Part shown: positions 1 to 7,224 of the stretch, one piece after another
Numbering within the stretch: the stretch's first letter is position 1
Layout: the number at the start of each line of letters is the position of its first letter
Origin: a virus
Taxonomy: Duplodnaviria > Heunggongvirae > Uroviricota > Caudoviricetes
IMG/VR virus record: IMGVR_UViG_3300000059_000071
Location: 1-7,224 of that record
Strand: one strand, 5' to 3'
DNA length: 7,224 nucleotides
Position numbers and translations under genes: made by a program
The notes under the pieces: generated by a model
The model's input: the letters and a program-made list of their open reading frames with translations, nothing else
What the model was told of the DNA's origin: nothing
Databases searched by the model: none

Positions 1-385
1 TCACGGGCGTTTAATTGCCCCGCCGAACAGCTCTTTTCCGCAATAGCTGCAATGTCTTTCGCGCATCAGCCTGCGCATTCACCACAACGCTGAGAGCACT
101 TAGCCAGTTACGGCACCACACTTTGTCGCGGTTCCATAAATGCCCTCATCGTTGCACCCTGGTCTCTTCCCAGGTGTCAAACCGAACCGCCACGCTGGTT
201 AGGCGTCTTATCAGCATCATCATTGACTTGCACATTCCGGCTACCTGGTTTGTTTGCCCGAGCAAGGAGTGGATTGTCCCCTTTAACGTCCCCAGACCGC
301 TAACGACGCATGTGCCATACACCGTGTTACAACCAAATTTTGTTAGTACCTTGTTTGTTGGTCTGGAAAGAAAGATAAAATGAAA

Positions 386-423
386 TTGCGCATTGTGCAA
401 GTGATTTGTTGTGATATATGCAA
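386..423. promoter_or_regulatory. Putative left operator pair (OL-like), probably overlapping a leftward early promoter
   Basis: Two 15-bp imperfect palindromes, TTGCGCATTGTGCAA (386-400) and TTGTGATATATGCAA (409-423), 23 bp apart start to start. Same pattern (TTGCGC-N3-NNGCAA) as the site at 1192-1206 next to the repressor gene. Position downstream of the repressor gene matches lambdoid OL/PL layout. No clean -35/-10 could be assigned. Confidence 0.4.
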
Positions 424-440
424 TTTAATGGGTAATGAAA

Positions 441-458
441 AGCCACCTTCGGGTGGCT
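441..458 (-). terminator. Rho-independent terminator candidate downstream of the repressor gene
   Basis: Perfect 7-bp GC-rich stem AGCCACC / GGTGGCT with a TTCG loop (plus strand). On the minus-strand RNA the hairpin is followed by UUUCAUU. Lies about 20 nt past the repressor stop at 479-481. Confidence 0.5.
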
Positions 459-478
459 AATTGATGAGGAGGTAAGGG

Positions 479-1171
479 TTAATTGTGTCGCTTAAGGGTT
501 TGTGACTGGCTGATTAAGACCTTTCCAAAGACCATAAACCGGTGTTCATTTTCGCTGGTAATTCCCCATTCACGGTAAATCTGGTTATCAGAAATCACCA
601 GTAGTTTGTCAGGTATCATTTGCAGTCGTTTGACATAAATTTTATCATCAAAACCAAATACATAGATACCATCTCCATCAAACTGATTGATACTGACATC
701 AACGAAGATGAGATCTCCTGGCTCAATGGTTGGACACATACTGTCCCCACGAACGTTGATAACTTTAATGTGATTGGCTGGTCGTCCGCCAAACATCGAT
801 ACAGCATTATCAGTTCTGTATTCAATGGCATGAATCACATCAATGACATCACCGCCCTGGATAAGGCCATTTCCCGCACTGGCACTGACATCCAGCATTT
901 CAATACGGAATACATCCTTCACCTGCGCAACATCCTCACTAATACTGTTTTTACATACAGTATTACTTTTGAAGTCTGAGGTAAAGAGATCAGCAATATC
1001 AACACCTAAGCTCCTGGCAATATTACTCAGGGCTTGTTCAGTGAATTGTTTCTGCTTACCTGTTTCCAGGCGTGAGATATTCGCCGCATCCACTCCTATT
1101 GCTTCAGCGAGATCGGCGATTTTCATGTTCTTCGCCTGGCGAAGTTGTCTGACTCGATTTCCTATGTTCAT
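479..1171 (-). CDS. CI-type prophage repressor (N-terminal XRE-family HTH, C-terminal LexA-like S24 peptidase domain); predicted RecA-stimulated autocleavage
   Basis: 230-aa ORF. N-terminal HTH (KIADLAEAIGVDAANISRLETG). Ala-Gly candidate cleavage site at residues 99-100 (SASAGNG). Ser in GDSM (res 144) and Lys in YVKRL (res 181), spaced 37 residues as in LexA Ser119/Lys156. Divergent from the cro-like gene. No SD upstream of the ATG, consistent with a leaderless transcript. Confidence 0.9.
   Translation of the reverse strand: MNIGNRVRQLRQAKNMKIADLAEAIGVDAANISRLETGKQKQFTEQALSNIARSLGVDIADLFTSDFKSNTVCKNSISEDVAQVKDVFRIEMLDVSASAGNGLIQGGDVIDVIHAIEYRTDNAVSMFGGRPANHIKVINVRGDSMCPTIEPGDLIFVDVSINQFDGDGIYVFGFDDKIYVKRLQMIPDKLLVISDNQIYREWGITSENEHRFMVFGKVLISQSQTLKRHN
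943..962. promoter_or_regulatory. LexA-box (SOS box)-like palindrome TACTGTTTTTACATACAGTA inside the repressor coding sequence
   Basis: Matches CTGT-N8-ACAG with both TACTGT/ACAGTA arms perfect; only the AT-rich centre differs from the consensus TACTGTATATATATACAGTA. A scan of the other CTGT occurrences found no second match in the window. Confidence 0.55.
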
Positions 1172-1268
1172 GCGTTTATTACATTTCTTTATTGCGCGTT
1201 AAGCAAATCAACTTGCGCAAAATATTTGCGTGAAATAATATGCTCATCACGCAATATGTGGAGGTTAT
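1172..1268. promoter_or_regulatory. Divergent immunity control region (OR-like operators with PRM-like leftward and PR-like rightward promoters)
   Basis: Operator-like site TTGCGCGTTAAGCAA (1192-1206) and a second TTGCGC-containing site, TTGCGCAAAATATTTGCG (1213-1230). Candidate PR: -35 TTGCGC (1213-1218), 17-bp spacer, -10 TAATAT (1236-1241), then SD GGAGG and cro ATG at 1269. Candidate PRM on minus strand: -35 TTGCTT (plus 1201-1206), 17-bp spacer, -10 TGTAAT (plus 1178-1183), putting the start at or near the repressor ATG. Confidence 0.6.
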
Positions 1269-1529
1269 ATGCAATCACCATTACGGAATGTGCGTAAAGC
1301 GCACGGATTTACTTTGCAGCATGTTGCTGCTGGCGTTCAGGTCAATCCAGCGACGCTGAGTCGTATTGAAAGACTGGAACAAATTCCATCTATCGATCTT
1401 GCAGAACGCCTGGCCAATTTTTTTAAGGGTGAAATCAGCGAAATGCAGATTCTTTATCCGGCACGTTTTCAATCTAGCCAAAACCAGAATGGGTTTAAAC
1501 CACAGGAACAGGAGGTAAGCCGTGGGTAA
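1269..1529 (+). CDS. Cro-like small HTH regulator (XRE family)
   Basis: 86-aa ORF divergent from the repressor. SD GGAGG 4 nt upstream of ATG. HTH segment FTLQHVAAGVQVNPATLSRIERLE. Position and size fit a Cro/YdaS-type protein. Confidence 0.8.
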   Translation: MQSPLRNVRKAHGFTLQHVAAGVQVNPATLSRIERLEQIPSIDLAERLANFFKGEISEMQILYPARFQSSQNQNGFKPQEQEVSRG

Positions 1530-1566
1530 GCATCACTGGAAAGTGGAAAAACAGCCTGAGTGGTAG

Positions 1567-2079
1567 GTGAAAGCTGTCAGAAAAACTATCGCGGCATTGC
1601 CTGGGGGTTACGCTGAAGCTGCTGACTGGCTGGATGTAACAGAGAACGCTTTATTCAACCGCCTTCGTGCAGATGGCGATCAGATTTTCCCGCTGGGATG
1701 GGCAATGATTTTACAACGTGCTGGTGGAACTCACTTCATTGCTGACGCTGTGGCGCAGTCTGCAAATGGCGTCTTTGTGTCTCTTCCTGACGTCGAGGAT
1801 GTGGACAACGCCGATATTAACCAGCGTCTGCTGGAAGTCATTGAACAGATCGGCAGTTATTCAAAACAGATTCGTTCAGCAATCGAAGACGGTGTAGTGG
1901 AACCGCATGAGAAGACAGCAATTAACGACGAGCTGTATCTCTCAATTTCGAAGCTGCAGGAGCATGCAGCACTTGTCTACAAAATTTTTTGCATTTCAGA
2001 AAGTAATGACGCCCGCGAGTGTGCAGCTCCGGGCGTCGTGGCGTCGATTGCTTCTGGTTGTGGAGAAACTAACGCATGA
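1567..2079 (+). CDS. CII-like / YdaT-like early regulator (functional CII analogue family); start codon uncertain
   Basis: 170-aa ORF immediately after the cro-like gene. Assignment is from position and recalled family resemblance, not a search. Annotated start is GTG 1567 with weak SD; a strong SD plus GTG lies in frame at 1511-1524 but is separated by TAG at 1564-1566. Stop overlaps the next ATG (ATGA at 2076-2079). Confidence 0.55.
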
Positions 2080-2414
2080 ACAGTTTAACAACACACTACC
2101 GTCGCTCGCAACTGATTGCGCTTCCTGTACCGGGTGGAAAAGCGAAGGTGGAGTATTGCTATGCAGTAAATGTACCAGGTGACAGGGAAATTGTAACCCA
2201 CAGCTTTGCAGAGTGGGCTGTGGGTGATTTCAACCGGCAGAAGGAGACAGTCCTTTGCGACAAGTTAACCGCTGGTTCAAAGATCACTACGGAGTGCCCG
2301 TCAGAGTCATTCGTTGGGAGCCGGAAACACAACGTGTTATCTACCTCCGCGAAGGCTATGAGCATGAGTGCTTCAGCCCGCTCGAACAGTTTCGTCGTAA
2401 ATTCAGGGAAATAG
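2076..2414 (+). CDS. Hypothetical early protein; likely carries a frameshift (sequence error or pseudogene) in its 3' half
   Basis: 112-aa ORF with SD GGAGAA 8 nt upstream, translationally coupled to the CII-like gene. The C-terminal ~50 residues in this frame are low-complexity ([16 protein letters not shown]), whereas the -1 frame from about 2228 to the TAA at 2432-2434 encodes a protein-like sequence ([55 protein letters not shown]). Confidence 0.4.
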
Positions 2415-2423
2415 AGGTCGGTC

Positions 2424-3365
2424 ATGAGCACTAAATTAACCGGCTATGTATGGGATGGTTGCGCTGCATCAGGCATGAAATTATCCAGCGTGGCAATTAT
2501 GGCCCGCCTGGCTGATTTCAGTAATGACGAAGGTGTGTGCTGGCCATCAATTGAAACCATTGCCCGCCAGATTGGCGCGGGAATGAGTACCGTCAGAACG
2601 GCTATCGCACGGCTGGAAGCAGAAGGCTGGTTAACGCGTAAGGCGCGTCGCCAGGGTAACCGCAATGCGTCGAATGTTTATCAGCTTAACGTTGCGAAGC
2701 TTCAGGCAGCGGCATTTTCTCAACTGTCAGATTCTGACCCGTCAAAATCTGACGCATCAAAATCTGACCCGTCAAAATTTGATGCGTCGAAATCTGGCAA
2801 AAAAGCGGGTTTTCACCCGTCAGAATCTGGCGGGGATCCGTCAGTAAAATCAAAACATGATCCGTCAGATAAAAAAACTTCTCGTCCGGACGCTTCGCAA
2901 CCGGACACGCAGACGGCTGAACAGGAGTTTTTAACTCGCCATCCTGATGCGGTTGTATTCAGCCCTAAAAAGCGCCAGTGGGGAACGCAGGATGATTTGA
3001 CCTGCGCACAGTGGCTCTGGAAAAAAATCATCGCCCTGTACGAGCAGGCCGCCGAATGTGACGGCGAGGTGGTTCGTCCCAAAGAACCGAACTGGACAGC
3101 CTGGGCAAACGAAATTCGCCTGATGTGTGTGCAGGATGGTCGTACTCANAAACAAATCTGCGAGATGTACAGCCGCGTCAGNCGCGATCCGTTCTGGTGC
3201 CGTAACGTGCTCAGCCCGTCGAAGCTGCGGGAAAAATGGGATGAGCTTTCCCTGCGCTTATCGCCGTCCGTAAGCACGTACACCGAAAAACGCGAAGACC
3301 CGTACTTCAAATCCAGTTACGACAACGTGGACTACAGCCAGATCCCGGCAGGATTCAGGGGGTGA
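2424..3365 (+). CDS. Lambda O-like replication initiator (N-terminal winged-helix DNA-binding domain, repeat linker encoded by the iterons, C-terminal domain)
   Basis: 313-aa ORF in the O position after the CII-like gene. N-terminal HTH/winged-helix-like segment (SIETIARQIGAGMSTVRTAIARLEAEGWL). Internal 5-aa repeats (DPSKS/DASKS) coincide with DNA iterons as in lambda O. SD AGAGGT upstream. Contains two N bases (3149, 3182). Confidence 0.8.
   Translation: MSTKLTGYVWDGCAASGMKLSSVAIMARLADFSNDEGVCWPSIETIARQIGAGMSTVRTAIARLEAEGWLTRKARRQGNRNASNVYQLNVAKLQAAAFSQLSDSDPSKSDASKSDPSKFDASKSGKKAGFHPSESGGDPSVKSKHDPSDKKTSRPDASQPDTQTAEQEFLTRHPDAVVFSPKKRQWGTQDDLTCAQWLWKKIIALYEQAAECDGEVVRPKEPNWTAWANEIRLMCVQDGRTXKQICEMYSRVXRDPFWCRNVLSPSKLREKWDELSLRLSPSVSTYTEKREDPYFKSSYDNVDYSQIPAGFRG
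2724..2877. repeat. Iteron array plus A-rich tract: candidate phage replication origin embedded in the initiator gene
   Basis: Five tandem 15-bp units each containing a GTCA-N5-TGAC-type palindrome (GTCAGATTCTGAC 2726-2738, GTCAAAATCTGAC 2741-2753, ATCAAAATCTGAC 2756-2768, GTCAAAATTTGAT 2771-2783, GTCGAAATCTGGC 2786-2798). A sixth copy at 2819-2831, two degenerate CCGTCAG copies (2838-2845, 2861-2868) each preceded by GATC, then an A-rich run (2868-2877). Confidence 0.65.
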
Positions 3366-3367
3366 TC

Positions 3368-3856
3368 ATGAGTCTGTTAAATGACGTTCAGAAATTCATT
3401 GAAGCCCATCCGGGGTGTACTTCCGGAGACATTGCGGATGCTTTTGCAGGTTACTCACGGCAGCGCGTTCTGCAGTCAGCAAGCAAGTTACGTCAGAGTG
3501 GGCGTGTGGCTCACCGTTGTGAAGGAGATACACGCAGACATTTCCCGCGCCTGACTGAGAGAGCGCAGGAACCGGAACCACAACCAGTTCGTGAAACCAG
3601 ACCTGTGCGCAATTTCTATGTCGGCACTAACGATCCCCGTGTGATTTTGTGCCTGACCCGCCAGGCGGAAGAACTGGAGTCCAGAGGCTTATACCGTCGT
3701 GCTGCAACCGTGTGGATGGCGGCATTCCGTGAAAGCCACTCCCAGCCAGAACGAAACAATTTTCTGGCGCGTCGTGAGCGGTGCTTACGGAAAAGCAGCA
3801 AGCGCGCTGCATCGGGTGAAGAGTGGTATCTGTCAGGGAATTACGTGGGGGCTTAA
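3368..3856 (+). CDS. PerC/Pch-family-like transcriptional regulator with an N-terminal extension
   Basis: ORF with SD GGGGG upstream of ATG 3368 (the GTG at 3362 overlaps the O-like stop and is less likely). C-terminal segment AEELESRGLYRRAATVWMAAF...ERNNFLARRERC resembles the conserved core of PerC-like regulators as recalled. Stop overlaps the next start (TAATG at 3854-3858). Confidence 0.55.
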   Translation: MSLLNDVQKFIEAHPGCTSGDIADAFAGYSRQRVLQSASKLRQSGRVAHRCEGDTRRHFPRLTERAQEPEPQPVRETRPVRNFYVGTNDPRVILCLTRQAEELESRGLYRRAATVWMAAFRESHSQPERNNFLARRERCLRKSSKRAASGEEWYLSGNYVGA

Positions 3857-4509
3857 TGAGTAATAAATATTGCCAGGCGCTGGTGGAACTGCGGAACAAA
3901 CCAGCCCATGAACTGAAGGAAGTGGGCGATCAGTGGCGCACGCCGGACAACATTTTCTGGGGAATTAACACCCTGTTTGGCCCGTTTGTTCTGGATCTGT
4001 TCACTGACGGTGATAACGCCAAATGTGCCGCGTATTACACGGCGGAAGACAACGCGCTGGCGCATGACTGGTCAGAACGCCTTGCGGAGCTTAAAGGTGC
4101 TGCCTTTGGTAATCCCCCATACAGCCGTGCCAGTCAGCATGAGGGGCAATACATCACCGGCATGCGTTACATCATGAAGCATGCCAGTGCCATGCGTGAT
4201 AAGGGCGGGCGCTATGTTTTCCTGATCAAAGCTGCCACCAGCGAAGTGTGGTGGCCGGAAGATGCAGATCATATTGCTTTTATTCGCGGGCGTATTGGTT
4301 TTGAACTGCCTGCCTGGTTTATCCCGAAGGATGAGAAGCAGGTGCCGACAGGCGCTTTCTTCGCTGGTGCTATTGCTGTTTTCGACAAGACCTGGAAGGG
4401 ACCGGCAATCAGCTACATCGGGCGCGATGAACTTGAGGCATGTGGTGAGGCGTTTCTGGCGCAGGTTCGCCAGCAGGCGGAAAAACTGGTCAGGGAGATG
4501 GCGGCATGA
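3856..4509 (+). CDS. Phage Dam-family N6-adenine DNA methyltransferase (orphan, no cognate restriction gene nearby)
   Basis: 217-aa ORF from ATG 3856 (SD GGGGG 4 nt upstream). Catalytic motif IV FGNPPYS. Size and context typical of lambdoid nin-region adenine methylases. Coupled to neighbours at both ends. Confidence 0.8.
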   Translation: MSNKYCQALVELRNKPAHELKEVGDQWRTPDNIFWGINTLFGPFVLDLFTDGDNAKCAAYYTAEDNALAHDWSERLAELKGAAFGNPPYSRASQHEGQYITGMRYIMKHASAMRDKGGRYVFLIKAATSEVWWPEDADHIAFIRGRIGFELPAWFIPKDEKQVPTGAFFAGAIAVFDKTWKGPAISYIGRDELEACGEAFLAQVRQQAEKLVREMAA

Positions 4510-4832
4510 CGACGTTAACTCAATGCCAGCAGCAGGTGCTGGATATGCTGATTTCTTATCAGAAAGAACGTGGCTTCCCGCCAACCAATCAGGAGGTGGC
4601 AACCATGCTGGGATACCGTTCAGTGAATGCAGCGGTGGAGCATCTTCGCGCACTGGAGAAAAAAGGCGTCATCACGATAAAGCGTGGCGTGGCCCGGGGG
4701 ATAACGCTTCATACCGCGGTGAAGGACGACGACAGCGAGGCGGTCGGGATTATCCGCGCACTGCTTACCGGTGAGGAAAACGCAAGGCTGCGTGCAACCC
4801 ACTGGTTACATGAGAGGGGCCTGAAAGTATGA
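4506..4832 (+). CDS. LexA N-terminal DNA-binding-domain homologue lacking the cleavage site and S24 peptidase domain
   Basis: 108-aa ORF. Residues 1-70 align with E. coli LexA residues 1-70 at roughly 50% identity as recalled (ours QQQVLDML...GFPPTNQEVATMLGYRSVNAAVEHLRALEKKGVITI vs LexA RQQEVFDLI...[36 protein letters not shown]). Recognition helix NAAxEHL conserved. No Ala-Gly site or Ser/Lys dyad; a ~35-aa unrelated tail follows. ATGA overlaps at both ends. Confidence 0.8.
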   Translation: MTTLTQCQQQVLDMLISYQKERGFPPTNQEVATMLGYRSVNAAVEHLRALEKKGVITIKRGVARGITLHTAVKDDDSEAVGIIRALLTGEENARLRATHWLHERGLKV

Positions 4833-5218
4833 AGCTGATCCTGCCTTTTCCGCCCAGCGTGAACACGTACTGGCGACACCCCAACAAAGGGGCGTTTGCT
4901 GGTAAGAGCCTGATAAGCGCGGCGGGGCGAAAATTCCAGAGCGCGGCGTGCGCAGCAATAGTTGAGCAGTTACGTCGTCTGCCGAAACCAACGTCGGCAC
5001 CTGCTTCAGTGGAGATCGTGTTGTTTCCTCCGGATAACCGGATCCGCGATCTGGACAACTATAACAAGGCGCTGTTTGACGCCCTGACCCACGCGGGTGT
5101 GTGGGAAGACGACAGCCAGGTGAAAAGAATGCTGGTGGAGTGGGGACCGGTTATCCCGGAAGGGAAGGTCGAGATCACTATCAGTAAGTACGAGAAAACG
5201 GCGGGTGCAGCCGCCTGA
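4829..5218 (+). CDS. rusA: RusA Holliday-junction resolvase
   Basis: 129-aa ORF. Motifs LPFPPSVNTYWRH and RDLDNYNKALFDALTHAGVWEDDSQV match E. coli RusA (LPWPPSNNRYYRH ... [26 protein letters not shown]), including the catalytic Asp cluster. SD GAGAGGGG upstream. Confidence 0.9.
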   Translation: MKLILPFPPSVNTYWRHPNKGAFAGKSLISAAGRKFQSAACAAIVEQLRRLPKPTSAPASVEIVLFPPDNRIRDLDNYNKALFDALTHAGVWEDDSQVKRMLVEWGPVIPEGKVEITISKYEKTAGAAA

Positions 5219-5237
5219 GCAAGAGGAGAAACGAAGT

Positions 5238-6035
5238 ATGAATAATCTGATGGTCATTGATGGTATTGAAGTTCGTCGTGATGCTTATGGGCGTTACAGC
5301 CTGAACGATCTGCACAGGGCTGCCGGTTCTCTGGATAAGCATAAGCCTGCATTCTGGCTCCGCAATGAGCAAACTGAACGTTTAATAAGCGAGTTGCAGA
5401 TTTGCAACTCGGTCAATATAGAGCCAGTTAACGTTATTCGTGGCGGAAATAACCAGGGGACGTATGTCTGCAAAGAACTGGTGTATGCCTATGCAATGTG
5501 GATCAGTCCGTCATTCCATCTGAAGGTGATCCGTACTTTCGATATGGTAACCAGCGCACCGGAAAAATTATCCGGGCAGGCTGCTGACAAGATGCAGGCT
5601 GGAGTGATTCTGCTGGACTTTATGCGCCGGGAGTTAAACCTGTCTAACTCTTCAGTGCTTGGTGCCTGTCAGAAACTCCAGGAGGCTGTTGGCTTACCGA
5701 ATCTGGCACCGCGCTATGCCATTGATGCTCCTGCTGACGCGCCTGATGGCTCAAGCCGCCCCACGCTGTCACTGAGTGCACTGCTGAAGCAGTATGGTAT
5801 CCGCCTGACAGCTAATCAGGCATATCACCAGATGGTGAAGCTGGGGATCGTCGAGCAGCGCGAACGATACAGCCGTACCGCGATTAACAACATCAAAAAA
5901 TTCTGGTCGCTGACAGCGAAAGGCTGCATGTTCGGCAAGAACATCACCAGTCCCGCAAATCCGCGCGAGACGCAGCCGCATTTCTTCGAATCCCGATTCC
6001 CTGAGCTGTTAAAGCTGCTCGATACCGTTCATTGA
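5238..6035 (+). CDS. KilA-N domain protein (Roi/antirepressor-like) with an uncharacterised C-terminal domain
   Basis: 265-aa ORF from ATG 5238 with SD GAGGAG 8 nt upstream. N-terminal ~100 aa (MVIDGIEVRRDAYGRYSLNDLHRAAG...KPAFWLRNEQTERLISEL) has the character of KilA-N/Roi DNA-binding domains. The C-terminal ~160 aa was not recognised. Confidence 0.75.
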   Translation: MNNLMVIDGIEVRRDAYGRYSLNDLHRAAGSLDKHKPAFWLRNEQTERLISELQICNSVNIEPVNVIRGGNNQGTYVCKELVYAYAMWISPSFHLKVIRTFDMVTSAPEKLSGQAADKMQAGVILLDFMRRELNLSNSSVLGACQKLQEAVGLPNLAPRYAIDAPADAPDGSSRPTLSLSALLKQYGIRLTANQAYHQMVKLGIVEQRERYSRTAINNIKKFWSLTAKGCMFGKNITSPANPRETQPHFFESRFPELLKLLDTVH

Positions 6036-6036
6036 G

Positions 6037-7032
6037 GTGACCGTGAGAGCACTACTGACCCCTGAAATTGCCCCGCGTATGGGGATCGTATTGTTCAGAC
6101 CAGGTTCAGAGCTGATGCCCCTGTTTATGCAGGGGCGTGTCCTGCTGGAGCCTGAGCCGGAACGTTATTCATCTTTCGCCAGCGGTGCCGTTCCGGCGGC
6201 ATCACAACCGCTGGCGGATGATCCTGCCGTTCGGGCCGTGTTCCGCAATGAGGCAGTGATCCGTCGTGCTGGTGGCGTGGAATGTCTTGAAAGCTGGTTA
6301 CTTCGTGAAAAAGGCTGCCAGTGGCCTCATTCCGACTGGCACAGCGAGAACATGACCACAATGCGACACGCTCCGGGCGCAATCCGTCTGTGCTGGCACT
6401 GCGATAACCAGCTGCGCGATCAGTTCACGGAACGGCTGGAATCAATGGCAACGGATAACTGTGCCCGCTGGGTGTTGTCTGTTGTGCGTCGGGATCTCGG
6501 TTTTGATGACAGTCACGTTGTGACAATGCCGGAACTGTGCTGGTGGCTGGTTCGTAATGACCTGGCGGATGCCTTACCGGAAAGTGCAGCCCGTAAGGCA
6601 CTGAGATTACCGAAGCCTGTTGTGCCGTCTGTCACCCGGGAAAGTGACCTTGTGCCTTCGGTTCCTGCCACCAGCATCATCCAGGATAAAGCGAAAAAGG
6701 TGCTGGCGCTGAAAGTGGATCCGGAGTCGCCGGAGTCTTTTATGTTACGCCCAAAACGTCGCCGCTGGGTTAATGAAAAGTACACGCGCTGGGTTAAGAC
6801 GCAGCCGTGTGCATGTTGTGGAAAGCCTGCTGATGATCCCCACCANCTGATAGGCCACGGTCAGGGNGGAATGGGTACAAAAGCGCATGANCTCTTTGTG
6901 TTGCCTTTGTGCAGAAAGCATCACGACGAGCTGCATGCGGATACCNTGGCATTTGAAGAGAAGTATGGCTCCCAGCTGGAGNTGATATTTCGTTTTATCG
7001 ATCGTGCGCTGGCAATNGGCGTGCTGGCCTGA
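6037..7032 (+). CDS. DUF968-like prophage protein with C-terminal Cys/His (HNH-like) motif; start codon uncertain (GTG 6037, GTG 6043 or ATG 6079)
   Basis: 331-aa ORF directly upstream of Q, the position of DUF968 proteins in lambdoid prophages as recalled. Cys/His motifs CWHCDNQ and CACCGKP...CRKHHDELH. Six N bases inside the ORF (6846, 6868, 6891, 6946, 6972, 7018). Confidence 0.65.
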
Positions 7033-7048
7033 TTTTGTGGAGAAAGTT

Positions 7049-7224
7049 GATGCGTGATATTCAAATGGTTCTTGAACGTTGGGGGGCATGGGTGGCAAAT
7101 AATCACGAGGATGTGGAATGGTCATCTGTTGCTGCAGGTTTTAAGGGATTAATTCCTTCGAAAGTAAAATCCCGCCCGCAATGTAGCGATGACGATGGCC
7201 TGATCATTAGCTCTGCGATGACAG
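7049..7224 (+). CDS. Late antiterminator Q, N-terminal fragment (gene runs off the window end)
   Basis: ATG 7049 with SD GGAG 6 nt upstream. Translation [53 protein letters not shown] matches the recalled N-terminus of Q-family antiterminators. Follows the nin-like genes as expected. Confidence 0.75.

Follow-up and report, generated by a model that had tools for sequence, protein, structure and literature searches.

The window, meaning the whole 7,224-nt stretch of DNA analysed here, carries on its minus strand a gene for a 230-aa repressor (Table 1), the same gene being annotated as cI in the SfII, mEp460 and Stx2a phages. The family to which it belongs also includes ST64B and Cronobacter phage ENT47670, with several Stx2a-converting phages among its members, and the gene is found in approximately 19% of complete E. 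coli genomes. Pfam analysis revealed an HTH_3/HTH_26 domain followed by a Peptidase_S24 domain, while Ala99-Gly100, Ser144 and Lys181 were found to be invariant in the repressor alignment. Judged from these sequence features, the protein belongs to the self-cleaving repressors of the CI/LexA type, which combine an N-terminal HTH with a C-terminal Peptidase_S24 domain, an Ala-Gly pair and a Ser/Lys dyad. We take Ala99-Gly100 to be the cleavage site by analogy with LexA and lambda CI. The immunity region further comprises an OR region, whose operator palindromes are unrelated to the element described below, a PRM-like promoter at 1262..1235, an intrinsic terminator and an OL-type operator. In addition, a TTGCGCA heptamer (923-933), lying between the internal Shine-Dalgarno (SD) sequence and GTG listed in Table 1, resembles a CI operator half-site; as a CI operator it was rejected, given that only half an operator is matched, and it is probably there by chance. 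In bulk RNA-seq data of ST64B, cI reads per whole gene were 394 (peroxide) vs 251 (InSPI2), assuming the usual condition order of that paper. The ST64B transcriptome paper places STnc1310, which resembles a PL leader, 326 nt downstream of cI and not within it.

Table 1. Features of the repressor locus and of the gene for a LexA-like protein, with positions and strands in the window.
Feature	Position	Strand	Remarks
OL-type operator ATTGCGCATTGTGCAA	385..400	.	Repeat D2; downstream of the cI terminator
Intrinsic terminator of the cI transcription unit	441..458	-	Annotated as terminator in SfII
Predicted nested ORF, 147-aa CI isoform without HTH	479..922	-	S24 domain plus 16-residue arm with Ala99-Gly100
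Full-length CI-type repressor, 230 aa	479..1171	-	HTH 7-64, linker, Peptidase_S24 104-218, Ala99-Gly100, Ser144, Lys181
Codons for Ala99-Gly100, presumed RecA-stimulated self-cleavage site (SASA/G, cut at the slash)	872..877	-	A99 and G100 invariant
Internal in-frame GTG (Val84)	920..922	-	Putative start; 20 nt after the box
Shine-Dalgarno GAGGA (in TGAGGAT)	933..937	-	10 nt upstream of the internal GTG; duplex with 16S 3' end -6.8 kcal/mol
LexA operator (SOS box)	943..962	.	Reads TACTGTATGTAAAAACAGTA on the cI sense (minus) strand
Predicted 5'-end region of the short internal transcript	948..951	-	Placed from the -10 position
Putative -10 hexamer TACTGT, left half of the box	957..962	-	As in native umuD TTGATC-17-TACTGT
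Putative -35 hexamer TTTACC (codons F63-T64)	980..985	-	Weak; 17 nt upstream of TACTGT
OR region, CI/Cro operator palindromes (ATTGCGC...GCAA type)	1190..1256	.	Repeats D2, D3, I1
108-aa protein, LexA DNA-binding domain only	4506..4832	+	PF01726, E = 3e-19; no cleavage/dimerisation domain

Within the repressor gene, the 20-mer TACTGTTTTTACATACAGTA at 943-962 is the sole match to TACTGT-N8-ACAGTA in the window, even with two mismatches allowed, compared with 0.11 matches expected in shuffled sequence at up to two mismatches. On the sense strand of cI it is a CTGT-N8-ACAG inverted repeat with an AT-rich spacer and two perfect arms, which is the pattern that defines a gammaproteobacterial LexA operator. 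The preliminary description had reported this position and its two perfect 6-bp arms, both of which were reproduced; its estimate of roughly 4e-4 exact matches by chance is arithmetically right (7224 x 4^-12), and the linker peptide NTVCKNSI that it assigned to the box agrees with the minus-strand codons N70-T-V-C-K-N-S-I77 of the repressor. Its term "perfect palindrome" applies to the two 6-bp arms, to which palindromy is confined, and not to the 8-bp spacer. Scored with a position weight matrix derived from 14 UV-induced E. coli LexA sites listed in Table 4 of PMC3009722, the box reached 26.6 bits, higher than 9 of these 14 sites, which span 20.1-28.7 bits, while the second-best site in the window reached 9.2 bits. 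The umuD and sbmC operators score 2 bits above it. It differs from the umuD operator by a single nucleotide, and the boxes of SfII, C. braakii and K. spallanzanii are exactly the umuD and sbmC operator sequences. An Rfam search returned no family at the box site. Judged by its arms and its score, the element is a genuine, strong LexA-type operator, which LexA would be expected to occupy.

The comparative analysis was based on 270 homologous repressor genes, grouped into 68 clusters at 93% nucleotide identity. The box was present at the homologous position in 65 of the 68, across about 15 enterobacterial genera and down to approximately 54% protein identity, with the reservation that the clusters share phylogeny and such counts overstate the number of independent events. 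It was also found in 64 of 66 unique genes of a further set, the exceptions being the Phaseolibacter type and one truncated gene. According to these comparative data, the occurrence of the box is far beyond chance. Strong boxes in viral contigs comprised 87 intergenic ones, 17 in 5' UTRs of umuD-like phage genes and 11 in the cI family of this repressor; six others fall in other long ORFs, and those inspected look spurious. The box-bearing cI family is the only recurrent intragenic class.

Selection on the box acts at the DNA level. No other six-codon stretch of the gene has a third-position entropy as low as that of the six box codons (rank 1 of 220; 0.68 vs a mean of 1.38 bits), with individual third positions in the box at 0.11-0.49 bits against a gene median of 1.68, and across 67 clusters values under 0.5 bits were confined to the third positions of Met, Trp, His229 and five box codons. 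The residues encoded by the box vary among homologues, while the codon pattern xxT ACT GTA nnn nnn NAC AGT is constant. Thus, the Thr71 codon is ACT in 64 of the 65 clusters having Thr there, Ser76 is encoded by AGT in 64 and by AGC in 2, position 75 is limited to NAC codons (N, H, Y, D), and the third base of codon 70 is T in 60/65 clusters despite six different amino acids. The same preference was seen in a smaller alignment (Thr71 ACT 17/17, Val72 GTA 15/19, Ser76 AGT 17/18), whereas conserved Thr, Val and Ser columns outside the box use mixed codons. The preliminary description had suggested examining synonymous positions across homologous repressor genes, and the box passed this check decisively, both in third-position entropy and in codon counts. 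A linker that needs T-V-x-x-x-S and happens to spell a LexA box, whether by chance or by pure protein-level constraint, would be in line with T71, V72 and S76 being nearly invariant residues. However, the peptide does not require the box, since HK022 CI encodes T-V-N-H-L-S at the same place as ACG GTA AAT CAT CTA TCA, with no box. Together with the fixed synonymous codons, this effectively refutes such an origin, to which we assign a negligible probability.

The box is accompanied by a second conserved element. In every box-bearing homologue an SD run and an in-frame GTG, ATG or TTG follow the box at 20-45 nt, just before the S24 domain. In terms of clusters, an in-frame SD and start within 23 codons of the box occur in 65/65 of those bearing it, compared with 22% of comparable stretches elsewhere, and in the further set they occur in 64/64 box-bearing genes. 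In the Escherichia/Shigella/Citrobacter/Salmonella clade of the window, GTG84 was found in 122/122 loci and TGAGGAT or a near variant in all 122. The codon preceding (Y/F)R(V/I)(E/D)xLDVSASAG is GTG, ATG or TTG in 87% of clusters; clades outside that of the window use a start codon three positions downstream of its GTG84, or at alignment columns 92 or 97, and those without the usual start codon have one at column 86, 92 or 97 instead. Valine at the start column is encoded by GTG in 52 of 58 cases, while the share of GTG at 11 further columns of conserved Val is about 18%. The start column also has the strongest upstream anti-SD complementarity of the gene (-7.9 kcal/mol vs a mean of -1.66, sd 1.6), and complementarity is -8.9 at the internal start vs -3.2 at the annotated cI start. 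Box and start are both missing from two Dryocola genes, in which the box is lost or degenerate, and from the cI of Yersinia phage 30.14; neither is present in the repressors of HK022, P22-like SE1, PhiR34_1, HK639, Mannheimia and Stx2_EH2246, which have homologous C-terminal domains, and this joint absence represents roughly 2-3 lineages. The ATG in the +1 frame (GATGTG) is likewise preceded by an SD in 60/67 clusters. It was rejected as a selected start because GAT is not enriched there (91% vs 82-86% at other Asp columns), whereas the third base of the GTG is strongly constrained. The probability of the SD being unpaired was 0.44 in the short and 0.34 in the long transcript, a difference that is uninformative because it is a generic effect of added sequence. 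It should be mentioned that translation from the internal start could instead take place on the full-length PRM mRNA, in which case the box would have some other role.

The sense-strand layout of the window, TTTACC-17-TACTGTATGTAAAAACAGTA-20 nt-GTG, resembles that of native umuD, TTGATC-17-TACTGTATATAAAAACAGTA-19 nt-ATG, and a 47-bp SOS promoter derived from umuDC works and contains no other possible -10. The box is asymmetric, with T at position 0 in 60/65 clusters and A at the mirror position 19 in only 37/65, and the 17-nt spacing between -35 and -10 is kept in all clusters except Proteus. A fixed -35/-10 spacing combined with a variable distance from box to start (20-45 nt) is what would be expected for a promoter followed by a 5' UTR. 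The preliminary description, which found no convincing promoter on either strand, was therefore too pessimistic, as the umuD-like TTTACC-17-TACTGT is present on the sense strand. A consensus promoter scan of the window made no call at the box, TTTACC-17-TACTGT being missed because 9/12 matches were demanded. The mean sense -35 score was 3.2 against a null of -0.84; nevertheless, the -35 of the window is weak (4/6 matches), one large clade has TTCTCT, and no synonymous constraint was detected on it, with Phe63 codons divided between TTT (36) and TTC (31). We infer its role as a -35 from position alone.

This weak -35 without detectable selection, together with a very strong site some 270 nt into the PRM transcription unit, would suit a roadblock or attenuator with no internal promoter. 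LexA bound within cI would then impede polymerase coming from PRM and lower CI in the undamaged lysogen, and loss of LexA would transiently raise CI and buffer weak SOS. As polymerases coming from PRM would inevitably run into LexA at the box, a degree of roadblocking is likely whatever else the box does. As the main explanation, however, it appears unlikely, as a roadblock site could be anywhere in the gene; there would be no explanation for the constant spacing of 17 nt to the TT of the Phe codon, for the box being asymmetric, or for the SD and in-frame start, which occur in 65/65 box-bearing clusters and are missing where the box is missing. We regard an antisense promoter as very unlikely. 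The symmetric arms put TACTGT on the plus strand too (943-948), and LexA-repressed antisense RNAs exist in lambdoid immunity regions, for example lambda OOP; by analogy, a plus-strand transcript over the 5' half of cI toward OR and cro could lower CI or bypass repression in SOS. However, the mean antisense -35 score is -0.29 against 3.2 for the sense strand, which scores higher in 56/65 clusters, and the reading is further disfavoured because an antisense -35 would fall in the hypervariable, indel-rich part of the linker. No conserved antisense feature and no Rfam match were found, and the sense-strand SD and start would be unexplained.

The 108-aa LexA-like protein encoded in the window had also been proposed as a ligand of the box. 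It has a clear LexA N-terminal domain, aligning without gaps to LexA residues 2-70 with S39, N41, A42 and E45 of the recognition helix kept, and would escape cleavage in SOS, so that it could be an uncleavable LexA mimic acting on cI in lytic growth. On the other hand, the LexA dimerisation domain is absent, and the only loci with the gene at most 8 kb from cI are those of Escherichia, Shigella, one Citrobacter and Kluyvera; in one Pantoea locus a weak, partial match was seen across cI, on its opposite side. A near-consensus box is retained by prophages that have no such gene, namely most of those from Pantoea and all from Serratia, Proteus, Klebsiella, Mixta and Rosenbergiella. Because of this incomplete co-occurrence with the box, the protein was rejected as the main partner, and the likelihood that the box is mainly its target seems to us remote. 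It may be a possible secondary ligand, an add-on re-repressing SOS boxes in some phages.

Among the options named in the preliminary description, the SD and in-frame start and the umuD-like -35/-10 favour the internal transcript, while the -35 scores speak against the antisense one and a roadblock does not account for the co-conserved start. We thus consider it fairly probable that the box is the operator of a small LexA-repressed SOS gene, nested in frame in the repressor gene and giving an HTH-less isoform. Host LexA would occupy the box in a lysogen, and the TACTGT of the box would double as the -10 of a weak-to-moderate sigma-70 promoter, co-directional with cI and with TTTACC as its -35 at 17 bp. 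DNA damage would deplete LexA and the internal promoter would fire. The umuD-type box is among the tightest known, and firing should consequently come late, in severe SOS. The short transcript would have its 5' end inside the box and a good Shine-Dalgarno, would be translated from GTG (Val84) and would end at the terminator of the cI transcription unit. Its product would be the 147-aa isoform, with the S24 dimerisation and cleavage domain and no HTH. On the comparative sequence data, the cI gene probably also makes this damage-induced short repressor without a DNA-binding domain. The isoform would most likely be a built-in dominant-negative antirepressor, acting through mixed dimers or oligomers with intact CI; as these would bind operators poorly, induction would be reinforced or become irreversible, alongside RecA-stimulated self-cleavage of CI. 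Such an antirepressor is not strictly needed, given that a cleavage site and the catalytic Ser and Lys are all retained in CI itself. More tentatively, the gene may carry its own antidote, the isoform appearing only in deep SOS to poison or redirect CI, so that two damage sensors, RecA-stimulated self-cleavage and the LexA-gated isoform, would reside in one gene.

A literature search for the exact box sequences, intragenic LexA sites and truncated CI isoforms yielded nothing beyond umuD/sbmC tables and a synthetic promoter. There is precedent for each component taken singly, for LexA operators, self-cleaving CI repressors, antirepressors under LexA control and inhibitors truncated in frame, but we found no earlier description of a LexA operator that is embedded in a repressor coding sequence, co-evolves with it and is paired with an internal start of translation. 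If the proposal is true, the classical induction switch of the lambda type would gain a second layer, timed by LexA, in medically relevant phages such as the Stx2a converters, SfII, which converts Shigella serotypes, and ST64B of Salmonella, and the proposal would explain why such prophages might sense the depth of SOS and not only RecA activity. It would also be an example of a regulatory DNA element and a predicted promoter hidden in coding sequence and invisible to standard annotation.

The closest parallel is umuDC, with which the locus shares the left half-site TACTGT, here a putative -10 at 17 bp from a putative -35, and a start codon, here likewise putative, 19-20 nt after the box. Like UmuD, the predicted isoform, of about 140 aa, has the S24 fold, lacks a DNA-binding domain and carries the cleavage site on an N-terminal arm; the two share 36% identity over 83 aa, and of the sequences with a solved structure, that of UmuD' matches this part of the repressor best. 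As far as its sequence goes, the predicted isoform has what characterises the UmuD family, namely a stand-alone S24 domain of about 140 aa, a cleavable N-terminal arm and a LexA box upstream. Unlike umuDC, the unit is nested in frame in a repressor gene and its operator is translated as the linker. No umuC (Y-family polymerase) was found in the window, nor in L001, an annotated locus of 17 kb that departs in sequence from the window between ymfL and the PerC-like gene, and the function of the isoform is presumably regulatory rather than translesion synthesis. The 5' UTRs of phage umuD genes translate in frame to TVYKNS, and it is tempting to suppose that the repressor arose by fusion with an umuD-type gene; however, its C-terminal domain is closer to those of HK022-type CI (43-53% identity) than to UmuD.

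In its full-length form the protein is an ordinary self-cleaving repressor of the lambda/LexA type, with HTH and S24 domains, Ala-Gly and the Ser/Lys dyad, and it is the internal LexA box, SD and start that set its gene apart from HK022, P22-like and other related CI genes checked. In the Gifsy phages (GfoA/GfhA/GftA) and in coliphage 186 (Tum), LexA cleavage switches on an antirepressor that inactivates the lysogenic repressor (PMC3121763). Those antirepressors are encoded by small genes of their own that lie beyond the immunity region, show no sequence relationship to the repressor and act on non-cleavable repressors, whereas the candidate here (922..479) is the repressor itself, truncated N-terminally in frame, and the full-length repressor retains the Ala-Gly, Ser and Lys of the cleavage apparatus. 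LexA control of the nested gene we infer from the box, SD and start, and binding and inactivation of the repressor would follow from the shared dimerisation domain. A host LexA site also forms part of a phage switch in lambda pO/OOP. Host LexA is directly part of the prophage switch in CTXphi (PrstA/rstR) and in GIL01 of Bacillus thuringiensis (LexA-gp7). In contrast to the present box, the operators in these three systems are intergenic over main lytic or repressor promoters, none being known to lie in a repressor coding sequence or to control an isoform. Finally, the Tn5 inhibitor Inh is an N-terminally truncated in-frame form that does not bind DNA and poisons the full-length form by mixed oligomerisation. 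As predicted here, one gene thus gives a full-length DNA-binding protein and a truncated form; the Tn5 short form, however, is constitutive and restrains activity, whereas that of the present repressor would be inducible by damage through LexA and would relieve repression.

In the window we recognize part of a lambdoid prophage, namely its immunity and early-right region, with a LexA-type (SOS) box, TACTGTTTTTACATACAGTA, at 943-962 inside the cI gene. This site, already singled out in the preliminary description, was borne out by our analysis, and no second such site was found in the window. On the cI sense strand it reads TACTGTATGTAAAAACAGTA and codes for N70-TVCKNS-I77 of the inter-domain linker. 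On a position weight matrix derived from UV-induced LexA sites of E. coli (n = 14; PMC3009722, Table 4), the box scores 26.6 bits, i.e., higher than nine of these 14 sites, with the second-best site of the window at 9.2 bits. In addition, the umuD/sbmC operator TACTGTATATAAAAACAGTA was found exactly in several cI homologues.

Features of the prophage region, with positions on the strand as presented
Feature	Position	Strand	Remarks
CI-type repressor gene (cI)	479..1171	minus	230 aa; HTH at 7-64, Peptidase_S24 at 104-218
Predicted internal start GTG84	922..920	minus	SD GAGGA at 937..933; GTG in 122/122 loci of the Escherichia/Shigella/Citrobacter/Salmonella clade
cro-like gene	1269..1529
CII/YmfL-like gene
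O-like replication gene			with iterons
PerC-like gene
Dam-like methylase gene
108-aa LexA-DNA-binding-domain protein gene	4506..4832	plus
RusA, KilA-N, DUF968 genes			also the start of Q

Of 5426 complete E. coli genomes, 1040 have the cI gene at ≥90% nucleotide identity. The copy in the window is the cI of SfII, mEp460, PhiR63_1, Stx2a_1447/WGPS2 and 1720a-02, while Salmonella ST64B and Klebsiella phages have relatives with 70-76% nucleotide identity. Our comparison set, metagenomic and viral loci included, comprised 270 genes (183 unique sequences) in 68 clusters at 93% nucleotide identity, which are mutually related, so that cluster counts exceed the true number of independent events. The box occupies the homologous place in SfII, ST64B, Klebsiella phages and phage Eeyore, as well as in prophages of Citrobacter, Kluyvera, Pseudescherichia, Klebsiella, Buttiauxella, Trabulsiella, Pantoea, Mixta, Rosenbergiella, Proteus, and Serratia, with protein identities as low as 54%; CTG-N10-CAG was found there in 65 of the 68 clusters. 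The surrounding linker is hypervariable, with indels, and the box residues themselves vary, following (T/A) V (C/Y/H/F/N/D/E/P/G/L) (K/I/N/T/S/A) (N/H/Y/D/S/T/P) S, but despite these changes the codons remain constant (xxT ACT GTA nnn nnn NAC AGT). Conservation at synonymous positions, proposed earlier as a check, was confirmed, since no other six-codon stretch of the gene has a third-position entropy as low as that of the box codons (rank 1 of 220). Across 67 clusters, with a median of 1.68 bits for cI, third positions below 0.5 bits are restricted to Met1, Met145, Trp202, His229 and five box codons. At the homologous place, HK022 CI has T-V-N-H-L-S spelled ACG GTA AAT CAT CTA TCA and thus no box; given that the peptide is kept without the box, the box DNA is not dictated by the peptide. 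The box is under selection at the DNA level.

Our analysis also revealed a second conserved feature after the box, a putative internal translation start. The codon directly 5' of (Y/F)R(V/I)(E/D)xLDVSASAG is GTG, ATG or TTG in 87% of clusters, and GTG accounts for 52 of the 58 Val codons at this column versus ~18% at other conserved Val columns (n = 11). The sequence before this codon pairs with the 3' end of 16S rRNA more strongly than elsewhere in the gene (rank 1-2 of 222), the mean anti-SD energy being -7.9 kcal/mol and the average over the gene -1.66 kcal/mol (sd 1.6), and the SD runs vary (GGAGG, GGGAG, AGGAG, GGGGGGG) and are coded by differing amino acids. The internal SD (-8.9 kcal/mol) is stronger than that of the annotated cI start (-3.2 kcal/mol). 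Clades without a start at the usual column have a nearby alternative, each with its own SD, namely three codons upstream in the Escherichia/Shigella/Citrobacter/Salmonella clade, at alignment column 97 in four Klebsiella-type clusters and at column 92 in Proteus. Altogether, an in-frame SD and start within 23 codons after the box were found in 65 of 65 box-bearing clusters, against 22% of equal-sized stretches elsewhere, and in a further 64 of 64 unique genes. The +1-frame ATG in GATGTG was rejected as a selected start and regarded as a by-product, because GAT is no commoner there than at other Asp columns. Precisely the stretch from the internal SD to GTG84 holds a heptamer, TTGCGCA (923-933, minus strand), that equals half of a CI operator; it is probably there by chance, as it matches only half an operator and is restricted to the clade of the window.

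Box and start were also found to be absent together. In two Dryocola genes (L101 and L104) the box is lost or GC-degenerated, the start column reads GGT/GGA and no alternative start was found, while the cI of Yersinia phage 30.14 (L357; same family, 48% identity over the full length) has neither feature; these three are natural family members without box and internal start. Both are missing from HK022, P22-like SE1 C2, PhiR34_1, HK639, a Mannheimia phage, and Stx2_EH2246, the repressors of which have homologous C-terminal domains (43-53% identity) and differing N-terminal domains.

Native E. coli umuD is arranged as TTGATC-17 nt-TACTGTATATAAAAACAGTA-19 nt-ATG. A umuD-derived 47-bp fragment is active as an SOS promoter, and judging from its sequence TACTGT would be the sole possible -10 at a workable -35 distance. 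The cI sense strand of the window reads TTTACC (985..980)-17 nt-TACTGTATGTAAAAACAGTA (962..943)-20 nt-GTG (922..920). All clusters but Proteus have the same 17-nt spacing between the box and the invariant codon for Phe63 (counted to its TT), whereas the start follows the box at a variable distance of 20 to 45 nt, a pattern consistent with a promoter and a 5' UTR behind it. Furthermore, the box is asymmetric, with T at position 0 in 60 of 65 clusters and A at the mirror position 19 in 37 of 65; position 0 would be the -12 T of the internal promoter. Candidate -35 elements score on average 3.2 on the sense strand (background -0.84, antisense -0.29), and sense exceeds antisense in 56 of 65 clusters. 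This -35 is weak, with no synonymous constraint found on it.

The simplest model covering all these features is a nested SOS gene, which we propose with moderate confidence. LexA would repress an internal sense promoter within cI, and translation of the internal transcript, beginning at GTG84, would yield a protein of 147 aa that has no HTH and consists of the S24 domain and a 16-residue arm with Ala99-Gly100. CI-type repressors dimerize and cooperate through their S24-type C-terminal domain, as known for lambda CI and LexA. By analogy, the most likely role of the 147-aa isoform would thus be that of a dominant-negative antirepressor, made only under deep LexA depletion, although this reading in full is put forward tentatively. 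It is also possible that the isoform serves as a decoy substrate buffering RecA-stimulated cleavage or as a partner for cleavage in trans. Besides any other role, LexA at the box would probably also act as a roadblock to PRM transcription, and this effect could even be the main one.

Regarding the ligand, both host LexA and the phage LexA-like protein had been suggested. The latter, of 108 aa, matches PF01726 (E = 3e-19), aligns without gaps to LexA 2-70 and has a 40-aa tail, and its recognition helix (SVNAAVEHL versus SPNAAEEHL) keeps S39, N41, A42, and E45. It has no S24 domain, i.e., no cleavage and dimerization domain, and would therefore be an uncleavable LexA mimic expressed from the early-right operon. 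The protein occurs in 57 of 80 near-identical viral loci and in few distant ones. Within 8 kb of cI, its gene was found solely in loci of Escherichia, Shigella, one Citrobacter, and Kluyvera; in addition, one Pantoea locus has a match that is weak and partial and situated on the opposite side of cI. The gene was not found in the 8-kb flanks of box-bearing prophages of other Pantoea, Serratia, Proteus, Klebsiella, Mixta, and Rosenbergiella. Since it is missing beside many box-bearing cI genes, host LexA is the predicted conserved ligand, whereas the patchy co-occurrence speaks against the 108-aa protein as the main partner; it may be an accessory re-repressing SOS boxes in lytic growth.

Several further observations concern the window and its relatives. 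CI/Cro operators (ATTGCGC-N-GCAA-type palindromes) lie at OL (385-400) and OR (1190-1256), ~800 bp apart; as they flank cI, the LexA box falls within any OL-OR loop. Within 1522-1566 (plus strand), the CII/YmfL-like gene has an in-frame amber TAG at 1564-1566, where the near-identical annotated prophage L001 has TAC (Tyr15), and GTG 1567 is the sole possible restart; this is either a true nonsense mutation in a lysogeny-establishment gene or a sequencing error. Eight ambiguous bases (N at 3149, 3182, 6846, 6867, 6891, 6946, 6982, and 7017) in the O-like and DUF968 genes suggest a draft-quality or consensus assembly. Four copies of the iteron-like 15-bp repeat TCTGACCCGTCAAAA (2733-2796, plus strand) within the O-like gene are presumably the origin, and a sub-threshold Rfam match to mir-5880 at this place was discarded as spurious, being caused by the repeats. 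In Klebsiella phage 1 LV-2017 (L004) and Salmonella phage 118970_sal3 (L006) only a short C-terminal or internal fragment of cI is annotated. The former translates as an intact 231-aa ORF, so its annotation looks like a miscall; the latter has a broken reading frame with the box still intact and is probably defective. In S. Typhimurium D23580, the ncRNA STnc1310, located 326 nt past the stop codon of the ST64B cI gene, is strongly induced together with two genes downstream by peroxide and nitric oxide shock (PMC7067206). The respective ST64B region is homologous to window positions 1-478, and STnc1310 looks like a PL leader.

A scan of viral contigs for TACTGTATATAANNACAGT returned 87 intergenic matches, 17 within 5' UTRs of umuD-like phage genes, 11 in the cI family of the window and six in other long ORFs, of which those inspected look spurious, so that this family stands out as the sole recurrent intragenic class in the contigs scanned. 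In the phage umuD-like genes (L372, L392, L402, L449, L451, L461, and others) the same box lies in frame, 5-6 codons before the ATG, and the UTR would translate as TTVYKNS, its TVYKNS being the peptide of the cI linker as well. There are hints at sequence level that the linker could have arisen by exonization of a umuD-type 5' region; against this origin, the cI C-terminal domain is nearer to HK022-type CI than to UmuD. The architecture of the predicted 147-aa isoform resembles that of UmuD (139 aa), and the C-terminal part of CI has UmuD' as its best sequence match among solved structures (UmuD identity 36% over 83 aa). Unlike UmuD, it has no umuC partner and its domain is closer to CI C-terminal domains. 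In the literature library searched, no description of an intragenic LexA operator in cI or of an SOS-induced CI isoform was found. LexA-controlled antirepressors are known from Gifsy phages and 186 (Tum; PMC3121763), and direct LexA action is known at CTXphi promoters. However, these systems involve separate genes or intergenic operators, while in the window the operator lies inside cI itself.

Follow-up and report, generated by a model that had tools for sequence, protein, structure and literature searches.

A probable replication origin in the linker-coding part of the initiator gene of SfIV/SfII-type lambdoid prophages

We have analysed the early-right region of an SfIV/SfII-type lambdoid prophage, a stretch of phage DNA of 7,224 nucleotides (hereafter the window). 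Comparison with its relatives makes it very probable that positions 2715–2906 are the replication origin of this prophage, placed where its own initiator gene encodes a linker. An origin inside the initiator gene is a well-known arrangement; here it is found in an initiator family without a described origin. In the papers searched, we found no description of this origin type and no experiment on replication or binding for this element or a close relative. The SfIV paper goes no further than naming a replication module. The 'P27' origin of Kozlowska et al. was considered and set aside, being lambda-like and not of this initiator family. The analysis provides a testable origin of about 190 bp, together with an iteron consensus, for a prophage group that is very common in Escherichia, Shigella, Salmonella and Klebsiella and whose initiators go under varying annotations ('O', 'primosomal protein I', 'GntR family', 'HTH domain protein').

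Shigella phages SfIV and SfII, as well as several E. coli phages, have initiator genes that are 98–99.6% identical to the one here (99% for SfIV and SfII). The features of the window are collected in Table 1. The genes that follow the initiator encode PerC-like, Dam, LexA-DNA-binding-domain-like and RusA proteins, and neither the window ORF list nor Pfam gives a P, DnaC or DnaB gene among them. A scan of Enterobacterales with one genome per species yielded 80 related loci, of which only 8 have a lambda-P homologue after the initiator.

Table 1. Features of the window, in order of position
Feature	Position	Strand	Basis or remark
cI-like repressor	479–1171	-	
cro-like gene	1269–1529		
CII (CP76 family)	1567–2079		
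Small ORF	2076–2414		
Initiator gene, 313 aa	2424–3365	+	ORF list; Pfam; PHROG; AlphaFold2 domains
N-domain coding part, aa 1–97	2424–2714	+	Winged-helix DNA-binding; presumed iteron reader
Proposed origin in full: zone under DNA-level constraint, ~190 bp	2715–2906	.	H/Hmax, codon-position conservation
Five iterons U1–U5, head-to-tail, 15 bp	2724–2798	+	GTCA-N5-TGAC dyad in each
Spacer AAAAAAGCGGGTTTTCAC, A6 and T4 tracts	2799–2816	+	Between tandem iterons and last iteron
Sixth iteron, imperfect 17-bp palindrome CCGTCAGA-A-TCTGGCGG	2817–2833	+	Abuts conserved core
GATC-tagged copy 1, GATCCGTCAG	2835–2844	+	
A-rich, strand-asymmetric tract	2843–2880	+	Candidate DNA-unwinding element
GATC-tagged copy 2, GATCCGTCAG	2859–2868	+	
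GC-rich right arm	2878–2906	+	CTTCTCGTCCGGAC / CTTCGCAACCGGAC, direct repeat; GTCCGGAC palindrome
C-domain coding part	2907–3365	+	Homologous to lambda O, phi80 gp15 (BLASTP)
PerC-like gene	3362–3856		
Dam-family N6-adenine methyltransferase gene	3823–4509	+	Pfam PF05869, 1.1e-45
LexA-DNA-binding-domain protein gene	4506–4832		
RusA gene	4829–5218		
ORF, 276 aa	5205–6035		Related Salmonella locus: KilA-N domain in gene at equivalent position
ORF, 331 aa	6037–7032		HNH endonuclease in SfIV; DUF968/HNH in related Salmonella locus

The initiator, which matches PHROG 391 ('replication initiation O-like', 4.7e-134), consists of three parts: a winged-helix HTH_36 N-domain that ends near aa 100, a linker predicted to be disordered, and a C-domain that begins near aa 162 and is homologous to that of lambda O. 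The N-domain is recognized by Pfam as HTH_36 (4.2e-11, aa 23–70), with further matches of the GntR/MarR winged-helix type; its AlphaFold2 model contains a helix-turn-helix and a beta wing, and Foldseek returns MarR/ArsR-type winged-helix structures. Among solved structures no relative of the initiator was found, only weak MarR-type matches. Winged-helix folds of this kind bind dyads as dimers. There is no Pfam match to Phage_rep_O in the N-domain, and BLASTP against lambda O and phi80 gp15 leaves this domain unaligned. The C-domain is 30% identical to lambda O over 216 aa (E = 6e-24) and 33% identical to phi80 gp15 (E = 1e-23), the homology to both C-domains covering residues ~165–278. By these matches the initiator is O-like in its C-domain only and its N-domain lies outside the O family, so that the term 'O-like gene', used in the earlier note on this DNA, fits the C-domain alone. 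Kinship of the N-domain with phi80 gene 15, suggested by the database name 'Replication protein 15', was rejected, only the C-domain being related, and the annotation 'primosomal protein I' finds no DnaT-type Pfam match. Between the two domains, AlphaFold2 gives a pLDDT below 50 for aa 102–160.

It is within this linker, where the earlier note had also placed it, that the repeat array is encoded (aa 101–136). The 15-mer CCGTCAAAATCTGAC is the iteron consensus, and six plus-strand copies with at most three mismatches lie at 2724–2831: five of them head-to-tail, starting at 2724, 2739, 2754, 2769 and 2784, and a sixth after an 18-bp gap, at 2817. On both strands there are 8 matches where 0.23 ± 0.46 are expected, and none of 200 shuffles reaches 8. 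At the same threshold no further copy exists outside the array in the 7224 bases, the promoter region included. Tandem Repeats Finder independently reports 2733–2796 with a period of 15, 4.3 copies and 81% matches. Every unit holds the dyad GTCA-N5-TGAC, and the abutting of units creates TGAC-N2-GTCA dyads as well. Five tandem palindrome-containing units of 15 bp and one more after a gap, as described before from the letters alone, are therefore all present and non-random against shuffles. The sixth iteron is conserved at 80–99% per base in homologues, and the spacer before it is partly kept (codon TTT for F130 in 64/64). A terminator-like hairpin on the minus strand (2819–2806), within or near this spacer, was discarded since it is absent from the family consensus.

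The evidence that weighs most comes from synonymous sites. We aligned by codon 74 non-identical genes that share the N-domain and come from many genera of the Enterobacterales. Synonymous codon entropy (H/Hmax) is 0.80 for aa 1–97, drops to 0.28 for aa 98–161 and is 0.69 for aa 165–200. The contrast has a Mann-Whitney p of 6.5e-20, a statistic that ignores phylogeny and takes the N-domain of the same sequences as its control. A single codon is used by at least 90% of the sequences at 38 of the 64 columns of aa 98–161, whereas conserved residues of aa 1–97 each use most of the possible codons. Conservation at codon positions 1, 2 and 3 tells the same: it is 0.85/0.91/0.54 in the N-domain, which is normal for coding sequence, and a flat 0.81/0.83/0.77 in the linker. 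The most rigid codons fall in the GATC-tagged copies, with D138 GAT in 74/74, CCG in 69/74, S140 TCA in 65/65 and V141 GTA in 68/71 for copy 1, and D146 GAT in 67/67, CCA or CCG in 73/73 and S148 TCA in 60/60 for copy 2. Because synonymous sites are nearly fixed at aa 98–161 and scrambled on both sides, we infer that the frozen zone 2715–2906 marks a cis-acting DNA element of about 190 bp. The earlier extent of 2724–2877 took in the array but was too narrow, and freezing of synonymous sites can map an intragenic origin to within a few bases.

Within the array, the constraint follows the repeat. The logo of 367 units from 67 genes has T4 C5 A6 and A8 A9 T10 C11 T12 G13 conserved, and positions 1–3, the spacer between dyads, are variable, the spacer codon alternating between P, A and T. 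Arrays occur in almost all homologues, the absence of which would have spoken against the element; they usually have 5–6 units (range 3–11), and among close relatives their number shifts in steps of 5 aa. In a widespread Salmonella variant, whose prophage looks degraded, the array is down to two units that are fused to the core.

Could the array simply be a low-complexity protein linker of SD-x-SK repeats, produced by replication slippage and without function at the DNA level? The unit of five codons, the 5-aa steps in copy number and the predicted disorder would all agree with this, but slippage does not account for synonymous sites that are frozen across distant genera, with Ser written as TCA or TCT at fixed places, Lys as AAA and Asp138 always as GAT, nor for a peptide that varies between initiator classes while the 15-bp period stays. 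We regard this explanation as very unlikely. Scarcely credible is a constraint imposed by an overlapping gene in another frame or by a structured RNA. Mechanical ORFs do cover the array (2665–2847 on the plus and 2686–2853 on the minus strand), and the strand folds better than its shuffles (z = -4.67); however, the alternative frames are open in only 0/73, 0/73, 0/73, 6/73 and 26/73 homologues, Rfam gives no match, and the fold is a trivial consequence of alternating dyads.

To the right of the array, the origin proposed here continues with a GATC-tagged core. The two copies of GATCCGTCAG in Table 1 are the only exact ones; allowing one mismatch adds a third match, on the minus strand at 2749–2758, which makes 3 against 0.38 expected, and 0/200 shuffles reach 3. 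GATC as such is not enriched in the window (35 sites vs 28.2 ± 4.8 expected). GAT-CC is kept in 74/74 homologues at copy 1 and in 67/74 at copy 2; the corresponding Asp codon of the tandem units is mostly GAC. The earlier note took these elements for two degenerate iterons, each preceded by GATC. Two copies are indeed there, but judged by their conservation they are the most conserved, class-independent core of the element and not decayed iterons, since they are better conserved than anything else and unchanged in a second initiator class that has different iterons.

The second copy and the tail of the first are contained in the A-rich tract, which had been thought to follow them; the tract is real, with a run of seven A at 2871–2877, but it overlaps the copies. 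With 74% AT over 35 bp, 2843–2880 is the AT-richest stretch of the initiator gene, and 2840–2879 has a GC content of 0.30 and an AT skew of +0.43. It is nonetheless a modest tract, interrupted by the GC-containing GATCCGTCAG copies. In the window as a whole, it is one of six such AT-rich regions. In the right arm, synonymous sites are frozen up to D161 (TGT 53/53, GAC 64/65). No DnaA box (TTWTNCACA, up to one mismatch) lies in 2715–2906, the nearest being at 3016–3024, and window-wide the 19 matches are not enriched over the 13.3 expected.

The second N-domain class (class B, MSSKLHGLVWEG...), about 56–63% identical overall in A1, separates the parts of the element from one another. Its repeat is a different 15-bp unit, built on TTGACCCC/GGGGTCAA in alternating orientation, and a palindrome of its own, GGGGTCAATGGTTGACCCC, stands just before the core at the position of the sixth iteron. 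The core itself is the same as here (GATCCGTCAGT..AAA..GATCCGTCAG), with the GATC copies 18 bp apart instead of 24 bp. The linker peptide is not conserved between classes (DPSKS vs DPSNI/VEGLT vs ERPE-like); the 15-bp period is. If only loci with an O-like C-domain are counted, 6/6 of class B but 1/14 of class A have a lambda-P homologue. The phiP27 record also holds a class B homologue of the initiator. In HTH_36 initiators that are more distant, this place is taken by other dyad repeats, as in SfV, where GTGCA-N5-TGCAC repeats lie in the linker behind an N-domain that is likewise HTH_36.

PhiNP and about 45 loci share only aa 1 to ~165 with the window, the ~45 loci carrying another C-domain, and the phiNP match covers 2–479 of the query. 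Conversely, mEp460_4F5 has an unrelated N-domain and becomes nearly identical from query position 446 (window 2869) onward. It thereby shares the right arm and the C-domain in spite of its different N-domain and iterons, and its repeats, GGTCAAARTGAC, are its own and precede an A-rich tract. As the iterons change with the N-domain class, C-domains are swapped and the exchange points lie at the right border of the element, the N-domain and the iterons, which are inherited together, make up one module; the right arm and the C-domain are a second. A related point has been reported for lambda, P22 and L, whose initiators each have iterons of their own within the coding sequence (bioRxiv 10.1101/2020.10.05.325894). 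Class-specific iterons next to a shared GATC-tagged core suggest how mosaic phages swap modules of replication specificity.

The clustering of exchange points at the right edge (window 2869 in mEp460_4F5, aa ~161–169 in the ~45 loci, the end of the 2–479 match in phiNP) would also be expected if the conserved DNA were not an origin but a patch of homology at a mosaic junction, kept, or recently spread, for recombination between N- and C-modules. Conservation that is position-specific with a 15-bp period, dyad cores being fixed and spacers free, argues against this, since recent spread would have left uniform identity. Variable sites are moreover scattered through the zone (for instance, G136 is GGC in 34, GGG in 24 and GGT in 6), and the left part differs by N-domain class with period and layout kept. 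Such a patch, taken instead of an origin, is decidedly improbable; nevertheless, junctions also cluster at lambda-type origins, and both readings can hold together.

How does the element compare with mapped origins? In lambdoid phages, the middle of gene O holds the origin, made up of iterons and an AT-rich tract (PMC7466680, PMC3349717); ori-lambda has four iterons and a 38-bp AT-rich tract (PMC3349717), and two iterons with the tract are the reported minimum for unwinding (PMC7466680). Like the element described here, ori-lambda (39034–39160) is situated centrally within the initiator gene, where the inter-domain linker is encoded, and its dyads have an A-rich centre (TCCCTC-AAAAC-GAGGGA in lambda, GTCA-AAATC-TGAC here). 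In both lambda and phi80 the A-rich tract is on the same, promoter-distal, side of the iterons and on the same strand as in the window. The sequence right of the tract can be aligned with that of lambda (TTCGTCAG vs TCTCGTCCG), and at the same position lambda has TTCGTCAGAG, phi80 TTCGTCCGAG and the window CTTCTCGTCCGGAC. The phi80 origin, in gene 15 with four annotated gp15 binding sites, has the same layout; its right arm AAAAGATCTTCGTCCGAG resembles AAAAAACTTCTCGTCCGGAC of the window and AAAAAGATCTTCTTGTCCGGAC of class B, and both phi80 and class B have a GATC bordering the A-rich tract.

The differences are also clear. Lambda has a Phage_rep_O N-domain where the window has HTH_36, and four sites of 18–19 bp spaced 20–24 bp where the window has six units, the tandem ones contiguous at 15 bp. 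The lambda tract is without GATC, in contrast to the two conserved GATC-tagged elements inside the tract here, which is weaker and interrupted. The N-domain and the iterons of phi80 (TTCCCGAAAACGGGAA type) are unrelated to those of the window. Finally, the lambda O/P module includes P and phi80 has the P-like gene 14, whereas the initiator of the window has no P gene after it. Taken together, the DNA-level constraint, the homology of the C-domain, the order of the parts and the alignment of the right arm support the oriLambda-like layout of iterons and AT-rich DNA that had been proposed for this gene.

Dyad repeats in a DNA-constrained zone indicate binding, not initiation, and the array might instead be a cluster of protein-binding sites with another role, such as autoregulation, a transcriptional roadblock, titration or handcuffing of the initiator, or sites of some other phage regulator. 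Iterons of lambda placed on plasmids do inhibit replication in trans (PMC3349717). However, the A-rich tract and right arm that follow the array can be aligned with the origins mapped in lambda and phi80, the array has the same place in a gene with an O-like C-domain, the window contains no further iteron copy, near the promoter region for instance, and no other candidate origin was seen in it. A purely regulatory cluster is accordingly improbable. An internal promoter-like site was also looked for and none was found.

Under the origin reading, and by analogy with lambda, the initiator N-domains would bind as dimers to the GTCA-N5-TGAC dyads of the five tandem units and of the palindromic sixth, and a multi-dimer complex like the lambda O-some would form on the array. 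Such a complex would strain the adjacent A-rich tract (2843–2880) with its two GATCCGTCAG elements, so that the tract opens. The centre-to-centre spacing of 15 bp is tighter than the 20–24 bp of lambda, and full dimer occupancy is therefore not certain. The O-like C-domain would then bring in the host replicative helicase, probably directly or via host DnaC, because the window contains no phage gene for P, DnaC or DnaB; this recruitment is the weakest part of the analogy. The tandem iterons would set replication specificity and travel with the N-domain, while the GATC core and the right arm (2878–2906) may offer a common platform for unwinding and loading across specificity classes. The protein would tolerate a peptide dictated by the origin, since this stretch is predicted to be a disordered linker.

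With regard to the GATC pair, short repeats starting with GATC are found in the AT-rich part, beside the initiator sites, of E. coli oriC (13-mers GATCTnTTnTTTT) and P1 oriR, where Dam methylation and SeqA control opening and re-initiation. In the window, by contrast, there are two GATC sites only, no DnaA box is nearby and the A-rich run follows GATC in the opposite strand sense; the likeness is one of layout. The earlier note had linked the GATC sites with the phage methylase. The Dam-family gene is there, and homologues of it follow the initiator in 39/80 related loci, but the link is not obligatory. SfIV, whose core region (2799–2910) is 100% and whose initiator gene is 99% identical, is without Dam, and phage Dam is therefore not required. 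Modification of the two origin sites by phage Dam is possible, the link being correlative, and host Dam could still methylate them.

As a tentative and rather doubtful proposal, the GATCCGTCAG pair and the A-rich tract might form an opening and loading core that is independent of specificity and sensitive to methylation. The downstream Dam might keep the origin fully methylated, which would let it escape SeqA sequestration during rapid initiation, and the helicase might be recruited without a phage loader through the O-like C-domain and a conserved C-terminal tail. The initiators of mEp460_4F5 and SfV, which belong to the same phage group but differ from the window in iterons and N-domains and both lack the GATCCGTCAG pair, are followed by PerC-like and Dam genes.

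No gene for a helicase or a helicase loader was found downstream of the initiator gene in the window (3362-5218). Among those of the 80 related Enterobacterales loci whose initiators carry an O-like C-domain, a homologue of lambda P is present in all six loci of class B, the second initiator N-domain class, and in one of the 14 loci of class A, the class to which the window belongs. An O-like C-domain operating without P would need a different path to DnaB. Three of the genes in this stretch are listed in the table, together with two short tandem repeats located elsewhere in the window. The protein encoded next to the initiator combines a winged-helix-like N-terminal half (PHROG 23071, of unknown function) with a C-terminal half of the PerC/ANR type, and a homologue of it comes after the initiator in 20 of the 80 related loci. 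A Dam-family methylase gene is found just 3′ of the initiator in 39 of the 80, often as its immediate neighbour. The LexA-type protein consists of the DNA-binding domain only, without the S24 peptidase part, and is kept at the same position in SfIV, mEp460_4F5 and SfV.

Features downstream of the initiator gene and additional tandem repeats in the window
Feature	Position (nt)	Details
9-bp tandem repeat	822-851	unit TCAATGACA, 3.3 copies; within the cI-like gene; Tandem Repeats Finder
PerC-like gene	3362-3856	164 aa; next after the initiator
Dam-family methylase gene	3823-4509	34-base overlap with the end of the PerC-like gene
LexA DNA-binding-domain protein	4506-4832	108 aa; Pfam 2.9e-19
10-bp tandem repeat	5248-5269	2.3 copies; close to the start of ORF 5205-6035; Tandem Repeats Finder

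The final 76 bp of the initiator gene (3290-3365) are 96-97% identical in numerous phages, including SfV, mEp460, cdtI and Stx2a/Stx2c phages, although the rest of the initiator is unrelated in these phages. This sequence encodes a conserved tail, REDPYFK.SYDNVDYSQIPAGFRG, which is preceded by a low-confidence segment. The conserved end may mark a joint between mosaic segments, may serve as a short motif for binding a partner, or may do both.

Ambiguous bases (N), which are a matter of sequence quality, occur at 3149 and 3182 and at several positions within 6037-7125; they produce X residues at amino acids 242 and 253 of the initiator and many more in ORF 6037-7032. The origin region is unaffected. 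Within it, the spacer between iterons five and six holds a terminator-like hairpin on the minus strand (2806-2819; CGGGTGAAAACCCG followed by CTTTTTT). Because its stem is absent from the family consensus, this hairpin probably arose by chance.

A reduced form of the iteron array occurs in a Salmonella enterica initiator (8001-8867 of locus L086), where in-register deletion has removed all but two iterons and the remaining pair is joined to the GATC core. No terminase or head genes were found between the lysis genes and the tail-fibre gene of this 17-kb locus. The two-iteron variant is widespread in Salmonella, being found on 128 contigs.

What the first reader, a model, noticed from the sequence alone, without database searches (positions are those of the whole stretch)
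3368..5218. Four-gene translationally coupled cassette: PerC-like, Dam methylase, LexA-like, RusA
Consecutive stop/start overlaps (TAATG at 3854-3858, ATGA at 4506-4509 and 4829-4832) indicate tight co-translation of a regulator, an orphan adenine methylase, a LexA DNA-binding-domain protein and a junction resolvase. This combination (DNA modification, SOS-type DNA binding, recombination repair) may be one functional unit, for example coupling methylation to damage-responsive regulation, rather than unrelated nin genes.
Basis: inference. Interest (0 to 1): 0.45.

Follow-up and report, generated by a model that had tools for sequence, protein, structure and literature searches.

The report
Known lambdoid prophage early-gene block
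The four overlapping genes are real, but they are a well-known, widely shared stretch of the early operon of E. coli/Shigella lambda-like prophages, and related phages drop, swap or move each gene, so they are not one obligate four-gene machine.

Summary
Four intact + strand genes sit at the stated coordinates: YfdN/PerC-like 3368-3856, phage Dam 3856-4509, a LexA-N-terminal-domain-only protein 4506-4832 and RusA 4829-5218. The junctions are TAATG, ATGA and ATGA.

The block is 97-99% identical to annotated genes of phages SfV (orf40-dam-orf42-orf43), SfII, mEp460, Stx2c/Stx2a phages and the K-12 CPS-53 remnant. About 1,640 of 5,426 complete E. coli genomes carry the whole block. It lies between the replication gene and Q, the position of lambda's nin region.

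Tight junctions run through the whole operon and recur whichever genes happen to be neighbours. Natural relatives lack Dam (SfIV, roughly a fifth of E. coli records with any match), LexA' (ST64B), YfdN (cdtI phage), or both YfdN and Dam (mEp390). In Klebsiella prophages a 65%-identical Dam sits on the other side of DUF968.

Two regularities remain. The gap between YfdN and LexA' almost only holds DNA methyltransferases, of at least five unrelated kinds. LexA' is nearly always followed by RusA in three of its four clades. The block itself is ordinary and already known. The LexA' family has no reported function that I could find.

The parts
3368..3856 (+). YfdN-type PerC-family protein, 162 aa (164 aa if GTG 3362 is the start). 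It has an N-terminal winged-helix-like part and a C-terminal PerC motif at residues 98-149.
   Evidence: Pfam PF06069 E 7.7e-9, above the cut-off. phrog_1324 'transcriptional activator' E 1e-78. Annotated yfdN / PerC family in RefSeq E. coli. Weak sub-threshold ANR-family match.
3856..4509 (+). Orphan phage N6-adenine DNA methyltransferase (Dam), 217 aa, with an NPPY motif.
   Evidence: PF05869 E 1e-45. TIGR01712 equivalog 255.6 bits against a cut-off of 97. PADLOC MTase_II/oMTase. 99% identical to the SfV protein annotated as Dam. No restriction enzyme gene is adjacent.
4506..4832 (+). LexA' : a LexA N-terminal DNA-binding domain (residues 1-68) plus a conserved two-helix tail (residues 74-103), 108 aa. 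It has no S24 peptidase domain.
   Evidence: PF01726 full-length match, E 3e-19. PDB LexA N-terminal domain 1lea E 6e-16. AF2 model pLDDT 78.6. Foldseek 3jso rmsd 0.9 A over 67 residues at 51% identity. Below the TIGR00498 LexA cut-off, 68.5 against 110.95. The tail motif is conserved in four clades.
4829..5218 (+). RusA-family Holliday junction resolvase, 129 aa.
   Evidence: PF05866 E 6e-15. phrog_34.
3854..3858 (+). TAATG: the YfdN stop overlaps the Dam start by 1 nt.
   Evidence: YfdN is followed by a 1-nt overlap in 131 of 135 related junctions, whatever the next gene is.
4506..4509 (+). ATGA: the Dam stop overlaps the LexA' start by 4 nt.
   Evidence: Dam->LexA' shows the 4-nt overlap in 51 of 51 junctions. 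The same overlap occurs when u75, MT-A70 or O precedes LexA'.
4829..4832 (+). ATGA: the LexA' stop overlaps the RusA start by 4 nt.
   Evidence: Seen in 167 of 168 related junctions.
2424..3365 (+). O-like replication initiator with four 15-bp iterons (2733-2796). It is the upstream neighbour in the same tightly packed operon.
   Evidence: HTH_36/DnaD_N. phrog_391. Tandem repeat.
5238..6035 (+). KilA-N domain protein, the downstream neighbour, always present in the closest clade.
   Evidence: PF04383. Architecture counts.
6037..7032 (+). DUF968 / HNH-like protein, the last gene before Q in related phages.
   Evidence: PF06147. Q follows it in L001-L004 and L165.
479..1171 (-). cI-type repressor (HTH plus S24 peptidase), which sets the SOS-inducible control of the rightward operon.
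   Evidence: PF00717 and HTH_3.

Best explanation
This is a segment of the early rightward (pR-type) operon of a common family of E. coli/Shigella lambda-like prophages: SfV, SfII, mEp460, Stx2c phages and the CPS-53 remnant. It occupies the stretch between the replication initiator and the Q antiterminator, which is the equivalent of lambda's nin region.

Inferred sequence of events: after the S24-type cI repressor is inactivated, one transcript runs through cro, cII-like, p1170, O-like, YfdN, Dam, LexA', RusA, KilA-N and DUF968 towards Q. The short overlaps let ribosomes terminate and restart, so expression is compact and roughly co-ordinated.

The four products act separately on phage DNA metabolism and regulation. 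Dam methylates adenine, most likely in GATC, on newly replicated phage DNA. That would give protection from restriction and full methylation when replication outruns the host enzyme. RusA cuts Holliday junctions and other branched intermediates before packaging. YfdN is a PerC-type small regulator of unknown target. LexA' is a LexA-like DNA binder that cannot be cleaved through RecA because it lacks the peptidase domain; its target is unknown.

The block is built from exchangeable single-gene cassettes whose borders coincide with the ATGA/TAATG junctions. Genes can be lost, gained or replaced while the coupling is kept. The gap between YfdN and LexA' is a slot that accepts DNA methyltransferases of many kinds.

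Shown: gene identities, overlaps, synteny, separability and the slot pattern. Inferred: transcript structure, translational coupling and the biochemical roles.
For: Identities.

Near-identical annotated blocks occur in 39 deposited phage genomes and about 1,640 complete E. coli genomes. Q follows DUF968 in relatives. No + strand terminator-like or promoter-like site lies inside the cassette, and there is no Rfam match.

Separability. Dam is absent in L002, in about 10 of 50 evenly sampled E. coli records, in about 26 of 69 IMG/VR loci, and in SfIV, as its authors noted. YfdN is cut to 28 aa in L003, L004 and cdtI phage. LexA' is absent in L004, ST64B and F1055. mEp390 has O-LexA'-RusA-DUF968-Q only. 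LLS has O-Dam only.

Indel junctions are exact at the start codons. Overlap types are fixed by position, not by partner.

Family sizes in 50,697 phage records: Dam 1,201, RusA 431, LexA' 63, YfdN 57. Most Dam and RusA genes therefore occur without the other two. In a Dam-anchored set, only about 12 of 78 loci have LexA', and about 20 of 78 have Dam after DUF968.

From established knowledge (not checked here): rusA lies in the nin region of phage 82 and of the DLP12 prophage, and lambda's nin ORFs also overlap.
Against: The order YfdN - methyltransferase - LexA' - RusA recurs in three LexA' clades that are only about 50% identical. The slot is filled by unrelated enzymes: PF05869 Dam, MT-A70, D12-class Dam, C5+D12 fusions, a PAPS-reductase-like region fused to a D12 domain, and C5 enzymes. 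LexA' is directly followed by RusA in three of its four clades (overlap intact in 167 of 168 such junctions). This is more regular than free assortment and could reflect functional links between neighbours.

No function has been shown for YfdN or LexA', so independent action is an assumption. Many of the sampled loci are related by descent, so the counts are not independent events.
Confidence: 0.8

Rival explanations
1. One reading: the four genes form one integrated system in which adenine methylation, LexA-type DNA binding and junction resolution are mechanistically coupled. An example would be methylation state feeding into damage-responsive regulation of the phage.
For: Three consecutive stop/start overlaps. 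The full four-gene block is the commonest form in E. coli: about 1,640 genomes and about 41 of 69 close IMG/VR loci. The analogous order, with other methyltransferases, occurs in the mEp390 and Kosakonia clades.
Against: Every gene is missing in some relative, and at least SfIV was isolated as a working phage by its authors. Examples: SfIV and Ayreon lack Dam, mEp390 lacks YfdN and Dam, ST64B and F1055 lack LexA', and LLS has Dam alone. Overlaps re-form with any neighbour. The Dam family is about 20 times more widespread than LexA', and in Klebsiella prophages it sits beside Q. GATC is not enriched, and there is no GATC-containing SOS-like site in the window.
Confidence: 0.05
2. Smaller functional pairs exist inside the block. 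(a) LexA' and RusA work together, or LexA' adjusts the host SOS/recombination state for phage DNA processing. (b) YfdN is tied to the methyltransferase that follows it, for example as its regulator.
For: LexA' is directly followed by RusA in the window, mEp390 and Kosakonia clades, with the 4-nt overlap in 167 of 168 junctions. In the fourth (Klebsiella) clade, LexA' lies near a DinI-family gene, a family linked to RecA/SOS control. S39, N41 and R64-G65 are kept in all four clades; A42 and E45 are kept in three of them. In the mEp390 clade, YfdN and MT-A70 are mostly present together (about 50 loci) or absent together (about 9). Single loci carry fused YfdN::Dam and YfdN::MT-A70 reading frames.
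Against: RusA occurs without LexA' in ST64B, F1055, L004 and most of the 431 RusA-bearing phage records. LexA' occurs without RusA in 68 Klebsiella-clade loci. YfdN occurs without a methyltransferase in about 26 of 69 close loci, and methyltransferases occur without YfdN in L003, L256, L260 and about 25 Dam-anchored loci. At least the YfdN::Dam fusion sits at a G-run next to the 1-nt overlap and may be a sequencing or frameshift artefact. Dam::LexA' fusions of the same kind also exist. Adjacency can be inherited rather than selected.
Confidence: 0.13
3. The block is decaying cargo of defective prophages, with no current function.
For: K-12 CPS-53 keeps only yfdN and a truncated yfdM. Some cluster members are truncated or frameshifted.
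Against: All four ORFs are intact here, with catalytic or recognition motifs kept. The block is present in phage genomes deposited as isolates, such as mEp460, SfV, SfII and Stx2 phages. Identity of 97-99% with intact frames holds across thousands of genomes.
Confidence: 0.02

Closest known systems
Shigella phages SfV (orf40-dam-orf42-orf43) and SfII; E. coli phage mEp460; Stx2c/Stx2a-converting phages; E. coli K-12 CPS-53 remnant (yfdN-yfdM)
   Same: The same four genes in the same order with the same overlaps, at 97-99% DNA identity and with the same flanking KilA-N, DUF968 and Q genes.
   Different: Only point differences. The upstream O-like gene and the KilA-N allele vary between members. 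CPS-53 keeps only yfdN and a fragment of the methylase.
Lambda nin region (between P and Q), and the nin regions of phage 82 and the DLP12 prophage, which carry rusA
   Same: Position between the replication genes and Q. Small, tightly packed and partly overlapping ORFs. A junction-resolving nuclease is present (Rap in lambda, RusA in 82/DLP12). Gene content varies between relatives as a mosaic.
   Different: The gene set differs: no ninB/orf, ninE and so on, and instead YfdN, a methyltransferase slot, LexA', KilA-N and DUF968. No separate P-type helicase loader gene follows the O-like gene here.
Host LexA repressor
   Same: The N-terminal winged-helix domain is 43-51% identical and superposes at 0.9 A on LexA bound to DNA. 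The recognition-helix residues S39, N41, A42 and E45 are kept.
   Different: There is no S24 peptidase/dimerisation domain and no catalytic Ser/Lys. It scores below the NCBIfam LexA cut-off. It has its own conserved two-helix tail, so it is not a RecA-cleavable SOS repressor.
PerC / Pch regulators of EPEC and EHEC
   Same: Carries the PerC motif above Pfam's threshold. A published study treats yfdN as the K-12 PerC homologue (PMC5931665).
   Different: YfdN has an extra ~95-residue N-terminal domain, and it sits in the early operon next to the replication gene. No target is known.

Membership tests
Phage N6-adenine methyltransferase (Pfam PF05869 / TIGR01712) | Profile match above the curated cut-offs over the full domain | tested here: met
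   PF05869 at 156 bits against 28.1, covering 3-167 of 169 positions. TIGR01712 at 255.6 bits against 97.05.
Phage N6-adenine methyltransferase (Pfam PF05869 / TIGR01712) | Catalytic (D/N)PPY motif | tested here: met
   GNPPYSRA is present in the translation of 3856-4509.
Phage N6-adenine methyltransferase (Pfam PF05869 / TIGR01712) | GATC-specific methylation activity | not testable with these tools
   99% identical to the SfV protein annotated as Dam. Activity was reported for SfV by its authors; this is my recollection, and the paper is not held.
RusA Holliday junction resolvase | Pfam PF05866 match above the cut-off | tested here: met
   56.4 bits against 22.8, covering 1-123 of 124 positions.
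RusA Holliday junction resolvase | Conserved acidic catalytic residues and Lys (K-12 RusA D70, D72, K76, D91) | tested here: met
   RDLDNYNKALFDAL...WEDDSQV aligns with [14 protein letters not shown]...WLDDAQV. The residue roles come from the literature as I remember it.
LexA SOS repressor | N-terminal winged-helix DNA-binding domain | tested here: met
   PF01726 covering 1-65 of 65 positions. Foldseek match to 3jso/1lea.
LexA SOS repressor | C-terminal S24 peptidase/dimerisation domain with catalytic Ser and Lys, and the Ala-Gly self-cleavage site | tested here: not met
   The protein ends at residue 108. There is no Peptidase_S24 hit. TIGR00498 scores 68.5 bits against a cut-off of 110.95 and matches model positions 1-91 only.
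PerC family | PF06069 match above the cut-off | tested here: met
   36.1 bits against 22.6, residues 98-149. The mEp390-clade homologue does not reach E 0.001.
PerC family | Activation of the LEE1/ler promoter or another defined target | not testable with these tools
   No data. PMC5931665 only deletes yfdN as a precaution.
Translationally coupled operon segment | Stop/start overlaps on one strand with no intervening terminator | tested here: met
   The same overlaps are seen in related loci.
Translationally coupled operon segment | Downstream translation depends on upstream translation | not testable with these tools
   Each gene has its own Shine-Dalgarno sequence, so independent initiation is also possible.
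   Single-gene absences are shown. Dam is relocated beside Q. Family sizes differ 20-fold.
Lambdoid nin-region equivalent | Located between the replication gene(s) and Q in the early rightward operon, with mosaic content | tested here: met
   The order O - cassette - KilA-N - DUF968 - Q is seen in SfV, three E. coli prophages, mEp390 and ST64B.

The most novel reading that the evidence does not exclude
The conserved order YfdN - (any DNA methyltransferase) - LexA' - RusA may reflect a real functional arrangement. In this reading LexA', a LexA look-alike that RecA cannot inactivate, occupies SOS-type operators in an induced cell and so resets host repair and recombination while RusA processes phage DNA. 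YfdN would govern whichever methyltransferase sits behind it. LexA' would then be a new kind of phage-encoded SOS mimic.
Probability: 0.1. Interest if true: 0.55.

Novelty: already known. Interest (0 to 1): 0.15.

Why it matters
As found, it matters little. The block is annotated in thousands of genomes, was described as part of the replication module of the SfV, SfII and SfIV phages, and behaves like an ordinary mosaic early-operon segment.

Its use is as a clean example of how lambda-like phages swap single genes exactly at overlapping start/stop codons without breaking the operon. If the residual regularities prove functional, the small LexA' family, for which I found no reported function, could show how phages manipulate the SOS response from inside an induced cell. 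These prophages include Shiga-toxin phages, whose induction drives toxin release.

Tried and rejected
Literature searches for a described four-gene unit, or for a characterised LexA-DBD-only phage protein, found nothing relevant. The SfV genome paper is not held.

The genome-contig scan with the LexA' profile mostly returned true lexA genes of marine Gammaproteobacteria. Only 6 of its 80 loci were useful.

A search for SOS boxes gave one perfect CTGT-N8-ACAG inside the cI gene. At one mismatch there were 6 matches against 2.6 expected, which is not convincing. GATC is not enriched: 35 against 28 +/- 5. No CTG-N10-CAG site lies in the first 1 kb of the Klebsiella locus L166, which includes the region upstream of its LexA' gene.

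The dam promoter annotated inside SfV orf40 was not picked up by the promoter scan, and the corresponding hexamers in the window look weak.

I considered the fused YfdN::Dam and YfdN::MT-A70 ORFs as 'Rosetta stone' evidence and set them aside. At least the YfdN::Dam fusion arises at a G-run beside the 1-nt overlap, and similar Dam::LexA' fusions exist.

The UTI89 filamentation fragment that contains yfdN2 does not include LexA' and was not resolved to a gene.

My first protein clustering merged YfdN with Dam and was redone with stricter coverage. My simple gene caller sometimes picks a spurious reverse-strand ORF over the methylase gene (x34, x266), so a few architecture strings are unreliable.
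Full report
**What is there.** The window is the immunity and early region of a lambda-like prophage. It contains, in order:
- a cI-type repressor with an S24 peptidase domain (479-1171, minus strand);
- cro (1269-1529);
- a cII-like gene (1567-2079);
- a small conserved ORF, phrog_1170 (2076-2414);
- an O-like replication initiator (2424-3365) with four 15-bp iterons at 2733-2796;
- the four genes of the finding;
- a KilA-N protein (5238-6035);
- a DUF968/HNH-like protein (6037-7032).

| Gene | Coordinates | Size | Pfam family |
|---|---|---|---|
| YfdN-type PerC-family protein | 3368-3856 | 162 aa | PF06069 |
| Phage Dam methyltransferase | 3856-4509 | 217 aa | PF05869 |
| LexA' (LexA N-terminal DNA-binding domain only) | 4506-4832 | 108 aa | PF01726 |
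| RusA | 4829-5218 | 129 aa | PF05866 |

All four score above Pfam's cut-offs. The junctions TAATG (3854-3858), ATGA (4506-4509) and ATGA (4829-4832) are exactly where stated. Each start also has its own Shine-Dalgarno sequence. None of the window's eight N bases falls in the cassette.

**Is it more than chance?** The overlaps are real but not distinctive. In the same operon cII-like/p1170 overlap by ATGA. O/YfdN are 2 nt apart, or overlap by GTGA if the upstream GTG is the start, as RefSeq annotates it. KilA-N/DUF968 are 1 nt apart.

I fetched about 260 related loci and recorded each junction by the identity of the two genes:
- YfdN is followed by a 1-nt overlap in 131 of 135 cases. This holds whether the next gene is Dam (49/50), an MT-A70 methyltransferase (46/48), LexA' (26/27) or an unknown 261-aa gene (10/10).
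- LexA' is preceded by a 4-nt overlap after Dam (51/51), after a 75-aa ORF (54/54), after MT-A70 (11/14) and after O (10/14).
- LexA'->RusA has the 4-nt overlap in 167 of 168 cases.
- LexA'->u67 has it in 79 of 80.
- O->YfdN has it in 127 of 127.
- Ant->DUF968 has it in 44 of 44.
- RusA->DUF968 has it in 31 of 32.

Tight junctions therefore belong to the operon and to each position. They do not mark this set of four.

**It is already known.** The 1,851-bp block is 97-99% identical to annotated genes in 39 deposited phage genomes. These include SfV (orf40, dam, orf42, orf43), SfII, mEp460, fifteen Stx2c phages and Stx2a phages.
- 2,697 of 5,426 complete E. coli genomes have a match, and 1,636 carry at least 80% of the block.
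- K-12 keeps the remnant yfdN-yfdM in CPS-53.
- In SfV, three E. coli prophages, mEp390 and ST64B, the genes after DUF968 are Q and then lysis genes. The block therefore lies where lambda's nin region lies.
- From established knowledge: rusA is itself a nin-region gene in phage 82 and in DLP12, and lambda's nin ORFs also overlap.
- The SfIV genome paper calls this stretch the replication module. It notes that the methylase of SfII and SfV is missing from SfIV (PMC3851460).

**Separability among close relatives.** These relatives share the same flanking genes, and their cassette DNA is 97-98% identical to the window.

| Locus | Arrangement | Source |
|---|---|---|
| L002 | YfdN-LexA'-RusA; Dam gone exactly from ATG to ATG | |
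| L003 | YfdN reduced in frame to 28 aa, still ending in TAATG before Dam | |
| L004 | Dam-RusA; LexA' gone exactly | |

In an evenly spaced sample of the 2,706 matching E. coli records:
- 30 of 50 rows have the full block;
- 10 of 50 lack Dam;
- 6 of 50 are the K-12 remnant;
- one row has only a fragment of YfdN, and one lacks both most of YfdN and LexA'.

Of 69 evaluable IMG/VR loci with a LexA' at least 98% identical, about 41 have Dam and about 26 do not. YfdN (in at least fragmentary form), RusA, KilA-N and DUF968 are present in nearly all of them. On co-occurrence alone, the natural block in this clade would be six genes with an optional seventh, not four.

**Separability among distant relatives.**

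| Phage or locus | Arrangement between O and Q | Source |
|---|---|---|
| ST64B | YfdN (69%) - long Dam (70%, 297 aa) - RusA (80%); no LexA' | |
| Salmonella phage F1055 | YfdN (46%) - D12-class Dam (PF02086, unrelated fold family) - RusA | |
| mEp390 | O - LexA' (48%) - RusA - DUF968 - Q only | |
| Phage LLS | O - long Dam - KilAC - HNH - Q only | |
| Klebsiella prophage clade (68 loci) | DinI - u96 - LexA'-like (39%) - u67 - DUF968 - Q; no YfdN, almost never a methyltransferase, no RusA | |

I anchored a further set on a Klebsiella-type Dam that is 65% identical to the window's. Of its 78 loci:
- about 12 have LexA';
- about 11 have YfdN;
- about 37 have RusA downstream;
- about 20 have Dam directly after DUF968, next to Q, which is a different order.

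In the phage genome collection the four families differ greatly in spread: Dam 1,201 records, RusA 431, LexA' 63 and YfdN 57. It is met for independence, and for order in the case of Dam.

**What speaks for some linkage.** Two regularities survive.

First, the gap between YfdN and LexA' almost only holds DNA methyltransferases, and these are of unrelated families:
- PF05869 Dam, in short and long forms;
- MT-A70 (about 50 of 69 mEp390-clade loci);
- D12-class Dam;
- C5+D12 fusions of 607-797 aa;
- a 587-aa protein whose C-terminal half is a D12-type methyltransferase domain and whose N-terminal part I read, without a Pfam scan, as PAPS-reductase-like;
- C5 enzymes of 308 and 629-673 aa, assigned from their sequence motifs rather than by a Pfam scan.

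The slot sometimes holds two methyltransferases in a row, and sometimes small unknown ORFs beside them.

Second, LexA' is directly followed by RusA in three of its four clades, even where LexA' is only about 50% identical.

Both patterns fit the usual rule that lambda-like phages keep functions at fixed map positions and exchange analogues there. Methyltransferases are also common phage cargo. A functional tie between neighbours cannot be excluded. Many loci share ancestry, so the counts overstate the number of independent events.

**The LexA-like protein.**
- The best PDB sequence match is the LexA DNA-binding domain, 1lea, at E 6e-16.
- An AlphaFold model (pLDDT 78.6) superposes on DNA-bound LexA (3jso) at 0.9 A over 67 residues.
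- S39, N41, A42, E45 and R64-G65, which I recall as DNA-contacting residues in LexA, are kept. E44 is Val.
- The protein stops at residue 108, has no S24 domain, and scores below NCBIfam's LexA cut-off. It cannot be a RecA-cleavable repressor.
- Instead it has a two-helix tail (74-88 and 93-103) with a motif conserved in all four clades: LL-x-G-E/G...AR..A..WL. This may be a small dimerisation element (inference).
- A full HMMER scan of 1.84 billion representatives found only about eight to ten full-length clusters of this type, 105-135 aa at 40-52% identity. It is a small family, seen here only in Enterobacteriaceae prophages.
- I found no paper on its function.

**The other three proteins.**
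- Dam matches the TIGR01712 equivalog (255.6 bits against 97), has NPPY, and has no adjacent nuclease gene. The SfV protein, 99% identical, is annotated as Dam, and I recall it was shown to be active by Allison et al. 2002 (paper not held).
- RusA is 39% identical to K-12 RusA, with the catalytic Asp/Asp/Lys/Asp positions aligned.
- YfdN carries the PerC motif in its C-terminal third, plus an extra N-terminal domain. PMC5931665 treats yfdN as the K-12 PerC homologue. Its target is unknown.

**Most likely mechanism.** After repressor inactivation, one early transcript covers O through DUF968. No + strand terminator-like or promoter-like site lies inside the cassette. Overlapping codons give compact, coupled translation. 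The products then act separately:
- Dam methylates replicating phage DNA;
- RusA resolves branched DNA before packaging;
- YfdN and LexA' are DNA-binding or regulatory accessories of unknown target.

The cassette borders coincide with the start codons. Illegitimate or short-homology exchange at ATGA/TAATG can therefore add or remove one gene while leaving the neighbours coupled. This explains why overlaps are seen with every partner.

I put this at 0.8. Partial functional pairs (LexA'-RusA, YfdN-methyltransferase) are at about 0.13.

**Verdict.** The block is an ordinary, already annotated part of a common prophage family, so interest is low (0.15). The one thread worth keeping is the LexA' family and its fixed place between a methyltransferase slot and RusA.

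Noticed in passing
window 2733-2796: Four copies of a 15-bp repeat (TCTGACCCGTCAAAA, also readable as two 30-bp units) lie inside the O-like gene. They are probably the origin iterons. They encode the repetitive DPSKSDASKS stretch of the protein.
   Followed up: partly
window 945-960: A perfect SOS-box-like palindrome, CTGTTTTTACATACAG, lies inside the cI repressor coding sequence. About 0.1 such site is expected by chance in a window of this size. Its conservation was not checked.
   Followed up: no
window 3149, 3182, 6846, 6867, 6891, 6946, 6982, 7017: Eight N bases, clustered in the 3' part of the O-like gene and in the 3' part of the DUF968 gene. None is in the four-gene block. They suggest a consensus of mixed or low-quality reads at variable sites.
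   Followed up: partly
window 2424-3856: No P-type helicase-loader gene follows the O-like replication gene. YfdN sits in that position, 2 nt after O. Whether YfdN has any replication role is unknown.
   Followed up: no
L009 6150-7973; L170 4471-5343; mEp390-clade loci e.g. L187; L463 7268-9157: The slot between YfdN and LexA'/RusA holds at least five unrelated methyltransferase types (PF05869, MT-A70, D12, C5+D12 fusion, C5). It sometimes holds two in a row.
   Followed up: yes
L266-L345 (Klebsiella prophage clade), e.g. L166 1-2200: A more distant LexA'-like protein (about 130 aa with an N-terminal extension; the GenBank start looks too far downstream) sits in DinI - u96 - LexA' - u67 - DUF968 - Q. 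The neighbour is from the DinI family, which is linked to RecA/SOS control.
   Followed up: partly
L427-L450 (Klebsiella-type prophages): A Dam 65% identical to the window's lies directly after DUF968 and before Q. Its position relative to DUF968 is the opposite of that in the window.
   Followed up: yes
L118 (YfdN::Dam, 382 aa) and L197 (YfdN::MT-A70, 367 aa): Single continuous ORFs fuse YfdN to the following methyltransferase. In L118 the fusion comes from one extra G in the G-run just before TAATG. It could be a sequencing error or real slippage.
   Followed up: partly
L003 and L004 3995-4078; cdtI phage: YfdN is reduced by an in-frame internal deletion to a 28-aa peptide that still ends in the TAATG overlap with Dam. 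Upstream translation still terminates at the Dam start.
   Followed up: partly
L169 4483-5376 (ST64B Sb44), L167 3998-4885 (LLS), L453, L463: Long forms of the PF05869 Dam (290-460 aa) share a conserved C-terminal extension (SRIWPLEVGLVF...QQNKLKANINQLWLER) that has no Pfam match. The window's 217-aa Dam lacks it.
   Followed up: no
window 3368-3856 (residues 96-142): The PerC-motif region of YfdN also gives a weak, sub-threshold match to the ANR (AraC negative regulator) family (NF033650, 23.6 bits against a cut-off of 32).
   Followed up: no
L346 (E. coli UTI89 4,997,073-4,999,597): A published screen (PMC6206680) found that a UTI89 fragment causes filamentation when overexpressed. The fragment covers the Rha-family gene, a small ORF, the O-like gene, yfdN2 and the 5' part of dam of this same prophage type. 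The responsible gene was not resolved, and LexA' is outside the fragment.
   Followed up: partly
mEp390-clade loci, e.g. L226, L183: A conserved 261-aa gene with no Pfam match (begins MIHYHGGPITPD...) is sometimes inserted between YfdN and the MT-A70 gene. A conserved 75-aa ORF often sits between MT-A70 and LexA'.
   Followed up: no

What the first reader, a model, noticed from the sequence alone, without database searches (positions are those of the whole stretch)
4506..4832. Phage-encoded LexA paralogue with DNA-binding domain only
The first 70 residues are a clear LexA DNA-binding domain with the recognition helix kept, but the Ala-Gly cleavage site and Ser/Lys protease/dimerisation domain are replaced by a ~35-aa unrelated tail. 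Such a protein could occupy SOS boxes without being inactivated by RecA, or could compete with or heterodimerise with host LexA. It sits in a translationally coupled early cassette, and the only SOS-box-like site in the window lies in the repressor gene.
Basis: partly seen in the sequence, partly recalled or inferred. Interest (0 to 1): 0.75.

Follow-up and report, generated by a model that had tools for sequence, protein, structure and literature searches.

The report
Phage LexA-like DNA-binding protein without protease
This is a real, very common but functionally untested prophage gene for a small protein that keeps LexA's DNA-reading domain and lacks its self-cleaving half, so it may act as a damage-proof stand-in for the host SOS repressor.

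Summary
The ORF at 4506-4832 is real. It encodes 108 aa: a LexA-type winged helix (residues 1-68; Pfam LexA_DNA_bind, E 2.9e-19; model 1.0 A from E. coli LexA on DNA) plus a conserved two-helix tail (74-103). There is no S24 protease domain.

It is not new as an object. The exact protein is already deposited as "LexA family transcriptional regulator". The gene is in 2233 of 5426 complete E. coli genomes and in 50 phage records (mEp460, SfV, SfII, Stx2a/2c/2k phages). It matches PHROG 362 over its full length.

I found no functional study. The closest characterised relative is the truncated LexA homologue gp6 of Bacillus phage GIL01, a late-gene activator.

The gene has no promoter of its own and is translationally coupled to dam and rusA in the early-right operon upstream of Q.

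Four of five LexA DNA-contact residues are kept. My best, untested reading is a RecA-insensitive dimer that occupies SOS-type boxes after host LexA is destroyed.

It is a perfect TACTGT-N8-ACAGTA inside the cI-like repressor gene, and it is kept at the same codons in alleles only about 70% identical.

The parts
4506..4832 (+). Gene for the 108-aa LexA-NTD protein (PHROG 362; NCBI name 'LexA family transcriptional regulator')
   Evidence: ORF list; Pfam, PHROG and NCBIfam hits; the exact sequence is in public databases.
4506..4709 (+). LexA-type winged helix-turn-helix domain, residues 1-68
   Evidence: Pfam residues 1-65; model helices 6-22, 28-35 and 40-52 with strands 56-58 and 66-68; 1.0 A rmsd to 3jso.
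4620..4661 (+). Recognition helix region, residues 39-52 (SVNAAVEHLRALEK). It keeps LexA Ser39, Asn41, Ala42 and Glu45; Glu44 is Val.
   Evidence: Alignment to E. coli LexA. Contact residues as listed in PMC13416735, citing Knegtel 1995. R38-N41 and L47-E51 are invariant in the E. coli-type subfamily.
4725..4814 (+). Conserved C-terminal two-helix hairpin, residues 74-103; proposed dimerisation or partner-binding module
   Evidence: Model helices 74-88 and 93-103, with pLDDT ~87 for residues 81-100. It is conserved down to ~40% identity across genera (I82, I83, L86, L87, A93, A97, L101).
4492..4509 (+). Shine-Dalgarno AGGGAG (4492-4497) and the ATGA start/stop overlap with dam (4506-4509)
   Evidence: Sequence read directly.
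4829..4832 (+). ATGA overlap between the stop of the LexA-NTD gene and the start of rusA
3823..4509 (+). Upstream coupled gene: phage N6-adenine methyltransferase (Dam). The likely true start is the ATG at 3856.
   Evidence: Pfam Dam, E 1.1e-45; mEp460 and SfV annotation.
4829..5218 (+). Downstream coupled gene: RusA Holliday-junction resolvase
   Evidence: Pfam RusA, E 6.1e-15.
943..962 (.). Perfect SOS box TACTGTTTTTACATACAGTA inside the cI-like repressor gene (nt 210-229 of the CDS, in the interdomain linker). It is a candidate target of host LexA and of the LexA-NTD protein.
   Evidence: It is kept at the same codons in alleles down to ~70% identity.
479..1171 (-). cI-like prophage repressor (XRE HTH plus Peptidase_S24) that carries the intragenic SOS box
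   Evidence: Pfam; 100% identical to the gene in E. coli APEC E19025.

Best explanation
The gene encodes a small delayed-early protein of a lambdoid prophage. It is a LexA-type winged-helix DNA-binding domain fused to a conserved two-helix C-terminal hairpin. It has no S24 autoprotease domain and no strictly conserved Ala-Gly site, so activated RecA cannot inactivate it.

Shown: the domain identity, the absence of the protease, retention of 4 of 5 LexA DNA-contact residues and of the wing Arg64-Gly65, conservation of the tail, polycistronic translationally coupled placement between the replication genes and Q, and the presence of strong SOS boxes in the carrier phages.

Inferred: the amphipathic hairpin supplies dimerisation in place of the lost S24 domain, and the dimer binds CTGT-N8-ACAG-type operators. 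The protein is made only after PR is derepressed, which after DNA damage is when host LexA has already been cleaved. It would then re-occupy SOS boxes as a non-cleavable LexA surrogate.

Expected consequences: re-repression of the host SOS regulon and of LexA-controlled elements that compete with the phage, and occupation of the phage's own boxes. Those are the intragenic box in cI, the dinI-like promoter and the 5' end of the orf48 methylase gene in relatives.
For: - Domain and fold.
- Recognition residues S39, N41, A42 and E45 and the wing R64-G65-I66 are retained and invariant in the E. coli-type subfamily.
- No S24 domain.
- The tail is conserved across Escherichia, Citrobacter, Salmonella, Cronobacter, Klebsiella, Raoultella, Atlantibacter and Kosakonia, with hydrophobic positions spaced i/i+3/i+4 on both helices.
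- No promoter-like site and no + strand terminator-like site between 3000 and 5400, with ATGA overlaps at both ends of the gene.
- The gene always lies upstream of DUF968 and the late regulator (annotated Q/antiterminator in the E. coli, Shigella and Cronobacter phages; an unannotated 200-aa gene in that position in Klebsiella).
- Carrier phages hold high-scoring SOS boxes: in cI (window, mEp460, SfII), at the dinI-like gene (mEp460, Stx2c phage), and at the orf48 start (SfV, mEp460, Stx2c phage, L014).
- All 13 phage records with the SOS-box cI allele also carry this gene. So do 18 of 19 sampled E. coli places.
- In Klebsiella prophages the homologue lies downstream of a dinI gene whose -10 is overlapped by a perfect SOS box, with no convincing terminator between them. 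That arrangement fits an SOS-linked role.
- Precedent: GIL01 uses phage proteins (gp7, gp6) to manipulate LexA-controlled promoters.
Against: - No binding, oligomerisation or reporter data exist, and I found no functional paper.
- LexA contact residue Glu44 is Val here, and Arg7, which is conserved in relatives, is Cys.
- In about half of the distant subfamilies position 45 is L, I, D, A, G or V. The family as a whole is therefore not locked to the canonical SOS box.
- No SOS box is common to all carriers. L013 and the Cronobacter locus have none within 11-12 kb, and SfV has none in its immunity region.
- Phage Eeyore keeps the cI box without any homologue of this gene.
- The cI-box/gene association could be plain linkage, since the two lie about 3.5 kb apart.
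- Dimerisation through the tail is inference only. The model is a monomer with pTM 0.57.
Confidence: 0.4

Rival explanations
1. It is a phage-specific transcription factor (activator or repressor) with its own operator, distinct from the host SOS box. GIL01 gp6 is the model: a truncated LexA homologue that evolved a new palindromic site and activates the late promoter.
For: gp6 is the only characterised truncated phage LexA homologue, and it binds GaCACAnnTGTGaC rather than the host LexA box. Recognition-helix positions 43-45 vary between subfamilies of this family, as expected for diverging specificities. No SOS box is shared by all carriers.
Against: The E. coli-type subfamily keeps the LexA-specific S39, N41, A42 and E45, unlike gp6, which relies on K38. 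Lambdoid late transcription is driven by Q antitermination, so no activator is needed. I found no recurrent alternative palindrome near the gene. The relationship to gp6 is structural only: no tectivirus or Bacillus phage appears among the 63 tblastn hits.
Confidence: 0.3
2. It is not a transcription factor. It is a DNA-targeting or accessory subunit for the neighbouring DNA-metabolism proteins (RusA resolvase, DUF968/HNH nuclease, Dam), and the helical tail is the docking element.
For: Synteny is conserved with DUF968 in 5 of 5 contexts and with RusA in 4 of 5. The gene is translationally coupled to whatever lies upstream and to rusA downstream.
Against: nin-region genes are a mosaic of unrelated functions, so synteny is weak evidence. 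LexA-type wHTH domains are known as sequence-specific operator binders. The fused products in databases (Dam-LexA, RusA-LexA) look like frameshift read-throughs of the ATGA overlaps rather than real fusions.
Confidence: 0.12
3. It is a LexA antagonist. It either competes for SOS half-sites without repressing or forms mixed complexes with host LexA, so that it raises rather than lowers SOS expression.
For: The recognition residues are shared with LexA.
Against: The LexA dimer interface lies in the S24 domain (established knowledge), and that domain is absent here. A protein that sits on the operator would be expected to occlude the promoter just as LexA does. The gene is expressed from the lytic operon, when LexA is often already cleaved.
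Confidence: 0.08
4. It is a decaying remnant of a captured lexA gene with no function.
For: The architecture is truncated. A weak colinear alignment runs into the LexA hinge. Many frameshifted copies exist in databases.
Against: The full length, tail included, is conserved at 40-98% identity across at least eight genera. The recognition helix is invariant. The RBS is good and the gene is translationally coupled. It is present in 41% of complete E. coli genomes.
Confidence: 0.02

Closest known systems
GIL01 gp6 (Bacillus thuringiensis tectivirus), a truncated LexA homologue that activates the late promoter P3 (Fornelos et al., NAR 2018, PMC6182141)
   Same: Both are encoded by a temperate phage. 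Both consist of the LexA winged-helix DNA-binding domain without the S24 autoprotease, and both are expressed from early genes. Both phages also carry genuine LexA boxes.
   Different: gp6 ends right after the wing and has no tail. This protein adds a conserved 35-aa two-helix hairpin. gp6 recognises its own palindrome through K38, whereas this protein keeps the E. coli LexA contact residues. The host phylum, phage type and genomic position (nin-like region before Q) all differ. There is no detectable sequence-level kinship. The function of this protein is untested.
Host LexA (TIGR00498; PDB 1jhh, 3jso)
   Same: The N-terminal domain is ~50% identical to E. coli LexA and superposes at 1.0 A rmsd. 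S39, N41, A42, E45 and R64-G65 are kept.
   Different: There is no S24 domain and no catalytic Ser119/Lys156. The position aligned with Ala84-Gly85 is Thr-Gly here and varies among relatives (A-G, V-G, A-N). The score is below the equivalog cut-off. The protein therefore cannot self-cleave, bind RecA filaments through the C-terminal domain, or dimerise the LexA way.
PHROG 362 / NCBI 'LexA family transcriptional regulator' / mEp460_046 'LexA DNA binding domain protein' / SfV orf42
   Same: This is the same protein family. The match to PHROG 362 is full length (E 2.2e-59). The gene is 96-99% identical to genes already annotated in 50 phage records and 2233 E. coli genomes.
   Different: Nothing differs. 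These entries are annotations by similarity only, with no assigned mechanism.
GIL01 gp7 and prophage DinI-like proteins (phage-encoded modulators of the SOS response)
   Same: They would achieve the same proposed outcome: keeping LexA-controlled promoters shut, or damping RecA-dependent signalling, to the phage's benefit. dinI-like genes sit in the same phages.
   Different: gp7 acts by binding LexA and DinI by binding RecA. This protein would act by occupying the DNA itself.

Membership tests
LexA repressor proper (TIGR00498 equivalog) | N-terminal LexA_DNA_bind winged helix | tested here: met
   Pfam PF01726, E 2.9e-19, full profile length; 1.0 A rmsd to 3jso.
LexA repressor proper (TIGR00498 equivalog) | C-terminal Peptidase_S24 domain with the Ser/Lys dyad | tested here: not met
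   No PF00717 hit. The protein ends at residue 108.
LexA repressor proper (TIGR00498 equivalog) | Ala-Gly self-cleavage site in the hinge | tested here: not met
   The aligned position is Thr88-Gly89. Close relatives vary there (A-G, V-G, A-N).
LexA repressor proper (TIGR00498 equivalog) | Score above the curated equivalog cut-off | tested here: not met
   68.5 bits against 110.95.
LexA repressor proper (TIGR00498 equivalog) | Binds CTGT-N8-ACAG SOS boxes and represses SOS genes | not testable with these tools
   The only evidence is indirect: 4 of 5 contact residues are kept.
PHROG 362 / enterobacterial prophage 'LexA family protein' (wHTH plus helical tail) | Full-length similarity, including the C-terminal hairpin | tested here: met
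   PHROG 362 residues 1-108 against profile 1-106 of 106, E 2.2e-59; alignments A3 and A5.
PHROG 362 / enterobacterial prophage 'LexA family protein' (wHTH plus helical tail) | Position in the early-right (nin-like) region upstream of DUF968/HNH and the late regulator (Q) | tested here: met
   The window itself, mEp460, SfV, the APEC prophage, Cronobacter and mEp390 carry an annotated Q or antiterminator; the Klebsiella locus has an unannotated 200-aa gene in that position.
gp6-type truncated phage LexA homologues (GIL01) | Phage-encoded LexA DNA-binding domain without the protease | tested here: met
gp6-type truncated phage LexA homologues (GIL01) | Sequence-level relatedness to gp6 or other tectivirus proteins | tested here: not met
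   tblastn against 50,697 phage records gave 63 hits, none from a tectivirus or Bacillus phage. gp6 itself was not compared directly.
gp6-type truncated phage LexA homologues (GIL01) | Activates a late promoter from a site overlapping the -35 element | not testable with these tools
   No late promoter lies in the window, and lambdoid late expression uses Q.

The most novel reading that the evidence does not exclude
The protein is a RecA-proof LexA surrogate made by the induced prophage. Once host LexA has been destroyed, it re-occupies SOS boxes genome-wide. This shuts the host SOS regulon and blocks LexA-controlled competitors such as antirepressor-dependent prophages and colicins.

It would also bind the conserved intragenic SOS box in the phage's own cI gene. 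That would hinder transcription of the repressor gene and lock in the lytic decision. Together the two effects would form a previously undescribed commitment and host-takeover circuit, present in about 40% of E. coli genomes and in several Stx phages.
Probability: 0.22. Interest if true: 0.78.

Novelty: new variant of a known kind. Interest (0 to 1): 0.5.

Why it matters
The gene is in 41% of complete E. coli genomes and in Stx2a, Stx2c and Stx2k converting phages. That includes phi1720a-02, which has been shown experimentally to interfere with co-resident prophages (there attributed to Cro).

If the protein really is a non-cleavable occupant of SOS boxes, it would change how lysogens and induced cells run the SOS response. 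That would bear on Shiga-toxin release, prophage competition, SOS-dependent mutagenesis and antibiotic tolerance.

Separately, the conserved perfect SOS box inside a cI-type repressor gene suggests that host LexA feeds directly into the immunity switch of a prophage group found in about 1000 of the 5426 genomes. I could not find this described anywhere. Both ideas can be tested with simple EMSA and reporter experiments.

Tried and rejected
- Single-sequence AlphaFold gave an unusable model (pLDDT 49.8). The alignment-based run replaced it.
- Seven literature searches, by concept, annotation phrase and accession, found no functional work on this family. The mEpimmI paper mentions 'LexA-like' only for the S24 domain of cI.
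- I looked for one SOS box shared by all carriers as a candidate operator. There is none.
- I looked for a consensus sigma-70 promoter next to the cI SOS box. The scan called none. By eye, a weak TTTACC-N17-TACTGT exists on the cI-sense strand, but it overlaps conserved codons (DLFT), and no in-frame start codon is conserved downstream (M, V or L at residue 92). I therefore dropped the idea of an SOS-induced cI C-terminal fragment as unsupported.
- The PADLOC hit (CARF3, E 3.6e-4, 18 bits) covers the wHTH only, so I treat it as generic.
- Heterodimerisation with LexA was rejected because the dimerisation domain is absent.
- Trans-cleavage at the vestigial A/T-G position was rejected as a general feature, because the dipeptide is not conserved.

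Full report
**What the window is.** The 7.2-kb window is the immunity-to-nin region of an E. coli lambdoid prophage. It reads, in order:
- a cI-like repressor (479-1171, minus strand; HTH plus Peptidase_S24)
- cro (1269-1529)
- a CII/YmfL-like gene
- a replication-initiator gene carrying 15-bp iterons (2733-2796)
- a PerC-family gene
- dam
- the ORF in question
- rusA
- a KilA-N gene
- a DUF968/HNH gene

The cI gene is 100% identical to that of E. coli APEC E19025. The whole arrangement matches phages mEp460 and SfV and many chromosomal prophages.

**Checking the observation.** The ORF 4506-4832 encodes 108 aa. An AGGGAG ribosome-binding site lies 8 nt upstream. The ATG overlaps the dam stop (ATGA) and the stop overlaps the rusA ATG (ATGA).
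- Residues 1-65 match Pfam LexA_DNA_bind end to end (E 2.9e-19).
- The best solved relatives are E. coli LexA structures (E 6e-16, residues 2-70).
- An AlphaFold model built on 34 family members (pLDDT 82.6) superposes on LexA in its DNA complex at 1.0 A over 67 columns, 51% identity.
- There is no S24 hit, and the LexA equivalog model is missed by a wide margin (68.5 against 110.95 bits).

**The tail.** Residues 74-88 and 93-103 are predicted as two helices after a low-confidence linker. This tail is not arbitrary. It is conserved in relatives that are only 38-50% identical, from Cronobacter, Salmonella, Klebsiella, Raoultella, Atlantibacter, Kosakonia and Citrobacter. Hydrophobic positions recur (I82, I83, L86, L87, A93, A97, L101).

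Both the TIGR00498 hit (residues 1-91 on profile positions 1-91) and a profile alignment to E. coli LexA run colinearly and without gaps to LexA residue ~90. The alignment places T88-G89 opposite the LexA Ala84-Gly85 cleavage site. Column scores there are weak, and the dipeptide varies among close relatives (A-G, T-G, V-G, A-N).

I read this as a possible evolutionary remnant of the hinge, remodelled into a helical module, and not as a working cleavage site.

**Is it new?** Not as an object.
- The identical protein is already deposited as 'LexA family transcriptional regulator' on 23 contigs, in a 90% cluster of 2527 members.
- The gene is found at 95% identity or more in 2233 of 5426 complete E. 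coli genomes.
- It is in 50 phage records, including mEp460 ('LexA DNA binding domain protein'), SfV orf42, SfII, SfIV, cdtI, phi1720a-02 and Stx2a/2c/2k phages.
- PHROG 362 ('transcriptional repressor') matches it over its full length.
- Short LexA-DBD-only proteins are common among predicted viral structures.

I found no functional study of this family. The only characterised truncated phage LexA homologue I found is GIL01 gp6. It is a bare winged helix that binds its own palindrome and activates the late promoter.

**Expression context.** Between 3000 and 5400 there is no promoter-like site and no plus-strand terminator-like site. The genes from the replication initiator to rusA overlap start-to-stop. 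I infer that the protein is made only as part of the PR early-right transcript, during lytic growth or induction.

In every context examined the gene sits upstream of DUF968/HNH and the late regulator (annotated Q/antiterminator, except for an unannotated 200-aa gene at that position in the Klebsiella locus). rusA follows it in four of five contexts. The upstream partner varies: dam in E. coli and Cronobacter, a replication gene in mEp390, and dinI plus one ORF in Klebsiella.

**DNA specificity.** The E. coli LexA residues reported to contact DNA are Ser39, Asn41, Ala42, Glu44 and Glu45 (Knegtel 1995, as cited in PMC13416735; Asn41 also in PMC5999292). The phage protein has S39, N41, A42, V44 and E45, plus the wing R64-G65-I66. 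R38-N41 and L47-E51 are invariant in the E. coli-type subfamily. That favours recognition of CTGT-type half-sites.

Against a family-wide rule, position 45 is L, I, D, A, G or V in about half of the distant subfamilies.

**SOS boxes in the carriers.** Window 943-962 is TACTGTTTTTACATACAGTA, a perfect 12/12 match to TACTGT-N8-ACAGTA. None of 200 shuffles contained one. Its PWM score is 25.6 against a mean best score of 7.8 (sd 2.6) in simulated sequences, with 0 of 2000 reaching 25. The PWM was built from 20 E. coli boxes recalled from memory.

The box lies in the linker-coding part of the cI-like gene. It occupies exactly the same codons in every allele examined, including two that are only about 70% identical:

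| Allele | Sequence (cI-sense strand) |
|---|---|
| window, mEp460 | TACTGTATGTAAAAACAGTA |
| SfII, E. coli 90-1 | TACTGTATATAAAAACAGTA |
| E. coli MRSN346355 | TACTGTACATATAAACAGTA |
| phage Eeyore | TACTGTATGTAAATCCAGTG |

The half-sites are kept while the spacer, the encoded residues and the surrounding linker all diverge. That is the signature of selection on the DNA. This cI allele is in about 1060 genomes.

Related phages carry further strong boxes. There are two at the dinI-like promoter (mEp460, Stx2c phage). There is one at nt +9 of the orf48 'DNA methylase' gene downstream of Q (SfV, mEp460, Stx2c phage, L014).

In Klebsiella prophages a perfect box overlaps the -10 of dinI. The LexA-NTD homologue follows on the same strand, with no convincing terminator between them.

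**Association.** All 13 phage records with the SOS-box cI allele also carry the LexA-NTD gene. In a spread sample of E. coli genomes, 18 of 19 places with the allele do too. The reverse is not true: most copies of the gene accompany other immunity alleles that lack a box (SfV, L013, L014). Phage Eeyore has the box but no homologue. Because the two loci are only about 3.5 kb apart, linkage could explain the association. It is suggestive and not decisive.

**Most likely mechanism (confidence about 0.4).** The protein is a RecA-insensitive LexA-like operator binder. I infer that it dimerises through its helical hairpin. It is produced once PR fires and then occupies SOS-type boxes after host LexA has been cleaved. 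This would re-silence host SOS genes and LexA-controlled competitors, and it would occupy the phage's own boxes, including the one inside cI.

Shown: domain, fold, absence of the protease, residue retention, operon position and the presence of boxes. Inferred: dimerisation, specificity and the physiological role.

**Rivals.**
- A gp6-like regulator with a private operator (0.3).
- An accessory or targeting subunit for RusA, DUF968 or Dam (0.12).
- A LexA antagonist (0.08). Heterodimerisation is unlikely because the LexA dimer interface is in the missing domain.
- A dead remnant (0.02), contradicted by conservation.

**Context from the literature.** phi1720a-02 carries both this gene and the SOS-box cI allele. 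It suppresses induction of co-resident prophages. The authors showed that its Cro is sufficient for the case they studied, and they did not examine this gene.

**Verdict.** This is a correct observation of an already-annotated, very widespread and mechanistically uncharacterised prophage gene. It is a variant (with a conserved helical tail and LexA-like recognition residues) of the known kind 'phage-encoded truncated LexA homologue'. The conserved intragenic SOS box in cI is the most unexpected thing in the window and deserves its own follow-up.

Noticed in passing
window 943-962 (inside the cI-like gene 479-1171, minus strand): A perfect SOS box lies at nt 210-229 of the repressor CDS. It is kept at the same codons in alleles down to ~70% identity, while the spacer and the surrounding linker diverge. 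This implies that host LexA binds inside the prophage repressor gene. I found no description of this. Its role is open: a roadblock to PRM transcripts, or an internal or antisense promoter.
   Followed up: partly
L003 (SfV) 34170-34189; L002 (mEp460) 41021-41040; L014 12094-12113; L015 (Stx2c phage) 16751-16770: A conserved SOS box, TACTGTAAAAATAAACAGTG, starts 9 nt into the orf48 'DNA methyltransferase' gene that lies between Q and the lysis genes in related phages. This may be a LexA-controlled moron in the late region.
   Followed up: partly
L009-L011 (Klebsiella prophages) 5385-6393: A perfect SOS box, TACTGTTTATTTATACAGTA, overlaps the -10 of a dinI gene. A 96-aa ORF and the 130-aa LexA-NTD homologue follow on the same strand. 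This may be an SOS-induced operon that encodes a non-cleavable LexA-like protein.
   Followed up: partly
proteins P0127, P0129, P0130, P0137 and P0140: These metagenomic proteins carry two tandem LexA_DNA_bind domains in one chain and no S24 domain. Covalent pseudo-dimers are another way to do without the LexA dimerisation domain.
   Followed up: no
window 2657-4129: E. coli K-12 CPS-53/KpLE1 (yfdN PerC-family gene, truncated yfdM dam) is a remnant of this same module. It breaks off inside dam, so K-12 lacks the LexA-NTD gene.
   Followed up: no
window 2733-2796: There are four and a third copies of a 15-bp direct repeat (TCTGACCCGTCAAAA) inside the replication-initiator gene. They encode the repeated DPSKSDASKS stretch and look like origin iterons.
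   Followed up: no
window 1190-1256: The cI-cro intergenic region holds inverted repeats built on TTGCG...CGCAA half-sites (TTGCGTGA/TCACGCAA). These are probably the OR operators. A PRM-like promoter is called at 1262-1235 on the minus strand.
   Followed up: no
window 3149, 3182, 6846, 6867, 6891, 6946, 6982, 7017: Eight N bases are in the sequence. They produce X residues in the replication-protein and DUF968 translations. None falls in the gene under study.
   Followed up: yes
window 3362-3856: A PerC-family regulator gene (a yfdN homologue) sits in the same coupled cassette. PerC/Pch-type prophage regulators are known to affect virulence loci in pathogenic E. coli (established knowledge).
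   Followed up: no
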